Shown one piece after another: positions 1 to 64,000 of a DNA stretch of 64,000 bases. Below the pieces are notes generated by a model, which saw nothing but the letters and a program-made list of their open reading frames with translations, was not told the DNA's origin and made no database searches. Source of the DNA: a virus. The stretch lies in IMG/VR virus record IMGVR_UViG_3300025674_000015. The stretch is one strand, 5' to 3'. A program made the translations under genes and the position numbers. The first letter of the stretch is position 1. Each line of letters starts with the position of its first letter.

Positions 1-1
1 T

Positions 2-322
2 TCTCATGTTGTTTTGGATTGCTGGTGGGATAACAATCGCGTTCTTGGAAAGATTGAAGTTTTGAATACTCCCTCTGGAAAGATTCTTAAATCTCTAATC
101 GAAAGTGGAATCAAGCTTGGGATCTCTTCTCGTGGCTTGGGTTCTGTTCGGAAAGAAATGGGAAAGACAATTGTTGAAGACGACTTTCAGCTTATTTGCT
201 TTGACATTGTTCAAGAGCCTAGCACCAACAAAGCTTTCTTAAGCTTAACTGAAAACAAAAAAGTAAAAACCTACTCCAAAGAAGACAAGATCAGTCGAGC
301 TTTGGATGATATTTTGTTATAA
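2..322 (+). CDS. Prohead core protease (T4 gp21-like), 5'-truncated by window edge
   Basis: SH...GKIEVLNTPSGKIL...LGISSRGLGS...FDIVQEPST motifs typical of gp21 proteases; lies upstream of scaffold and capsid genes. Confidence 0.9.
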   Translation, partial: SHVVLDCWWDNNRVLGKIEVLNTPSGKILKSLIESGIKLGISSRGLGSVRKEMGKTIVEDDFQLICFDIVQEPSTNKAFLSLTENKKVKTYSKEDKISRALDDILL

Positions 323-335
323 GGAAACAAAAAAA

Positions 336-638
336 ATGAAAATCTCAAAAAAACGTTTAAAACAAATCATCGCTGAAGAGTTGAATCTCCTAGAAGTGGA
401 AGAGCCAAAGAAGAAAAAACCAAAAAAAGCGGGACCGGTCTCTATTCAAGGGTTGATCGACAACCTTTTTCCGCTCCTCTCCGGAGTCACATTATCTGAC
501 GCAGAAATAAAGATGTTTCATGACCTCATGAAAGCCATGGCACATGCTGGAAACGACCGTGATATCGCTAACGATCCGGGGGTTCAAAGACGGTATGAGA
601 AGTTCATGAGAGTCTTGACAAAAAAAGGTGAAGAATGA
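336..638 (+). CDS. Hypothetical protein, probably head-associated
   Basis: ATG at 336 after AAGGA; N-terminus MKISKKRLKQIIAEE; lies in head module. Confidence 0.6.
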   Translation: MKISKKRLKQIIAEELNLLEVEEPKKKKPKKAGPVSIQGLIDNLFPLLSGVTLSDAEIKMFHDLMKAMAHAGNDRDIANDPGVQRRYEKFMRVLTKKGEE

Positions 639-994
639 AAAAAGAAAAGTTGAAAAAACTGATCAAGCCAATTGTCTCTGAATGCATCACAGAGATTCTA
701 ATCCAAGAAGGTTTGGTTGCACGAGTTCTTTCTGAAGCTAAAAGGGTTGAAACACCAGCGCCTGTTAAGGCAGAAAAGAAAGAAAACAACCAAGAAAAAC
801 TCAAAGCAGCTAGACAAAGAATGTTAGAATCTATTGGAAAAGATGCTTACAATGGTATTGATTTGTTTGAAGGAACTTCTCCTATTCGAGATTCTGGAGG
901 TCATGGCGCTCTCCAAGGTACAGACCCGAACGATGCTGGCGTGGATTTATCTTCTTTGCCCGGTATGAGCAACTGGTCAGATTTGATTAAATAA
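635..994 (+). CDS. Hypothetical protein (head module)
   Basis: ATGA overlap with previous gene; 119 aa. Confidence 0.6.
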   Translation: MKKEKLKKLIKPIVSECITEILIQEGLVARVLSEAKRVETPAPVKAEKKENNQEKLKAARQRMLESIGKDAYNGIDLFEGTSPIRDSGGHGALQGTDPNDAGVDLSSLPGMSNWSDLIK

Positions 995-1007
995 GAAAGG
1001 AAGACAA

Positions 1008-1217
1008 ATGCCCGTCAACGTTGAAGTAAGACCCAAAAGAAATGAATCTTATGAAAGAATGATCAAAAGATTCATGAAGAAAGTTAAGAAAGAAAGGCTT
1101 ATTGAGCAGATCAAAGACAAAATGAGATACACAAAGAAAAGTGATCTTAAAAGAGAAAAAGCTAAAAGAGCCAAGAAAAGAATCGAAAAAGAAAAACGAA
1201 AACAACAAAACAATTGA
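1008..1217 (+). CDS. rpsU: Phage-encoded 30S ribosomal protein bS21 homolog
   Basis: 69 aa basic protein, V-x-V...NESYERMIKRFMKKVKK...RYTKKS.LKR matching the bS21 pattern; position among head genes as in known bS21 phages. Confidence 0.85.
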   Translation: MPVNVEVRPKRNESYERMIKRFMKKVKKERLIEQIKDKMRYTKKSDLKREKAKRAKKRIEKEKRKQQNN

Positions 1218-1236
1218 TTTGTCTTAGGAGATAATA

Positions 1237-1671
1237 ATGGCGATTTATACAACTCCAAATAGTTGGGGTCGAACAAGAAGCCCAAAAAACTTGGCCGGCT
1301 CTCAAGGGGCAGAAGTGGATGTTGTTGCAGTTGGGACATTGACCGATGCAACTGATGGATATAAAACAGAGAATCAAAGATATCTTCATGTAATGTTGGT
1401 CGACAAGCACAACAGCACCAACTTGAGTGTTACGGTTTATGGATACAATCATGCTTTTGGAAAGTGGGCACCTTTAAACACCTTGGGTGTTGAAACCGGT
1501 GTTGACGGTACACCCGTTGTTGTAACCGTCGCAGACTCCCATACTGCTGAAGGTTCGCAGACTGCTAATCAGAGGGAAATGGTGACAGTTGAGATTGCCG
1601 GCGTTGATCGCGTTGCTTTTGTTGGAACAACTGCTGATGTTCGATGCTATGCAGCATGTAGTACATTTTAA
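1237..1671 (+). CDS. Hypothetical, likely virion protein
   Basis: AGGAG SD; beta-rich, T/V/G-rich composition. Confidence 0.55.
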   Translation: MAIYTTPNSWGRTRSPKNLAGSQGAEVDVVAVGTLTDATDGYKTENQRYLHVMLVDKHNSTNLSVTVYGYNHAFGKWAPLNTLGVETGVDGTPVVVTVADSHTAEGSQTANQREMVTVEIAGVDRVAFVGTTADVRCYAACSTF

Positions 1672-1685
1672 CAAAGGAAAGTGAA

Positions 1686-2429
1686 ATGCCTTTTGTTTTT
1701 ATAGGAAAAACTCAAACAGTTGATGGTGGAGACGGAGCAATTCAATTCCAAGGATCTACCACAACCCTCTCCGGGAATCAAAGTTTCAGAACAAATGAAA
1801 CATCTGTTATTGTTAATAATAAACATCTTTCCTTGGACGGTGTTGTTGGAGAACTTGAAACTCCGGCAACTCTTTATTTTTATTCTGGTGTTGAAGGTGG
1901 AGATAATATTCAAGTAGATGGAAATGGATTTCAAATTAACTCTTCTACTTCTGCTTATCTTAACGGCTCTACTATTGGAGAGATCTCTGCCCAAGAAGTT
2001 GGCCTTTCTGGTTCCAATTCCGTTGCTCTACATTCGGATTCGGGCTTGGTTCATGTTAGTGCTTCCTCTGGTGTGCAGGTCACGGGCTCTTTGAAGGTTG
2101 TTGGTAAATTAACGACTACTTCTGGCCATATTCAAAACTATAGAGCGGCTGAAACAACTTCGATCACTGTGGAAACAACCGATCATATTTTAGGTGTCAA
2201 GCCAACAACAGCAGGTGGAGAAGTAACAGTTAATCTTCCTGCTGCTGCTGATGCCGGCGCAGGTTATGTTCTTTTAATCAAAGATGTTGAAGGTGGAGCG
2301 GGGACCAATAATATTGTCGTTGACGCTTCTGAATTGGAAACAATTGATGGCTCTGCTACTTTTACTATTGGAACAAACTATGCAGCAGCTAACTTTTTCA
2401 CTGATGGTTCTAATTGGTTTGTTTATTAA
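1686..2429 (+). CDS. Putative virion fibre/decoration protein
   Basis: G/S/T-rich; C-terminal TVNLPAA...LLIKD...NNIVV...ETIDG...DGSNWF domain common in phage structural proteins. Confidence 0.6.
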   Translation: MPFVFIGKTQTVDGGDGAIQFQGSTTTLSGNQSFRTNETSVIVNNKHLSLDGVVGELETPATLYFYSGVEGGDNIQVDGNGFQINSSTSAYLNGSTIGEISAQEVGLSGSNSVALHSDSGLVHVSASSGVQVTGSLKVVGKLTTTSGHIQNYRAAETTSITVETTDHILGVKPTTAGGEVTVNLPAAADAGAGYVLLIKDVEGGAGTNNIVVDASELETIDGSATFTIGTNYAAANFFTDGSNWFVY

Positions 2430-2444
2430 TAAAGGATTAAAGAA

Positions 2445-3203
2445 ATGGCTTATTTGATAGGCGGTGGTGGAACATCACTCCCAGAATCTACAACAGGAGT
2501 TTTTGATGTTTTGGTCCCTAACTTAACTGGCGGCTGGCAAAGATTTAATAGAAAAATTGGGTATACTGATTATAACGCTGATGAATGGACCACGGTAGAG
2601 ACGATTGATGCATCCAGTACAGCAACAGTTACTCAAACTGGAAATACTATAGTTTTACAAATTGCTTCTCCATCTTCTGCGACTTCGCAAAATTTGGAAA
2701 TTAAAAAAACCATAGAAGCTCCAAACTTTGTAGTTTTTGGTCATATTAAAACATCTGCAAATAACGTTGGATATCATTTTGGTGGAAAGCCATTCGCCGG
2801 CGATACACAAACTAGAGATCTTTTTTATCAAGCAGCATCAACAGCAACAGGGGTCAACGTTGCAACTAAACGCAACGCTTCCGAGTCATACCCCTCTTTA
2901 GGGACAACAACAAAAACAACAGGCAACTGGGTTGCTTTTTCAAAGTCCGGGGACGCAATGGGGATGTCTGTTAATGGCACCCTTTCGACATCTGAAAGCC
3001 CTCAACTTACATTGGAAGACTTCACAAACTTTACCAGAACAAATATTAATTACAATACCACATCTTACCAGTACCGTGCCGGAACTACAGGTCAATATGA
3101 TTCTCTAACGCAGAAGTATGTAATTACAATAAATCTAACCACTCCGGCAGCTACCGGAACTTATAGTGTTACAGTTAGTTATTTAGAGCAATTCTTGTTA
3201 TAA
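2445..3203 (+). CDS. Putative virion protein (beta-sandwich-like)
   Basis: SD present; T/S-rich 252 aa; head module. Confidence 0.5.
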   Translation: MAYLIGGGGTSLPESTTGVFDVLVPNLTGGWQRFNRKIGYTDYNADEWTTVETIDASSTATVTQTGNTIVLQIASPSSATSQNLEIKKTIEAPNFVVFGHIKTSANNVGYHFGGKPFAGDTQTRDLFYQAASTATGVNVATKRNASESYPSLGTTTKTTGNWVAFSKSGDAMGMSVNGTLSTSESPQLTLEDFTNFTRTNINYNTTSYQYRAGTTGQYDSLTQKYVITINLTTPAATGTYSVTVSYLEQFLL

Positions 3204-3215
3204 AAAGGAAATAAA

Positions 3216-3449
3216 ATGAGTCACCAAAAAGGATACGTTGTCGTAGATTCTGGAACAAATGCTTTGTTGTCCGGTCAGATGAATATAATGTCACAGGAAG
3301 AAGCTAATCGCTTTGTACAAAGCTTAACGGGTTCCGCTTCCGCAGTTGAATTGGTTGGGCTTTCAGAGCCATGGAACCCAACGGCAGACCCTGCTCAAGT
3401 CTGGGTTTATGACCCTGCTACAAAGCTTTTAAATATTGAAACACCTTAA
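3216..3449 (+). CDS. Hypothetical protein
   Basis: AAGGA SD; 77 aa. Confidence 0.5.
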   Translation: MSHQKGYVVVDSGTNALLSGQMNIMSQEEANRFVQSLTGSASAVELVGLSEPWNPTADPAQVWVYDPATKLLNIETP

Positions 3450-3474
3450 CGTGTGGTGTTTATTAGAAATAACA

Positions 3475-3482
3475 ACTATTTA
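3475..3482 (+). promoter_or_regulatory. Putative late promoter ACTATTTA
   Basis: Motif recurs upstream of about ten late/structural genes. Confidence 0.65.
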
Positions 3483-3516
3483 TTTATAAAATTTAAGTTA
3501 ACTAGGAGTATAAAAC

Positions 3517-4635
3517 ATGTCTTCTATGCTAGAGCAAGCTATTATCGATGCAGAAGCATTAAGAGAAACAGCAATCAAAAATGCTGAACAACAATTAATT
3601 GAGCAATATGCAGATCAGATCAAAGAAGCTGTTGACTCCATGTTGGAACAAGACGACCCCATGGGAGAGGATAATCCCGAAAAAACCCCTGAAGAATCTA
3701 ATCAGGCCGGAAACGTGCAGGGACTTCCTTCTGCTACTTTGCAAGACCCGGATGAAGAAGACGAAGAAGCTATTGAGCTTGAAGTTACCATGCCAAAAGA
3801 CCCTGAGTCTTTATTGGATTTAAAAGATAAAAAAGGCCCTTCTAGTCTCCAAGAGTTTGTTTCTATTGATTTAGATCTTCTTGAAGAGCAAATCAATCTT
3901 TTAGAAAAAGACTGCGCTAGTGGACATTCCAAATTGGAAGAAGAAGAGCCGGATGTTATCTTGGAAGACGATCTTGAAGAAGAAATTGAAATTGATGAAG
4001 AACTTGATATTCTTGAAGAAGAAGAATTCGAGATTGAAGATGGCGAAGACGATGAACTGGAACTGGAAGATGATGAAGAACTTTCTGCTCTTTTGGAAGA
4101 GCTTATTTTCGATGATGAAGAAGTCCCCCATGGCCATCTTGGCGCGCCAACTCCAAGAGAATATGAAGAAGAAGATGACAAAGATAAGATCAGAGAATTA
4201 GCTGATTCCTTGGAAGATGAAAACCAAGATCTTAAAGAGCAAAATTACAGAAGAAAACAATCCTTGAAGAAACTTCAAGCAGATTTACATGAGCAGCAAA
4301 AAGTTAACGCTGCTCTTAAAGAACATTTAAACAATGTAAATGTTTCAAATGCAAAATTGTTGTACACGAATAAAGTTTTGAGTAGCACCTCCCTGAATGA
4401 GCGACAAAAAGTTAAAATTGTCGAAGCCATTTCAAAAACTGATTCCGTACAAGAAGCGAAGGTTATTTACGAAACCCTTCAAAGCTCAGTGGGTTCGCAA
4501 GAGAAAAAGCAACCAAAATCACTTAGCGAAGCAGTATCTAGAAAACCTTCCCTGTTCTTGGCAAGAACCCAAGAACGAAAGCAGCCTGCCCATCCTGAAA
4601 CTAACAGGTGGAAAAAACTGGCTGGAATTAATTAA
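3517..4635 (+). CDS. Prohead scaffolding/core protein
   Basis: Very acidic coiled-coil protein directly upstream of the MCP; many L-x-E sites; C-terminal RWKKLAGI. Confidence 0.8.
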   Translation: MSSMLEQAIIDAEALRETAIKNAEQQLIEQYADQIKEAVDSMLEQDDPMGEDNPEKTPEESNQAGNVQGLPSATLQDPDEEDEEAIELEVTMPKDPESLLDLKDKKGPSSLQEFVSIDLDLLEEQINLLEKDCASGHSKLEEEEPDVILEDDLEEEIEIDEELDILEEEEFEIEDGEDDELELEDDEELSALLEELIFDDEEVPHGHLGAPTPREYEEEDDKDKIRELADSLEDENQDLKEQNYRRKQSLKKLQADLHEQQKVNAALKEHLNNVNVSNAKLLYTNKVLSSTSLNERQKVKIVEAISKTDSVQEAKVIYETLQSSVGSQEKKQPKSLSEAVSRKPSLFLARTQERKQPAHPETNRWKKLAGIN

Positions 4636-4657
4636 CTTTTAAAGGAGAAAAGAAAAA

Positions 4658-6505
4658 ATGTCTATTCTGAAAACTTTGACTGAAGGCATTGTCGAACGTG
4701 ATCTCCAAAAAGAAGGTGCTGCTCTCTTGAACAAATGGGAGCGCACTGGTCTTTTGGAAGGTCTCGAAAAAGATTCCCAGCGACAGGGAATGGCTCGCCT
4801 TCTCGAAAACCAAGCAAAACAGCTTTTGAAAGAAGCTTCCTCCATGGCCGGTGGCGATGTTGAAGGTTTCTCTGCTGTTGCTTTCCCGATTGTCCGTCGC
4901 GTGTTTGCTTCTTTGATTGCAAACGACCTTGTTTCCGTTCAGCCCATGAGCCTCCCCTCTGGACTGATCTTCTTCTTGGATTTTAAATACGAAGATCCCC
5001 AAGCTGCCGGCTCGCGAAATGGTGTCGACGAAGGCGATTCCCTGTATGGTGGTGGAGTTGTGGCTAGCCAAATCACTGGTGGTGTTTCCGACATCACTGA
5101 AGAAGGTGGTGGTTTCTACAACTTGGCCAACGCATTTTCTTCGCCCACTGGTTCTCTTGGGCTTACGGATGGCGGCGCAACGACTGCCGCTGCCATTTCG
5201 AATGATCACGTTTCGGACGCGCTAAACGGTAGTGATACTGTTTTGACTTCCGCTGGTGTTGCTATTAGCGCACTTTCGGAAGCGCAGAAGAAAGCTATCC
5301 GATTTGATCCGGATGTTTTGGCTTCGACTTCTACTGATATTATTAGCCTTGTTGTTGTTAAGCTTACGACTGCAAACATGGCAAAAATCAACAAAGATAT
5401 GCTGCCTTCCCTTGAGATTTATGCAGGCACGACCGCGCCCAATACCTTTGGTGGTGGTAATGCTCGCGTCATTCGTCGCCTTACGGAACTGGGCTATCGC
5501 GGCACCGATGGTGTTTTGAATGCCAGTTCAAAAGCGCAGCACATCTCTTTCTATGTTCAAGCCGACACCGGCGCTTCGATCGCACTCCAAGCTAGTCCTC
5601 GACTTCACTTCGCTCAAGTTGATGCATTTGAGAGTAGCAATGCTCTCGGTTCTGTCCGTGGCGCTGATACTTGGGGTCTTGAAGGCGCGGCTGACGCCAA
5701 CACTAGTTTTGATGGCGTGAATCGCGGCTCTATCCCCGAAATCGACATTAAAGTTGATTCGATTGCTGTGACTGCAATCACCAAAAAGCTGAAAGCAAAA
5801 TGGTCTCCGGAGCTTGGTCAAGACCTCAACGCATACCATAACTTGGATGCAGAAGTTGAACTTACCTCGATTCTTTCCGAGCAGATTGCTCTGGAAATCG
5901 ACCGCGAGCTTTTGAACGACCTGATCAAAGGCGCAACTGCTGGTACTTACTACTGGTCGCGTTCTCCCGGTCTGTTTGTGAAGCGTGACACCGGCGTTGA
6001 GCTTGGTGCAGCCTCTGCTGCTCCCGACTTCACCGGTACTGTTTCCGAGTGGTACGAGACTCTGCTTGAGACCGTCAATGACGTGTCCGCTCAGATTCAC
6101 CGTAAAACTCTCCGAGGTGGAGCAAACTTCCTTGTTACTTCTCCCGAAGTTGCAAACATCATGGAATTCACCTCTGGCTTCCGTGCTTCCGTGACTGCTG
6201 ATGTTGACCGTGGTACTGCTGGTGCTTTCAAAACCGGTACCATCAGCAAGAAGTTCGACGTTTACGTTGATCCTTACTTCCCCCGTAACCTGATCCTTGT
6301 TGGTCGCAAAGGAAACAACTTCCTTGAGTCTGGTTACGTTTACGCTCCTTACGTGCCACTGCAAGTCACTCCCACCATCTTTGGTGTTGAAGACTTCGTG
6401 CCGCGCAAGGGTGTCATGACCCGATACGCCAAGAAGATGGTTCGTCCTGATTACTATGGTCTCGTCGTGGTGCGCGGACTCTTGGGTGAAGAAGGCGGTA
6501 GCTGA
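4658..6505 (+). CDS. Major capsid protein (T4 gp23-like), with a large central insertion
   Basis: LLENQ, FPIVRRVF..LIANDLVSVQPMSLPSGLIF, KLKAKWSPELGQDL.AYH, EIDRE, YAPYVPL, GVMTRYA motifs. Confidence 0.97.
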   Translation: MSILKTLTEGIVERDLQKEGAALLNKWERTGLLEGLEKDSQRQGMARLLENQAKQLLKEASSMAGGDVEGFSAVAFPIVRRVFASLIANDLVSVQPMSLPSGLIFFLDFKYEDPQAAGSRNGVDEGDSLYGGGVVASQITGGVSDITEEGGGFYNLANAFSSPTGSLGLTDGGATTAAAISNDHVSDALNGSDTVLTSAGVAISALSEAQKKAIRFDPDVLASTSTDIISLVVVKLTTANMAKINKDMLPSLEIYAGTTAPNTFGGGNARVIRRLTELGYRGTDGVLNASSKAQHISFYVQADTGASIALQASPRLHFAQVDAFESSNALGSVRGADTWGLEGAADANTSFDGVNRGSIPEIDIKVDSIAVTAITKKLKAKWSPELGQDLNAYHNLDAEVELTSILSEQIALEIDRELLNDLIKGATAGTYYWSRSPGLFVKRDTGVELGAASAAPDFTGTVSEWYETLLETVNDVSAQIHRKTLRGGANFLVTSPEVANIMEFTSGFRASVTADVDRGTAGAFKTGTISKKFDVYVDPYFPRNLILVGRKGNNFLESGYVYAPYVPLQVTPTIFGVEDFVPRKGVMTRYAKKMVRPDYYGLVVVRGLLGEEGGS

Positions 6506-6537
6506 TAATAATCACCTGATTGTTTTATAATTTTATG

Positions 6538-6568
6538 AGCCCACTTAGAATTCTAAGTGGGCTTTTTT
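6538..6568 (+). terminator. Rho-independent terminator after MCP
   Basis: Palindrome AGCCCACTTAGAATTCTAAGTGGGCT followed by T-tract. Confidence 0.85.
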
Positions 6569-6579
6569 ATTATTAGTCA

Positions 6580-6587
6580 ACTAATTA
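6580..6587 (+). promoter_or_regulatory. Putative late promoter ACTAATTA
   Basis: Variant of recurring motif, immediately after the terminator. Confidence 0.55.
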
Positions 6588-6591
6588 AAGT

Positions 6592-6682
6592 TAACTTGTG
6601 ATTGTTCTCCTAGGTTGAGGCCACTAACCTTTGAAGGAGCATGCTCGAAGTGGCTGGGCATGTTTCGTGAAAACTCAAGTTA
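6592..6682 (+). ncRNA. Candidate structured RNA (three-way junction with kissing loops) in 5' leader
   Basis: P1 6592-6598/6676-6682; P2 6612-6616/6626-6630; P3 6636-6646/6656-6666; loops GGCCACT and AGTGGCT are complementary. Confidence 0.6.
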
Positions 6683-6713
6683 TCGATAATTTATTTTTAA
6701 AGGAGAAACTAAA

Positions 6714-7604
6714 ATGGGTAATCGAAGATTAGGAACAAAAAGATTAGAATCTGTTTTGGACAACATGCTTTCTCATTCTACTTTGAATGGTTTGAATGGT
6801 AGTCCTTTTAGTATTAGAAATCCGGATAGAATTTATCTGGAAGAGTTTTTTAAACGACGACCCTCGCTTAACGCCGATCTTACAAACGCGACAGAGGCCA
6901 CTCGAATGGTTGCAAACCCGGACTGGGAATTACTTGGCAGCTCTGGGGGCGGTGCAGTTGCTACTGGCGATGCTACATTTGACGGACCTACCGGTCTTCT
7001 CAAATTAAATCTCGATGCAACCGATCAAGATGCGGTAACTTTGTTTCCTCACCAAGACTCAAACCAAAGTAAATGGGCCGTGGCTGGCATGTGGGGCTCT
7101 GAAAACCAAGTAGAATTTGAATGCTTGATTAGAACCGGGGACAATATCGCAACGCAAACTATCTTTGCAGGATTAAAACTCGCAGATGATTCTGGGAATA
7201 ATTATGCATATGCAACTGACTCTGATCAAGTTTGTTTTTGGTATTCCACCGATGATACCGAGGGTGCGTTTACTACAAATGCCAACCTGCATTGTATTGT
7301 TAGTTCCGGTGGTGACGATTATATTTCTGACTTGGGAATTGAATTAGCTAGTGATACGAATTATCGCTTGGGAATTACCTTTGATGCCCAGAGAAGACCT
7401 TCTGCATGGGTTAATGGTGTACAATACAGCTTGACGTCTGCCACGACAGCTGGAGGGGTAACAACCGGCGTTGGTACTGTTAAAGGCCCCGCGCTAGCAG
7501 ACGATAAAGATCTTTTCCCTACGGCTGGGATCGTTGCTCGTGATGCAGCCGCAAGACATATGTATGTGGGATACTTTAAGTGTTCTAGAATTGTTTTTGA
7601 ATAA
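6714..7604 (+). CDS. Putative virion structural/decoration protein (beta-rich)
   Basis: Follows MCP; strong SD; G/T/D-rich. Confidence 0.55.
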   Translation: MGNRRLGTKRLESVLDNMLSHSTLNGLNGSPFSIRNPDRIYLEEFFKRRPSLNADLTNATEATRMVANPDWELLGSSGGGAVATGDATFDGPTGLLKLNLDATDQDAVTLFPHQDSNQSKWAVAGMWGSENQVEFECLIRTGDNIATQTIFAGLKLADDSGNNYAYATDSDQVCFWYSTDDTEGAFTTNANLHCIVSSGGDDYISDLGIELASDTNYRLGITFDAQRRPSAWVNGVQYSLTSATTAGGVTTGVGTVKGPALADDKDLFPTAGIVARDAAARHMYVGYFKCSRIVFE

Positions 7605-7637
7605 TATTCAAAATTGAAATAAAAAGGAGAGTTTGTA

Positions 7638-7946
7638 ATGGGCAAGAATAGGAGAGAGGCGGAAAAGAAAAGACAAGAAGAGTCTAGAAGAAGACTTCTT
7701 GAGGAAAGACTAGCCGCAAAAAAAGCCGAGGATGAGCAGCCAAAGGTTGTTATCGTCGATGAAAAGCCAAAAACTGAAGAGTTAAAAGTTGAAGTCGAGC
7801 TTGAAGATAAAAAAGGTTGTGATGACTGTGGAGATTGTGAAGATTGCGATCAGAAAAGTCAAAAACCTTCTCCGAAGCCCAAAACAAACTCTAAAAAAAG
7901 AACCACAAGAAAGAAAGCAGCCCCTAAGAAAACTTCAAAAGAATGA
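7638..7946 (+). CDS. Hypothetical charged protein with CxxCxxCxxC and K-rich tail
   Basis: SD AAGGAG; CDDCGDCEDC. Confidence 0.55.
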   Translation: MGKNRREAEKKRQEESRRRLLEERLAAKKAEDEQPKVVIVDEKPKTEELKVEVELEDKKGCDDCGDCEDCDQKSQKPSPKPKTNSKKRTTRKKAAPKKTSKE

Positions 7947-7958
7947 AACGCATAACCA

Positions 7959-8002
7959 TAGCCTCCTTACTAGTTATAGTAAATTGATTTAAAAGGAGGC
8001 TA
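7959..8002 (+). promoter_or_regulatory. SD-sequestering hairpin with late promoter (ACTAGTTA 7969-7976) in loop
   Basis: Perfect 10-bp inverted repeat TAGCCTCCTT / AAGGAGGCTA covering the RBS of 8009. Confidence 0.7.
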
Positions 8003-8008
8003 AGTTTC

Positions 8009-9298
8009 ATGGCCATTCCAACATTAACACCAGCCAGTGTCTCAAGTAAATCTATCCTTCCAGCTACAGGATCTCCCGGAGATGTAACTGAAGCTAATTT
8101 GCCTTTTGGAATTTATGCAAAAGATGGAAAATTAGCTAGCACCGATTTCATGTCCGGAGCGGCAGAACAAGTTGCATACACATATAGAAAGCTTGGAGGA
8201 GACGTTTTAGATATTGAATTGGCAGCACAACAAGTTTATGCTGCTTATGAAGAATCTGTCTTAGAATACTCTTACATTATAAACCTACACCAATCTAAAA
8301 ACGCCGTATCAAGCCTTTTAAGCAACACAACGGGCACATTTGACCACAAGGGTGAGTTGGTCACCGGAGACGCCTTGTCGAGCTCCCTAGGGGACGGGAA
8401 CGTTGCCTTAAAGTATCCTCGGTTTGAGTATGGATACTCTAGAAGGGTAGCACATGGGGTTTCCAGTGAACAAATGATGGGAGACCACAAAACAATCTAT
8501 TCAGCTTCCATTGCAGTTACCGGTGGAGTTCAAGATTATGACCTCCAAGACATTGCAGAACGCGCTGTTGGTAATGTTTCACCGGTCGCCATTCCAAGTT
8601 TGAACAACAAAAAGATCACAGTTCGAAGAGTTTATTATATCTCTCCAAGAGCTATCTGGAGATTTTATGGTTACTATGGCGGCTTGGGTGTTGTTGGAAA
8701 CTTGACAACATACGGTCAATATTCAGACGATTCAACGTTCCAGATCGTTCCTGTTTGGCACAACAAAGCTCAAGCAGCAGCTTTTGAGGATGCAATGAGA
8801 ACAAGAACGTCTCATTATTCTTATGAACTAAGAAACAATAGGATCAGGCTGTTTCCAGTTCCAGACAACTTCGGCCCAGACAATGTTTGGTTTGAGTTTC
8901 ACGTCTCAGATAACGCATGGGAAGAGACATCCGATAGAAAATATGGCGCAGATGGAGTTAACAATTTGAATACACTTCCATTTGCCAATATTAGATATGA
9001 AAATATCAACTCTATTGGTAAGCAGTGGATTCGAAGATATGCTTTGGCTTTGACGAAAGAAATGCTTGGTCACATTCGAGGTAAGTTTGGAGCTATTCCA
9101 CTTCCCGGAGATCAAGTTACTTTGAACGCGGCAGAGCTTTTGTCTTCATCAAAAGAAGAAATGACAAAACTAAAAGAAGAACTAAACAAGATCTTGGATG
9201 AAACAACTTATGACAAGCTGATTGAAAAAGAAGCTGCCATGTCTGAGAACACTACAAAATTGTTTGATGACATTCCAGTTGGAATCTTCATGGGCTAA
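8009..9298 (+). CDS. Neck/head-tail adaptor protein (gp13-like)
   Basis: RKLG..VLDIEL and WIRRYALAL.KEMLG.IRGKF..IPLPG..VTLN motifs; synteny. Confidence 0.8.
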   Translation: MAIPTLTPASVSSKSILPATGSPGDVTEANLPFGIYAKDGKLASTDFMSGAAEQVAYTYRKLGGDVLDIELAAQQVYAAYEESVLEYSYIINLHQSKNAVSSLLSNTTGTFDHKGELVTGDALSSSLGDGNVALKYPRFEYGYSRRVAHGVSSEQMMGDHKTIYSASIAVTGGVQDYDLQDIAERAVGNVSPVAIPSLNNKKITVRRVYYISPRAIWRFYGYYGGLGVVGNLTTYGQYSDDSTFQIVPVWHNKAQAAAFEDAMRTRTSHYSYELRNNRIRLFPVPDNFGPDNVWFEFHVSDNAWEETSDRKYGADGVNNLNTLPFANIRYENINSIGKQWIRRYALALTKEMLGHIRGKFGAIPLPGDQVTLNAAELLSSSKEEMTKLKEELNKILDETTYDKLIEKEAAMSENTTKLFDDIPVGIFMG

Positions 9299-9310
9299 GG
9301 AGTTTAAACA

Positions 9311-9802
9311 ATGTCAACAAAAAACAAATGGGAAAGACAAGATGCTCCACCACCTCCTCTTTTCTTGGGGCAAAAAGAAAGAGATCTAGTTAAACAAGTC
9401 AATGACGAAGTTTTAGAAAGAGTCATTGGGCAAACTATCATCTATTATCCTATTGATCAAAACATAACACAGTTTCATAACCTCTATGGAGAAGCTATTG
9501 AAAAAAGTTATCTTCCTCCGATCAGAGTGCATGCTATGGTTAAGTACGATAGCCAAACAACTACAACTACCAGATATGGAATCGAAAGGTTGGAGTCTAT
9601 TTCTGTTGGCTTTCATAAACGAAGATTGACAGAAGACCAAGATCTTTATGTTCGTGAAGGTGATTTTATTCTCCATGGAGAGCTTTTCTATGAGATCACA
9701 ACCCTAGCCGAACCTAAATGGCTTTTTGGAAGAACAGAACACAGATTTGAAATATCTGCAAAATGCAGAATAGCAAGAGAGGGTTTGTTCAATGGCAGAT
9801 GA
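9311..9802 (+). CDS. Neck/head-closure protein (gp14-like)
   Basis: GQTIIYY...LYGEA, REGDFI motifs; synteny. Confidence 0.7.
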   Translation: MSTKNKWERQDAPPPPLFLGQKERDLVKQVNDEVLERVIGQTIIYYPIDQNITQFHNLYGEAIEKSYLPPIRVHAMVKYDSQTTTTTRYGIERLESISVGFHKRRLTEDQDLYVREGDFILHGELFYEITTLAEPKWLFGRTEHRFEISAKCRIAREGLFNGR

Positions 9803-10736
9803 CAATACTTTTGAATCTGATTGGGATCGCTTGCCTGATCAGGTTGTTGACGAAAGAATCAAAGAAATTTGGAGAAAGTCTCAGTTAAAAGAACTTCACC
9901 CTTCAAATATTGAAAACATTGATGCAGCCCTTTATGAATGGTTGAACAACAAAATGGATCTTCATGCAGTTTCAAACAAAGGCGCAAAGAAAGTTCCTGT
10001 TATCTGGGCTGGAGCGGAAAGAACTCTGCAATCTAAAAGAGATCCAGAAGAAAGAAGACAAGACGGCGCTTTGATTTATCCCCTAATCACTTTGGAAAGA
10101 ACTGCAATTTCAAAAAGTTTGACTAGAAAAGGAATCTATTACGGAGATATTCCGCCAGAGAATGATTACAGAAAAGGATCAATAAAGATCTCTAGAAGAA
10201 TCAACCAAGACAAAACACAGAACTTTGCAAACGCTGATGCTCGAAGGTTTGAAGGGGAAACTTCTGCCCCTGTTAAAAAAGGAATTATCAACTTTAAAAC
10301 AAGAAAGAAAAACAACAAAATTGTTTTTGAAACTTTGACTGTTCCAATGATTGTTTATGTTGACATTCAATATTCTATCAATATTCGAACAGAATATCAA
10401 CAACAAATGAATGAATTAGTTGAACCTTTCTTGGTTTATACAGGTGGTGTCAACTATTTTGTATTAGAAAGAAACGATCATCGATACGAATGCTTTGTTC
10501 AAGAAGCATATACCGGCCAAAATAACTTGAACAGCATGGGCGATGAAGCTAGAAACTTTGAAACAAATATCAACATTAAAACTTTGGGATATGTTTTTGG
10601 TTCGGGAAATAACCAAGAAACTCCAAAGGTTACAAAAAGAGAGAACGCAGTAGAATTCAAAATGCCTAGGGAAAGAGTTGTGGTTAGGCAAAGTCAAGAG
10701 TATAACGACATAACTAGATCTAAATATAAGATCTAA
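9792..10736 (+). CDS. Tail terminator / sheath stabiliser (gp15-like)
   Basis: KVPVIWAG.ER, YPLI, P..VDIQY.I.I.TEYQQQMNELVE; precedes sheath. Confidence 0.7.
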   Translation: MADDNTFESDWDRLPDQVVDERIKEIWRKSQLKELHPSNIENIDAALYEWLNNKMDLHAVSNKGAKKVPVIWAGAERTLQSKRDPEERRQDGALIYPLITLERTAISKSLTRKGIYYGDIPPENDYRKGSIKISRRINQDKTQNFANADARRFEGETSAPVKKGIINFKTRKKNNKIVFETLTVPMIVYVDIQYSINIRTEYQQQMNELVEPFLVYTGGVNYFVLERNDHRYECFVQEAYTGQNNLNSMGDEARNFETNINIKTLGYVFGSGNNQETPKVTKRENAVEFKMPRERVVVRQSQEYNDITRSKYKI

Positions 10737-10756
10737 TTCTATTGGTCTAATTTAGC

Positions 10757-10764
10757 ACTATTTA
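10757..10764 (+). promoter_or_regulatory. Putative late promoter ACTATTTA
   Basis: Recurring motif upstream of sheath gene. Confidence 0.65.
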
Positions 10765-10802
10765 TATTTAAAGTTCGTTCTCAATATTAAGGAGAAGATA
10801 GA

Positions 10803-13727
10803 ATGTCATCTAGAAAATTTAAATTTATTAGCCCCGGGGTTTTCACTAGAGAAGTCGATCAGTCACAAGTGCCCTCCTTGGCTGATGGAATCGGCCCGGC
10901 GGTTATCGGCCTTGCAACAAAAGGCCCAGCACTTGTCCCAATCCAAGTGAGCAGCTACAAAGAATTTGTTGAAACATTTGGCGAGCCTTATCCTGCTTCC
11001 ACTTATAGTGATGTTTGGCGAGAGCCCGGCTATGCAGTACCTTCTTACGCTGCATATGCTGCAAAAGCTTACCTTCGCAATGGGGCTCCTCTCACTTTTG
11101 TTCGATTGCTAGGAGATAGGAAGCCTAGTTCTGAAACTGGTGCAGCTTCTTATGCTGGGTGGAAAATCGGAGAAGGAGCAACCACAGCAGCTTCAACCAA
11201 TGGCGGAGCCTATGGTCTTTTTATTTTCCCTTCTGGTTCCTTGATCTCCGGTGCACCAACCGGTAAAAAAACCGCAACTTCACCCGGAGCCCTAGGAGCG
11301 GTTTTTTATGTTAATGCTGGTGGGATTGCTCTTAAGCACGAAGAGCAGACTCCTATGGGCTTGGCATCGGGTCAATCAACTGCTGCTCTGGTCTCATGTT
11401 CAGTGGCTTCACCTGCCGGGCCCGGCGGGGAGTGGGACATTAGTATTTTTGATGATTCTGGGGCCAATACTGAAAATATTAAATTTAACTTTTCTAAGGA
11501 TTCTCCAAAATATATTCGAAAAGTTTTCAACACTGATCCGACTAAGCTGAATAGTACAATTAACTCTTCTACCAAGACTTATTTCTTAGGTGAAACTTAT
11601 GCTTCTCATTTGGAAGAGGTTGTTACTGCTGCTAGCGCTTCAAGTGGTAAATTATTTGCAACCATTTTGGCTTTGCAATCTGCTTCTGCTGACTATAATT
11701 ATGCAGAAAAAAGAATGGGGCTAGCCCATGCTAGTACAGGGTGGGTCTTTTCTCAGGCAACCACCCTTGCACAGGCGATTCCGTCAGCTAACCAAAAATT
11801 GTTCAAGTTTCATGCGATCAACGCCGGCGATTATGATCAGTCTAAGATCAAAGTTTCAATTGATAATATTAAATACTCGAAAAATCCGGATGCAACGCAG
11901 TATGGCTCTTTTGACGTTGTTGTTCGCCACATTGCCGACTTTGATCATAAAAAAGTTGAGCTTGAAAGATTCTCAAACGTCAATATTAATCCAAGATCTG
12001 ACAAGTATATTGCAAAAGTAATTGGAGATGTGTCGTATGAATGGGATTATTCCCAAAGGCGATATCGCGAGCTTGGCAAGTTTGCTAATAACTCAAAGTA
12101 TATTCGTGTTGAAATGAACGAAGATGTCGAAAAAGCCGCTGTAACTCAAGAGCTTCTACCATTTGGATATTATTCTGCCCCTAGGTTGAAAAACTTTACC
12201 CTTATGTCTGGTTCTACTAAAGTATTTACCGAAGGGCAGACGGACGTTGATAGTGGAACAGAATCGACATATCATTTTGCTTACGGTGCAGATGATATTT
12301 TCAAAGCCAAATATCTTACACATACCGGTCAGGATTTTATCTTTGTTGGTAACACATCTACTTTTACCGGTTCTGTTTCTTTTCCAAAACTTAAAAACCG
12401 AGTTAAAACAAACAACGATCTCAACTTGAGAAAAAGGACGGATGCTTATTTTGGATTTGATGTTCGAAAGTCTCAAACCAGCACTAGTCCAGTTTTTGAT
12501 GAAGATGTTGTTGATATTTTAAGAAAACTTCCCGGAACTGTCCCGGCTGCATCGCAAGTTACAACGGACTATTTCTCATTGGACGAAGTAAAGCAAATTT
12601 CTTCAGATCCGGCAGAGTATGAGTGGGAGTTGGATTCATGGTTATATACAACTTCATATACAAATGCTCAAGGCTCTTATAAAGCTATTTTGGATGTTGG
12701 TCATGACAAGTTCACCATGCCCCTGTTTGGTGGTTTTGATGGGTTGAATATTACTGAAAGAAATCCGTTCCGGAACAATCAGTGGACGTCAAACTCAAAC
12801 GAACTTAATAGTTCCACGTTTAGTTCAGTTGTTCGAGCAATTGACTCTGTTTCAGATCCAGATGTTGTTGATATGAATATTCTTTCTGTCCCGGGGATTT
12901 GGAATGAGCAGCTAACTAACAAAGTTATCAATGTTTGTGAGCAAAGGCAAGATGCTCTTGGGATTATCGACATTGAGGGTGGATATACGCCTTCAACAGA
13001 TACCTCCAGCGCAGAAACCAGCAGAACAGGCTCTGTTTCTGCAACTACTTCTTCTATTGAGTCTCGAAGGTTAAACTCCAGCTTTGCTGCTGCTTATTAT
13101 CCTTGGGTTTTGATTCGCGATGAATCAAACGGTTCGAATGTTTGGGTTCCGCCTTCGGTTGCAGCTTTGGGAACCATGGCTTACACTGAAGCTACTTCCG
13201 AGCTTTGGTTCGCCCCTGCTGGATTTAATAGAGGTGGCCTTTCCCAAGGTACTTCTGGTTTGACTGTTATTGGAGTTAGAGACAAGTTGACCAGCGATGA
13301 TAGAGACGACCTCTACGCTGTTAATGTTAACCCCATTGCTTCTTTCCCCGCAGAAGGGATTGTTATCTTTGGTCAGAAAACTCTTCAAGCAACTCCAAGT
13401 GCTTTGGATAGAATCAACGTTCGAAGACTGCTTATCTTCTTGAAGAAGAGAATCTCTAGAATTGCAAATACCATTCTCTTTGACCAGAACGTTAAGCAAA
13501 CTTGGGATCGATTCAAAGGCATTGTTGAGCCTTTCTTGGAGTCTGTCAAGAACCGACTTGGTTTGGCAGAATACAAACTGATTCTGGATGAAACTACAAC
13601 TACTCCAGACCTTGTTGATAGAAATATTCTTTATGCAAAGGTTTATCTTAAGCCGGCAAGAGCTATTGAATTTATTGCTTTGGACTTCTTTATTACAAAC
13701 TCCGGAGCAAGTTTCGAAGACCTTTAA
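10803..13727 (+). CDS. Contractile tail sheath protein (gp18-like)
   Basis: SPGVFTREVDQS, KGPA, WFAPAGFNRG, VNPI, GQKTLQ, RINVRRLL, KPARAIEFI. Confidence 0.97.
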   Translation: MSSRKFKFISPGVFTREVDQSQVPSLADGIGPAVIGLATKGPALVPIQVSSYKEFVETFGEPYPASTYSDVWREPGYAVPSYAAYAAKAYLRNGAPLTFVRLLGDRKPSSETGAASYAGWKIGEGATTAASTNGGAYGLFIFPSGSLISGAPTGKKTATSPGALGAVFYVNAGGIALKHEEQTPMGLASGQSTAALVSCSVASPAGPGGEWDISIFDDSGANTENIKFNFSKDSPKYIRKVFNTDPTKLNSTINSSTKTYFLGETYASHLEEVVTAASASSGKLFATILALQSASADYNYAEKRMGLAHASTGWVFSQATTLAQAIPSANQKLFKFHAINAGDYDQSKIKVSIDNIKYSKNPDATQYGSFDVVVRHIADFDHKKVELERFSNVNINPRSDKYIAKVIGDVSYEWDYSQRRYRELGKFANNSKYIRVEMNEDVEKAAVTQELLPFGYYSAPRLKNFTLMSGSTKVFTEGQTDVDSGTESTYHFAYGADDIFKAKYLTHTGQDFIFVGNTSTFTGSVSFPKLKNRVKTNNDLNLRKRTDAYFGFDVRKSQTSTSPVFDEDVVDILRKLPGTVPAASQVTTDYFSLDEVKQISSDPAEYEWELDSWLYTTSYTNAQGSYKAILDVGHDKFTMPLFGGFDGLNITERNPFRNNQWTSNSNELNSSTFSSVVRAIDSVSDPDVVDMNILSVPGIWNEQLTNKVINVCEQRQDALGIIDIEGGYTPSTDTSSAETSRTGSVSATTSSIESRRLNSSFAAAYYPWVLIRDESNGSNVWVPPSVAALGTMAYTEATSELWFAPAGFNRGGLSQGTSGLTVIGVRDKLTSDDRDDLYAVNVNPIASFPAEGIVIFGQKTLQATPSALDRINVRRLLIFLKKRISRIANTILFDQNVKQTWDRFKGIVEPFLESVKNRLGLAEYKLILDETTTTPDLVDRNILYAKVYLKPARAIEFIALDFFITNSGASFEDL

Positions 13728-13744
13728 TAAAATTGAAATGATTT

Positions 13745-13752
13745 ACTAGTTA
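13745..13752 (+). promoter_or_regulatory. Putative late promoter ACTAGTTA
   Basis: Recurring motif upstream of tube gene. Confidence 0.6.
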
Positions 13753-13780
13753 ATAGTAAAATTAAAAGGAGAACTTAAAA

Positions 13781-14422
13781 ATGGCATTCTGGACTCAGAC
13801 AACGCCGGGAACGAGAGACCCAAAAAGAGATTTTAGATTTTTACTACAAGTGCCCGGAGTCGCAGAACCATGGGCAGTTAAATCAGCGGCAAAACCTAAT
13901 TGGACTGTAGGTGAAACTCCGCACAATTTTATCAACCATAAGTTTAAATTTCCGGGTAGAATTACTTGGAGTGATGTTCAAGTAGTATTGGTCGACCCAA
14001 TCGAGCCTTATGATACTACTCTGGGCGTTATGCAATGGCTTAAAACTGCTGGATATAGAATTCCTACTACTGGCACTGCAAATGAGCCATATTCGCTGGC
14101 GAAGTCGAAAGCAGTATTCAACAACCCCGAACATCGCTTTGGCGCGCCTAATGGCCAAGGCCCAGCTTCAGGCGGCAACTTTGTTTTGAAGCAGATTGAT
14201 GCGGAAGGAAATTCTGTTGATGAATGGACTCTTTTTAATGCATGGATTAAAGGCTTTTCAGTCTCGCAAAGTAACTATGAAAGTGACAATATGCAACAGA
14301 TCACTTTAACGATCGCATATGACTACGCAAACTATGAACACAAACTTAAGCAAGTTAATACTGCTTGGAAAGAAGAAGGTGTTCCAATCAATGATTATAC
14401 CATCCCCGGAAACAAACAATAA
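13781..14422 (+). CDS. Tail tube protein (gp19-like)
   Basis: DPKR.FRF, KFPGRITW, EWTL.NAW, ITLTIAYDYA; follows sheath. Confidence 0.9.
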   Translation: MAFWTQTTPGTRDPKRDFRFLLQVPGVAEPWAVKSAAKPNWTVGETPHNFINHKFKFPGRITWSDVQVVLVDPIEPYDTTLGVMQWLKTAGYRIPTTGTANEPYSLAKSKAVFNNPEHRFGAPNGQGPASGGNFVLKQIDAEGNSVDEWTLFNAWIKGFSVSQSNYESDNMQQITLTIAYDYANYEHKLKQVNTAWKEEGVPINDYTIPGNKQ

Positions 14423-14434
14423 TAAGAGGAATAA

Positions 14435-15256
14435 ATGAGAAACAACCAAGAAAGACTTAATCCCACCCAATTCCAACAACCACAACAGCCTCAGCCTCAA
14501 GGGGTTTTTTCCTTTGCAGTTCCAACAGAATTTGTTGAACTTCCTAGTAAAGGAAAGTATTATCCAGAGGGGCACCCTCTTCACATGGTTAAAGAGGTAG
14601 AAATCAAACACATGACAGCAAAAGATGAAGATATTTTGTCTTCGCAATCTCTTATTGAAAGAGGGATCGCGCTAGAAAGGCTTCTTCAGAATATTTTGAT
14701 CGATAAAAGGATTGATGTTAATTCACTTTTAAAAGGAGATAAAAATGCTTTGCTGATCGCTTGTAGAAAATATGGGTATGGTGTTGACTATGAGGCATCG
14801 ATTATTTGTAATGATTGTTATAAAAGTTCTTCTTTCTTCTTTGACATATCCGGATGGAAAGCCAAAGAAAAGCAAGAAGATGAGCAATTTCAATACGTGG
14901 AAAAAGATTTACTTTTTCACACTCAACTTCCAAATTCGAAAGTTAATGTTTCTTTTAAACTTTTAAATTCTATAGAGCAGAAAAGATTGGAACAAAAAAT
15001 CCTAGACAATGATGGAGAAAATGGAAGTAATTTTCTTTTGTCAATTCTAAATTCAGTCGAAGAATATACAGATATTCAATCTTTTCGAAATTTTGTTGAG
15101 CATATCCCAGTTAAAGATGCTGTCTATCTTCGTTCATTGTACAAACATGTAGAGCCCAACATTGAAACCACTTCTCACTTTAAGTGCTCAAATTGTGGCC
15201 ATGAAGAGGACGTGGAGGTTCCTCTAGGTGTTGGCTTTTTTTGGCCTGACATCTGA
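14435..15256 (+). CDS. Tail assembly chaperone / gp26-like baseplate hub assembly protein
   Basis: VELPSKGKYYP, MTAKDEDIL, GDKNALLI..R..GYG, two CxxC, terminal FFWP; between tube and TMP. Confidence 0.75.
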   Translation: MRNNQERLNPTQFQQPQQPQPQGVFSFAVPTEFVELPSKGKYYPEGHPLHMVKEVEIKHMTAKDEDILSSQSLIERGIALERLLQNILIDKRIDVNSLLKGDKNALLIACRKYGYGVDYEASIICNDCYKSSSFFFDISGWKAKEKQEDEQFQYVEKDLLFHTQLPNSKVNVSFKLLNSIEQKRLEQKILDNDGENGSNFLLSILNSVEEYTDIQSFRNFVEHIPVKDAVYLRSLYKHVEPNIETTSHFKCSNCGHEEDVEVPLGVGFFWPDI

Positions 15257-15431
15257 ATATATGAAAAATGTTTATGAGCAATTTTTCTTTTTGCAATATC
15301 ATGGGAATTGGTCATTTTTAGAAGCTTATAACCTACCTGTTGGTTTGAGGCGATTTTTTGTTGAAAAGTTAATGGAACAAAAAGAAGCCGAGGCCAAACC
15401 ATTCGAAGAATCTTCAGAGAAGCTCTCCTAA
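15228..15431 (+). CDS. Small ORF overlapping chaperone 3' end; probable frameshift extension
   Basis: +1 frame relative to 14435; overlap contains T7 run 15236-15242; YNLPVGLRRFF. Confidence 0.65.
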   Translation: MLAFFGLTSEYMKNVYEQFFFLQYHGNWSFLEAYNLPVGLRRFFVEKLMEQKEAEAKPFEESSEKLS

Positions 15432-15446
15432 TTAAAATTTAAAATC

Positions 15447-15454
15447 ACTATTTA
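15447..15454 (+). promoter_or_regulatory. Putative late promoter ACTATTTA
   Basis: Recurring motif upstream of TMP-like gene. Confidence 0.65.
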
Positions 15455-15482
15455 TATTTAAAAATAAGAAGGATCATGAGGA

Positions 15483-17129
15483 ATGGCCACAGCAGCAGAA
15501 GTAAATAAAGCTAGAAAAGTATTAAGAGCAGTTGAACTTAAAATTATTCAACTTGAAAGCGATCTGAGAATTGAGCGAGAACCCGCCCGCCGGGCAAAAT
15601 TGCAAGCGCAGCTTAAGCGGCAGCAAGCCAACCGTCAATCCATCATTAATTATCTAGGCACCAGCGGTGGTAGTTTGAACATGTCAGATCTAGCAAGGGG
15701 TGTCGGGTCCGCAGCTGTTCTTTCCGGACCATCCTTGTTGAGAGGGGTAATTAGTAAGATTCCCGGCGTAGGAACAGCTTTAGAAAAAGGCTTGGAGCCG
15801 TTCACAGATATTACAAAAAGCATAACTGATGCCGGTAGGGCAGCAGCCGGCCTTCCTAAAATTTTCGATCGAATAAAACAGCCAGTTTCGAGCATTTCAA
15901 AAGACCTTGAGCCAATCGATAAACTTTTTGTCTCTTTAAGGAGAGGTACGATTGGAGCCGGAGACTTATCGAAAAGACTTATAGAACTTCGAAAAGACAC
16001 TCTGGCTATCGGAGTATCAAATGAAGATTTAAGAAAAACATATGATGCTCTTTTCAAAGCAAATTTAAGCTTTACAGAATATTTGGATAAAAAAGCAGCA
16101 GATTCTTTGGTGAAATATGTTTCAATATTAGAAAAATTCGGAGTTGCTGGAACTCTTACTGGTGATATCTCAAACACCTTATCAAAGCAGCTAGGCTTTG
16201 GAGCCACAAAAACAGAAAACTTTCTTAAAAAACTGGCCGGAACAGCAAAAAGTTTAGGACTTTCTTTGCCGAAGGCATTTCAAGACTTTAAACAAAGCGC
16301 CGATCGTTTTGTATTGACTGGAGTTGATCAAATGTCCAGTCGATTTGCAAAATTACAAGCCCTAACAAAAGCAACCGGGATCTCTACTGGTGATCTGGTT
16401 AATACATTTGGCAAAGCGACAGATACATTTGACGGCTCAGTTAAAATTTCCGCTAGATTAAATGCAATGTTGGGAACAAATATTAGCGCAATGAAACTAC
16501 TTCGGAACGATGCTGAACAAAACGTGTCTCTAATCGCAAAGGCTTTGCGAACTTCCGGAAAAACTTTTGACCAGCTTGGAAAGTTTGAAAAATTAATGCT
16601 AATGCAAGCAACTGGCATTAAATCAGCATCGCAGCTTAAATCTTTGATGGAAATGTCTCCCGTTGAACTAGAACTTAAACAATTAAGAGGGCAGATGTCC
16701 AAAGCCGCTGGTCTTCAGGATGAACTGCGGACACGAGCGACAACTAGAGCCGAGCTAGTTAAAGGTGTTGGGGAGGTCATGCAAACCAAACAATTAAAGA
16801 TGGTCTCAGATGCTTTAAAAAGCTCTTTTTCCGCTGCCATGACGGATGTCAAAAAAGGCCAAAAACTAGGACAGGCTTTCTTCAGGCAGCAACTAAGAGA
16901 CATGGAGATATTAACAAATGCTAGCGTTGCGACTCAGGAAACTCTGCTTTTAAAAACTTTCCCGGAAAAGTTTTCTGCCACAGTGACAAAAGCTCAAGCG
17001 CCTCTGGTCGCCGCTTTGAAGCTGCTAGCTAAATCTGTCAAAGTTACTTTAGATGAGCCTAGAAGCAAATCTATCAAAGTTACTTCAGATAAGTCTAGAA
17101 GTAATACAAAAGTTGGCGGCAAAAATTAA
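15483..17129 (+). CDS. Putative tape measure protein
   Basis: Helical A/G/K/L-rich protein after the tail chaperone. Confidence 0.6.
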   Translation: MATAAEVNKARKVLRAVELKIIQLESDLRIEREPARRAKLQAQLKRQQANRQSIINYLGTSGGSLNMSDLARGVGSAAVLSGPSLLRGVISKIPGVGTALEKGLEPFTDITKSITDAGRAAAGLPKIFDRIKQPVSSISKDLEPIDKLFVSLRRGTIGAGDLSKRLIELRKDTLAIGVSNEDLRKTYDALFKANLSFTEYLDKKAADSLVKYVSILEKFGVAGTLTGDISNTLSKQLGFGATKTENFLKKLAGTAKSLGLSLPKAFQDFKQSADRFVLTGVDQMSSRFAKLQALTKATGISTGDLVNTFGKATDTFDGSVKISARLNAMLGTNISAMKLLRNDAEQNVSLIAKALRTSGKTFDQLGKFEKLMLMQATGIKSASQLKSLMEMSPVELELKQLRGQMSKAAGLQDELRTRATTRAELVKGVGEVMQTKQLKMVSDALKSSFSAAMTDVKKGQKLGQAFFRQQLRDMEILTNASVATQETLLLKTFPEKFSATVTKAQAPLVAALKLLAKSVKVTLDEPRSKSIKVTSDKSRSNTKVGGKN

Positions 17130-17152
17130 AAACTAACCAAAGGAGATAAAAA

Positions 17153-18088
17153 ATGTCAAGGAAATTTAATCCTTTTTCAAAAGAATATAGTTTAGATACC
17201 TTTGGGGATTTTTCAACTGCCAATGTGCGCGGTCAATACAATCTTTCAAACATTAAAAAGCAAATTATCAAAATTAAACACATGGCTTCCGGAGAAGAAG
17301 TACGATTTCAAGCTTTTGATCTTAATTTGTCCGATTCGTATGCCATATCATACCAAGCAAATCAAGTTTATGGAAGAATGGACCCAATTAAAACATATAC
17401 CGGGACACAAAGAAGCGCAACGCTGAACTTTAAAATACCGGCAAATAGCTTGGACGAAGCCCAAGAAAATCTTTTAAGAGCGCAAAAATTAGTTCAAATG
17501 CAATATCCAGTTTATGAGAATTTATACCCAAAAGGTCAAATATCAGCAACAACGATTAAAGCACCACCACTTTTAAGGGTAAAGGTCATGAACTTGGCCA
17601 GAGATGTTTCTACAATCTCTAATGAAAACAGCTTTTTCAGCCCCGCAGGTTTTGAAAAGGGAGATGGGCAAGGTTATGTTGTTGCTTTAAGCAGTTTAGC
17701 CGTTAACAATTTTGATGGGGATGCCGGCTTTCAAGATCCTAGGCCCGGTGTTATTTTTTCAAAGTCAATTGGAATCTCAATGAGTTTTGTAATATTACAC
17801 ACTCATCCTTTAGGTTATATTGAAAAATGCAACTCTAAAGGAGAAAAGCGAATTTCTTTCCGTCAGCCCAACTTCCCCTATGGATTGGACAACAATGAAG
17901 CGAAAGGCTTGAAAGATTGTGAAGTTAAAACACCGGTGGTGGAGAGTCCAAAGAAGACAACAAAAAAGCCGCCAACTAGGAAAAAGCCTCCGCTTAAAGA
18001 GAGAAAGGGCCCTAGGAAGACAACGACACCGGCACCGAAAAAACCACCAGTAAAAAGACCCGGTCTGGGTCCGGGTGAAGGAACCTAA
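17153..18088 (+). CDS. Baseplate/tail tube initiator-like protein
   Basis: VYGRMDPIKTY..TQRS, QYP.Y, APPLLRVK motifs; P/K-rich tail. Confidence 0.65.
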   Translation: MSRKFNPFSKEYSLDTFGDFSTANVRGQYNLSNIKKQIIKIKHMASGEEVRFQAFDLNLSDSYAISYQANQVYGRMDPIKTYTGTQRSATLNFKIPANSLDEAQENLLRAQKLVQMQYPVYENLYPKGQISATTIKAPPLLRVKVMNLARDVSTISNENSFFSPAGFEKGDGQGYVVALSSLAVNNFDGDAGFQDPRPGVIFSKSIGISMSFVILHTHPLGYIEKCNSKGEKRISFRQPNFPYGLDNNEAKGLKDCEVKTPVVESPKKTTKKPPTRKKPPLKERKGPRKTTTPAPKKPPVKRPGLGPGEGT

Positions 18089-18099
18089 AGGATTGAAAC

Positions 18100-18435
18100 A
18101 TGTCAAGATATAGAAAAACAGATTCATTTTTGAATGATGATCAGCTTTACGAGTCTCATTTCAAACAAAGGAGGTTAGGTGGTATTTTTCAATACGAAAC
18201 AGCTTTCTTTCCTAAGATTACAGATGAAGAATATGAAGATACTGATTCTATTCTGCATATTTGGAAAGTTGGTGATCGATATACAAAATTAAGTCAAATT
18301 TACTACAAAGACCCTCAATATTGGTGGGTTATCGCCCTTTATAACCAAAGACCAACAGAATCTCATGTTTCTGTTGGAGATGAGATTTATGTTCCAACGC
18401 CGCTAGAGACCGCTCTAGAGATTGTCGGAGAGTAA
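18100..18435 (+). CDS. Baseplate wedge protein (gp53/LysM-like)
   Basis: HIWKVGDR...LS..YY.DP.YWWVIALYN...GD.IYVP. Confidence 0.8.
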   Translation: MSRYRKTDSFLNDDQLYESHFKQRRLGGIFQYETAFFPKITDEEYEDTDSILHIWKVGDRYTKLSQIYYKDPQYWWVIALYNQRPTESHVSVGDEIYVPTPLETALEIVGE

Positions 18436-18436
18436 A

Positions 18437-21187
18437 ATGGCAGTTAAAAAGAAAACTGACAAGAAACCTAAAACAACTTCAAAAAAACAACCAGACGGCT
18501 GGATTGCGACCAATGATTGCCGATGGCAGAAAAAGGCCAGATATTTTCAAGAGCAATGCTTCTTGGTGGATCTTTGGTCAGGAGATTCCAGTAAATTTGA
18601 AAACTATTCAACCTCCTTGAGTGGAAAAAGCAAAAAGCAGAAAATACAAATTGATCAAAACAAGCTGCATGGTTATAATAATTTTATTATTCTAGAATCT
18701 GGAGCACATGAAAAAGTTCTAGAATTGGTTATGGAAAACAAAGCAAAAGACATTCTTTCTTTTCAAAAGTTTAAGCCAGTTCACCTTTCAGCTTTGATTC
18801 CAAAACTGCGTTTATACAAAGTTTTGTATGATTCAAAAAAGAATCCTTTGATCAAAATACCTATCTTCTTTCCAACTAGTCTAGGTGTCCTTGATCCGAA
18901 AGAAGGGTCGAAAGAAGGGTCACTAGAGAAAGCTATCTTGGCCGGGGCCAGCACTGGGGGAGTTGGTTTAGAAAGTTTTAGCTGGAAGTTAAACGGTACA
19001 GATCCAGTTTCAGCAGACTTTGTTATTGAAGCTAATTTGAGTCTTTTCATGCAAAACCTAGGCGATCTTGAAACTCCACTTCCATTGGATTCTAGAACAT
19101 TGTCCAAGCTAAAAAACGCAAAGGATTTTGCAAGTTATTCTCCTAAATACAGAGATCTTCTTTTGCCTCCTGATATGGCAAAGTTTAAAACAACTTCACC
19201 CACTCCCGGTGGTAATCAAGAGCATATTCCAGATTATTTCCGGATAAAGGCCGAGGTTGGATGGAATTTGCCAACAAATCCAGAAGCTTTCTTTTCTGGT
19301 CTCTCAAAAGAAGAAGTCGAAGATTTCAAGCAAGCAGTTAATAATACTTCGATCACTTTGGATTTGAACTTGATTGATCATACCATAAACTTTGGTCAAA
19401 TGGGTGATTTAAAGATTAATATCTCTTATCATGCTGCTTTTGAAGCAAATATGTCTTCTCCAGATGCAGAACTCCTTATTGATTCAAAAATCAGAAAGGC
19501 AATCAATGAATATAACAAAGCTGAAAAAGAAGCTTTGAAAAAAATTAAAGATATCAAAAAAAGAGGTGTTTCGAAAGCTAGAAACAAATCTGAAATTGAT
19601 AAAATTGATAAAACCTTTAAAAAAGTAAAAAAAGAATTAGAAGATGCTAAAAAAGAAAGAAAGTTTCACATCTATAAGCAACTAATTCAGAATATTGAAG
19701 ACGAAGGAAGAGTATTTACTTGTCTTTATGATACAAAAGCAATTGCAGCTAAGTTTGATAATACCGGTGGAGATCCGAAACTTTTCCAAAACTTTTATTC
19801 AAAATACGCAGCAAAAATAAGAAATCAATACATCAAGTCCCTAGGAAAGCCATGGCCAAAGTTCTTGATTCAAAAAAGCAATGAAAACTTAACAGCAGTT
19901 GGCGCGCTTCAAAGAGAGAAAAGAAGAACAAAATTAAAAAAGCTTCTTGCAAGGAAAAACATCTCAGACAAACAAAAGCAAAAAATCAAAGAATCTTTGA
20001 AAAAGCTAGACATGGACAAGAACGCTAACGTGTCTGGTATAAGATGGGTTATTAAAAAAGAAAGAACTAAAGCCGGTAAAGGCAAAAAAGTTGGTCGACC
20101 CTTATATGAGTTGTCTTTTTTCTTTTTGGGTGATCTGATCAACTCTGCTTTGAAAATCGCAAAGTCAAATTCAGATGAAAACTCAAACTTTTTCGCAAAC
20201 ACAGAATTTATGTTCTCTGATGTTCAATACTTTGATCCTAGAGGCAACGGTGGTCGTGGAGCAATTGTTTCTAAAAACTTGGCAGACATTCCTATTTCTT
20301 ACTCTCTTTTTAGAGAATGGTTCAATGATAGCGTTGTCAAGAAAAACTTGAATCGTTACAAGCTTTATGATTTCTTTAAGGATTTATTCTCTGGTCTTTT
20401 GAGTGACGCTTTGGGTGGGAAATGCTACGATGGTTTGAGCTTTGGTGCGAAGCCAAACACAGTTGGTATACACCATTTTACAACAAAAGTGCCAAATAAA
20501 AAATCATCAAAAGATCCTTTGAAAAACATTGGAACTAATCCCGCTTATCTAACAGCTAGAGCTACGTATAATCGTTTAAATCTAGATTCTGGACTTATAA
20601 ACAAGTTTCATGAAAATCTAGATCAAGGTGGAACATCGAAAACAAAAAACTGGATTGTCTTTTACGTTAGTAATAATTCTGTAACAAAAAGAACAGGAAA
20701 CGTTACAGAAGATTATTTTTCGGGCATTCCACACTTCTATGTCGGCTCAGATACCGGTATTCTTAAAACAATGTCGTTTGCAAAAGAAAACTGGCAATAT
20801 TATAAAGAACTTAGATTAACTCAGAAGTCTGGTTATTCTAAGTTAGGAACGCCTTATCAAGTTAATATTACAACGTTTGGACAGCCAAACTTCAAACCGG
20901 GCCAGTACATTTATATAAACCCAAGAAGGCCCGGGATCACCAGTAATATCGGCAAAGAACTTCTTTTAGAAGGATATTACTTAATAATCTCTGTTGATTC
21001 AAATATCAGCGCTGGTTCTTTTGAGACAAAGTTTAATGCTAAATTTGAAACAACCGGCCGGGATCTTAAAACAATTGTCTACAATAGCAAGAACACTGAA
21101 GTTCCGGATATAAAAAGACAAAAGAAAACAGTATCACAAGTGCAAAGAAAGAAAACAACAAAAGTTCAAAAAGCTAAAAAGAAATAA
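18437..21187 (+). CDS. Large baseplate hub-like protein
   Basis: ATG at 18437 after GGAG; C-terminal FGQPNFKPGQYIYI...GYYLI.SV...FETK hub-type motif. Confidence 0.55.
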   Translation: MAVKKKTDKKPKTTSKKQPDGWIATNDCRWQKKARYFQEQCFLVDLWSGDSSKFENYSTSLSGKSKKQKIQIDQNKLHGYNNFIILESGAHEKVLELVMENKAKDILSFQKFKPVHLSALIPKLRLYKVLYDSKKNPLIKIPIFFPTSLGVLDPKEGSKEGSLEKAILAGASTGGVGLESFSWKLNGTDPVSADFVIEANLSLFMQNLGDLETPLPLDSRTLSKLKNAKDFASYSPKYRDLLLPPDMAKFKTTSPTPGGNQEHIPDYFRIKAEVGWNLPTNPEAFFSGLSKEEVEDFKQAVNNTSITLDLNLIDHTINFGQMGDLKINISYHAAFEANMSSPDAELLIDSKIRKAINEYNKAEKEALKKIKDIKKRGVSKARNKSEIDKIDKTFKKVKKELEDAKKERKFHIYKQLIQNIEDEGRVFTCLYDTKAIAAKFDNTGGDPKLFQNFYSKYAAKIRNQYIKSLGKPWPKFLIQKSNENLTAVGALQREKRRTKLKKLLARKNISDKQKQKIKESLKKLDMDKNANVSGIRWVIKKERTKAGKGKKVGRPLYELSFFFLGDLINSALKIAKSNSDENSNFFANTEFMFSDVQYFDPRGNGGRGAIVSKNLADIPISYSLFREWFNDSVVKKNLNRYKLYDFFKDLFSGLLSDALGGKCYDGLSFGAKPNTVGIHHFTTKVPNKKSSKDPLKNIGTNPAYLTARATYNRLNLDSGLINKFHENLDQGGTSKTKNWIVFYVSNNSVTKRTGNVTEDYFSGIPHFYVGSDTGILKTMSFAKENWQYYKELRLTQKSGYSKLGTPYQVNITTFGQPNFKPGQYIYINPRRPGITSNIGKELLLEGYYLIISVDSNISAGSFETKFNAKFETTGRDLKTIVYNSKNTEVPDIKRQKKTVSQVQRKKTTKVQKAKKK

Positions 21188-21199
21188 TCGGAGTAGCAC

Positions 21200-22489
21200 A
21201 TGTCAATCAATGAAGACTTCATTATTGAAAACCTAACATCAGAAAATGGCGCATCATCCGAAGATTACTTTGATGGTAGGTCAGTTTACAAAGCAGTCGC
21301 ATATCAAGATGTGTCAATTGATGTTATAGATACTTGGGAAAAAAAGCCTTTTTATGGTTTGGTCAATGAAGATCATAATCCAATTTTGTTAAAAAGTCAA
21401 GAAAAACTTCAAGAAATCTCAGATGATGTATTTTGTTTGGATTTTGTGGCTTTGGCTTATAACGCTCTTAGAACCAACTGGCTTAATTTATTAAGGGCTG
21501 GTAGAGTATCTGATGAATCTAATTTTACAGAATTGATTCCTTTTAAAGCTTATGAAGAAATAAAACAAGATTATGAAGAATATTTAAATATCAATTTAGA
21601 AGAATATATAAATTATATTAAAGATAATATTAATATTAATTTTAGTATTAATAATTTTAAATTCTTTATTAATTCTTTTAAAGAATTTTTAAAAGGTAAT
21701 AATAAACCTTTTACTTTATCTTCTTTAATTCTTTCTAATTCTTTTTCTCAATTGAATTCTGGATTGGCTATTGAGATCTTTGAATTGGATTATTCAGATG
21801 ATCAAAGAAAATATGAAGAAGTGATCTTAGATCCTAACTTTGAATATTTCTGTTATCTAGCCAGAGACTATGGATTCAGAGTAGATAAGAATATTCCAAA
21901 CAGAATTGTGGCAGATATTGGATCTCCTGAAATGCAGGAGTACATGAAGAAAGTAGGAATATCAGGAGAAACAGATTCTGTTCTTAAATCAAACTTTTTC
22001 AAAGAATATTATGATCTTGCTTATCTTGTTGAATACCCCATTATAAGGGATGCCATGCTGGAAGCTTACAATGAACTTGCAGATTCAGAACCGATTGTTG
22101 TGAAAAAAACATTTGACATTCAAGATAAATTTGGTAGAATGTGTAAAGCAAATAGGGCAATTCGAAGAAGATCAATGTCAAAAGATGTTTTTAACTTTGG
22201 GTATGGGGACAAATACTTTATTCAAATCTACGCTGAAATCAAAAACGCAGAGATTCCAGACAAGAAAGAAAAGATGAAACTAGCTGAACTTAAAAAGAAA
22301 TTGATTACACTCACTAAAAACAGAAAAAAAGAACTTGACATTGAAAGAGCCCTAAGCTATACTAACAGAGCATTTAAAAAATGTTTAGCTTTCAACTATG
22401 ATCCAAACAGGGTCTTAACACACAGACAACTTAGGCTTCTGGAGGAAGAGTATGAAGACTTCTTCGAGGAGGAAAGAGAAGATGAATGA
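21200..22489 (+). CDS. Hypothetical protein
   Basis: 429 aa ORF with SD; contains very AT-rich tract. Confidence 0.6.
   Translation: MSINEDFIIENLTSENGASSEDYFDGRSVYKAVAYQDVSIDVIDTWEKKPFYGLVNEDHNPILLKSQEKLQEISDDVFCLDFVALAYNALRTNWLNLLRAGRVSDESNFTELIPFKAYEEIKQDYEEYLNINLEEYINYIKDNININFSINNFKFFINSFKEFLKGNNKPFTLSSLILSNSFSQLNSGLAIEIFELDYSDDQRKYEEVILDPNFEYFCYLARDYGFRVDKNIPNRIVADIGSPEMQEYMKKVGISGETDSVLKSNFFKEYYDLAYLVEYPIIRDAMLEAYNELADSEPIVVKKTFDIQDKFGRMCKANRAIRRRSMSKDVFNFGYGDKYFIQIYAEIKNAEIPDKKEKMKLAELKKKLITLTKNRKKELDIERALSYTNRAFKKCLAFNYDPNRVLTHRQLRLLEEEYEDFFEEEREDE
22335..22363 (+). promoter_or_regulatory. Sigma70-type promoter
   Basis: TTGACA-N17-TATACT upstream of the polA-like gene. Confidence 0.65.
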
Positions 22490-23658
22490 TGTTCCAAACT
22501 TTTCAAAATCAAATGTTCTTCAAAGACAAATTCGTTCCATTCGAACTTTCATCAATCACAACCAAAACATGGGGATACAACAAAAAGTTTAAAGGAAATA
22601 AAGTAGATTGTGCAGCTATCTGGGCTTCTGGTCAAAGCCCAGAAGAAGCTTGTCCTGAGACAATGCTGCAATCTTGGAAAAAAAGCAAAACGAAAATTGA
22701 AAGTATTTTGAAGTCTTATGTGAAAGTTGGAATCAATCCTTCAGATATCAATCTGAAATTAGCTGTCCCTGAAAGTATTTTAAAGAATTATTTTTGTTCT
22801 CTCGACAAGATCACTGAACATGTTTTCTTGTCTTATGAAAAGCCTTTGAATTATGATTTTATGTTTGATTTGCATTGGCTGGTCGCAGAAATTGCTGAAC
22901 AGCATCTTAACTTTGATCTTTCTTTGATCCAAAGAAAAAGGTTCAACACTTATTTCAAAAGAGTTGGAGACAACATTAAACTTGGAAAAACCAAAGTTAA
23001 ATACAATCCTTATGGATCTGTCACAGGACGATTTGGATTGAAACAAGGTTCTTTTCCAATCATGAACTTGCCGAAAGAAGCAAGGTCTTCTATCATCCCA
23101 AACAACGATGCTTTTATTGAGCTAGACTTTAATGGAGCCGAGCTTCGCACTTTTCTACATTTGGCCGGCGAGGATCAGCCGGAAGGTGATCTTCATCAAT
23201 GGATTTCAGATTCGATCTTCAAGGGCGAACTGAATCGTGAAAAAACAAAACAAAAAGTGTTTTCATGGTTGTATGATCCAAACAAAAATGAAAAAGAACT
23301 AGAGAAAGTCTTTAAAAGAGGGGAAGTTCTGCAAAAGCATTTCGATGGTTGTTTTGTTTCCACACCCTTTGGAAGAAAAATCAAATCTGATGATTATCAT
23401 GCTTTGAATTATCTTATTCAATCAACTTCTTCAGACCTTTTTCTTCGACAAGTGATCAAGATCTTCAAGATGCTGGACGGTAAAAAATCAAAAATTGCTT
23501 TTACAATCCACGACTCCGTTGTTCTCGATTTTGCAAAAGAAGATCAAAATCTTTTGAAAGATTTGATCCAAGCGTTCAAAGAAACCAATTTTGGAATATT
23601 TAAAGTAAACATATCAGGAGGTAAGAATTTCGGTGAAATGAAAAATATTCCATTATAG
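22486..23658 (+). CDS. Family A DNA polymerase, polymerase domain only
   Basis: VTGRF, motif A LDFNGAELR, motif B REKTKQKVFSWLY, NYLIQST, motif C IHDS. Confidence 0.85.
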   Translation: MMFQTFQNQMFFKDKFVPFELSSITTKTWGYNKKFKGNKVDCAAIWASGQSPEEACPETMLQSWKKSKTKIESILKSYVKVGINPSDINLKLAVPESILKNYFCSLDKITEHVFLSYEKPLNYDFMFDLHWLVAEIAEQHLNFDLSLIQRKRFNTYFKRVGDNIKLGKTKVKYNPYGSVTGRFGLKQGSFPIMNLPKEARSSIIPNNDAFIELDFNGAELRTFLHLAGEDQPEGDLHQWISDSIFKGELNREKTKQKVFSWLYDPNKNEKELEKVFKRGEVLQKHFDGCFVSTPFGRKIKSDDYHALNYLIQSTSSDLFLRQVIKIFKMLDGKKSKIAFTIHDSVVLDFAKEDQNLLKDLIQAFKETNFGIFKVNISGGKNFGEMKNIPL

Positions 23659-23669
23659 GAGGGTTCAAA

Positions 23670-24308
23670 ATGCCAAAGTTGTTCAATCTTTCAAGAGTTC
23701 GTTGGAAATTAGAAAAGTTTATTATGGATGACATCCCAAACTTTGAGATCTTGTCGAAAAAAGAATCTTTTTTGATGAAAATGCTTTCTTTTGTTCTTTT
23801 TTTCAATCCATTGTTTATGAGTTCTTATGTTTCTGTGATTTATCCAAAGCTTTACGTACCCAGTCACCCATGGAAAGAAGATGATCACTATTCAGCTGTT
23901 TTGGTGCTTGCTCACGAGTGGGTCCATTTGAGCGATAGGAAGCGTTTTGGGCTTCTATTCGACATTGGATACCTTTTTCCACAATGCCTAGTCTTCCTGA
24001 GCCTCCTAGCCCCCTTCCTGAGTTGGTGGTGGCTTCTTTGTTTGTTGTTTTTGCTTCCTATTCCTTCTTTGACCCGCGCATGGTTGGAATACAGAGCTTA
24101 TTCGGTGACAATGGCTTGCATGTGGTGGTTAAATGAGATTGAAGCCAATTATTATTGGATTGAAATTCAATTTACCGGAAGATGGTACTATTTTATGTGG
24201 CCTTTCAAGGGAATCATCCGAAAAATGTATGAAAGAAAGCTGGAAATGATTAAAAAAGACCAACTAACCTCTCAAGAAAGAAAAATCAAAGAAATCATCT
24301 TTTCGTAG
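23670..24308 (+). CDS. Putative membrane-associated zinc metallopeptidase
   Basis: LAHEWVH plus downstream LEYRAY; hydrophobic hairpin. Confidence 0.6.
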   Translation: MPKLFNLSRVRWKLEKFIMDDIPNFEILSKKESFLMKMLSFVLFFNPLFMSSYVSVIYPKLYVPSHPWKEDDHYSAVLVLAHEWVHLSDRKRFGLLFDIGYLFPQCLVFLSLLAPFLSWWWLLCLLFLLPIPSLTRAWLEYRAYSVTMACMWWLNEIEANYYWIEIQFTGRWYYFMWPFKGIIRKMYERKLEMIKKDQLTSQERKIKEIIFS

Positions 24309-24343
24309 CTATTTATTTATGTGTCAATTTGAAAGGAGTTGAT

Positions 24344-24646
24344 ATGTCAAAAAATAAATACAGCAATCTCTCTTCTCGGCTTTCAGCCTCGGTAGAGAAT
24401 GCGAAAGATATACTTTCTATGAGAAATCCTTGGATTGTGAATGACTTTGATACAGAATCTAGCAATGTCCACATGAATGACGAAGAAATTTATTATATTG
24501 CGGTTTTTGTTGCCGATTTGAAAACTTTGAAAGAACAAAGATCTGTTTTTGATATTGTTCATTTAAAATGTGATGATGATACCGTAGCGCGTTTCAAAAC
24601 GCTTTTCTCAAATGAGAATTTAAACAAAATTATGTTTTCTTGTTGA
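24344..24646 (+). CDS. Hypothetical protein
   Basis: AAGGAG SD; preceded by late-type motif CTATTTA at 24309. Confidence 0.55.
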   Translation: MSKNKYSNLSSRLSASVENAKDILSMRNPWIVNDFDTESSNVHMNDEEIYYIAVFVADLKTLKEQRSVFDIVHLKCDDDTVARFKTLFSNENLNKIMFSC

Positions 24647-24658
24647 TCAGGAGGATCG

Positions 24659-25492
24659 ATGAACGTTGTCGGCCTAGGCAAGACTGCTTGCAACATTGCA
24701 AAAGAATTCCAAAAATACCCTCAATACAAAACTTTCTTTTTGAATTCAGAGAAGCTAGAAGAAAACAATTTCTTTCTTATTCCTAAACAAGATTCCCATG
24801 AGCTTTATGAAGAAAGATGCCCGGATTTGTCTTCCTTTTCTTCAAAGGTTGATGATGATGTTATTTTTATTGTGAATGGTGGAGGAACCATCACAGGATC
24901 TGTTTTAAGGATCTTGGAAAAGATCAAAGACAAAAAGATAACAATCATCTTTTTGAAGCCTGAAGAAGCTTCTTTGACTTCTTTGAGAAAAACTCAAAAT
25001 AAAGTTGTCTTCAATATTCTACAAGAATACACTAGATCTGGCTTGTTTGAGAGGATGTTTATTCTAGAATTAGATAAAGTAGAAGAAACAGTCACAGGAA
25101 TTACGATCTTGAACAGGATCAAAAAGATCAACGAGTTTATTTGTGATCTGATCCATACTGTGAACATATTCGAAAACACATCAGCAATCTTTGAAACGCC
25201 AAAAGAGAATGTTGACTTTTCAAGGATCTATTCTATTGGTATATACGATTTTGAAAATAATTTAGAGAAAATGTTTTTTTCTCTTGACACTCCGAAAGAA
25301 TTTTGCTATTATTACAACATTCCAATGAAAACGTTGGAAGAAGACACTGAAATATTCAAAAGGATCACAAACAGAATGAAAGAAAAGACAAAAGAAAAAG
25401 AATGCCACATTTCCTATTCCATCTATGGAACTCACCACCAACAGATATACTCTTATGTTATATCCAATTCTCACTTAATTCAAAAATTTTAA
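24659..25492 (+). CDS. Tubulin/FtsZ-family (PhuZ-like) protein, divergent
   Basis: VVGLGKTACNIA N-terminus; GGGTITGS signature variant; LKPEE. Confidence 0.7.
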   Translation: MNVVGLGKTACNIAKEFQKYPQYKTFFLNSEKLEENNFFLIPKQDSHELYEERCPDLSSFSSKVDDDVIFIVNGGGTITGSVLRILEKIKDKKITIIFLKPEEASLTSLRKTQNKVVFNILQEYTRSGLFERMFILELDKVEETVTGITILNRIKKINEFICDLIHTVNIFENTSAIFETPKENVDFSRIYSIGIYDFENNLEKMFFSLDTPKEFCYYYNIPMKTLEEDTEIFKRITNRMKEKTKEKECHISYSIYGTHHQQIYSYVISNSHLIQKF

Positions 25493-25500
25493 AATAGTTC

Positions 25501-25529
25501 TTGACTTTCTGATTCAGATCGAATACAAT
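25501..25529 (+). promoter_or_regulatory. Sigma70-type promoter
   Basis: TTGACT-N17-TACAAT. Confidence 0.65.
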
Positions 25530-25551
25530 TTAAAACATCAAAGGAAAGCAA

Positions 25552-26217
25552 ATGAAAAAGATTATCATCTCTTTGGATTGTCCACTGCAAAAAGCAGTTA
25601 AAATCATGAAGCAAACAGGCGAAATGGAACAAGTTTATGGATATAAGATTGGATTTCATCTTGTTTTTACATTTGGTTTGATTCGTTGTGTGAATGAGGT
25701 AAAGTTCAGAGCGCCAAACAAGAAAGTGATCTATGATCATCAAAAAGGAGGAAACGACATCCCACAAATGGGAATGAACTTTGCTTCTGCTATGAAAATG
25801 GCCGGCGTTGATGAAGCGATTCTGTTTCCTTTTGCCGGCCCTGACTCTTTGGATTTTTGGTTGAAAGAATTGAAAAAAAGAAACATTGAAACAATTGTTG
25901 GTGGTAAGATGACCCATCAAGGGTTTTCGAAAGAAGAAGGAGGTTTCTTTTCTGATGAAGATTCTTTGAAGATTTACAAGCAAGCTGCTGATTTTGGAGT
26001 GAATAGGTTTGTGCTTCCTCCTAATAAACACGACTTTTATGAAAAAGTTTCAAGTCATGTTGAAGGGAACAAGATTATCTATTCTCCCGGATTTGGAGCG
26101 CAAGGTTGCGAGGATAACTCTTATACAGATTATCCTATTATTGGAAGAAGCATTTATAACTCAGAAGATCCAAAAGAAAGTGTTTTGGAATGGTATGAAA
26201 AACTTTGTAAGGAATAA
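25552..26217 (+). CDS. pyrF: Orotidine-5'-phosphate decarboxylase
   Basis: IISLD, GYKIG, YDHQKGGNDIP, SPGFGAQG, IIGRSIY. Confidence 0.85.
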   Translation: MKKIIISLDCPLQKAVKIMKQTGEMEQVYGYKIGFHLVFTFGLIRCVNEVKFRAPNKKVIYDHQKGGNDIPQMGMNFASAMKMAGVDEAILFPFAGPDSLDFWLKELKKRNIETIVGGKMTHQGFSKEEGGFFSDEDSLKIYKQAADFGVNRFVLPPNKHDFYEKVSSHVEGNKIIYSPGFGAQGCEDNSYTDYPIIGRSIYNSEDPKESVLEWYEKLCKE

Positions 26218-26232
26218 ACTTAGGAGAGTAAA

Positions 26233-26484
26233 ATGAAGTTCAATGTTTATCACGGTTCGTTTAAAAAGAAAGATGGTTCTATTCGAAGTATGAGGTTTGT
26301 GAAGCTGGATGAGATTCCAAAAGAAGCTCTTCCCGAAGGGAAAGGCGGAAAGAAAGCAAAGCTCCAAGAAGGAATGGAGTTGGTTTGGGATATTGAGAAC
26401 AATGGATACAGAGTGGTTAATCACAATACTCTATTGGGTGAATTGGTTTCTTATCATATGTCTGGAAATTTGAATTTGAAATAA
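26233..26484 (+). CDS. Small SH3-like hypothetical protein
   Basis: FKKKDGSIRSM...LVWDIE.NGYR. Confidence 0.55.
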   Translation: MKFNVYHGSFKKKDGSIRSMRFVKLDEIPKEALPEGKGGKKAKLQEGMELVWDIENNGYRVVNHNTLLGELVSYHMSGNLNLK

Positions 26485-26498
26485 TTTGAAAAAAGTTC

Positions 26499-26527
26499 TT
26501 GACTTTTTGAATTCGTTTTGATATGAT
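26499..26527 (+). promoter_or_regulatory. Sigma70-type promoter
   Basis: A-tract, TTGACT-N17-TATGAT. Confidence 0.7.
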
Positions 26528-26570
26528 ATTACACAAGCTCGAAGCTGTTAACAACACAAAGGAGAAAACA

Positions 26571-27302
26571 ATGGCTATTGACATGAAAAAAATGAGAGAA
26601 AAGTACAACCGTCTGAAAAACAAAGGAGGCGGTAAAGACAATCTTTTCTGGAAACCGGAAGATGGAGAGCAAACCATTCGTATTCTGCCCACTTCGGATG
26701 GCGATCCGTTCAAAGAGTTTTGGTTCTATTACGGACTGGACAAAGCTCCGACTCTTTGCCCGAAGCGTAACTTTGGTGATGAGTCCCCTGTTTTGGACTT
26801 TGCTTCCGAACTTTATCGCGAAGGCACTCCGGAGTCTATTGAAATGGCTAAGAAGCTGTTTCCAAAGCAAAGGTTCTTCTCGCCTGTCCTCGTTCGAGGA
26901 AAAGAAGAAGAAGGTGTGAAAATTTGGGGTTACTCCAAAACTGTTTATGAGCAACTGCTTCAATTGGTTTTGAACCCCGACTACGGTGATATTACCGATA
27001 CTGACACTGGAACTGACTTGGTTCTTGCTTATGGTAAAGCGCCGGGAGCAATGTTCCCCTCTACCACTCTTACTCCGAAGCGTCGAGCTTCGAAAGCATG
27101 CGAAGATGGTGATGAGGAATGCGCTCAACTTCTGGAAGCTATTCCGGACTTTGATGGCCTTTTCGAAAGAAAAACCACACAAGATGTTCAAGCACTGCTT
27201 GATAGATATCTTGCTGGTGGTGACAAAGACGAAGTTGAGAAATACTCTTCTAATGTTGAAGACAAAGTTGGAAAGGCTTTCAACGAACTTCTTGGAGGTT
27301 GA
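26571..27302 (+). CDS. Single-stranded DNA-binding protein (gp32-like)
   Basis: FWKP..G.QTIRILP, CPK, GVKIWGY.K.VY, DYGDITD; adjacent to RecA. Confidence 0.85.
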   Translation: MAIDMKKMREKYNRLKNKGGGKDNLFWKPEDGEQTIRILPTSDGDPFKEFWFYYGLDKAPTLCPKRNFGDESPVLDFASELYREGTPESIEMAKKLFPKQRFFSPVLVRGKEEEGVKIWGYSKTVYEQLLQLVLNPDYGDITDTDTGTDLVLAYGKAPGAMFPSTTLTPKRRASKACEDGDEECAQLLEAIPDFDGLFERKTTQDVQALLDRYLAGGDKDEVEKYSSNVEDKVGKAFNELLGG

Positions 27303-27305
27303 TAA

Positions 27306-28388
27306 ATGACCGCTGGCAAAGTAGACATGGATGTGTACCGCAAGCTGCTGAATAAAAAGGTGGGCATGACGGTTGCACACAACCTCAACAAAGAAAATCC
27401 AACAGAAGTCAAAGAATGGATTCCCACCGGCTCACGCTGGTTGGACTCTATCATTTGCAGAGGCCAATTGGCTGGCATTCCTGTTGGAAAAATCACGGAG
27501 ATTGCAGGACTTGAAGCTAGTGGGAAAAGCTTCATGGCTGCACAAATTGCTGGTAACGCACAAAAGATGGGCATTAGAGTTGCTTACTTTGACGCTGAAT
27601 CAGCAATTGATCCTACTTTCTTGGCAAAAGCTGGTTGCAATGTTGATGACTTGCTTTATGTCCAAGCAGCATCTGTTGAAAAAGTATTCGAAATGATTGA
27701 AACTCTTTTGGCAGATGAAGAGAAATGGCTGTTTATTTGGGATTCCCTAGCGCACACTCCTGCGGAGAAAGATGTTGAAGGTGACTTCAACCCTCAATCT
27801 TCTATGGCAATGAAAGCTAGGATTCTTTCCAAAGCCTTCTCTAAGGTGACGATTCCTTTGGCAAATACACAATCAACTTTCTTGATTGTTAATCAGCTTA
27901 AAACGAATATCACCAGTAATATTGCAGAAGCTTTGACTACTCCTTATTTCACACCGGGAGGTAAAGCTGCTCATTACACCTATTCTTTGAGAATCTGGCT
28001 TACCGCCAGAAAAGCAAAGGCTGCTTACATTTTGGACTCCAATGGGGTCAGGATTGGTTCCGAAGTGAAAGTCAAACTTGAAAAGTCTCGCTTTGGCTCC
28101 GCCGGAAGGACTTGCAACTTTAAGTTGCTTTGGGGTCAGCAAGTGGGAATTCAAGATGAGGAAAGTTGGCTTGATGCCATCAGAGGCTCTGAAAGGTTGA
28201 AAACCGCAGGGGCTTGGTACACTCTAACTTCGAAAGAAGGAAGAGAGTTTAAGTTTCAATTGAAACAGTGGGTCGAGAAACTTCAAGACCCAGAGTTTAG
28301 ACAAGTTATCTTTGACGTTATGGATGAGCATGTAATCTATAAGCCAGCCGAAGATAACGAAGACGCATTACAAACACAGGAGGATTAA
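27306..28388 (+). CDS. RecA/UvsX recombinase
   Basis: IPTGS..LD, GLEASGKS Walker A, YFDAE, IWDS, NQL, TPGG. Confidence 0.95.
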   Translation: MTAGKVDMDVYRKLLNKKVGMTVAHNLNKENPTEVKEWIPTGSRWLDSIICRGQLAGIPVGKITEIAGLEASGKSFMAAQIAGNAQKMGIRVAYFDAESAIDPTFLAKAGCNVDDLLYVQAASVEKVFEMIETLLADEEKWLFIWDSLAHTPAEKDVEGDFNPQSSMAMKARILSKAFSKVTIPLANTQSTFLIVNQLKTNITSNIAEALTTPYFTPGGKAAHYTYSLRIWLTARKAKAAYILDSNGVRIGSEVKVKLEKSRFGSAGRTCNFKLLWGQQVGIQDEESWLDAIRGSERLKTAGAWYTLTSKEGREFKFQLKQWVEKLQDPEFRQVIFDVMDEHVIYKPAEDNEDALQTQED

Positions 28389-28389
28389 A

Positions 28390-28620
28390 ATGCGAAGTAA
28401 AAACCCATATGAATTGAGATTTGATATCTTTCATGCTGCCCAGAGCAGGAAAATGGATCAATATTACGAAAGTATGACTGACTACCGTCAAGCGTGGAAC
28501 CTTTCTCAAGAAGGCCGTTCGGTCGATGTTCCAGTCCGTCCAGAATTTCCCACCTTGGACGAAGTCTTCAACGAAGCTTATCGCATCAAAGCTTTTGTAG
28601 AAGAGCGCGAAGATAACTAA
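28390..28620 (+). CDS. Hypothetical protein
   Basis: GGAGG SD; KNPYELRFDI...FPT.DEV. Confidence 0.6.
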   Translation: MRSKNPYELRFDIFHAAQSRKMDQYYESMTDYRQAWNLSQEGRSVDVPVRPEFPTLDEVFNEAYRIKAFVEEREDN

Positions 28621-28634
28621 TATCTTCCAAACCT

Positions 28635-28656
28635 GAAGCCCGAAAGGGCTTCTTTT
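28635..28656 (+). terminator. Rho-independent terminator
   Basis: GAAGCCC-GAAA-GGGCTTC followed by TTTT. Confidence 0.75.
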
Positions 28657-28730
28657 CGACTCGTAGCTCAGCAGGTAAGAGCGCACAACTTATAATTGTG
28701 AGGACGAGGGTTCAAATCCCTCCGGGTCAA
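28657..28730 (+). tRNA. tRNA-Ile (anticodon UAU)
   Basis: Cloverleaf; anticodon arm CACAA-CTTATAA-TTGTG; T arm GAGGG-TTCAAAT-CCCTC; C1:A72 mismatch; no CCA. Confidence 0.85.
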
Positions 28731-28734
28731 TTTT

Positions 28735-28807
28735 TCCGATATAGCTCAGTTGGTAGAGCAGGTGGCTGTTAACCACCTTGTCGCAGGTTCGAGTCCTGCT
28801 GTCGGAG
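28735..28807 (+). tRNA. tRNA-Asn (GUU)
   Basis: Anticodon arm GGTGG-CTGTTAA-CCACC; acceptor TCCGATA/TGTCGGA; G73. Confidence 0.95.
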
Positions 28808-28815
28808 CAAATTTT

Positions 28816-28897
<82 letters not shown>

Positions 28898-28922
28898 CTA
28901 ATTTCCAACAAAGGAGAATAAA

Positions 28923-29174
28923 ATGTCAAAGATTAAAATCACAGAACACCCTGAATTAACCTTACTTTGTAAACAATACATTGATGGAGATAGAGAAGAT
29001 AAGCAGATTGTTTGGATGGAGATGGCCGATCTTTGTTTGGAAAAGAGTCTGAACCATCATCTTTTCTTTGAAGAGTATTGCAGAGTTCACGGAGTTGGTC
29101 TTTTTGAAGGTCAAAAAAAGAAAAAGAAAGCCAGACCATCTAACAGAGAAATGAAAAGGATGAAGAAAAGATGA
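28923..29174 (+). CDS. Hypothetical protein
   Basis: AAGGAG SD; its 3' end is duplicated at 31044-31124. Confidence 0.6.
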   Translation: MSKIKITEHPELTLLCKQYIDGDREDKQIVWMEMADLCLEKSLNHHLFFEEYCRVHGVGLFEGQKKKKKARPSNREMKRMKKR

Positions 29175-29193
29175 AACCAAACGACTTATCTAT
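29082..29193 (+). repeat. Direct repeat copy 1 (copy 2 at 31044-31143)
   Basis: GGAGTT.GTCTTTTTGAAGGTCAAAAAA...CCAGACCATCTAACA.AGAAATGAAAA..ATGAAGAAAAGATGA...ACTTATCTAT. Confidence 0.9.
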
Positions 29194-30262
29194 CAATGAA
29201 AGTAGCGAAAAACTAAGAATAGGCTATCTTGCTATGAGTAAGAGGATAGAATCAGGTTCTTACCGCATATGGGTTCATGATTATAATCAGTATTTTAAAG
29301 ATATCGGAGTTGACTCAGAGATAATTCTAATTTCTGAAGACAACGCAGTTGAAAAAATAGGTAATCGTGACATTATAATCATAGGCAAATGTCTTCACCA
29401 TAATCTTAGTTCTATAGTTGGCTACATAAAGAGTGTTAATTCTAGCATTGTTATTGGAACAATAAATCCTCCTAGAAACGCTAGTCCGGATGGAATTGAT
29501 TTTGCCATGGTAGGTTCCATGGAGGAGTTTGATAGCTTATCATTTTACAAAAATGTAATTTTGATTCCACTTATAGAATCGATCTATCACTATAGTGAGA
29601 TTAAAAAACATAAAAAAGAAGATATTTTAAAGATATGCTACCATGGCTGGACTCCTCACCTTTTTTCTTTTGTGTGCGGATTGAAGGAAGCATTAGAGAG
29701 ATTTTCAAAAGAAAGAAAAATTGAACTTCATATTATTTCTGAAAAATCGCAAAATGAATTTAACTGGCGACATGAAAATGGATTGCCAGAAGGCATATCA
29801 GTCTTGTTTAAAAAATGGAATATTAATACAGTAAAAGAAAATTTGCAATCCTGTGACATAGGAATATGTCCCGGTGTATATGATATGACAGATGTTGAGC
29901 TTACCGTTAACAATAAGGTTGGTAAATTTTCAACCGATTACGTAATGAGATACAAAAATAAAACAAATAACGGGCGAGCCTTAGTTTTTATGTCTTTGGG
30001 GGTGCCGGTTGTTTCAGATTTTAGTCCTAGTAATTTTCATCTATTCGGAGACTCAATCGCCGGCGCAGTTGCTCATACACCCCTAGGGTGGTATAAGGCA
30101 TTAAGTAGATTTAGTGATCATAATGAAAGAAATAAGACTTCTGAGTATGCAAAAAAGTTTTTAGAAAAATATTATAACCCTCATGTGTGGGCAAGGAGGT
30201 GTTATGAACAGATGTTGAGAATATGGAAAGAAAAAAATAATAGTTTAATTATTGGAGCTTAG
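29171..30262 (+). CDS. Putative glycosyltransferase (GT-B/GT4-like)
   Basis: ICYHGW, CDIGICP, KTNNGR...MSLGVPVVSD. Confidence 0.65.
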   Translation: MKPNDLSINESSEKLRIGYLAMSKRIESGSYRIWVHDYNQYFKDIGVDSEIILISEDNAVEKIGNRDIIIIGKCLHHNLSSIVGYIKSVNSSIVIGTINPPRNASPDGIDFAMVGSMEEFDSLSFYKNVILIPLIESIYHYSEIKKHKKEDILKICYHGWTPHLFSFVCGLKEALERFSKERKIELHIISEKSQNEFNWRHENGLPEGISVLFKKWNINTVKENLQSCDIGICPGVYDMTDVELTVNNKVGKFSTDYVMRYKNKTNNGRALVFMSLGVPVVSDFSPSNFHLFGDSIAGAVAHTPLGWYKALSRFSDHNERNKTSEYAKKFLEKYYNPHVWARRCYEQMLRIWKEKNNSLIIGA

Positions 30263-30266
30263 TAAG

Positions 30267-31025
30267 ATGGATAAATTAGATAAAGGTTTTTTATATATTG
30301 CTTTCGGTGATTCTTTTACAAAAGAGGCTTTAATGTCTATCAAGTCATTAAAGAGGTTTAATGATGAACCGGTCGCTTTATATACTGATCAGGAATTGCC
30401 TAATGATATAAAAAGTTTAGTCGACTTATACGCCAAAATAGAACCTAGGCATATAAGGGCTAAGGTTGATTTTATTGATAAGACACCGTTTAAGAAAACC
30501 GTATACCTAGACTCTGATACTGTGATAGCAAGAAACATATCAGATATGTTTGAGATATTAGAACGTTTTGATGTAGGCCTAGTCCATGATTATGCCAGAA
30601 AAAGATTAAAATACTCTAAATTAGTTCCTGAATATGCTAATATACCTTACGCTTTTTCTGAATTTAACGGTGGTATTATGGCATACAATGACTCTGAAAG
30701 TTCTACAATGTTTTTGAATAGGTGGAAAGAGTATTTTTATAAATATTACCAACAGACTAGTGGGTGGGATCAGGTTAGCTTAAGGGTTTCCTTGTGGGAG
30801 AGTGATGTAAGAATACACACGTTTCCTTTTGAGTACAACATAAGAGGGAAATCTACTAGGGAAAAAGTTAGAAATTTAAAAGGCGAGTTTGGAGATGATC
30901 ATTTAGAGCCTAGAATATACCACGTACACTATGATAGGGAAGTTCATTTCGGCAAGTTTCAATATACCTTAAATGACCTTGATGAGTTTGAGAAAAAGAT
31001 AAAAAATCAATGCATGGACTACTAA
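30267..31025 (+). CDS. Putative glycosyltransferase (GT-A, GT8-like)
   Basis: GFLYIAFG, TPFKKTVYLDSDT (DxD), EFNGG, DQ.SLR, EYN. Confidence 0.75.
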   Translation: MDKLDKGFLYIAFGDSFTKEALMSIKSLKRFNDEPVALYTDQELPNDIKSLVDLYAKIEPRHIRAKVDFIDKTPFKKTVYLDSDTVIARNISDMFEILERFDVGLVHDYARKRLKYSKLVPEYANIPYAFSEFNGGIMAYNDSESSTMFLNRWKEYFYKYYQQTSGWDQVSLRVSLWESDVRIHTFPFEYNIRGKSTREKVRNLKGEFGDDHLEPRIYHVHYDREVHFGKFQYTLNDLDEFEKKIKNQCMDY

Positions 31026-31043
31026 TCTTCACCAGACACATAT

Positions 31044-31143
31044 AGAGCTCATGGAGTTAGTCTTTTTGAAGGTCAAAAAACCAGACCATCTAACAAAGAA
31101 ATGAAAAAAATGAAGAAAAGATGATATCAAAAAACTTATCTAT
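31044..31143 (+). repeat. Direct repeat copy 2
   Basis: Near-identical to 29082-29193 with a 12-nt gap. Confidence 0.9.
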
Positions 31144-31783
31144 TATTCGAGAAGAGCTTTCCAAGAAGACTCCAGACTTTAGGCTTGTTCACGAACTTTC
31201 TAAGAGAGATCAGATGCTAATAGATTATGTTGAGCGGCATCTTATAGATCTTGGAATCAGAAAGCAACTGTTGGATGATTGTTGTAAAAATATGACCATC
31301 TTCCCATCTTTTGAAAGTTACACAGAGATCGAAGAAACTTACCTGAAAGCTTTAGGATGGAGAAAAAGACAATTAAAAGTAAGGTGGACAAAGGAACTGT
31401 CACAGGATCTTTTTGCATTCCATGGGATCGAAATGAATGAAGTTGAAACAAACGACAACTTTAGCGGCATTGGTGCATACTGGGAGCGAGTATCGAAAGA
31501 GGAGTCTGTAGACTTTTATGACCTTCGAGAACATAGACGAGGCTATAGTGACGGAAAGAATGATTGCCATGCTAATTCTCCCTTTGAGATTAGGCACGAC
31601 AAATGGAGCTTTAATGGCACTGTAAGCGGACATATAGTTAAAGTAAGACCAGACGGAAACTTCTGGAGCACCACACCAGAACCCACTAGGGGAACTAGCC
31701 CAGAGTACATTAGTGGCTACCGAGAAGGTTATGAAGAAACCAGAGAAAGCTTAAGAGATTCTTTAAGGGCGGAAAGGTGGTGA
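31121..31783 (+). CDS. Hypothetical protein containing a gp23-like capsid motif
   Basis: LKVRWTKELSQDLFAFH vs MCP LKAKWSPELGQDLNAYH. Confidence 0.65.
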   Translation: MISKNLSIIREELSKKTPDFRLVHELSKRDQMLIDYVERHLIDLGIRKQLLDDCCKNMTIFPSFESYTEIEETYLKALGWRKRQLKVRWTKELSQDLFAFHGIEMNEVETNDNFSGIGAYWERVSKEESVDFYDLREHRRGYSDGKNDCHANSPFEIRHDKWSFNGTVSGHIVKVRPDGNFWSTTPEPTRGTSPEYISGYREGYEETRESLRDSLRAERW

Positions 31784-31790
31784 GGAGAAA

Positions 31791-32273
31791 ATGAGAACAA
31801 AAGAGATCAACAAGTGGCTTAAAGAAGGGGGTGAATTCCCAATATCTTTACTCTCCGAAGTAGAACTTTTAAAAGAGAATGATATCAAAATCGTCAAAGA
31901 AGACAGTGACTATTACATGACCCACTACCACCCCCATAGGGTAGTGTATCAAACTGTGGGTGAGAAACTTCATGGAGAACATAATTTCTATTCCAGAAAA
32001 GAAGGGACATTGATGCTTCAGGAGAGAACAAGCTATCTACACGGCGAGGTTGTCAAAACAGAAGGGTGGTGGGATAACGGACAGAAGAGATATGAACAGC
32101 ACTACCTCCACGGAAAAGAACACGGAAAGTGGGAAGGGTGGTGGGATAACGGACAGAAAGCGTGTGAACAGCACTTCCTCCACGGAATGAGGCACGGTGT
32201 GTTCAAAGAATGGGATGACAACGGAAGCCTCGCCGAAGATGAAGAATATCTCTACGGGAACAGAATCAAATGA
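31791..32273 (+). CDS. MORN-variant repeat protein (YwqK-like), paralogue A
   Basis: MRTKEI.KW N-terminus; 24-aa W..NGQK..E...LHG..HG repeats; DEEY.YGN.IK end. Confidence 0.8.
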   Translation: MRTKEINKWLKEGGEFPISLLSEVELLKENDIKIVKEDSDYYMTHYHPHRVVYQTVGEKLHGEHNFYSRKEGTLMLQERTSYLHGEVVKTEGWWDNGQKRYEQHYLHGKEHGKWEGWWDNGQKACEQHFLHGMRHGVFKEWDDNGSLAEDEEYLYGNRIK

Positions 32274-32590
32274 GAACAAAAGAAATCGACAAGTGGGTTC
32301 AAGAAGGAGGAGATCTTCCTCAAGAACTAACAGAAGACGAAGAAGTTTACCTACGCAACCTAGGTTTGCTAGGTATGAAAGGCTTCTATCCTAATGGTCA
32401 GAAGTTATTTCATTATTTGACGATCAATGGGAAAGATCACGGTAAATGTGAATATTGGCATCCCAACGGACAGAAGATGATTGAAAGATATTATTGCCAC
32501 GATAAAGATCACGGTAGTTTCCGACTATGGGACAAAGATGGAAATCTTGTTAAAGATGAAGAATATTACTATGGGAATAAGATCAAATGA
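32270..32590 (+). CDS. MORN-variant repeat protein, paralogue B
   Basis: Same termini and repeat type; ATGA-coupled to A. Confidence 0.8.
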   Translation: MRTKEIDKWVQEGGDLPQELTEDEEVYLRNLGLLGMKGFYPNGQKLFHYLTINGKDHGKCEYWHPNGQKMIERYYCHDKDHGSFRLWDKDGNLVKDEEYYYGNKIK

Positions 32591-32817
32591 AAGAAAAAGT
32601 GAATCATCCAAAGCATTATAATGTAGGCAAAATTGAAGTTATTGATGCAATTCAAGATTGGGAGCTTGACTTTTGCCTAGGAAATGTTGTAAAATATATA
32701 GCAAGACACAACCACAAGAAAGATCCTTTAACAGATCTTAAGAAAGCAAAGTGGTATTTGGATTATGCTATAAAAGAAAAGGAGAGATTAGATGCCGAGG
32801 TCGAAAGCAGACGTTAA
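32587..32817 (+). CDS. DUF3310-like phage protein
   Basis: VNHPKHY...IEVID...GNVVKY..R...K....DL.KA.WYL. Confidence 0.85.
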   Translation: MKEKVNHPKHYNVGKIEVIDAIQDWELDFCLGNVVKYIARHNHKKDPLTDLKKAKWYLDYAIKEKERLDAEVESRR

Positions 32818-33013
32818 AAACCTTGTCGAAGCCGCTGTGGTTCCACATCACATTCATGACTCTGACGAAGAAAGAGAAAAGTTCATCAAGTTTCTCAAGA
32901 AAGACATCAAAGCTGCAAATCTAAAAGCAAGAGTGTACAGACGGAAGGTATCTTTTGATGGAAACTCAATTGACTTGACAGTTGTTGCAGGTTATGGTAT
33001 ACTAGATGAGTAA
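32792..33013 (+). CDS. Hypothetical protein
   Basis: AAGGAG SD; 73 aa. Confidence 0.5.
   Translation: MPRSKADVKNLVEAAVVPHHIHDSDEEREKFIKFLKKDIKAANLKARVYRRKVSFDGNSIDLTVVAGYGILDE
32975..33003 (+). promoter_or_regulatory. Sigma70-type promoter for tRNA
   Basis: TTGACA-N17-TATACT with extended TG. Confidence 0.7.
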
Positions 33014-33020
33014 TTTGAAC

Positions 33021-33093
33021 GTGCCTGTAGTATAATGGTAAATATCGCCGCCTCATAAGCGGTAGGATGTAGGTTCGAATCCTACCGGGCACA
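33021..33093 (+). tRNA. tRNA with CAU anticodon (elongator Met or Ile2)
   Basis: Acceptor GTGCCTG/CGGGCAC; GCCGC-CTCATAA-GCGGT; GTAGG-TTCGAAT-CCTAC. Confidence 0.9.
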
Positions 33094-33109
33094 CTGAAAG
33101 GAAAATACA

Positions 33110-34066
33110 ATGAAGAAATGTACAAAATGTAAAGAAGAAAAGCCTTTTGAAGAGTTTCATAAGCATAAAAGATCAAAAGATGGTCGGCAGAGCAGTTGCA
33201 GAGGGTGTCAGAAGCAATACTACGAAAACAACAGGGAAAAGATTAGAGAGCAGAATAAACAATACCGCGAAAACAACAAAGAAAAGGTTAGAGAGGCAAA
33301 TAAACAATACCGCGACAACAACAAAGAAAAGATTAGAGAGCGGCAAAAACAATACCGCGAAAACAACAAAGAAAAGATTAGAGAGTGGGGAATACAATAC
33401 TACGAAAACAACAAAGAATACTATAAAGAATACTCTAAACAATACCGCAAAGAAAACAAAGAAAAGGAAAGAGAGCGGAAAAAACAATACCGCGAAAACA
33501 ACAAAGAAAAGATTCTAGAGTATCATAAACAATGGTACGAAAACAACAAAGAAAAGGTTAGAGAGCGGGGAATACAATACTACGACAACAACAAAGAAAA
33601 GATTCTAGAGTATCGTAAACAATACTACGAAAACAACAGAAAAAAGATTATAGAGTGGCAAAAACAATACCAAAGTCAAAGATATAAAAACGATCCAGAG
33701 TTTAGGTTGAGAATGAGCATCAGTCGCGCTTTTCACCATTTCCTAAATGGAAACAAAGAAAAGCCAACTTCTGAGTATCTTAAGCAATGCGGATATACTA
33801 GGAAAGAACTTATGAAGCACCTAGAAGGCCAGTTTGATCAAAATATGACTTGGGATAACTATGGAAGTTACTGGCACGTTGATCACATTATACCTCAATC
33901 TGTTTTCGAGGCAACTAATGAACAACATTTGAAGTGGTGTTGGTCTTTAGAGAACCTTCGTCCTTTGGAAGCTTGGGAGAATATATCAAAAAACAACTGC
34001 ATCATTCCAGAAGAAATTAAGAAGATCTCTTTCTATGAAGATGTTAAGCATCTTTTGAAAGATTAA
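33110..34066 (+). CDS. HNH homing endonuclease-like protein with repeat linker
   Basis: N-terminal CxxC..CxxC; C-terminal WHVDHIIP...NLRPL...N..K. Confidence 0.85.
   Translation: MKKCTKCKEEKPFEEFHKHKRSKDGRQSSCRGCQKQYYENNREKIREQNKQYRENNKEKVREANKQYRDNNKEKIRERQKQYRENNKEKIREWGIQYYENNKEYYKEYSKQYRKENKEKERERKKQYRENNKEKILEYHKQWYENNKEKVRERGIQYYDNNKEKILEYRKQYYENNRKKIIEWQKQYQSQRYKNDPEFRLRMSISRAFHHFLNGNKEKPTSEYLKQCGYTRKELMKHLEGQFDQNMTWDNYGSYWHVDHIIPQSVFEATNEQHLKWCWSLENLRPLEAWENISKNNCIIPEEIKKISFYEDVKHLLKD
33212..33661 (+). repeat. Ten coding tandem repeats of 45 nt (KQYRENNKEKIRExx)
   Basis: Visible in DNA and protein. Confidence 0.9.
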
Positions 34067-34072
34067 ATATCG

Positions 34073-34157
34073 GGGGCTGTGTTGGAATTTGGTAGACAAT
34101 CCGAACTTAAAATTCGGTGCTCGTAAGAGCGTGAGGGTTCGAGTCCCTCCAGCCCCA
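34073..34157 (+). tRNA. tRNA-Leu (UAA)
   Basis: CCGAA-CTTAAAA-TTCGG; long variable arm; GGGGCTG/CAGCCCC. Confidence 0.95.
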
Positions 34158-34235
34158 CTAGTCGCGGAACCGAAAGTGAGGTGATATCATTAATGCGACT
34201 GGGCTTAGGCCCGCTTATCACAAAAGGAAAGACAA

Positions 34236-34619
34236 ATGAGAAGAAAACCTTTACATGACCCTGTTCTTATTTCAAACAATATTTATTTATTTTCTGCTTT
34301 TTCTGCATATGTAGATAATTTTCCTTACTTGTCTGTAATGATTTTAATATCTTGGACTTTGTCTTTTCTTTATCACTACTCCAAAGAGCGAGATTTCCAT
34401 AAACTGGATGTTAAGATGGCATGCACAACAGTTGGATATGCTCTTTGGTGCTTTATTGTGGTTGATCCTCCTCCTCCAATTTATTTGTTTGTTGGAGTAG
34501 GAGTTTTCACTTTGGGAATGTTTTGTTTGAAGATTGAAAGTTATGATGATCGATACGATCTTTATCACACCCTCTGGCATTTGTTGTCAGGTTTGTCAAT
34601 TATTATTCTTTGTCATTAA
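34236..34619 (+). CDS. Membrane protein with conserved histidines (CREST-like)
   Basis: Multiple TM segments; SFLYH, LD, YHTLWH. Confidence 0.55.
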   Translation: MRRKPLHDPVLISNNIYLFSAFSAYVDNFPYLSVMILISWTLSFLYHYSKERDFHKLDVKMACTTVGYALWCFIVVDPPPPIYLFVGVGVFTLGMFCLKIESYDDRYDLYHTLWHLLSGLSIIILCH

Positions 34620-34640
34620 AATTTATCAATAGGAGAAAAA

Positions 34641-35051
34641 ATGGAATACTATCCAGTACACAAAATCGGTTTTGAGTTCACAGATGAAAATATGAATTAC
34701 TTTCTTGATTATTTTGATCCAGAAGAACTAGAAGAAGGAGAAGAGCCTCGGACTGCTAGGATGGATTGGGAAAGCAGCTTTGGAGACTTTTCTTGTAACA
34801 AAGCTGACAGCGAGTTTGAAATGGAGTTTATTGACTTTATTTGGGACCACCTCCAAAAGGACTGTGAAATTAGGTCTTACGAGTGGCGCAAAGGGGGTTA
34901 TATTCAAGGTTTGAGTGGTTTCCAATATGATGCGACCTATCTTACTTTTGAAGCGCCTGAAGACGGCCCTGAGCGCCTCCAACTTTGCAGGGAACTGGAA
35001 GAGCGATTCGGCCTTCCAATGATTGAAGCAACATATTCTGAACTTGGCTAA
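34641..35051 (+). CDS. Hypothetical acidic protein
   Basis: AGGAG SD. Confidence 0.6.
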   Translation: MEYYPVHKIGFEFTDENMNYFLDYFDPEELEEGEEPRTARMDWESSFGDFSCNKADSEFEMEFIDFIWDHLQKDCEIRSYEWRKGGYIQGLSGFQYDATYLTFEAPEDGPERLQLCRELEERFGLPMIEATYSELG

Positions 35052-35058
35052 TTTCTTC

Positions 35059-35087
35059 TTGACTTCCTTCCTATAATCTGCTATAAT
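35059..35087 (+). promoter_or_regulatory. Sigma70-type promoter
   Basis: TTGACT-N17-TATAAT, extended TG. Confidence 0.75.
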
Positions 35088-35120
35088 TCTACCATACTTT
35101 TCACCACACAGGAGAACAAA

Positions 35121-36086
35121 ATGAAAGAAAGAGTTGTGATCATTGATTCGTTGAATCTGTTCATCAGGAATTTCATAGTCAACCCCAGCCTTTCAACTAA
35201 TGGTGATCCAATCGGAGGTCTTAAAGGCTCTTTGGCCTCCATTCAAAAGATGATCAGAGAACTTAAGCCAGATCGGATCGTTGTTGTTTGGGATGGCCCC
35301 GGAGGCTCTCAAAAAAGAAGAGCGCAAAACAAAAACTACAAAGCTGGTCGCAAGCCTATTCGCTTCAATCGTGGTGTCAAGCTGATGTCCGAAGAAGAAG
35401 AGATCAGAAACAAGATCTGGCAGCAAACTAGGCTGTTGGAATACATCAATATGATGCCCATCCCACAGATCCTTCTGCAAGGTATTGAAGCTGATGACGT
35501 TATCGCAAAGATTTGCAGAACAATGAGGGGCTGTCAGAAAGTGATCGTGTCCAGCGACAAAGACTTTATTCAACTTTGCGACGAAGAAACTGTGCTTTAT
35601 CGCCCAATTCAAAAAGAACTGGTCACAAAAAAGACTGTTTTGGAAGAGCATCAGATCTCTCCAGCAAACTTTGCAATGGCAAGAGCAATCGCAGGAGATA
35701 AGTCTGACAACCTTGCCGGTGTTCCCGGAGCAGGTTTGAAAACAATTGCAAAAAGACTTCCTTTCCTTAAAGAAGAAAAGGATGCAACCTTTGAAGATGT
35801 CTTTCAAGCATGTGAGAAAGAAGAAAAGAAGCTGAAGTTTCACAATGGCATTTTGGAAAATAAAGAACTGATCAAAAAGAACTATGGACTCATGCAACTT
35901 TACACTCCAAACATTTCGCCAAACAACTCGGCAGTGATTAAAGAAGCGATTGAAGAGATTAAACCAGACTTTAACAAAACTAATATTATTAAGATGATGA
36001 ATGAAGATGGCTTCGGTGTGTACGACTGGAGCGACCTTTGGAGGTTTTGCAGAAAAAATGTAGTTGACTTAAAGAATAAAGTCTGA
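35121..36086 (+). CDS. 5'-3' exonuclease / flap endonuclease (T4 RNase H-like)
   Basis: IIDSLN, VWDG, YKAGR, EADDVI, SSDKDF, GDKSDNL.GV.GAG.KT. Confidence 0.95.
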   Translation: MKERVVIIDSLNLFIRNFIVNPSLSTNGDPIGGLKGSLASIQKMIRELKPDRIVVVWDGPGGSQKRRAQNKNYKAGRKPIRFNRGVKLMSEEEEIRNKIWQQTRLLEYINMMPIPQILLQGIEADDVIAKICRTMRGCQKVIVSSDKDFIQLCDEETVLYRPIQKELVTKKTVLEEHQISPANFAMARAIAGDKSDNLAGVPGAGLKTIAKRLPFLKEEKDATFEDVFQACEKEEKKLKFHNGILENKELIKKNYGLMQLYTPNISPNNSAVIKEAIEEIKPDFNKTNIIKMMNEDGFGVYDWSDLWRFCRKNVVDLKNKV

Positions 36087-36092
36087 TAGAAT
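36064..36092 (+). promoter_or_regulatory. Sigma70-type promoter
   Basis: TTGACT-N17-TAGAAT. Confidence 0.65.
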
Positions 36093-36140
36093 TCTATTTA
36101 AACTCACCCCCTCAAGAAACAAAATCTAACAGGAGTAGAT

Positions 36141-37514
36141 ATGATTAACACACATGACAAGATAGACTTCTCTCGGTTCGGCAAAAAGTTCCAAGAAAGT
36201 CTCTGCCGAATTGTATTAGATGATCGCGAGTTCTGCGATCAAGTCTTTGAAGTTTTGAAGGTGGAGTTTTTTGAGGTCAAATATCTTCAGCTTTTCGTTC
36301 AGGTTATCGTCGATTACAAAAGAGAATTTGGAACACATCCCTCTAGAGATATTGTTGCAACCATTCTTCGCTCTGGTATCGAAGATGAATCTGATGTCCT
36401 CAAGAAGCAAGTTCGAGATTATTTCACAAAGTTGATGACAACAATGCCAGACTTTGAAGGGGACGCATTCATCAAGAAAAAGGCTTTGGACTTTTGCAGA
36501 AAGCAAAACTTGAAAGAAGCCATGATCAAATCAGCAAAGCTGATTCATTCTGCTTCTTTTGAAGAGATCAGCAAGATTATCAATGATTCTTTGAAGCTTG
36601 GGTCGAACACAGACTTTGGTTATGATTACCTGAAAGACTTTGAGAAAAGGTATGAAGTGAAGTTTCGAAGACCAATCACAACCGGCTGGAAGCAAGTTGA
36701 TGCTATCACTGGCGGCGGTCTTGGCAAGGGTGAGTTGGGTGTTGTTGTGGCTCCCACTGGCGCTGGAAAGTCAATGGCTTTGGTTCATCTAGCTGCACAA
36801 GCTCTGAAGCAAGGCAAGACAGTTGTTTATTACACTTTGGAATTGGAAGATACCGTTGTTGCAAAAAGGTTTGACTCATGCCTCACCGGTGTCCACCTGA
36901 CCGACCTTAATGATATGAAAGAAGTTGTTTTGGAAAAGGTTAGAGAACTTAATGGGCATTTGATTGTAAAAGAATACCCAACAAAGTATGCTTCAACTGA
37001 AACAATCAAAGCTCACCTTCTTCGTTTGAAGAACAGGGGTATTGAGCCGGACTTTATTGCAATTGATTATGCTGATCTTTTGAAGCCAGTGCGACATCAA
37101 AGAGAAAAAAGACAAGAGTTGGAAGAGATTTATGAAGAACTGCGAGGAATTGCAAAGATTTCAGAGGCAACTCTCTACACAGCTTCTCAAACAAACCGTT
37201 CTGGTTTGAACGCAGAGGTTGTTACAATGGAATCAATCTCTGAAGCGTTTAACAAATGTTTTGTTGCAGACTTTATCTTTTCGCTTTCAAGAACAGTCGA
37301 AGACAAAAACAACAACACAGGAAGGATCTTTATTGCAAAGAACCGAAACGGAGCAGATGGAATGGTTTATCCTCTCTTTATGGATACTTCCAACGTTTGC
37401 ATTAAAGTTATTGATGACAATGGAGAAAGTCCATCTGTTGTGATGGACAGAGCAGCGAAAAAGCAAGATGAATTGTTAAGAGAAAAGTACAAGAAATTTA
37501 AGAGCAGTCAATAA
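36141..37514 (+). CDS. Replicative DNA helicase (DnaB/gp41-like)
   Basis: APTGAGKS, YTLE, IVKEYP, IDYADL, TASQTNR, AKNRNG. Confidence 0.95.
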   Translation: MINTHDKIDFSRFGKKFQESLCRIVLDDREFCDQVFEVLKVEFFEVKYLQLFVQVIVDYKREFGTHPSRDIVATILRSGIEDESDVLKKQVRDYFTKLMTTMPDFEGDAFIKKKALDFCRKQNLKEAMIKSAKLIHSASFEEISKIINDSLKLGSNTDFGYDYLKDFEKRYEVKFRRPITTGWKQVDAITGGGLGKGELGVVVAPTGAGKSMALVHLAAQALKQGKTVVYYTLELEDTVVAKRFDSCLTGVHLTDLNDMKEVVLEKVRELNGHLIVKEYPTKYASTETIKAHLLRLKNRGIEPDFIAIDYADLLKPVRHQREKRQELEEIYEELRGIAKISEATLYTASQTNRSGLNAEVVTMESISEAFNKCFVADFIFSLSRTVEDKNNNTGRIFIAKNRNGADGMVYPLFMDTSNVCIKVIDDNGESPSVVMDRAAKKQDELLREKYKKFKSSQ

Positions 37515-37523
37515 GGAGGAACA

Positions 37524-38210
37524 ATGAATTCAAACACAATTAGAGACATTAGGCAGTTTTTGGCAGGCGGGGTTGATGAAACAGCGGCCTATTCCCAAAC
37601 AGACTGGATAATGCGAAAGATTACTACTAGGTTCCTCTTAGAGCAGGCTGTTTACATTTCTGGTGCCTCCGAGCATATCTGTTTGTTCGAATCATATTAT
37701 CTAAGAGCAGACGATTATGATGAGGGGTTTCTAGATAGCGGTGCTAGGATGTTTCAGTCTAGAAAAGATTATGAAGATGCCAAGCAGAGAGAGTATTATG
37801 GAAATTTTGAGAAGATACCCCATTTTTACGTAGTTGATGGAAAGATCTTGGGGCCCGTTCGTCGAGGTAGAGAAGAAAAAGAGCATAGCATTGAAGAAGC
37901 GTTGAGTTTGATCTTCCCGGAATTACCAAAAAAGGTGCTTGTTTATACTGGTAGTCCTGAAAGTGACGGCTTTTTCTTAGATTTGACAAAAACCTGTGAA
38001 GAATTGAGTCAAAAACTGGCAGACGAAGCGCATGAACGTTTTGGTGGGGACAGTGATTGGTATAAGGACTCGTGTTTGGGATGTCTCAAAATTATTAAGT
38101 CCCATATGTATTACTTTTCGCCCCGCCATAGGAGTGGCCAGTGGAATGTTACTCCCTACAAGCACGGCATAGCAGAAAAACAAGTATTTTATTGGAAATT
38201 CGTAGAGTAA
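37524..38210 (+). CDS. Hypothetical protein
   Basis: AGGAGG SD; 228 aa. Confidence 0.6.
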   Translation: MNSNTIRDIRQFLAGGVDETAAYSQTDWIMRKITTRFLLEQAVYISGASEHICLFESYYLRADDYDEGFLDSGARMFQSRKDYEDAKQREYYGNFEKIPHFYVVDGKILGPVRRGREEKEHSIEEALSLIFPELPKKVLVYTGSPESDGFFLDLTKTCEELSQKLADEAHERFGGDSDWYKDSCLGCLKIIKSHMYYFSPRHRSGQWNVTPYKHGIAEKQVFYWKFVE

Positions 38211-38248
38211 TAGATTTTTCCTAACAAATGATAACAAGGAGACATGTA

Positions 38249-40114
38249 ATGGAAAAAAGTAGTGAGATTTTGAGTGATATCGTGCAGTGGATGAAATATT
38301 CCAAGTACGACGATAATAAGAAAAGAAGAGAGTTGTTTCACGAAGCGGTCAATAGAAACCGCGCAATGCATATGAAAAAGTTTAAACACATTCCGGGGTT
38401 TGAAGAAGAACTTATCAATGCTTATATGACAGTTTATGATAAGAAAGTCCTTGGTTCAATGAGGGCAATGCAGTTCTCTGGTCGCCCTATTGAGATCAAC
38501 CCTGCAAGACAATACAACTGCTCTTATCTGGCAATGGATGATTGGCGAGCCTTTTCCGAGATCATGTTTCTTCTTCTTGGTGGTACTGGTGTTGGCTTCT
38601 CTGTGCAGAACCACCACATTGAAAAGCTGCCAGAGATCAAAAAGCCGATCAAAAGAAAGCGGCGTTATCTGATCGGAGACTCTATCGAAGGCTGGGCAGA
38701 TGCAGTCAAGACTTTGATGAAGTCTTACTTCTCTGGAACCAGCACGATTGTATTTGATTACAGCGATATCAGAGCGAAAGGTGAGCGTTTGATCACTTCG
38801 GGCGGAAAAGCTCCCGGCCCACAACCTCTCCATGATTGCCTCCACAATATCCGAAAGGTTTTGGAAGCAAAAGAAACTGGAGAAAAGTTGACTTCTCTTG
38901 AAGTTCATGATATTGTATGTTATATTGCTGATGCTGTGTTGGCTGGTGGTATTCGCCGTGCTGCTTTGATCTCTCTTTTTGATTTTGACGACGAGCAAAT
39001 GATTAGCTGCAAGGCCGGTAACTGGTGGGAATACGCTCCTCAAAGAGCAAGGTCGAACAACTCCGCAGTTGTTCTTCGCCACAAGATCAAGAAAGAAGAG
39101 TTCTTGAAGTTCTGGGAGAAGATTGAAGCTTCCAACTCCGGTGAGCCGGGTATTTACTTTTCGAACAATGCTGATCGCGGAGTCAACCCCTGCTGCGAGA
39201 TTTCCCTGAAGAGTCACCAGTTCTGTAACTTGACAACTGTGAATGTCTCTGATGTTTATGATCAAGAAGAATTGGAGAAGCGAGTAAGGGCTGCTGCGTT
39301 CATAGGGACGGTTCAGGCGGCGTATACGGACTTCCACTACCTAAGAGATAGTTGGAGGAAGGTTACGGAAAAGGATGCCCTTATTGGCGTTTCTATGACC
39401 GGTATCGCATCCGGTGGAGTGATGAACCTTGACCTTAAAAGAGCAGCGCAAGTTGTCAAAGAAGAGAACGCAAGAGTGGCAGAGATGCTTGGCATCAATC
39501 CTGCTGCTAGAACAACTTGCGTGAAACCTGAAGGAACTGCTTCGATTATTCTGGGAACCTCCAGTGGCATCCACGCTTGGCACGACCAGTATTACATTCG
39601 TCGTGTTCGTGTTGGAAAGAATGAAGCAATCTATCCTTACCTGAAGGAAGTTGCTCCTGAAATGCTGGAAGATGAGTTGTTCAATCCTTCAACACAGGCT
39701 GTCATTAGCGTCCCGCAAAAAGCCCCTGAAGGTGCTATTACTAGAGACGAAGATGTTATGGACATGTTGGAAAGGGTTCGCAAGTTCAACGTTGAATGGG
39801 TTCAAGAAGGTCACAGAAGTGGACAGAACACAAACAATGTTTCTGCAACTGTCAGCATTGGTCAAGGTGAGTGGGAAAAGGTTGGAGAATGGATGTGGGA
39901 AAACCGACACAACTTCAACGGACTTTCTGTGCTTCCCAAAGACCTAGGAACTTACAAGCAAGCACCTTTTGAGTCCTGCACTAAAGAAGAATATGAAAGA
40001 CTTCTTGGCACACTTAAGTCACTTGATCTTTCAAAAGTCGTGGAAGAAGTGGACAACACCGACCTCTCAGGCGAGATTGCTTGCGGCGGTGGTGGGTCTT
40101 GTGAAGTAATTTAA
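38249..40114 (+). CDS. nrdJ: Class II (B12-dependent) ribonucleotide reductase
   Basis: SMRAMQF, YNCS, GGTGVGFSVQ, GGIRRAA, NPCCEI, FCNL, TTCVKPEGT, C-terminal C..G.C. Confidence 0.93.
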   Translation: MEKSSEILSDIVQWMKYSKYDDNKKRRELFHEAVNRNRAMHMKKFKHIPGFEEELINAYMTVYDKKVLGSMRAMQFSGRPIEINPARQYNCSYLAMDDWRAFSEIMFLLLGGTGVGFSVQNHHIEKLPEIKKPIKRKRRYLIGDSIEGWADAVKTLMKSYFSGTSTIVFDYSDIRAKGERLITSGGKAPGPQPLHDCLHNIRKVLEAKETGEKLTSLEVHDIVCYIADAVLAGGIRRAALISLFDFDDEQMISCKAGNWWEYAPQRARSNNSAVVLRHKIKKEEFLKFWEKIEASNSGEPGIYFSNNADRGVNPCCEISLKSHQFCNLTTVNVSDVYDQEELEKRVRAAAFIGTVQAAYTDFHYLRDSWRKVTEKDALIGVSMTGIASGGVMNLDLKRAAQVVKEENARVAEMLGINPAARTTCVKPEGTASIILGTSSGIHAWHDQYYIRRVRVGKNEAIYPYLKEVAPEMLEDELFNPSTQAVISVPQKAPEGAITRDEDVMDMLERVRKFNVEWVQEGHRSGQNTNNVSATVSIGQGEWEKVGEWMWENRHNFNGLSVLPKDLGTYKQAPFESCTKEEYERLLGTLKSLDLSKVVEEVDNTDLSGEIACGGGGSCEVI

Positions 40115-40123
40115 AAAAAGTTC

Positions 40124-40152
40124 TTGACTTTCTGAAAAATATTTGATATCAT
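40124..40152 (+). promoter_or_regulatory. Sigma70-type promoter
   Basis: A-tract, TTGACT-N17-TATCAT. Confidence 0.7.
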
Positions 40153-40268
40153 ATAAAAGTAAAGTTGAAAAGCCACTGGCCATCTCTAGAATGTCTGGTA
40201 GACAATCAACTTATTTCCATACAATCTGGCTAACATTAGCTGGAATTAACACTTAAAGGAGAAATATT

Positions 40269-41759
40269 ATGGAAAACTGTACTGCAACAAACGGATTCTT
40301 TACAATTGAGCTTCCTCCCGATCCTGAAGCAACTCATGAGGTTTGCAAGTCAACGGCCAAGCCGATCACTGCGATCATGGATCTTGTCGACAACTCTGTC
40401 GCTGCTAGAGCAAAGAATATTTACATTGAGTTTTTGAACAAAGATGGCTCAATGGAGACGCAAAAGCAGTATGGAGGCGATAACGACTTGGCTTCGATCA
40501 GTATTATTGACGATGGCAAGGGAATGTCGATGAGTGAATTGCAGAAAGCAATGCAAATTGGCGGCTCAAAGAATGGTAAAAACTACCAGTCACAGTCAAA
40601 ATGGGCAACCGGCTTGAAAACTTCCGGTGCTTTTTTGGGAAACAGATTGACCATTCTTACAAAAGTGAAGAATGAAGAAGGCAATGTTTCATATTCGCAG
40701 TCGGTATATGATATTGAGAAAATGAACCAGATTGGAAAGTGGTGTGTTTCTTTTACCGCTGACTCGGCAGTTATTGATAAAGACCTCAAAAGAAGGTTGG
40801 ATTCCAAAGCAAAGAAGTCAGGAACGATCGTTCATATTGATCTTTTGTCTGACAAGTGCTACACAAAGATTACTTCTGCTCGGGCAGCTACACTGGGCGT
40901 AGCGGATAGAAGCCCGCTAGGGCTTCGATATGGCTTTCAAATGATGGAAGGGATTACTTCGCAGCGAAAGAAGATCAAGGTGAATGGTGTTGATGTTAAG
41001 GGTCGTTCTGTGTTTCCCAAGGGTGGCTCTATGGTTGTTCGAAAGAAAGAAGTTTCTTTTAAAGGGGTTAAATATGTAATTCATGCTTCTGTCTTGCCAT
41101 TGGGCCAAACCGCCGGCTTTGGCGAGACAGGCATCTTTGTAAGAAGGAACAATGTTGTTTTGGACAATATTGGGCTCATGAGTAAAAAGCATGGCCCGGG
41201 TCAAAGAACAAACCACATGACTATCTTGCTTGATGTCGATGGAAAGTTTGATGATTATTTGACACCAGACATCAGCAAGAACAAAGTACGCTGGGATGAG
41301 AACTTTTCCAAGCACTTTTTTGATATTGATGTTTGGAAGACTGTTTTGGCCCCGACCATCAAAGAAAGAGAGAATTTCGAAAAAGAAAGCAAAAGAGACA
41401 AGAACGCAGAACGTGCCGCAAAACACTTTGAGAACATCTCACAGCGCGTGGCAAAGAATGGAAGTGTTCTTGGCGTAGAACCTGAAAACGTAGTCAGCTT
41501 CAAGCTAGATAGGAACAGTCACCTTCCTTCTACAGCAGAGTACAAGTTTGAAGAAAATTCTAACTGCCTCTGGTTCGGAGAGGCTTCGGATGTCAACAAG
41601 GTGTTGGCCGGTAGAAGCGAAGAAGTGAAAGCTTTGTTCTATTCTCTTTTCTCTTGTTACGCAAACAACCACGATCTTTCATTGAGCAACAATGAAGACG
41701 CACAGAAGGTGTATGACTTTTTGAACGAAACAGCGCAGTTCTTTTCTCAAATTTCATAA
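40269..41759 (+). CDS. GHKL (MORC/HSP90-like) ATPase domain protein
   Basis: AIMDLVDNS, IIDDGKGM, GLKT, SGT.V. Confidence 0.8.
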   Translation: MENCTATNGFFTIELPPDPEATHEVCKSTAKPITAIMDLVDNSVAARAKNIYIEFLNKDGSMETQKQYGGDNDLASISIIDDGKGMSMSELQKAMQIGGSKNGKNYQSQSKWATGLKTSGAFLGNRLTILTKVKNEEGNVSYSQSVYDIEKMNQIGKWCVSFTADSAVIDKDLKRRLDSKAKKSGTIVHIDLLSDKCYTKITSARAATLGVADRSPLGLRYGFQMMEGITSQRKKIKVNGVDVKGRSVFPKGGSMVVRKKEVSFKGVKYVIHASVLPLGQTAGFGETGIFVRRNNVVLDNIGLMSKKHGPGQRTNHMTILLDVDGKFDDYLTPDISKNKVRWDENFSKHFFDIDVWKTVLAPTIKERENFEKESKRDKNAERAAKHFENISQRVAKNGSVLGVEPENVVSFKLDRNSHLPSTAEYKFEENSNCLWFGEASDVNKVLAGRSEEVKALFYSLFSCYANNHDLSLSNNEDAQKVYDFLNETAQFFSQIS

Positions 41760-41778
41760 CACAAGCAAACTTTAACTA

Positions 41779-41821
41779 TTGACAAAGACCCCTACATTTG
41801 TTATAATGTAGGGGTCTTTTT
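41779..41821 (+). terminator. Terminator hairpin overlapping a sigma70 promoter
   Basis: 15-bp stem 41784-41798/41805-41819 with T-tract; TTGACA(41779)-N17-TATAAT(41802). Confidence 0.75.
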
Positions 41822-41837
41822 GTTTAAGGAGAAAAGA

Positions 41838-42719
41838 ATGAGCATCGATATAAAACACAAAGAAGGTATACAATTTCTGGAAGAGGTTAAAACTAACTCT
41901 GTGGATCTGATCTTGACAGATCCTCCTTATATCACTTCTAGAGATACCGGCATGGATAGATGGGTTGATTTTGTTAAGGAAGTCAAAGAGTCCGGAGAGA
42001 ACATCAAAACAGAGGAAGAGTGGGATGAGTGGTTTAAAAACACATCACTGGATTTTTCTAATGAAAAAAAGCTTGAGAAGGCAAAAGAAAACTTTTTGAA
42101 ATATGGCTCTGTCTATGGTGAAAAGTATGCTGTTCGAACAAGCTATGGAAAGTGGGATGAAGATTTCACTCTAGAGAAAATGCAAAACTTTGTTACACAC
42201 TTCTACAGAACCCTTAGAAAAGGTGGAACTGCTATCATCTTTTTTGACATTTGGAAGATCACACCATTGAAAGAAATGATGGAAGAAGCAGGATTTAAAC
42301 AAATCAGGTTCCTAGAGTGGATTAAAACAAATCCCCAGCCCTTGAACAGTAGTCGCAATTATTTGACAAACTGTAGAGAAGTGGCCCTGTTGGGTGTTAA
42401 GCATGGTAGTCCCACGTTCAATAGTAAGTACGATAACGCTGTTTACTATGAAGATGAACTTTATAAGTTTCCGATTCAAGGTGGCTCAAAGAAGGAAAGG
42501 TTTCATCCAACTCAAAAAAGCTTGCCTTTGTTTGAGGCTTTGATTGAAAAACATTCAAATGAAGGTGATTTAGTTTTGGATTCTTTTTCAGGTTCTGGCA
42601 CAACAGCAATCGCCAGCTTGAAAACAAAAAGAAACTTTGTTGGATGCGAATTGAACAAAGACTTTTATGATAAGTCTATAGAAAGATTGAAAGCTCATGC
42701 AAACAAGGAGGAAAAATGA
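41838..42719 (+). CDS. N6-adenine/N4-cytosine DNA methyltransferase (beta class)
   Basis: LILTDPPY, HPTQK, VLDSFSGSGTT, GCE. Confidence 0.93.
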   Translation: MSIDIKHKEGIQFLEEVKTNSVDLILTDPPYITSRDTGMDRWVDFVKEVKESGENIKTEEEWDEWFKNTSLDFSNEKKLEKAKENFLKYGSVYGEKYAVRTSYGKWDEDFTLEKMQNFVTHFYRTLRKGGTAIIFFDIWKITPLKEMMEEAGFKQIRFLEWIKTNPQPLNSSRNYLTNCREVALLGVKHGSPTFNSKYDNAVYYEDELYKFPIQGGSKKERFHPTQKSLPLFEALIEKHSNEGDLVLDSFSGSGTTAIASLKTKRNFVGCELNKDFYDKSIERLKAHANKEEK

Positions 42720-42979
42720 AGCCGTTAAACAGACATTATTTGGTTAAGAAAGAAGACAAAAAGAAAGAACAATCTGCTGTTCTTCTTCCGGACAATTACA
42801 GAAAGGAAGAAGATCCCCTAGTTGTTGTGGAGATTTTGGACGCTAGTGACAATTGTACAACTAGTGTCCCAGTTGGTTCTAAAGTTGTTGTAGAGAAAAC
42901 AATGATTAGAGAAGTTAAAGCATTGGGTGAAACTTATCACCTGATTCAAGAAAATTATCTTTTGGGGGTGGTTCAATGA
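42716..42979 (+). CDS. Co-chaperonin GroES-like
   Basis: MKPLN..YLV, VLLP, VGSKV, YHLI.EN..LG. Confidence 0.75.
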   Translation: MKPLNRHYLVKKEDKKKEQSAVLLPDNYRKEEDPLVVVEILDASDNCTTSVPVGSKVVVEKTMIREVKALGETYHLIQENYLLGVVQ

Positions 42980-43263
42980 AGGTGGGAGATGTTGTATACA
43001 CAATCTATTCAACGCATGTTCTTCGCTTTGGGAGGATTACCGGTACAACCACTAGGGAAGGTTGGAACGGAGAAAACTTCACTGATTGGAAATATTATGT
43101 TGTGGATTGGTTTCCAAATAAGCAATTTCAAAAATGCTTTGAGGAAGCAAAGGTGGGGTTTTATGAATATTACCAAGCAAAGCCAATTAGGTGTGATAAT
43201 GTTTACCCTGTTGACGAAGATATGAAAAACCTTTTGAGAATGGCACTGGGAGAAGAAAATTGA
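42976..43263 (+). CDS. Small SH3/KOW-like hypothetical protein
   Basis: MKVGDVV...G.I...Y.V.W. Confidence 0.5.
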   Translation: MKVGDVVYTIYSTHVLRFGRITGTTTREGWNGENFTDWKYYVVDWFPNKQFQKCFEEAKVGFYEYYQAKPIRCDNVYPVDEDMKNLLRMALGEEN

Positions 43264-43976
43264 AATATTCTAAATCAATTGAACTGTACGGAGACGGCAT
43301 TGGCAAAGTTGAATTTGTTGAACATATGGGAACCGACCTTACAGTCGTCAACTCTGCTCGCGTGAGCTTTGGCAAACACAAAGAGATTATGGATCTGAAA
43401 GATCAAAAGTTGATCAAGTATTTGATCAAGCACAAGCACACTTCCACTTTAGAACACAACAATGTTACGTTTCGGTTTAAAGTTCCGCTTTTTGTCCGTT
43501 CACAGCATCATCGCCATCGTACTTGGAAGTACAATGAGATTTCCAGAAGATACACAGACTTCAACATTGAGTTTTATGAGCCGACCCAATTCAGAACTCA
43601 ACATAAGTCTAACAGGCAAGCTAGCAATGAAGACGAACTGGTCAACCCCAATGTTTACTCAAAAGAGTTTGGATATGCTGCCCCTGCCAATTTGATTATT
43701 CAAAGGCATCATGAGAAGTCACTGAAACTTTTCAATGAATTGATTGACAAAGGCGTTTGTAGGGAACAGGCAAGAGGAGTGCTTCCTCAAAATATGTACA
43801 CAGAATATTATGGCACAGTCGATCTAAATAATCTTCTTAAATTCATTGGCCTTCGCACACACGAAGGAGCACAATGGGAAATTCAAAAAGCAGCCGAAGC
43901 TTGTTTGGAGATTGCAGAAGACCTTTGGCCCGTTACTGTTGGAGCATATAGAGAGATCAACAAAGAGGATAAATGA
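43260..43976 (+). CDS. thyX: FAD-dependent thymidylate synthase
   Basis: SARVS, H.S.LEH, RHR...NEISRRY, EQAR.VLP, LR...AQWEI. Confidence 0.97.
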   Translation: MKYSKSIELYGDGIGKVEFVEHMGTDLTVVNSARVSFGKHKEIMDLKDQKLIKYLIKHKHTSTLEHNNVTFRFKVPLFVRSQHHRHRTWKYNEISRRYTDFNIEFYEPTQFRTQHKSNRQASNEDELVNPNVYSKEFGYAAPANLIIQRHHEKSLKLFNELIDKGVCREQARGVLPQNMYTEYYGTVDLNNLLKFIGLRTHEGAQWEIQKAAEACLEIAEDLWPVTVGAYREINKEDK

Positions 43977-44854
43977 GAGTACGTGATCATGTATACAAAT
44001 ATGACAAAGTTATTATTGGCGTTACTTTGTCATCTCTCTTATATTCTTATTACCACAATATTCCTATAATCTCTTCGCCTCAAGTGTTCCCGTTTTACTT
44101 TGAGAAGTTAAAGTACAAAAAGCACTTTTCGAAAGTGTTTGGTCTTAATTTTGAATATGAACTGGAACTGTTTCAACATCTTTTGTTCTTTCTTTCTATT
44201 TCCGGAAACCTTCCATTTTCTGATAAAGTTACAAACATTGAATATGAAGATGGAGAATTGCATGTGATAACAGGAAACTTAGCTACCAAAGTTATTGCGG
44301 AAGAGATTTTGATCTTTGATGTGCGGAATGTAGCTTTGCCTACTTCTCCGGTTCGCATCGCAAAGAAAAAGTACAAAGTTATTGACTGGGTTAGTGTGCG
44401 CTCTGGGATGGCTCATGATGTTGAGGAGTATAAATCAAAAGATAATTTTATTAAAGAGATCATCTTTTATAATTCTTTTAGAATCATGGGCAACCATCCT
44501 TATAAGGATTTAGTAGCAATCTCTTTCTTAGAAGCGGAGGAGCTTGAATTGATAGAATATTCAGAGATATACGCACGGCTTAAAATTTTAGATATTATGA
44601 AAAGTCTAGGAATAAAAGGAACTAGCCATGGCCGAGACGTTAACAATCCGGAGAGGATCATAAGAAAGGCTTTGAAGATAGAGATGGCAGAGAGAGAGGT
44701 CTTTTGTTTGACAAAAGATCTTTACGAAGACTTTGACAATGTTAGTTTCATTGACGTTGATTTAGATTATTTCCTTCCTTTGAAGAAGAAAAAAGGTTAT
44801 ATTGACGTTTTTGAGGAAAGGTTTTTTGAGGTTAACGGTGGAAGGCAAAAATAA
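43973..44854 (+). CDS. Hypothetical protein with degenerate Rossmann-like N-terminus
   Basis: YDKVIIG...L.Y. Confidence 0.5.
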   Translation: MRVRDHVYKYDKVIIGVTLSSLLYSYYHNIPIISSPQVFPFYFEKLKYKKHFSKVFGLNFEYELELFQHLLFFLSISGNLPFSDKVTNIEYEDGELHVITGNLATKVIAEEILIFDVRNVALPTSPVRIAKKKYKVIDWVSVRSGMAHDVEEYKSKDNFIKEIIFYNSFRIMGNHPYKDLVAISFLEAEELELIEYSEIYARLKILDIMKSLGIKGTSHGRDVNNPERIIRKALKIEMAEREVFCLTKDLYEDFDNVSFIDVDLDYFLPLKKKKGYIDVFEERFFEVNGGRQK

Positions 44855-45764
44855 TATAAGGTCTTTTCATTTAGCTGGAATAATTCCAATTGGAGATAGG
44901 CCAAGAGATTTTAACTTTCAATGGCATGACTCTTTGATGCCTGTTGGGAGAAACTATACAGCACTAGAAAACGCGGTACAGGAGTGTGCTATGGCCGGCT
45001 GCGAGACAATATGGATTGTCAGCCACATGGACATGCAACCTTTGATACGCGAAAGAATAGGAGATTGGATATATGATCCAGTCACAGTAGTGTCAGATTA
45101 CAGGAAGAGAGCTAAAGAGATCAGAGAGATACCAGTGTATTATGTCCCAGTTCATCCAAACGACAAAGATAGGAGAGATTGCTTGTCTTGGTCTGCATTG
45201 TATGGAGTTTTATCTGCTTTTTTGGTTTGCGCTAAGATAAGCAAATGGGTCATTCCGGATAAGTATTATATCTCTTTTCCATATGGTATGATTGATTTAG
45301 AAGTGGTGCGAAAAAGCCGTTCTTTGATTACATCAAAAAGAAACTTTTACTTTAAATATGATGGAAACACAGTCAAGGACGGCTCTTATTTAAGTTTTAC
45401 AATCGGCGGGGATGATTACTTGGAATTAAGAAAGAAATTCCGAGAAGAATCAATCAACTCTTATAGAGATGGAGGAATTTACGTCCCTGTGGATGAACAA
45501 TATAATGCCCGGTACTTTACAGTCAAAGATGTGTTTAAACATCTTAAGCAAGGCAAGAAAGACAACTATGTTGATCTTGATTGGTATTATTATATTGGAG
45601 ATTGGGAATCTTATTGCAATTTTTTAGGCTCACCAGAGCGTTCTCATTTTGTAAGAAGAGAAGATTTTACTTATAATGAATGGAACCCTATAGGAGAAGA
45701 CAATGAAGAAGGTAGTGAAGTTGGCCCTAGAGACAATACAGGAGATGAAGATGGGGAATTTTGA
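44802..45764 (+). CDS. Nucleotidyltransferase-like protein (start uncertain)
   Basis: LAGIIP...LMPVG...AV.EC..AGCETIWIV resembles NDP-sugar pyrophosphorylase N-terminus. Confidence 0.55.
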   Translation: MTFLRKGFLRLTVEGKNNIRSFHLAGIIPIGDRPRDFNFQWHDSLMPVGRNYTALENAVQECAMAGCETIWIVSHMDMQPLIRERIGDWIYDPVTVVSDYRKRAKEIREIPVYYVPVHPNDKDRRDCLSWSALYGVLSAFLVCAKISKWVIPDKYYISFPYGMIDLEVVRKSRSLITSKRNFYFKYDGNTVKDGSYLSFTIGGDDYLELRKKFREESINSYRDGGIYVPVDEQYNARYFTVKDVFKHLKQGKKDNYVDLDWYYYIGDWESYCNFLGSPERSHFVRREDFTYNEWNPIGEDNEEGSEVGPRDNTGDEDGEF

Positions 45765-46017
45765 TTTGAGTGACAAAGTTTACGATAAAGTAGTGAATGC
45801 GGTAAAGCTAGACGCGGATATGCCCAGAGCTTACTCACATTTGACACTGAGTCAGCAAAAATTAGTTGACTTGATTTGTGAAGAGTGCTATAATTCGGTT
45901 ATGATTCAGACAAAGATTGATCAGATCGAAAAGAAGATCGAATCAATTAACCTTTCAGTCACAACAATGGAAGAGACACTTCTAAAGATAGAAACAAAAC
46001 TAAACACAGGAGAGTAG
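45703..46017 (+). CDS. Hypothetical coiled-coil protein (start uncertain)
   Basis: ORF fills the gap before dnaE. Confidence 0.45.
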   Translation: MKKVVKLALETIQEMKMGNFDLSDKVYDKVVNAVKLDADMPRAYSHLTLSQQKLVDLICEECYNSVMIQTKIDQIEKKIESINLSVTTMEETLLKIETKLNTGE

Positions 46018-46018
46018 A

Positions 46019-49000
46019 ATGGAAAGAGCAGAATCAAAACTTAAGTTTGTCGGACTTCACGCCCACTCTGTTGCTGGTTCGCCCTTTGATGCCTTGGGTT
46101 ATCCCAGCGATCATATGGACTTTGCCTATGAGAACGGCATGGATGCAATGGCTTTGACCGATCACGGAAACATGAATGGTTTCTCTTGGCAACTTCTTCA
46201 CGCAAAGAAGATGAATAAAGAAGGAAGAACATTCAAGCCGCTCTTTGGCTGTGAGGCTTATTACATCAAAGACGTTGAAGAGTGGCAAGAAGCTTTTGAT
46301 GCTGCTAATGAAAAGAAAAAGAAAGAAAAAGCAAAGGGTGTTAACATGGAAGCTTCTGAAGGAAAGAACCGTGTTCGCACCTACAACCACCTTCTCTTGA
46401 TCGCACAGAACCAAAAAGGATTGAACAACCTTTTCAAGTTGGTTTCAACTTCTCATGAAGACAAATACTTTTATCGCAAGCCTCGCCTTGATCTTAAGCT
46501 TTTGAAAGAATACAATGAAGGTTTGATTTGCTCTACTACCTGCATCAGCGGGCCTTTTGCACAGGTTGTCTGGGACAACCCTGAAGCTAGCCATGAAGAG
46601 CTTGTGGCCTTGATGCGCCCCGTTGTTGAAGACTTTATTGATATCTTTGGCAAAGAAAGATACTTTGGAGAACTTCAGTGGAACAACATTCCAGAGCAAC
46701 ATAAGCTTAACAAATGTATCATTGAGCTTTCGAAAGAATATGGCATCAAGTTAATCTCAACCGTGGACTCTCACTACGCTCGACCAGAGCTTTGGAAAGA
46801 CCGCGAACTTTACAAGAGACTCGGCTGGCTTGGAATGTCGAAGAAGCCGGACTGGTTGTCTGACGAGCTTCCACAGTCTGTTGATGAGATTGGCTATGAG
46901 TTGTATCCAAAAAACGGAGATCAAGTCTTTGAATCTTACTTGAAGTATTCCAAACTTTCCGGTCACGAATACAACGATGAAGATGTTCGACAAAGTATTG
47001 AGAACACTTACTACATTGCTCATGAGTTGGTTGAAGACTTTGAACCAGATGCGACTGTTCGACTGCCAGACTTTGTCGTCCCAGAAGGAAAGGACGAAGA
47101 CCAAGCCCTGATTGAGCTTTGCTTTGAAGGTTTGAAGGCTAAAGGGTTGGACAAGAAGAAAGATTATGTTGCTCGCTTGAAGGAGGAGGTAACTGTTATT
47201 TCTTCTCGTGGCTTCTCAAAGTATTTCTTGACGATGAAAGCAATCTCTGACAAAGCATTGGAGCATCAGTTGACAGGAGCCGGACGCGGCTCTGCTGCTG
47301 GTTCTTTGGTCGCTTATGTTCTCGGCATCACGCAGATTGATCCAATCAAGTGGGGTCTTCTGTTCTCACGCTTTCTTCGCAAAGATGCGACAGACTATCC
47401 TGACATTGACTACGATGTTTCCGATCCTATGGCTTTGAAGGACATGTTTATTCAAGAGTGGGGTGATGATGTTGTTGTCCCTATTTCAAACTGGAACACT
47501 TTGCAGCTTCGTTCTCTGATCAAGGACATTGCAAAGTTCTATGACATTCCCTTCACAGAAGTCAACCCTGTTACCAGCAGGATGCTGAAGGAAGCTACGC
47601 CAATTGCAAAGCAAGTTCACGGCATCAAGGCGGGTGTTTACACTCCGACCTTTGAAGAGGTGATGGAATACTCTGATTCCTTGAAAGCTTTCTTGCAGAA
47701 GTATCCTAATGTTAAGACGCACGTCTTGCAATTGTATGGACAGGTTCGTTCATGTTCAAGACATGCCGGGGGCGTGGTGGTCGGAGAGAACTTGGATAAG
47801 TATATGCCTCTGATCAAGAACGGTGGCGTTCGTCAAACTCCTTGGTCAGAAGGGCAGAACGTTCGTCACTTGGAGCCTCTTGGTTTCATCAAGTTTGATA
47901 TTCTTGGGTTGGCTTCACTTCGGATGATCGAATCTTGCATTGAGCATATCTTGACTAGACAAGGAAAGAAGGACGTTTGTTTCAATGATATCAAAGAGTT
48001 TTACAACACGCACTTGCATCCAGACACGATGGACATCAAAGACAAGAAAGTCTATGAAAATGTTTTCCACGAAGGCAACTTCGCTGGAACGTTCCAGTTC
48101 ACGGAAACAGGAGCGCAGAACTTTTGTGTCAAAGCAAAACCTAACAGCATCATTGATATTTCTGCTATCACTTCGATCTTTCGCCCCGGGCCCCTATCAG
48201 CCGGCGTTGATCAAGAGTATGTGGATGCAAAAGAAGGTTTGAAGCACGTTGAATACATTCATCCGATTGTTGAAGAAGTAACAAAAGAAACCCACGGCTT
48301 TCTGATCTTCCAAGAGCAGATTGCTTTGCTAGCTCACAAGTTGGGCAAGAATGTTTCTTTGGATGAAGGTAACAAACTTCGCAAACTTCTGACAAAGAAA
48401 GGAACAGGCAAAGGTCATGAAGAAAAAGACAAGATTTACAAAAAGTTCATTCGCGGCTGCGCCGAGAAGAAGATTCCGAACGGTGATGCTGAAAAGCTAT
48501 GGAAAACTTTTGAATACTTTTCAGGGTACGGGTTTAACAAATCACACGCTGTGTCTTATTCTATGCTGTCTTATCAGTGTGCTTGGCTATCATACTATTA
48601 CCCTGTTGAGTGGATGGCTGCGTTCCTAGATAAAGAACCAGAAAGCAGGAAAGAGAAAGCAATCTCTATTGCAAAAGGCTTGGGCTTTGATATTCAAGAG
48701 GTCAGCATCAACAAGTCGGAAAGGCATTGGGCTATCTTGGACGACAAGACTCTGGTTCAGCCTCTTCTTTCTATCAAAGGATTAGGTGAGAAAGCAATTG
48801 ACGAGGTTTTGATGCACAGACCTTTTGATACAATTGATGAGCTTTTGTTTCACGACGAGATAAAACACAACAAACTCAACAAGAAAGCGGTGGATGTCTT
48901 GATTAGAGCCGGAGCAATGAACGAACTTATTGATGATCGCTTCACTGGTGATAAGCATTTCTGGTCTGCGGTTGCTGTTGACAAGCCTAGAAACAAAAAG

Positions 49001-49417
49001 AAGTTCGCCCAGAACATTGAGCTTTACAAACCAGAGGGAGAGTTCTCCGAAGAGGAAAGGATTGAATATCTTGTTGGTCTAACTGGGATGTATCCTTTCC
49101 ACAAAGTTATGGATGATGATGTTGTAAAGCAATTGGAGCAGCATTGTGTTCCACCCCTTTCTCAGTTCGATGAGGATCTGATGGTTGCTTGGTTTATTCC
49201 AAGAGAGATCATTAGCAAGAAAACAAAGAATGGCAAGGTCTATTGGATCTTGAAGACAGTTGACGACTCAGGCATGGTCGATATCAAGTGTTGGGGTATT
49301 GATCCTGAAAAAGATAAGATTCATATCAATCGCCCTTATATGGCGAAGTTGGACTACCACCCCACTTGGGGATTCAGCACTCGCTCTGTTCGAAGAAACT
49401 TGAAATTATTAGCTTGA
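46019..49417 (+). CDS. dnaE: DNA polymerase III alpha subunit
   Basis: PHP domain (LHAHS, TDHGN, DSH), GRGSAAGSLV, PDIDYD, HAGGVV, KFDILGL, YGFNKSHA. Confidence 0.98.
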   Translation: MERAESKLKFVGLHAHSVAGSPFDALGYPSDHMDFAYENGMDAMALTDHGNMNGFSWQLLHAKKMNKEGRTFKPLFGCEAYYIKDVEEWQEAFDAANEKKKKEKAKGVNMEASEGKNRVRTYNHLLLIAQNQKGLNNLFKLVSTSHEDKYFYRKPRLDLKLLKEYNEGLICSTTCISGPFAQVVWDNPEASHEELVALMRPVVEDFIDIFGKERYFGELQWNNIPEQHKLNKCIIELSKEYGIKLISTVDSHYARPELWKDRELYKRLGWLGMSKKPDWLSDELPQSVDEIGYELYPKNGDQVFESYLKYSKLSGHEYNDEDVRQSIENTYYIAHELVEDFEPDATVRLPDFVVPEGKDEDQALIELCFEGLKAKGLDKKKDYVARLKEEVTVISSRGFSKYFLTMKAISDKALEHQLTGAGRGSAAGSLVAYVLGITQIDPIKWGLLFSRFLRKDATDYPDIDYDVSDPMALKDMFIQEWGDDVVVPISNWNTLQLRSLIKDIAKFYDIPFTEVNPVTSRMLKEATPIAKQVHGIKAGVYTPTFEEVMEYSDSLKAFLQKYPNVKTHVLQLYGQVRSCSRHAGGVVVGENLDKYMPLIKNGGVRQTPWSEGQNVRHLEPLGFIKFDILGLASLRMIESCIEHILTRQGKKDVCFNDIKEFYNTHLHPDTMDIKDKKVYENVFHEGNFAGTFQFTETGAQNFCVKAKPNSIIDISAITSIFRPGPLSAGVDQEYVDAKEGLKHVEYIHPIVEEVTKETHGFLIFQEQIALLAHKLGKNVSLDEGNKLRKLLTKKGTGKGHEEKDKIYKKFIRGCAEKKIPNGDAEKLWKTFEYFSGYGFNKSHAVSYSMLSYQCAWLSYYYPVEWMAAFLDKEPESRKEKAISIAKGLGFDIQEVSINKSERHWAILDDKTLVQPLLSIKGLGEKAIDEVLMHRPFDTIDELLFHDEIKHNKLNKKAVDVLIRAGAMNELIDDRFTGDKHFWSAVAVDKPRNKKKFAQNIELYKPEGEFSEEERIEYLVGLTGMYPFHKVMDDDVVKQLEQHCVPPLSQFDEDLMVAWFIPREIISKKTKNGKVYWILKTVDDSGMVDIKCWGIDPEKDKIHINRPYMAKLDYHPTWGFSTRSVRRNLKLLA

Positions 49418-49442
49418 CATTTGTGTAACATTTTGCTATAAT
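49414..49442 (+). promoter_or_regulatory. Sigma70-type promoter overlapping the dnaE stop
   Basis: TTGACA-N17-TATAAT, extended TG. Confidence 0.8.
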
Positions 49443-49468
49443 GATAGCATAACTTAAAAGGAGAAAAG

Positions 49469-49705
49469 ATGAGTACACTTAAGTATGATGCGCTTGTGCG
49501 CCGTTATGAAGCAGAGATTGCCGAAGCAAAGGCTGTTCTCGAAGTTTATTTTGCAGCTTCCGTTGGAGTTGGGGATCATCCGAACATTGTCAACTCGATG
49601 GACAAGATGGTTCAAAAGTTGGCAGATGCAGAAGGAAAGCTTCTTTCCCTGCAACAGTTGGTTTCTGTGCAATCAGAGGAGGTTGAAGATGGAGACGAAG
49701 GTTAA
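49469..49705 (+). CDS. Hypothetical protein
   Basis: SD; GVGDHP motif. Confidence 0.6.
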   Translation: MSTLKYDALVRRYEAEIAEAKAVLEVYFAASVGVGDHPNIVNSMDKMVQKLADAEGKLLSLQQLVSVQSEEVEDGDEG

Positions 49706-50156
49706 GAAGTTGAGACCAGACGCTGTGATTCCTCGCAAGGCTCACCTTAGTGATACTGGATATGATCTTTGGGTTCTTGACAAACACAAAGAGTTGGACA
49801 ATGGTGTTGTAATGTTTTCAACTGGTTTGGCTATAGAGCCGCCATGTGGTTACTACTTTGAGATTGTTCCACGTTCCAGCATCATTAAGTCTGGGTATAT
49901 TCAAGCCAACTCTATTGGAGTTGTTGACTCTGGATATAGAGGAGAGCTTTTTGTTCCACTTCTCAAGTTGGATCAAGCATCTCCCGACATTGAATTTCCA
50001 AAGAAGATTGCACAGTTGGTTCTCCGCAAGGTGGAGACTTGTGCTTTTATCGAGGCTGATGAACTTTATGACTCCAGCAGGGGTGATGGCGGCTTTGGCT
50101 CGACTGACGGAAAAGAAGAAGCATACTGGAAAAGAGAATTGTTCAATCAAAACTAA
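49689..50156 (+). CDS. dut: dUTPase (trimeric)
   Basis: GYDL, PRSS, GVVDSGYRGE, AQLV, RGDGGFGST; ATG 49689 after GGAGG. Confidence 0.95.
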   Translation: METKVKKLRPDAVIPRKAHLSDTGYDLWVLDKHKELDNGVVMFSTGLAIEPPCGYYFEIVPRSSIIKSGYIQANSIGVVDSGYRGELFVPLLKLDQASPDIEFPKKIAQLVLRKVETCAFIEADELYDSSRGDGGFGSTDGKEEAYWKRELFNQN

Positions 50157-50165
50157 GGAGAGGGA

Positions 50166-51176
50166 ATGAACATCACAGCAGACGTAGTGGTAGGTCTTCA
50201 GGCAGGAGACGAAGCAAAAGGTAAAGTTACATATCAACTGTTACAACAAAAGTCATATGATTATTGCATCAGGTTCAATGGCTCCGCCAACGCAGGCCAT
50301 ACAATCTATCATAATGGTAAGAAGTTTGTAACACACCAAATCCCAACAGGAGTGTTCTTTGGAGTTAAATCTATCATTGGGTCTGGCTGTGTTGTTGATT
50401 CTCAAGCTCTTTACAAAGAGATTGAAGACTTGGAAAAAGAAGGTATCAAAGTTCGTGGTAATCTTTTTGTCTCAAAGAAAGCCCATATCATCCATGAGAA
50501 GCATCGCAAAGAAGATGCAACTGGTTCTAATGTTGGCTCAACAAAGAAAGGTGTCGGCCCTGCCTACAAAGATAAAGTAGGAAGGGTTGGTATCAGAGCA
50601 GACCAGATCATTCAAAAGGATATGTTGATTGATCTTTATGAAGAACTTTACTCGGATGATAGAGAGAAAGAAGTTCTTTTTGAAGGCGCACAAGGTTACA
50701 ACCTAGACATTGACTGGGGTGACTACCCTTATGTTACTTCTTCAGTTTGTACAACAGCCGGAGCCATTCAGAATGGTGTTCCGCATTCTTGTATTCGTCG
50801 TGTGTATGGCGTTGCAAAGTGTTATGAGACTTATGTTGGAGCAAAAGAGTTCCAATCAGATGATCCAGTCTTTGTTGACATTGCCAACATTGGACAAGAG
50901 ATTGGCTCAACAACAGGACGAAGACGGCAGTGCAATTGGATGGACTTGACAAAGCTTAAGAAAGCTGTTATAATGAATGGTGTAACACATCTGGTGGTTA
51001 ACAAGTTAGATGTCATGAGAGAAGTTGGAAAGTGGGCTTGTTTTTCAAAAGGGATCAGGTTCACTTATGCAGATGAAGTAAGTTTTAAGTTGACAATCAT
51101 CAAAGAATTTGATAAGATTGTAGAAAGAACAATGTTTTCCGATAACCCGAAAGAAGTGAGAGGTTTGCTGATATGA
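50166..51176 (+). CDS. purA: Adenylosuccinate synthetase (short form)
   Basis: GDEAKGK, NAGHT, GSTKKGVGP.Y, EGAQG, YPYVTSS, TTGR.R, NKLD. Confidence 0.95.
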   Translation: MNITADVVVGLQAGDEAKGKVTYQLLQQKSYDYCIRFNGSANAGHTIYHNGKKFVTHQIPTGVFFGVKSIIGSGCVVDSQALYKEIEDLEKEGIKVRGNLFVSKKAHIIHEKHRKEDATGSNVGSTKKGVGPAYKDKVGRVGIRADQIIQKDMLIDLYEELYSDDREKEVLFEGAQGYNLDIDWGDYPYVTSSVCTTAGAIQNGVPHSCIRRVYGVAKCYETYVGAKEFQSDDPVFVDIANIGQEIGSTTGRRRQCNWMDLTKLKKAVIMNGVTHLVVNKLDVMREVGKWACFSKGIRFTYADEVSFKLTIIKEFDKIVERTMFSDNPKEVRGLLI

Positions 51177-51463
51177 GACAGATTAAAAGAAGAATTGAAA
51201 TGAGAAAGAGAAAAGAAGCAAAGAAAAAGATGAAGTCCTTGATCGACTTGATGATCGATGGTATGCCAGATGTATGTGATTCTTGCAAGACCGAATACAA
51301 CACAGATGACAAACAAGAAGCAGGAAAGTGGCATGTAGAGATTTTGGAAGAAGAAAGGAGAGTTTCTTTGCTTTGCCCTCCATGTCATGAAAGAATCACT
51401 ACTACGCTTCAAGATCTAGAAGAAGCCGTGGAAGAGACAAAGGAGATGACCTATGGATGCTAA
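51173..51463 (+). CDS. Hypothetical zinc-binding protein
   Basis: CxxC...CxxC. Confidence 0.55.
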   Translation: MRQIKRRIEMRKRKEAKKKMKSLIDLMIDGMPDVCDSCKTEYNTDDKQEAGKWHVEILEEERRVSLLCPPCHERITTTLQDLEEAVEETKEMTYGC

Positions 51464-51923
51464 CACGCAGAAGGTCATGTTCTCTTCAAAGACACCGGAA
51501 TGGTCAACCCCACAAGACTTTTATGATAAGCTGGATAAAGAGTTCAACTTTGATCTTGATCCCTGTTCGACAGAAGATAATGCAAAGTGCGACAACTTCT
51601 TTACGGAAGAGGACAACGGCTTGGAGCAAGACTGGGAAGGTTCTGTTTTCATGAATCCTCCGTATGGCAGGACAATCAAACAATGGGTCAAGAAAGCTTA
51701 TCAGGAATCTTACAAGGATGGGACAACAGTCGTGTGCCTCCTTCCCGCCAGAACCTGCACTCAATGGTGGCATGACTACTGCATGAAAGCTAGAGAGATT
51801 CGCTTTGTCAAAGGAAGGCTTAAGTTTGGCGCAGGAACCAACTCTGCTCCTTTTCCTTCTGCTGTTGTCATCTTTGATGGCTTTGATTACCTTGCGCCTA
51901 AAACTTCTACGATGGAGAGATAA
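51453..51923 (+). CDS. Phage N6-adenine DNA methyltransferase
   Basis: WSTP, FDLDPC, VFMNPPYG, LLPART, GRLKF. Confidence 0.93.
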   Translation: MDANTQKVMFSSKTPEWSTPQDFYDKLDKEFNFDLDPCSTEDNAKCDNFFTEEDNGLEQDWEGSVFMNPPYGRTIKQWVKKAYQESYKDGTTVVCLLPARTCTQWWHDYCMKAREIRFVKGRLKFGAGTNSAPFPSAVVIFDGFDYLAPKTSTMER

Positions 51924-52937
51924 ATGTTAGAAAAAACTTACTGCTTTGATGATGTTCTTTTGATTCCAGCTTATTCACATGTTAGAACTAGAAAAGACGT
52001 AGATATTTCAGTTCAATTGTCACCAGATCTTAAGCTTCATGTCCCAATCATTGCGTCCCCAATGGACACCGTATCTGGTTCGGAGATGGCTATTCGCCTG
52101 AGTGAGTTGGGAGGCATTGCAATTCTTCATCGCTACTGCACAATTGAAAGACAAGTTGAAATGGTCGACAAAGTTGTTTCGGCTGGTAGGAAAGTTGGAG
52201 CAGCAGTGGGTGCAGTCGGAGACTACCTAGAGCGCGCTCAGAGGCTCATAGAGGCCGGCGTATCGCTTCTTTGTGTGGATGTAGCCAATGGAGATCACAT
52301 CTTGGTTGAAGAGGCTCTATACCACCTTAAAAGGGTTGTTTCAAATGACATCCACATTATGACAGGGAACGTTGCAACCATGGCTGGCTTCTCGCATAAT
52401 GCTAGCCATGGAGCGAGTTCTGTTCGCTGTGGTGTTGGCGGCGGCTCAATGTGTACAACTCGAATTCAAACCGGTCACGGCGTTCCAACTCTACAAACTA
52501 TTATGTGGGCTTCAAAGGCGAAGAGAGGCGGGACAAAGATTGTGGCAGATGGTGGAATCAAAACAGCAGGAGATATTGTTAAGTCTCTTGCAGCAGGAGC
52601 AGACGTTGTAATGCTTGGTTCTCTTCTCGCTGGGACAGATGAAGCTCCGGGTCAGATTTTGAACTTGGATGGCAGACTTTATAAACAATTCCGAGGGATG
52701 GCTTCAAAAGAAGCGCAGACTGACTGGAGAGGGATGGCTAATTCCGTTGAAGGCGTTACAAGCTATTCTCCCTACAAAGGAAGTGTTGAGGGTGTTGTTA
52801 AGGGCTTGGTGGATGGCATTCGCTCTGGCCTTTCCTACTCCGGCGTAACAAGCATCAAAGAACTCCAAGAGAAGGCGAGGTTCTGCCAGATCTCTTCTGC
52901 TGGCATGGCAGAGTCAAAACCTCACGGACTGCGATAA
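51924..52937 (+). CDS. guaB: IMP dehydrogenase / GMP reductase family (no CBS domains)
   Basis: FDDVLL.P, SPMDTV, GNVAT, GVGGGSMCTTR, ADGGIK, MLGSLLAG, FRGMAS, EGV. Confidence 0.9.
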   Translation: MLEKTYCFDDVLLIPAYSHVRTRKDVDISVQLSPDLKLHVPIIASPMDTVSGSEMAIRLSELGGIAILHRYCTIERQVEMVDKVVSAGRKVGAAVGAVGDYLERAQRLIEAGVSLLCVDVANGDHILVEEALYHLKRVVSNDIHIMTGNVATMAGFSHNASHGASSVRCGVGGGSMCTTRIQTGHGVPTLQTIMWASKAKRGGTKIVADGGIKTAGDIVKSLAAGADVVMLGSLLAGTDEAPGQILNLDGRLYKQFRGMASKEAQTDWRGMANSVEGVTSYSPYKGSVEGVVKGLVDGIRSGLSYSGVTSIKELQEKARFCQISSAGMAESKPHGLR

Positions 52938-53260
52938 TGGAAAACAAGTATAAAGGTTATAAGAAAGTTGTTTTTTATCAACTAACCGATACACATGCTA
53001 GAGTTTTACTTAAACTTAAGTATGATGATCTTAAACAACAAGAGTTTTTCTCTTCTTTGATGGATGCTTATCTGGAAGAAGACGAGAATATTATGAACTT
53101 TATACATGAGTTTAAGATGAAGAAGAGCAGAATGAAAAAGAAAGCAAGGCTAGCAAAGCGAGAAAGGCAAAAACAGAGAGAGATAGCAGAACAGTTTAAC
53201 CTTTCGAAAGATGAGATAGAAGACTTGTTTTCTATTATTGAACAGGAGCATGATTTATGA
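52937..53260 (+). CDS. Hypothetical protein, possible DNA binder
   Basis: Translationally coupled; 107 aa. Confidence 0.55.
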   Translation: MENKYKGYKKVVFYQLTDTHARVLLKLKYDDLKQQEFFSSLMDAYLEEDENIMNFIHEFKMKKSRMKKKARLAKRERQKQREIAEQFNLSKDEIEDLFSIIEQEHDL

Positions 53261-53493
53261 AAGAATGTTGTAAGAAATGTGTCTTATTAAAGGAGGCGTG
53301 TGGACAAAATAAATGTAGAATGTGGATTGATTTTGAAAAAGATCTTAACTGTGCTTTGATTTCAATTCAGAATGGAGGCTTGACACAGACGGACATTTCA
53401 AATAGATTGAAAATCACACCAGCTAGAGTGTGTCAAATAGAAAAAACGGCACTAATTAAAGTTGCAGAAGCGTTTTTAGAAGAAAAAGTTTAA
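53257..53493 (+). CDS. Small Cys-rich protein with sigma70 region-4-like HTH
   Basis: LTQTDIS.RL.IT..RV.QIEK.AL.K. Confidence 0.7.
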   Translation: MKECCKKCVLLKEACGQNKCRMWIDFEKDLNCALISIQNGGLTQTDISNRLKITPARVCQIEKTALIKVAEAFLEEKV

Positions 53494-53517
53494 AAAAGTA
53501 GATTCTAAACGCAGCTT

Positions 53518-53525
53518 ACTATTTA
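53518..53525 (+). promoter_or_regulatory. Putative late promoter ACTATTTA
   Basis: Recurring motif. Confidence 0.65.
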
Positions 53526-53553
53526 TTATTAAACGTTTTTAAGGAGATATAAA

Positions 53554-54330
53554 ATGGCCAAATTATTGTCCGAAAGTACAGTTAGACGATTCCAGAAACT
53601 TGCGAATGTTAAAGTCCTTCGCGAACAAGAAGAACCCGAAATGGAAATGCCGGAAGATGAGCAAATGGAACCTCCGGAAGATCCAATGGCAGGTGCTGAA
53701 ATGGCTGAGGATGAAATTCCGGAAGCAGCTAGAGAAACATTGGCTCAAGAGTTGGTTCAAAAGATTGCTGAAGTTCTCGACGTTGACATCGACATTGATG
53801 TTGAAGAAAGCGAAGGAGCTAATGATCTTCCGGATGAGACTGACATGCCTGAACTTCCCGCCGGTGGCGAAGGTGACGAAGGTATGGAAGGCGAAGATGA
53901 AGAGCTTGCTGAACTTCAAGAGTGGCTTCTCAAAGAAGGTTATGGTCTCGATGAAGAAGATGACTATATGATGGAAGAACTCTACGAAGAGGAAGACTTG
54001 ATGGACGATGAATATATGGACGAGGATTTCTACGAAGAAGACTTGATGGAAGAACTCTACGAAGAGGACGACATGATGGGCGATTTTGAAGGAAATTTCG
54101 ACATGATGGAAGAACTCTACGAAGAGGACGACGTGATGGAAGGCGAGTATATGGATGAGGCTATGCACGAAGAAATGGATCTCGACCTTGATGACCTCGA
54201 TGATGAAGAAATGATGATGGAATCCAAAATCCGAAGGCTTAAAAAGCAATTGGCAGAGCGAAAGCGTCTGAATAAAAGAGCTTCTGTTATCACTGAAAGA
54301 GTTTGGAAAAGACTTAAGCGAGGTCGTTAA
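53554..54330 (+). CDS. Highly acidic protein, probable second prohead core protein
   Basis: LSE/LRE sites; RRFQKLAN motif like scaffold RWKKLAG; three MEELYEE(E/D)D repeats. Confidence 0.6.
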   Translation: MAKLLSESTVRRFQKLANVKVLREQEEPEMEMPEDEQMEPPEDPMAGAEMAEDEIPEAARETLAQELVQKIAEVLDVDIDIDVEESEGANDLPDETDMPELPAGGEGDEGMEGEDEELAELQEWLLKEGYGLDEEDDYMMEELYEEEDLMDDEYMDEDFYEEDLMEELYEEDDMMGDFEGNFDMMEELYEEDDVMEGEYMDEAMHEEMDLDLDDLDDEEMMMESKIRRLKKQLAERKRLNKRASVITERVWKRLKRGR

Positions 54331-54357
54331 TCAGTGACCACATAGTTTAGTTCAAAG

Positions 54358-54396
54358 AACCCGTGTTGCTATAATGTAACACGGGTTTATTTTTTT
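54358..54396 (+). terminator. Terminator hairpin whose loop is TATAAT
   Basis: AACCCGTGTTGC-TATAAT-GTAACACGGGTT then T-tract. Confidence 0.75.
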
Positions 54397-54409
54397 GAGG
54401 AGTAGCATT

Positions 54410-54538
54410 ATGAACATTGATATTGAAGAAGTTTATGAGCTTATCAAAGAAGTTCGGAAAGAGAAAGGGCTTTTAGCGGAGCCTGATATTCTTTTGGAAC
54501 AAGAAGATTATATTGAAATTATTGATGACAAGGAGTAA
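54410..54538 (+). CDS. Small acidic ORF (42 aa)
   Basis: GAGGAG SD; ends just before clpP. Confidence 0.5.
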   Translation: MNIDIEEVYELIKEVRKEKGLLAEPDILLEQEDYIEIIDDKE

Positions 54539-54540
54539 TA

Positions 54541-55188
54541 ATGTCTGAAGAAACAAAAAAAGAAGAAGAAAAAGAAGGATCTGCTAATGATGTTTTCAGT
54601 GTTTTGCTAGGCGGAGACGACATCAAGGACAAACGCTCGAAAAACAAGCTGGTTGGAATCTACGGTGACATCACAGATGAAGCAGCAGCAGATCTAGTTT
54701 ACTCTCTTTTTCTTCTGAGAGAAGAAACAATCGAAGAAAAGGAAGCTTTGAAAGACGAAGAAGATGAAGAAGTTAATCCAATCAACTTGATTGTTTCAAC
54801 TCATGGCGGCTCTGCCCACGAAATGTTCTCGATCTGCGATACAATGAAATTTGTAAAGCAAGACTGTGAGATTCACACAATTGGTCTGGGCAAGGTTATG
54901 TCAGCCGGAGTTGCTGTTCTGGCTTGCGGTACAAAAGGTAAGAGAAAGATTGGGAAGAATTGCAGAGTTATGATTCATCCTGTTTCTTATGCAACCGCAG
55001 GTCATATTAAAGACGTTGAAAACGAAGCTAGAGAAACAAAGAACTTGGAAGAGATGTATATCAACACTCTTGTTGAGAATACAAACTTAACCAAGAAAGA
55101 TGTTCAAAGAATGATGAGAAAGAAAATGAACATTTATATCTCAGCACAAGAAGCTTTGGAATATGGAATTGTTGATGAAATAGTGTGA
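54541..55188 (+). CDS. clpP: ClpP-family protease
   Basis: STHGG, GKVMSAG (Ser), MIHP (His), EALEYGIVD. Confidence 0.9.
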   Translation: MSEETKKEEEKEGSANDVFSVLLGGDDIKDKRSKNKLVGIYGDITDEAAADLVYSLFLLREETIEEKEALKDEEDEEVNPINLIVSTHGGSAHEMFSICDTMKFVKQDCEIHTIGLGKVMSAGVAVLACGTKGKRKIGKNCRVMIHPVSYATAGHIKDVENEARETKNLEEMYINTLVENTNLTKKDVQRMMRKKMNIYISAQEALEYGIVDEIV

Positions 55189-55198
55189 GGGATTTAAC

Positions 55199-56539
55199 AT
55201 GAATAAAGAACAAAAGAAGATTCTTTTTAGTGAAGCATTAAGATTGTTTGAGCCTTTTATTTTGAACGAAGGTGGTTATAATCAAAATAGACTTTATTTC
55301 GAGGAAGATACGCTTGATGAAAGAACAGAGCTTGAAGACAAAGCGCCGCCGGTAGAGCTTCAAGTTAATGCCGGTGCGGAAGAAGACATGTCTATTCCGC
55401 TTCCGACAGTTAAGATCACAGAGGCATGGGGTCAGCCAGATTCAGAAGACAGGCGAATCTTAGAGCTTCTTATGCAGAATGTCAAGGGAGACACTGTTAA
55501 GCAAAAACTTAACAGTGTGGGTGAGTTTTTGGAATATCAACCGGGAAGAAAGATCAATGAGATCTTTTCAAACCTTTTGTTCACAGAGATCTTCTCTAAT
55601 ATTATGGATGAGTACAATGCTTCAACGGCTGGGTTTCTGTTTGAAGCTTTCTTGGCAGGTCTTTTTGGCGGTTCGCGATCTTTGCAGATTGCTGATAAAG
55701 ATGAAGAAACTGGAAACCTGCCAATTGTAGACGTTGAATTAAATGGAGTGCCTTATAGTTTGAAAGTCCTTTCTCCTGATACTTCTGTCAAGGGATCGTT
55801 TTTTAACTTGGTTAACCATTTTGATAAAAGCGACTATGTAAAATACTTGGTCGTTGAAAAACAAGGTGAAGGGGTGCTGGCGTTTTATGAATTTGAACTT
55901 AACCTAAGTACATTTCTGAACTACATCGGCTACAGTGGTGGAATGAAAACGAATAAACAAAAAGACTTTGTGAAGGTTGGGGAACTCACCACCGCCGGCG
56001 GCAAAGTATACTACGCCCCTGAAGGCAATGATGAAGTGTTGTATCCGGTCACATCCGGAGTAAAAGCAGCAAAAGAAGCTATTGAAGGCATGGACGACGA
56101 CGAGTTAGTCCGAATTGAATATTTAGCGGAGCCGATTAGAGATGTCAGGTCGAATACAGAAAAGCTGTATGGTGATATTCAAGCTTATGATGACTTGGTT
56201 GCTACCAAGGAAGAAGAATTGATAGCTAAACTTAAACAACAGCCGGGATATAAAGGGAAAAAACAATTTGAGATCAGGCCAGCGTATGTGCGACAAACAG
56301 CAGAACTAATCGGTGAGTTAAGCTTGGGTCGAGATGAATTGAAAGCTGTTGCGAAAGAGTATGCAAAAGATTTGCAAGATAGCTTGATTCCAATTTACAG
56401 AGCCTTACAAGAGCTTACCACAAACACAAATAAATATTTTCTCTCTGAAGAGGGTGAAACAACGAGAAAAGAGCATGCCTTGCTAGCTTCCGGCAACGCT
56501 GGCACTTTGAAAAATGAAACCGAGAAATTAGTTAAATAG
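55199..56539 (+). CDS. Hypothetical protein, possible PD-(D/E)xK-like domain
   Basis: GFLFE...IVDV...YSLK. Confidence 0.5.
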   Translation: MNKEQKKILFSEALRLFEPFILNEGGYNQNRLYFEEDTLDERTELEDKAPPVELQVNAGAEEDMSIPLPTVKITEAWGQPDSEDRRILELLMQNVKGDTVKQKLNSVGEFLEYQPGRKINEIFSNLLFTEIFSNIMDEYNASTAGFLFEAFLAGLFGGSRSLQIADKDEETGNLPIVDVELNGVPYSLKVLSPDTSVKGSFFNLVNHFDKSDYVKYLVVEKQGEGVLAFYEFELNLSTFLNYIGYSGGMKTNKQKDFVKVGELTTAGGKVYYAPEGNDEVLYPVTSGVKAAKEAIEGMDDDELVRIEYLAEPIRDVRSNTEKLYGDIQAYDDLVATKEEELIAKLKQQPGYKGKKQFEIRPAYVRQTAELIGELSLGRDELKAVAKEYAKDLQDSLIPIYRALQELTTNTNKYFLSEEGETTRKEHALLASGNAGTLKNETEKLVK

Positions 56540-56547
56540 GAGGGGTA

Positions 56548-58131
56548 ATGACCGCTAAATTAGTATACGACAACAATCAATCACTTCGAGAAAAGATCCT
56601 CAAGGGGGTCGATGTTTTGGCAGACAATGTCTCCTCAACACTCGGCCCAAAGGGAAGAAACGTTATTCTTCATCAAAAGGGAAAGAACCCAATCATCACA
56701 AAAGACGGAGTTTCAGTTGCCAAGTTTGTTTACTTGGACGATCCTTTTGAGAACTTGGGCGCACAGATCATCAAACAAGCATCTGAACAAACAAACAATG
56801 AAGCAGGAGACGGCACAACCACATCGGCTGTGTTAGCTCGTTCTGTGGTCAAGAACGCACAGAAGTACCTTGTGGCAGGGTCACCCCCTGTTGAACTTAA
56901 GAGAGGCATGGACAAGGCTGTTAAGGACGTTGTAGAGCTTCTTGAAGAGAAGGCAATCCCTGTACAATCTCTGGAAGATGTAGAAAACATCGCAGAGATC
57001 TCTGCAAACGGAGACAAGACCATCGCAAAGCTGATCTCTACTGCAATTGATGTTACCGGAAGGGACGGGGCAATTCAAGTTGTTGATGGCAAAGCACCAG
57101 AGACAAGTTTGGAAGTTCTGGAAGGATTCAGGTTTGATTCTGGATACGCTGCTTCCGCCTTCATCACAGACGAAAGAAGAGGAGCAATCAATTATGATAC
57201 TCCTTTGGTTCTGGTCACAGATTACAAAGTTGAAACTGTTGATGAAATGCTTCCCATCTTGGAGGTTGTCGCAAGAGACGGACGACCTTTTGTTGTGGTG
57301 GCAGATTCTGTTGAAGGTCAAGCACTTGCAGCTTTGATCATGAACACTGTTCGAGGAACAATGAAGATTGCAGCAGTGAAAGCACCGCGCTTTGGAAACG
57401 AAAGAAGAAAGATTCTCTCTGATCTTGCCCTTAGTTTGGGAGCTACATTCATCACTAGGTCTTCTGGAAAAAGGCTAGCAGATGTTAAGCTCTCTGATCT
57501 AGGGACATGTAAATCTGTTGACATTATCAAGAACGGCACAACGTTCGTGAATGGCGAAGGGTCTGCTGAAGAGATCGAGAAAAGGATCGATTCTTTGAGG
57601 GTCGAACTCGACCAGACTGACGACCTTAGAGAGTGCGAAGTGATCCAAGAAAGGATCACTAGACTTTCCTCCGGTGTTGCGATTGTGAAGGTTGGTGGCC
57701 TTACTGAGATCGAGATGATCGAAAGAAAACATCGCATTGAAGACGCTTTGGAAGCCGTTCGTTCCGCGCAAATGGAAGGCATCACCGCTGGAGGTGGAGT
57801 TACTTTGGTTCGGTGCAGTCAGGCTTTGGAAGAAAAAGCAAAGAATATACTTGACGAAACAGAAAGAATCGGCTATAATGTAGTTCTAAAGTCAATCAAA
57901 GAACCAGTCAAGCAAATGGCTTTGAACGCTGGCTTGTCCCCTGAATTGGTTCTTAGAAAGGTTGAAGAGCTTGATGCTACTAGGGGTGTTGATTACTCAA
58001 CAGAAAGGGAAATTGACATGCTTGAGTCCGGTGTTATTGATCCTGTGAAAGTTACTAGATGCGCTTTGCAAAATGCTGTCTCTGCTGCTGGCACTTTAAT
58101 CACATCAAACCACGCTATTGTAGAGGTTTGA
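56548..58131 (+). CDS. groL: Chaperonin GroEL
   Basis: TLGPKGRNV, ITKDGV, AGDGTTT, KAPRFG, GGG, IDPVKVTR.AL.NA. Confidence 0.98.
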   Translation: MTAKLVYDNNQSLREKILKGVDVLADNVSSTLGPKGRNVILHQKGKNPIITKDGVSVAKFVYLDDPFENLGAQIIKQASEQTNNEAGDGTTTSAVLARSVVKNAQKYLVAGSPPVELKRGMDKAVKDVVELLEEKAIPVQSLEDVENIAEISANGDKTIAKLISTAIDVTGRDGAIQVVDGKAPETSLEVLEGFRFDSGYAASAFITDERRGAINYDTPLVLVTDYKVETVDEMLPILEVVARDGRPFVVVADSVEGQALAALIMNTVRGTMKIAAVKAPRFGNERRKILSDLALSLGATFITRSSGKRLADVKLSDLGTCKSVDIIKNGTTFVNGEGSAEEIEKRIDSLRVELDQTDDLRECEVIQERITRLSSGVAIVKVGGLTEIEMIERKHRIEDALEAVRSAQMEGITAGGGVTLVRCSQALEEKAKNILDETERIGYNVVLKSIKEPVKQMALNAGLSPELVLRKVEELDATRGVDYSTEREIDMLESGVIDPVKVTRCALQNAVSAAGTLITSNHAIVEV

Positions 58132-58162
58132 ACTAGTTACTAATAAACTAGGAGGGATTAAC

Positions 58163-58456
58163 ATGCCAGCTTCAAAAGACTCAATGCAAGCAATCAAAAA
58201 CCTAGATATGGAAATTGACTTTGAATTGAAAAAGATCTCCCTTACAATGGACGAGATCAATAAAAGACAAGAGCAAATTGCTCAAGACATTCAGAAAATT
58301 AAGGAAGCTGTTTACCACCCAGAAACAGGGTTGTATACTAGAATTAAACAGCTAGAGAACTGGAAGAACGGTGTTTCTAAAGTTCTTTGGTCGGTTGCTA
58401 CTACAACTATGGGACTCTTGGTGGTGACAGTATGGAAATTAATCACAGCAAAATAA
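58163..58456 (+). CDS. Coiled-coil protein with C-terminal TM (holin-like candidate)
   Basis: Late motif ACTAGTTA at 58132; C-terminal hydrophobic helix. Confidence 0.45.
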   Translation: MPASKDSMQAIKNLDMEIDFELKKISLTMDEINKRQEQIAQDIQKIKEAVYHPETGLYTRIKQLENWKNGVSKVLWSVATTTMGLLVVTVWKLITAK

Positions 58457-58462
58457 CAGGAG

Positions 58463-58765
58463 GTGAGAATGCTGGTAGAGTTGATTGAAGTGTTCGCTAG
58501 AACAAATTACACAAACGCTCCAAAAAGAAACTACAATTTAAGAAAGATTTATGTTAACCCAAAGAGCGTTGCCCTTATCAGAGAAGAGCCAACAATGATT
58601 AACTACTTGAAAGAAGGGGTGATGCCAGAGGGATTATCGGATAGCACAACCTTTACTAGACTCTCTCTGCATGATTCCGGTTCAACATCTTCGATTGTTG
58701 TTGTTGGAACACCGCAAACAATTAACGAAAAACTTTCAACACAGAAAGGCTTGCTAAAGGGATAA
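58463..58765 (+). CDS. Hypothetical protein
   Basis: IYVNP..V..IRE motif; SD. Confidence 0.55.
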   Translation: MRMLVELIEVFARTNYTNAPKRNYNLRKIYVNPKSVALIREEPTMINYLKEGVMPEGLSDSTTFTRLSLHDSGSTSSIVVVGTPQTINEKLSTQKGLLKG

Positions 58766-58768
58766 CAC

Positions 58769-59104
58769 ATGCAATTAATGCTCGCAGTATTTTTGTTCAC
58801 TGTTGGGCATATCTTAGCTTGGCTACAATTAAACTGTAGGTTTTTCATAGAGTGGTTTGAAGGAAAATACCTTCTGCCACTTTTTTTGTTTGGAACCCCA
58901 GCAAGTTTAGTAGGAATGTATGCTTTCAAGCTAGTATATGCTCATCACGGCTCTTGGGGTGCTAGGTTTATCGGATTCGCCGCTTCCTTTTTGGTTTGGC
59001 CTGTGTTAAACCACGTATTCTTGGGAGAATCGGTGTTTGAAATGAAAACGATAATTTGCGTTTTTCTTTCTTGTTTGATTATGTATGTTCAATTTAAGCT
59101 ATGA
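58769..59104 (+). CDS. Small four-TM membrane protein
   Basis: Hydrophobic; FLGE motif resembling SMR/DMT-type proteins. Confidence 0.55.
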   Translation: MQLMLAVFLFTVGHILAWLQLNCRFFIEWFEGKYLLPLFLFGTPASLVGMYAFKLVYAHHGSWGARFIGFAASFLVWPVLNHVFLGESVFEMKTIICVFLSCLIMYVQFKL

Positions 59105-59769
59105 GGGTTATACCAGTGGCATGTTCTTTTTGCGGCAAGAAAAATCACAATGTTCGCACTTGTAAAAAACTGGTGCAGCATACCAAACTGCAAGAAGAAA
59201 TGACACCATGGTTAACTGAGGTGGCAAAAGAACTCATAACAAAAACCGGATTCCATCGCGGCGTGTTTTGCCAAATAGAGAAAAGAATCGAAGAAAAACC
59301 AATCAATGGAATAATCATTGACATTGCTTGGAAAAACTTTTGCGCCAACTCTATCTTTGAGTTTAATTGGAAAAGATATAATAGTTGGTTCTTTCCTTAC
59401 ACTTTCTACTGCGTGAAAGTCCTCGATCAAAAAACATTAGAAACTTCTTTTTTCCATATGACGCAAGTCAATCAAGTCAGAGAATATCTAAACGAAAGGT
59501 TCGCAGAGGTCAATCACGAGGAGAGTCTAATCAAGTTAAATTACACAACAGGCGCAAGAGCAAAGCTATACACAGATACGATCAATATATATCAAATGGA
59601 TAATCAAAAGGCCGCTCAAGAAGAGATAGAAAGGCTATCAGATATAAACAAAATTGTTTTGTCAGGTGAATATCCAAGCAACCTTCATCACTCCTACAAT
59701 CGCTCCTACACAAAGTTCTACACCCACGTCCACCAGTATCTTAAAGACCACTTCAAAAAAACTTCTTGA
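59101..59769 (+). CDS. Hypothetical protein with zinc knuckle
   Basis: CSFCGKKNHNVRTC. Confidence 0.6.
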   Translation: MRVIPVACSFCGKKNHNVRTCKKLVQHTKLQEEMTPWLTEVAKELITKTGFHRGVFCQIEKRIEEKPINGIIIDIAWKNFCANSIFEFNWKRYNSWFFPYTFYCVKVLDQKTLETSFFHMTQVNQVREYLNERFAEVNHEESLIKLNYTTGARAKLYTDTINIYQMDNQKAAQEEIERLSDINKIVLSGEYPSNLHHSYNRSYTKFYTHVHQYLKDHFKKTS

Positions 59770-59817
59770 CATTTCAGCCCAACTTTGCAATAATGGTTGC
59801 AAACGTTGGAGGTTCAA

Positions 59818-60219
59818 ATGAGAACAAAAGAGATCAGAAAATGGATCGACGAAGGTGGATCACTCCCTGAAGAACTGACGCAAGAAGAACACAAGTACCT
59901 TTCAAGGCTGGGATGGATGACGATGGCGATGGAGTATGATAATGGACAGAAAGAGTTTGAATGGCACTTCCTCCACGGGAAAAAGCACGGAAAGTACGAA
60001 GCATGGTATGACAACGGGCAGAAGGAGTATGAACATCACTGCCTTCACGGAAAACTCCATGGAAAACGGGAAAGTTGGTGGTACAACGGGCAGAAGGAGT
60101 ATGAATATCACTACTTCCACGGAATGAAACACGGTGTGTTCAAAGAGTGGGATGAAGATGGAGACCCCCTCATTGACGAAGAATATTACTACGGGAACAA
60201 AATCAAAGAAACTTCTTGA
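59818..60219 (+). CDS. MORN-variant repeat protein, paralogue C
   Basis: MRTKEIRKW; three 24-aa repeats; own promoter at 59766. Confidence 0.85.
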   Translation: MRTKEIRKWIDEGGSLPEELTQEEHKYLSRLGWMTMAMEYDNGQKEFEWHFLHGKKHGKYEAWYDNGQKEYEHHCLHGKLHGKRESWWYNGQKEYEYHYFHGMKHGVFKEWDEDGDPLIDEEYYYGNKIKETS

Positions 60220-60244
60220 CAAGTGAAGACAGAATGGTTATACT
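60216..60244 (+). promoter_or_regulatory. Sigma70-type promoter
   Basis: TTGACA-N17-TATACT. Confidence 0.7.
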
Positions 60245-60292
60245 TTCAACACAAAAGGGCAGAAGCCCATTTCAAACAAAAGGAGATTTATT

Positions 60293-60679
60293 ATGTTTGC
60301 ACTTACCACAAAAAACGATGGACTTTTTGATCTTTTCTTTGATCGACCTCTGGATGTTAGGTCAAGCTATCAAAGAACAAAAGTTCAAACAAAGGTTGTT
60401 TCGGAGAGCGATCAGTTCAAGATCCAGATTGCAGCCGTTGGTGTCCCCAAGGAATTGGTTGACATTCAGGTTGTTGGGTATGTTTTGACAGTTTCTCACG
60501 AACACAACGAAGAAAAAGAAAACAGTTACTTCTGTTCTTCTTTCAAGAAAAGCTGGACACTCCCAGAAAACACTGATCTTGAAAAGATCTCGGCAAAAGC
60601 ACAGGATGGCATCTTTGAGATTTCAATTCCAAAAGTGGAGCCTGTCAAGCCGACAACAAAAAAGATCGAAATTAATTAA
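60293..60679 (+). CDS. Small heat shock protein (Hsp20)
   Basis: SFKKSWTLP...I.A...DGI..I.IPK...KKIEI. Confidence 0.9.
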   Translation: MFALTTKNDGLFDLFFDRPLDVRSSYQRTKVQTKVVSESDQFKIQIAAVGVPKELVDIQVVGYVLTVSHEHNEEKENSYFCSSFKKSWTLPENTDLEKISAKAQDGIFEISIPKVEPVKPTTKKIEIN

Positions 60680-60726
60680 GAAAACACTGGGATTTCTTCT
60701 ATTTATATACAACAACGGAGATTAAA

Positions 60727-60810
60727 ATGGACTTTAAAGAAAAATGCTGCGGAATTACGATTCTATCTTATGTTTCTTTTCTGGCAGTTATGTTTTTGAC
60801 GTTTTATTAA
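60727..60810 (+). CDS. 27-aa membrane peptide
   Basis: GGAG SD; late motif at 60698; single hydrophobic stretch. Confidence 0.4.
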   Translation: MDFKEKCCGITILSYVSFLAVMFLTFY

Positions 60811-60823
60811 ATTGGAGAAACCC

Positions 60824-61222
60824 ATGCCCAGTTTTCACAGATTATGGAAAAATTATCTTGTCGAAAGCCCACAAGATGAATTATTCAAAATCGAAATGAT
60901 CATGTACTTCCCTCTGACTAGGGATATTGAATTGGAAACACTTTATAACTATCTTCGAGCAGTTCCCGGAGTTACGCGAGTAGCTTCAGAACCAGCAGAG
61001 AAGAGGTCAACCAACATTTATGTTGAACTAGAAATCAAACTTATTAAAAAGGTTTTGGGCGAAAGAACACCGATTCAATATGTAAAATCAGAATTGATCC
61101 CAAATATTTACAAATATTGTAAAGGGGAATACAGACCCTTCATTATTCCTACCTCTGTGCGGGTCATACCGATCTCGCAAAAGAAATCAGCCTTCCTCGC
61201 CTCTCAGCTTCGCGGTCTTTAA
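60824..61222 (+). CDS. Hypothetical protein
   Basis: GGAG SD; WKNYLVE N-terminus. Confidence 0.55.
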   Translation: MPSFHRLWKNYLVESPQDELFKIEMIMYFPLTRDIELETLYNYLRAVPGVTRVASEPAEKRSTNIYVELEIKLIKKVLGERTPIQYVKSELIPNIYKYCKGEYRPFIIPTSVRVIPISQKKSAFLASQLRGL

Positions 61223-61272
61223 TTCTTGACATTTCCTTGAAATTGTGGTATCCTTTGTAAAAAGGAGCAACA

Positions 61273-61686
61273 ATGGACAAAAAACTAACCGATTGGATCG
61301 AATCAAAAGGGATCACCCTGATCCCTGACAAGATCGATCTTTTTGATCGCTACACCAAAACAATCAAATACAACAAGCACAACAAAAAAGAGAATCAATT
61401 GTTCTCTATTCTGCATGAGTGCGGTCACTTCCTGCTACAGCAAAACATATACACATACGCAAAGAAGTACAAAGCACAAGTAGATTTCAATACAAGGTTG
61501 TTTGATAAACCTTTTCGTCCTTACAAGATCTCTGTCTTAAAAGAAGAATATGACGCTTGGGACAGAGGTTTGGCTTTGGCAAAAAGATTAAAGATTGACA
61601 TTGACGAAGAAAAGTATTACAATTACGCTTCAAAGTTTTTGTACACATACTGCAAATGGGTGGTATCAAGGAGGAGAAATGTGTAA
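61273..61686 (+). CDS. ImmA/IrrE-like zinc metallopeptidase
   Basis: LHECGH ... EEYDAW; promoter TTGACA at 61226. Confidence 0.65.
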   Translation: MDKKLTDWIESKGITLIPDKIDLFDRYTKTIKYNKHNKKENQLFSILHECGHFLLQQNIYTYAKKYKAQVDFNTRLFDKPFRPYKISVLKEEYDAWDRGLALAKRLKIDIDEEKYYNYASKFLYTYCKWVVSRRRNV

Positions 61687-61888
61687 GATCGCAGAAAAGA
61701 TCGCAAAAAAGATCACAAGGAAAAGGGCAGTTTGCAACGGAGTGATCCCAGAGATCGAAAAGGAAATCAAAGAAGTTATTGAATTGCTTCTTTGCCATTC
61801 AGAAAATCATCCGGAAACGTTTGGCTCATTGATGGTTGGGAGCAAAGAAGTGGCAATTCAAAAACTAGAACAGTGGATGGAAAAATGA
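61679..61888 (+). CDS. Hypothetical protein
   Basis: GAGGAG SD before ATG 61679. Confidence 0.5.
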   Translation: MCKIAEKIAKKITRKRAVCNGVIPEIEKEIKEVIELLLCHSENHPETFGSLMVGSKEVAIQKLEQWMEK

Positions 61889-62016
61889 GAATTGAAGAGA
61901 ACGACAAGTGGAAAGTAATCATTTCAACCACTTGCGAAATAGTTCTTGACTGATCCCACAAGATCGTGCAATAATGATTTCACACTGGCAAAAACCCAAA
62001 CAAAAAGGAGAACACA

Positions 62017-62205
62017 ATGTCTTGGGTTATACTTTTCTTTCTTTCTACTCTTTTCGTTTCTCAAATAATGAGAACAGTGTTGAGGACAGGAGACACTGTT
62101 ATCGGTGCTTGGATTGCAGTTTCAGCAATTGCAGCGTTCTGGATCGGGGTAGCAGTTGTTATGTATCAGATCTTTATCTTCTTGGTTAATTTAATTGGAG
62201 CCTGA
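62017..62205 (+). CDS. Small two-TM membrane protein
   Basis: AAGGAG SD; hydrophobic; promoter at 61946. Confidence 0.55.
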   Translation: MSWVILFFLSTLFVSQIMRTVLRTGDTVIGAWIAVSAIAAFWIGVAVVMYQIFIFLVNLIGA

Positions 62206-62206
62206 C

Positions 62207-62401
62207 ATGAAGAGCTTATTCTACAAAGGACAATATTGGAAAGTCGGAGACCTTGTTAAAGGCAGAGACGGTCGTTGTGGTTATATTGTGGGGTTAAATG
62301 TTCAAGAATATATTGATGTGTATGTTAGTGCTGACGTTATTTGGCAAGACGGAGAGAAATTATCCTTCTCTTTGAACTACTTGGAGTTGGTCAATGCGTG
62401 A
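62207..62401 (+). CDS. Small SH3/KOW-like protein
   Basis: WKVGDLV...G.IV...V.W. Confidence 0.55.
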   Translation: MKSLFYKGQYWKVGDLVKGRDGRCGYIVGLNVQEYIDVYVSADVIWQDGEKLSFSLNYLELVNA

Positions 62402-62597
62402 TTTCAAAGTCGGAGAACTTGTCATGGTCTCCACAGACGCAACCCGTTGGTGTCCACTCAAGCCCCATCTGGGAATAGTGGTTAAGTGTCGCGGCAGTCT
62501 TATTGGGACTTGTGTTGTTGTTCTACAGGATGGGCGAAAAAGATTAGTTAAAACATCGCAATTGGAAAAACTACTTGACAAACCAGAAAAATCCTGA
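62394..62597 (+). CDS. Small SH3/KOW-like protein
   Basis: FKVGELV...GIVV. Confidence 0.55.
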   Translation: MRDFKVGELVMVSTDATRWCPLKPHLGIVVKCRGSLIGTCVVVLQDGRKRLVKTSQLEKLLDKPEKS

Positions 62598-62645
62598 TAC
62601 CATTTAGAACAAGCTGAAAACACACAAACACAGGAGAACAAAGAT

Positions 62646-63566
62646 ATGATGGGCTATGCCTGCATCAACACCAATCTCTCAAACCGATCCAAGAAAGATC
62701 GCATCACAACCAACCGCACTATGATCAAAAGAACCTTTGAACAGAAAGGTGTTGAGTATGCTTCTGAATTGGCTGTGCAAAACTGTGCAGACCTTCTTCC
62801 CATCCTTCAGTGGAACGAGAAGAACGGCATTCGCTTCTTCCGCCTTTCATCGGAGTTCTTCCCGTGGGCATCCGAATATGATCTCAAAGATCTCCCGCAC
62901 TATGATCAGATCAAGAAATCACTTGCACAAGCAGGTGCATACGCAAAAAAACACAATCATCGCTTGACTTGTCATCCCGGACATTTCAACAAGCTAGCTT
63001 CTCCAAAGCCCAAGGTTGTCGAGAATACAATCAGGGATTTGGAAATCCACGGAGAACTGTTTGATCTTCTTGGTCTTTCAAGAACGCCTTACAACAAAAT
63101 CAATATTCATGTGGGCGCAACGTATGGTGACAAAGAATCCGCCTGTGCCACATTCAATTCCAACTTCAAGAAATTATCAGACGCAGTGCGCTCCCGCCTG
63201 ACCGTGGAGAACGACGACAAAGCATCCCTTTATTCTACAAAGGATCTGCACGAATTGATCTGGAAAAAGATCGGCACACCAATCGTCTTTGACTACCACC
63301 ACCACAAGTTCTGCACTGGTGGGCAATCAGAAGAAGAAGCCCTCAAGCTGGCAGCGTCTACTTGGGGCAAGTACAAGCCGGTTGTCCATTATTCAGAGAG
63401 CAGGGCAAAAGAGCAGAACGATTCAAAGATCAAGCCACAGGCGCATTCCGACTACATTCAAGAAAAGATCTTGACTTATGGCGTTGACGTTGATATCATG
63501 ATTGAAGCCAAAGCAAAAGAGCAGGCTTTGTTGGAATGGAGCAAAAAACATGGAACGCTGGTATAA
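62646..63566 (+). CDS. uvsE: UV damage endonuclease
   Basis: GYACIN, FFRLSS, HPG.F, NIHVG, ENDD, FDYHH, HYS, AHSD, EAK.KE; promoter at 62575. Confidence 0.96.
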   Translation: MMGYACINTNLSNRSKKDRITTNRTMIKRTFEQKGVEYASELAVQNCADLLPILQWNEKNGIRFFRLSSEFFPWASEYDLKDLPHYDQIKKSLAQAGAYAKKHNHRLTCHPGHFNKLASPKPKVVENTIRDLEIHGELFDLLGLSRTPYNKINIHVGATYGDKESACATFNSNFKKLSDAVRSRLTVENDDKASLYSTKDLHELIWKKIGTPIVFDYHHHKFCTGGQSEEEALKLAASTWGKYKPVVHYSESRAKEQNDSKIKPQAHSDYIQEKILTYGVDVDIMIEAKAKEQALLEWSKKHGTLV

Positions 63567-63759
63567 AGAGGGAGAAGTAGTCAGAGATTGGAAAGGAAGG
63601 GTGGGCGTGATCATCCGTATGTACGACAAGAAAGCATACGGGCAAGAGATCTTCAAAGTGATCTGGCAAGATCAAACACAAACAACAGAGACGATCAGAT
63701 CGGTTTGGTCTGGGGAGCAGGAAGATGAGGAAAGCAGAGATCAACAAGTGGATCGATGA
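63550..63759 (+). CDS. Small SH3/KOW-like protein
   Basis: YKEGEVV...GVII...FKVIW. Confidence 0.5.
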   Translation: MERWYKEGEVVRDWKGRVGVIIRMYDKKAYGQEIFKVIWQDQTQTTETIRSVWSGEQEDEESRDQQVDR

Positions 63760-64000
63760 AGGTGGATCACTCCCTCAAGATCTTACACAGGAAGAGAAAG
63801 ATCACCTCACAAAGCTGGGGTGGAGTGTTAATGACCACTGGTGGGGCAACGGACAGAAGTCTTATGAATGGAACTGGTTCCACGGGAAGCGGCACGGAAA
63901 GTGGGAAACGTGGGAGCGCAACGGGCAGAAGGAGTACGAACATCACTACCTCCACGGAATGAAGCACGGTGTGTTCAAAAGGTGGAATCAAGACGGAACC
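63725..64000 (+). CDS. MORN-variant repeat protein, paralogue D (runs off window; absent from ORF track)
   Basis: Manual translation MRKAEINKWIDEGGSLP...WWGNGQKSYEWNWFHGKRHGKWETWERNGQKEYEHHYLHGMKHGVFKRW. Confidence 0.85.
   Translation, partial: MRKAEINKWIDEGGSLPQDLTQEEKDHLTKLGWSVNDHWWGNGQKSYEWNWFHGKRHGKWETWERNGQKEYEHHYLHGMKHGVFKRWNQDGT

Follow-up and report, generated by a model that had tools for sequence, protein, structure and literature searches.

A leader RNA family 3' of the major capsid gene of T4-like phages, with a kissing three-way junction, a putative anti-Shine-Dalgarno switch and a probable dimer signal

To our knowledge, little is known of how tailed phages proportion their virion proteins when the late promoters are equally strong, and few late-gene leaders of dsDNA phages are structured RNAs with tertiary contacts. 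The question is raised directly by the window, i.e. the whole stretch of 64,000 nucleotides analysed here (IMG/VR record IMGVR_UViG_3300025674_000015), which derives from a large T4-like myophage and in which a folded leader lies between the major capsid gene and the next gene. What does this leader do? The relevant part of the locus is arranged as follows.

3517-4635: acidic scaffold-like gene, upstream of the major capsid gene
4658..6505, + strand: major capsid protein gene, T4 gp23-like (phrog_138, E 1.6e-71; PF07068 Gp23), the 5' neighbour of the RNA
6537..6572, + strand: intrinsic terminator of the capsid gene (12-pair stem and T run), between the capsid gene and the RNA
6580..6587, + strand: late-promoter-like motif ACTAATTA (consensus ACTATTTA), putatively a promoter from its position
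6714..7604, + strand: the putatively regulated gene, encoding a 296-aa protein in which a ConA/L-lectin-like beta-sandwich comes after a basic N-terminal arm and a helix
8009: gp13-like neck gene, in the downstream head/neck region
10803: tail sheath gene, downstream

The capsid protein (615 aa) carries a long insertion at about residues 150-335, which lies outside the gp23 profile match and varies between relatives, and a hairpin similar to the terminator is found 3' of the capsid gene in relatives as well. Between 27306 and 63566 the window encodes RecA, a class II ribonucleotide reductase, an N6/N4 methylase, DNA polymerase III alpha, UvdE, adenylosuccinate synthetase, IMPDH/GMP reductase, a Cpn60 chaperonin and five tRNAs. 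The nearest capsid proteins from isolated phages are less than 55% identical, and many of the relatives are marine assemblies (TARA-labelled contigs). The late motif occurs in the window at 3475, 6580, 10757, 15447, 36093, 53451, 53518 and 60698, and its sense strand resembles the T4 late promoter TATAAATA read in reverse complement; no description of the motif was found in the literature searched. The initial annotation had noted that such motifs usually end shortly before a start codon, which holds for six other + strand copies (ending about 21-40 nt before one) but not for the copy at 53451. The motif accompanies all 150 RNA copies collected here, with 27-31 nt from its end to loop 2, and the first helix of the RNA (P1) begins about 4-5 nt 3' of it; transcription would thus probably start near the first base of P1. 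A contig identical to the window (L532:1-110, JGI 3300012523, possibly from a Chesapeake Bay metatranscriptome) starts at window position 6609, inside the RNA, and contains the next genes and not the capsid gene. If it does stem from a metatranscriptome, it would fit a transcript beginning at the RNA leader; the contig was given no weight in the conclusions.

The elements of the RNA are the following, the fold with the Shine-Dalgarno sequence (SD) free being termed ON and that with the SD covered OFF.

6592-6598/6676-6682 (outer) and about 6604-6607/6669-6673 (irregular inner), + strand: helix P1, closing the three-way junction in the ON fold
6605..6611, + strand: pyrimidine strand with core CUCC, the anti-SD of the modelled OFF fold, lying mostly inside P1 and the P2 base in the ON fold
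6612..6630 (6612-6616/6626-6630), + strand: hairpin P2, closing pair G6617.U6625, its loop holding the kiss strand 6620-6624
6636..6666 (6636-6646/6656-6666), + strand: hairpin P3, closing pair G6647.U6655, its loop holding the kiss strand 6650-6654
6620-6624 with 6650-6654, + strand: kissing helix of 5 bp, all five paired in 150/150 copies
6680..6689, + strand: palindrome P4, sharing four bases with the 3' strand of P1 and exclusive with outer P1
6701..6707, + strand: SD of the 6714 gene, with a GGAG core in all copies

The initial annotation had placed the motif, P1 (its outer helix), P2, P3, the loop segments (6619-6625 and 6649-6655), the pyrimidine strand, the SD and the ATG at 6714 exactly, but had overlooked the irregular inner segment of P1 and the whole of P4.

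In order to learn which of these elements are conserved, relatives were picked in four ways: by the downstream protein, by the capsid protein, by an RNA pattern in which the variable kiss positions were left free and, so that circularity be avoided, by the codons with which the downstream gene begins. Pooling viral and metagenome contigs gave 150 distinct RNA copies (83 representatives below 93% identity), of which 142 lie directly 3' of a major capsid gene, six are cut off and two are separated from it by one small ORF. Every copy precedes a gene with a basic N-terminal peptide, typically MGNRRLG. Conversely, among 173 distinct leaders chosen by the downstream N-terminus alone, loop 2 is present in 154, the remaining 19 being truncated, of another leader type, before a tandem second gene or unrelated. 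Such a tandem pair of MGNRRLG-family genes (L477:780-1373 and from 1394) has the RNA leader before the first gene only. A covariance model finds one RNA copy in the window, with no second copy there, and detects the RNA in 11 of 80 relatives picked by their capsid protein. A pattern scan of 185,579 GTDB prokaryote genomes, which covers close pattern matches only, gave 94 matches, none of which passes the covariance model. From these two results the RNA is judged, on the sequences sampled, to be optional and restricted to one part of this phage group. In a blastn search against 50,697 phage records no match to the RNA was obtained, and hence no copy from an isolated phage. A DNA pattern made of the loops alone returned nearly all chance matches in viral contigs (one true copy among 100 loci tested) and was abandoned. 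The copies fall into three junction subtypes, A (n=54, including the window), B (n=81) and C (n=15).

The three-way junction with kissing loops, first proposed from a single sequence, is supported by covariation in these relatives. Over the 83 representatives, 96.9% of the cells of P1, P2, P3 and the loop-loop helix are paired and two-sided changes occur in 14 of 24 pairs; none of 500 shuffles reaches the observed covariation values, and slid registers drop to 26-48% pairing. P2 is 100% paired with three compensatory pairs, P3 92.8% with six, and P1 97.4% with two-sided change at three pairs, its inner segment being wholly replaced in subtype C with pairing retained. The parsing patterns preset three of the five kiss pairs, which hence do not count as covariation. 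The two variable ones are Watson-Crick in 150/150 copies, pair 3 being C-G in 140 and G-C in 10, and pair 4 A-U in 113, G-C in 22 and C-G in 15. On a tree built without the kiss columns pair 4 changes seven times and pair 3 three times, each side as often as the pair, these counts being approximate owing to the short alignment and many open forks. P1, P2, P3 and a 5-bp kiss are thus conserved, as judged from covariation. The original claim of a 7-bp kiss has to be shortened accordingly: 24/150 copies lack the outer U-A pair, and on the 5' side of loop 3 from 2 to 6 bases may stay unpaired, for which reason the outer G and U are better taken as invariant G.U closing pairs of the hairpins. On the single sequence the fold is only modestly above chance (z -1.85 for the leader alone; 9 of 200 shuffles), but in the relatives the mean folding z of 40 is -2.7 and the helices covary.

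The invariant letters lie in the kiss, in the two G.U closing pairs and in the adjacent C-G pair, and not in the junction. This distribution bears on two alternatives. Were the junction the active site of a metabolite riboswitch or of a self-cleaving ribozyme, the topology would be that of purine riboswitches and hammerheads, and an SD expression platform is at hand. However, the junction strands vary in length and sequence among the subtypes, unlike ligand pockets or catalytic cores, neither a hammerhead core nor an Rfam match was found, and the downstream gene is structural, with no metabolite link; we regard this explanation as highly improbable. The same distribution favours an operator in which the kissing core would bind a protein, most simply the basic arm of the 6714 product, which would repress its own synthesis once the capsid sites are full, an alternative taken up below with the protein.

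Whether the leader could control translation depends on the pyrimidine strand, put forward at the outset as a junction strand complementary to the SD. The complementarity stands and is compatible in nearly all copies, but in the ON fold of subtypes A and B the strand is mostly paired. Its core is CUCC in 143 of 150 copies, CUUC in five, with G.U pairing kept, and CGCC in two, where the pairing is broken and the duplex is worth -3.9 kcal/mol, and in 82 of 83 representatives no other 12-mer of the leader pairs better with the SD than this region. Among the natural variants, the CGCC core is seen at L001:2870-3003 and L424, and CUUC with a matching G-to-A change in the P2 base at L433, L460, L481, L522, L524 and L025. 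At position -1, a C variant occurs only together with G in the SD (four related copies), and the anti-SD/SD pairs proper to each copy are slightly better than permuted ones (2/2000 within subtype, 52/2000 overall) when kinship is ignored. Because the SD is fixed by pairing with 16S RNA and cannot covary freely, an anti-SD helix cannot be proved by covariation, and in A and B the SD-complementary pyrimidines are needed for ON pairs too; both points weigh against a switch, as do the two broken copies. Yet no letter of CUCC is paired in the ON models of all three subtypes, and all four letters are conserved nonetheless; CUCC is retained in subtype C, where it is single-stranded.

Constrained modelling yields two folds. 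With the SD free, the three-way junction forms and, in A and B, holds most of the anti-SD in inner P1 and the P2 base; pairing the anti-SD to the SD instead gives a four-way cloverleaf built from P2, P3 and P4, modelled in A and B and not in C. The difference OFF minus ON is -3.1 (A), 0.0 (B) and +6.6 (C) kcal/mol, values uncertain by several kcal/mol since ViennaRNA ignores the kiss, and the window itself gives -30.0 (OFF) versus -26.7 kcal/mol (ON) with the same omission, its minimum-energy fold being that with the anti-SD covering the SD rather than the three-way junction. In A and B, the probability of outer P1 in prefix folding is 0.86-0.98 as long as the SD is still missing and 0.38-0.56 thereafter, in models of equilibrium and not of kinetics.

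The cloverleaf brings in P4. In subtypes A and B a palindrome of at least 10 nt is found at this site in 134 of 135 copies, against 13.5% of shuffled sequences, and its central tetramer is self-complementary in 135/135, being UGCA in 92, UCGA in 32, ACGU in nine, UUAA in one and GCGU, with wobble, in one. The centre changes about eight times on the RNA tree, and P4 is absent from the 15 copies of subtype C. Self-complementarity of the loop is not required in a hairpin, and the P4 hairpin is weak (-0.9 to -2.4 kcal/mol), while the duplex of two molecules is strong (-17 to -20). In the OLE and GOLLD RNAs, switching among palindromic tetramers has been taken as evidence of cross-chain pairs (10.1101/2024.12.08.627333). 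As the P4 centre switches among self-complementary tetramers that a hairpin loop would not need, pairing between molecules is supported, and P4 is probably the signature of an RNA dimer. When two molecules are cofolded, P4 pairs between them in 78 of 79 A/B representatives and, with the kiss omitted, SD access drops from 0.12-0.39 to 0.02-0.03. Subtype C gains about -10 kcal/mol by helix swapping alone, without P4, so the dimer energy specific to P4-bearing copies is only 3-4 kcal/mol. P4 is unlikely to be a DNA operator, given that its fixed half-sites lie at variable spacings (2, 4 or 6 nt), that G.U-compatible variants exist and that the types are mixed on the tree; perfection of palindromes by template switching is a minor alternative.

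Intermolecular pairing also recalls an idea of the initial annotation, namely an assembly RNA whose loops pair between molecules. In this form, a multimerising structural RNA resembling phi29 pRNA would be released from the message and act in head assembly or packaging, its loops and P4 pairing between molecules. The junction with complementary loops and the position next to the capsid gene are in keeping with this, and the switching of the P4 centre is the pattern read as cross-chain in OLE and GOLLD (10.1101/2024.12.08.627333). What argues against it, unless a 3' end is made by processing, is that no terminator-like site lies between P4 and the start codon and no conserved 3' end precedes the SD, the SD and ORF following within about 15-36 nt 3' of P1. 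The RNA is moreover never found without the downstream gene and, being present in only 11 of the 80 capsid-picked relatives, must be dispensable for this head type, while arms of similar length, and a longer loop 3 going with the shorter P3 of subtype C, suit a kiss within one molecule. A released assembly RNA is therefore very unlikely, and the part of the idea that survives is pairing between molecules through P4, not through the loops.

The reading preferred here is that the RNA is the 5' leader of a late transcript and acts in cis as a translational switch for an optional accessory capsid-surface gene, to which we assign a probability of about one half. It is favoured because the RNA always lies in cis to this gene family and the two modelled folds differ in SD access, and also because these folds are close in energy and the probability of outer P1 drops once the SD has been made. 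During transcription the three-way junction would form first and hold the anti-SD strand, so that the SD emerges free (ON). Formation of P4, whether as a hairpin within one message or as a duplex of two, would then open outer P1, with which P4 shares its 5' arm, and the freed anti-SD would pair with the SD, closing the cloverleaf of P2, P3 and P4 (OFF). The message would be translated only until it refolds, and the accessory protein would in this way be proportioned to the capsids. The kiss presumably keeps P2 and P3 side by side and may slow or gate the refolding, for which time, message concentration or a bound protein are candidate triggers. In a more specific and rather doubtful version, the message would sense its own concentration without a protein, P4-P4 pairing opening P1 and letting the anti-SD cover the SD, so that late-gene output limits itself. 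A switch has to accommodate subtype C (15/150 copies), which has no P4 and strongly prefers ON in the models, as well as a modelled fold balance that takes no account of the kiss. An alternative is a static leader, a compact structure with a paired 5' end that shields the message from nucleases, leaves the SD open and never switches. In its favour, P1 begins so close to the motif that the 5' end would be paired, and subtype C is modelled as permanently ON. But a static leader leaves unexplained both the conservation of a single-stranded anti-SD in subtype C and the upkeep of P4, a competitor of P1, in 135/135 A/B copies, and is quite unlikely. The early suggestion that the leader sets the amount of the 6714 protein accordingly stands as regards its constant position in cis and the two modelled folds that differ in SD access, though not beyond inference as regards switching.

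The 296-aa product of the 6714 gene (structure model pLDDT 84.7) matches the lectin/GH16 fold in a fold search (Z 15.8, rmsd 2.9, 195 residues aligned), with lectin-like phage proteins among the matches, and has no PHROG match; it is a probable accessory capsid-surface protein, its place on the capsid being suggested by gene position. Its N-terminal arm (R4, R5, G7, R10) is conserved in other copies on unrelated C-terminal folds, the commonest of which (about 190 aa) consists of one jelly roll, its best fold-search Z being 7.0 and phage capsid cement chains scoring Z 6.2-6.9. A capsid cement role for this family was not accepted as demonstrated, the fold scores being only middling. In many sister phages core head genes come immediately after the capsid gene, and their leaders are mostly of about 20-30 nt; accessory genes with a related N-terminal arm have type-specific leaders mostly of about 40-140 nt, and the leader type follows the N-terminal peptide across sister phages. 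The accessory genes may thus encode interchangeable, non-essential capsid-surface proteins that need separate dosage control. That the leader type tracks the peptide, and that the arm is kept on unrelated bodies, are also points in favour of the protein-bound operator introduced above. Such a correlation is, however, also expected from the physical linkage of a leader with the first codons, kissing leaders precede type-2-like N-termini in L025, L057 and L162, and the basic arm may just anchor the protein on the capsid, its binding to RNA being putative. The operator is on balance unlikely as the sole explanation, and it is compatible with the preferred switch, of which it could be the trigger.

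Other leaders behind capsid genes were seen in the same collection. A type 2 leader (59-116 nt), before MG[TS]KR[VI]GLAR genes, consists of a base helix, to which some copies add two inserted hairpins and so form another three-way junction (L015, L021-L023, L030, L032, L036, L038, L042, L043, L045-L047, L049, L059, L073 and L074; L009 and L328); it looks like a separate undescribed motif. In a third type, found before MGTKRVGWARI genes, an SD-like run is paired within a hairpin to an anti-SD-like one, and 3' of this hairpin comes a conserved 10-nt near-palindrome with a GUUA arm as in P4 and with a G.U variant (L018, L035, L037, L040, L050-L052, L060 and L077); the near-palindrome is possibly the same dimer signal as P4. 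Leaders with a short AAGGC hairpin precede MAK[VL]GR genes (L013, L017, L048, L062, L066 and L084), and leaders of about 95-110 nt precede MA.xQNIARL genes (L044, L054 and L064).

At the gathering threshold the only matches of the window in Rfam 15 are tRNAs; up to E 10 there is no match over P2-P3, and five loci of other subtypes gave no Rfam 15 match either. The sequence thus matches no Rfam family, and the initial annotation had already stated that it matches neither purine riboswitches nor phi29 pRNA. No description of this RNA was found in the literature searched. It may be an unnamed entry among the 8,495 automated IMG/VR candidates of 2023 (PMC10690425), the main text of which contains no kissing-loop element. 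The RNA is thus a real family, undescribed as far as checked; to a putative leader switch of the anti-SD kind it adds a kissing core and, probably, a signal for dimerisation. The family is compact (about 125 nt) and deeply sampled, with clean covariation and three natural subtypes, and its natural mutants (broken anti-SD, no P4) make the mechanism testable in vitro and in laboratory reporter strains even though the host is uncultured. With the family come a natural kissing module, whose five pairs can be exchanged freely, and, in a bacterial virus, a candidate signal for mRNA dimerisation.

The closest functional parallel is with the levivirus MS2, in whose maturation leader a 7-nt SD is covered by its upstream complement, which closes a cloverleaf of three hairpins once a transient fold has permitted brief translation (PMC4615214). 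As modelled for A and B, an SD-complement lying upstream can here too seal off the SD in a fold of several hairpins, and it is hidden at first by an alternative fold that forms earlier (by prefix folding at equilibrium, the helices of this fold covarying); the minor virion protein of MS2 is comparable to the putative accessory capsid-surface protein. Yet the message is that of a dsDNA myophage and not an ssRNA genome, a covarying three-way junction with a kiss serves as the alternative fold in place of one small hairpin, the self-complementary P4 has been added, no sequence resemblance was found, and the switch, proven in MS2, is modelled here. In the 5' region of the SRP Alu domain of Bacillus subtilis, two hairpins of a three-way junction are joined in a loop-loop pseudoknot of five Watson-Crick pairs (PMC4231752), as in the present RNA; the UGU conserved there between the hairpins, however, occurs in only about 18/150 copies and not in the window, and the present RNA is an mRNA leader with no helix 5 or S domain and no Rfam SRP match. 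Purine riboswitches likewise combine a three-way junction, a loop-loop contact and an SD-type platform, as found here, but the present junction strands contain no conserved ligand pocket, no Rfam match was obtained, the gene is structural and the five-pair Watson-Crick kiss covaries freely. The hammerhead core consists of CUGANGA and GAAA around the junction; CUGANGA is in none of the J2/3 strands listed, and a GAAA-like run of the window is not conserved. phi29 pRNA, a separate essential transcript of small podophages, has a three-way junction and two complementary loops and can multimerise. The junction and loops are shared, and covariation does not separate intra- from intermolecular kissing, but the present RNA is an optional leader of large T4-like myophages, found in 11/80 relatives and running into an SD and ORF. 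The phi29 pRNA is cited as a natural multimer together with OLE, ROOL and GOLLD, large stand-alone RNAs (GOLLD often >800 nt) with kissing loops and cross-chain palindromic tetramers (10.1101/2024.12.08.627333). Kissing loops and switching self-complementary tetramers are common to these and to the RNA described here, which differs from them in being a leader of about 100 nt with one palindrome.
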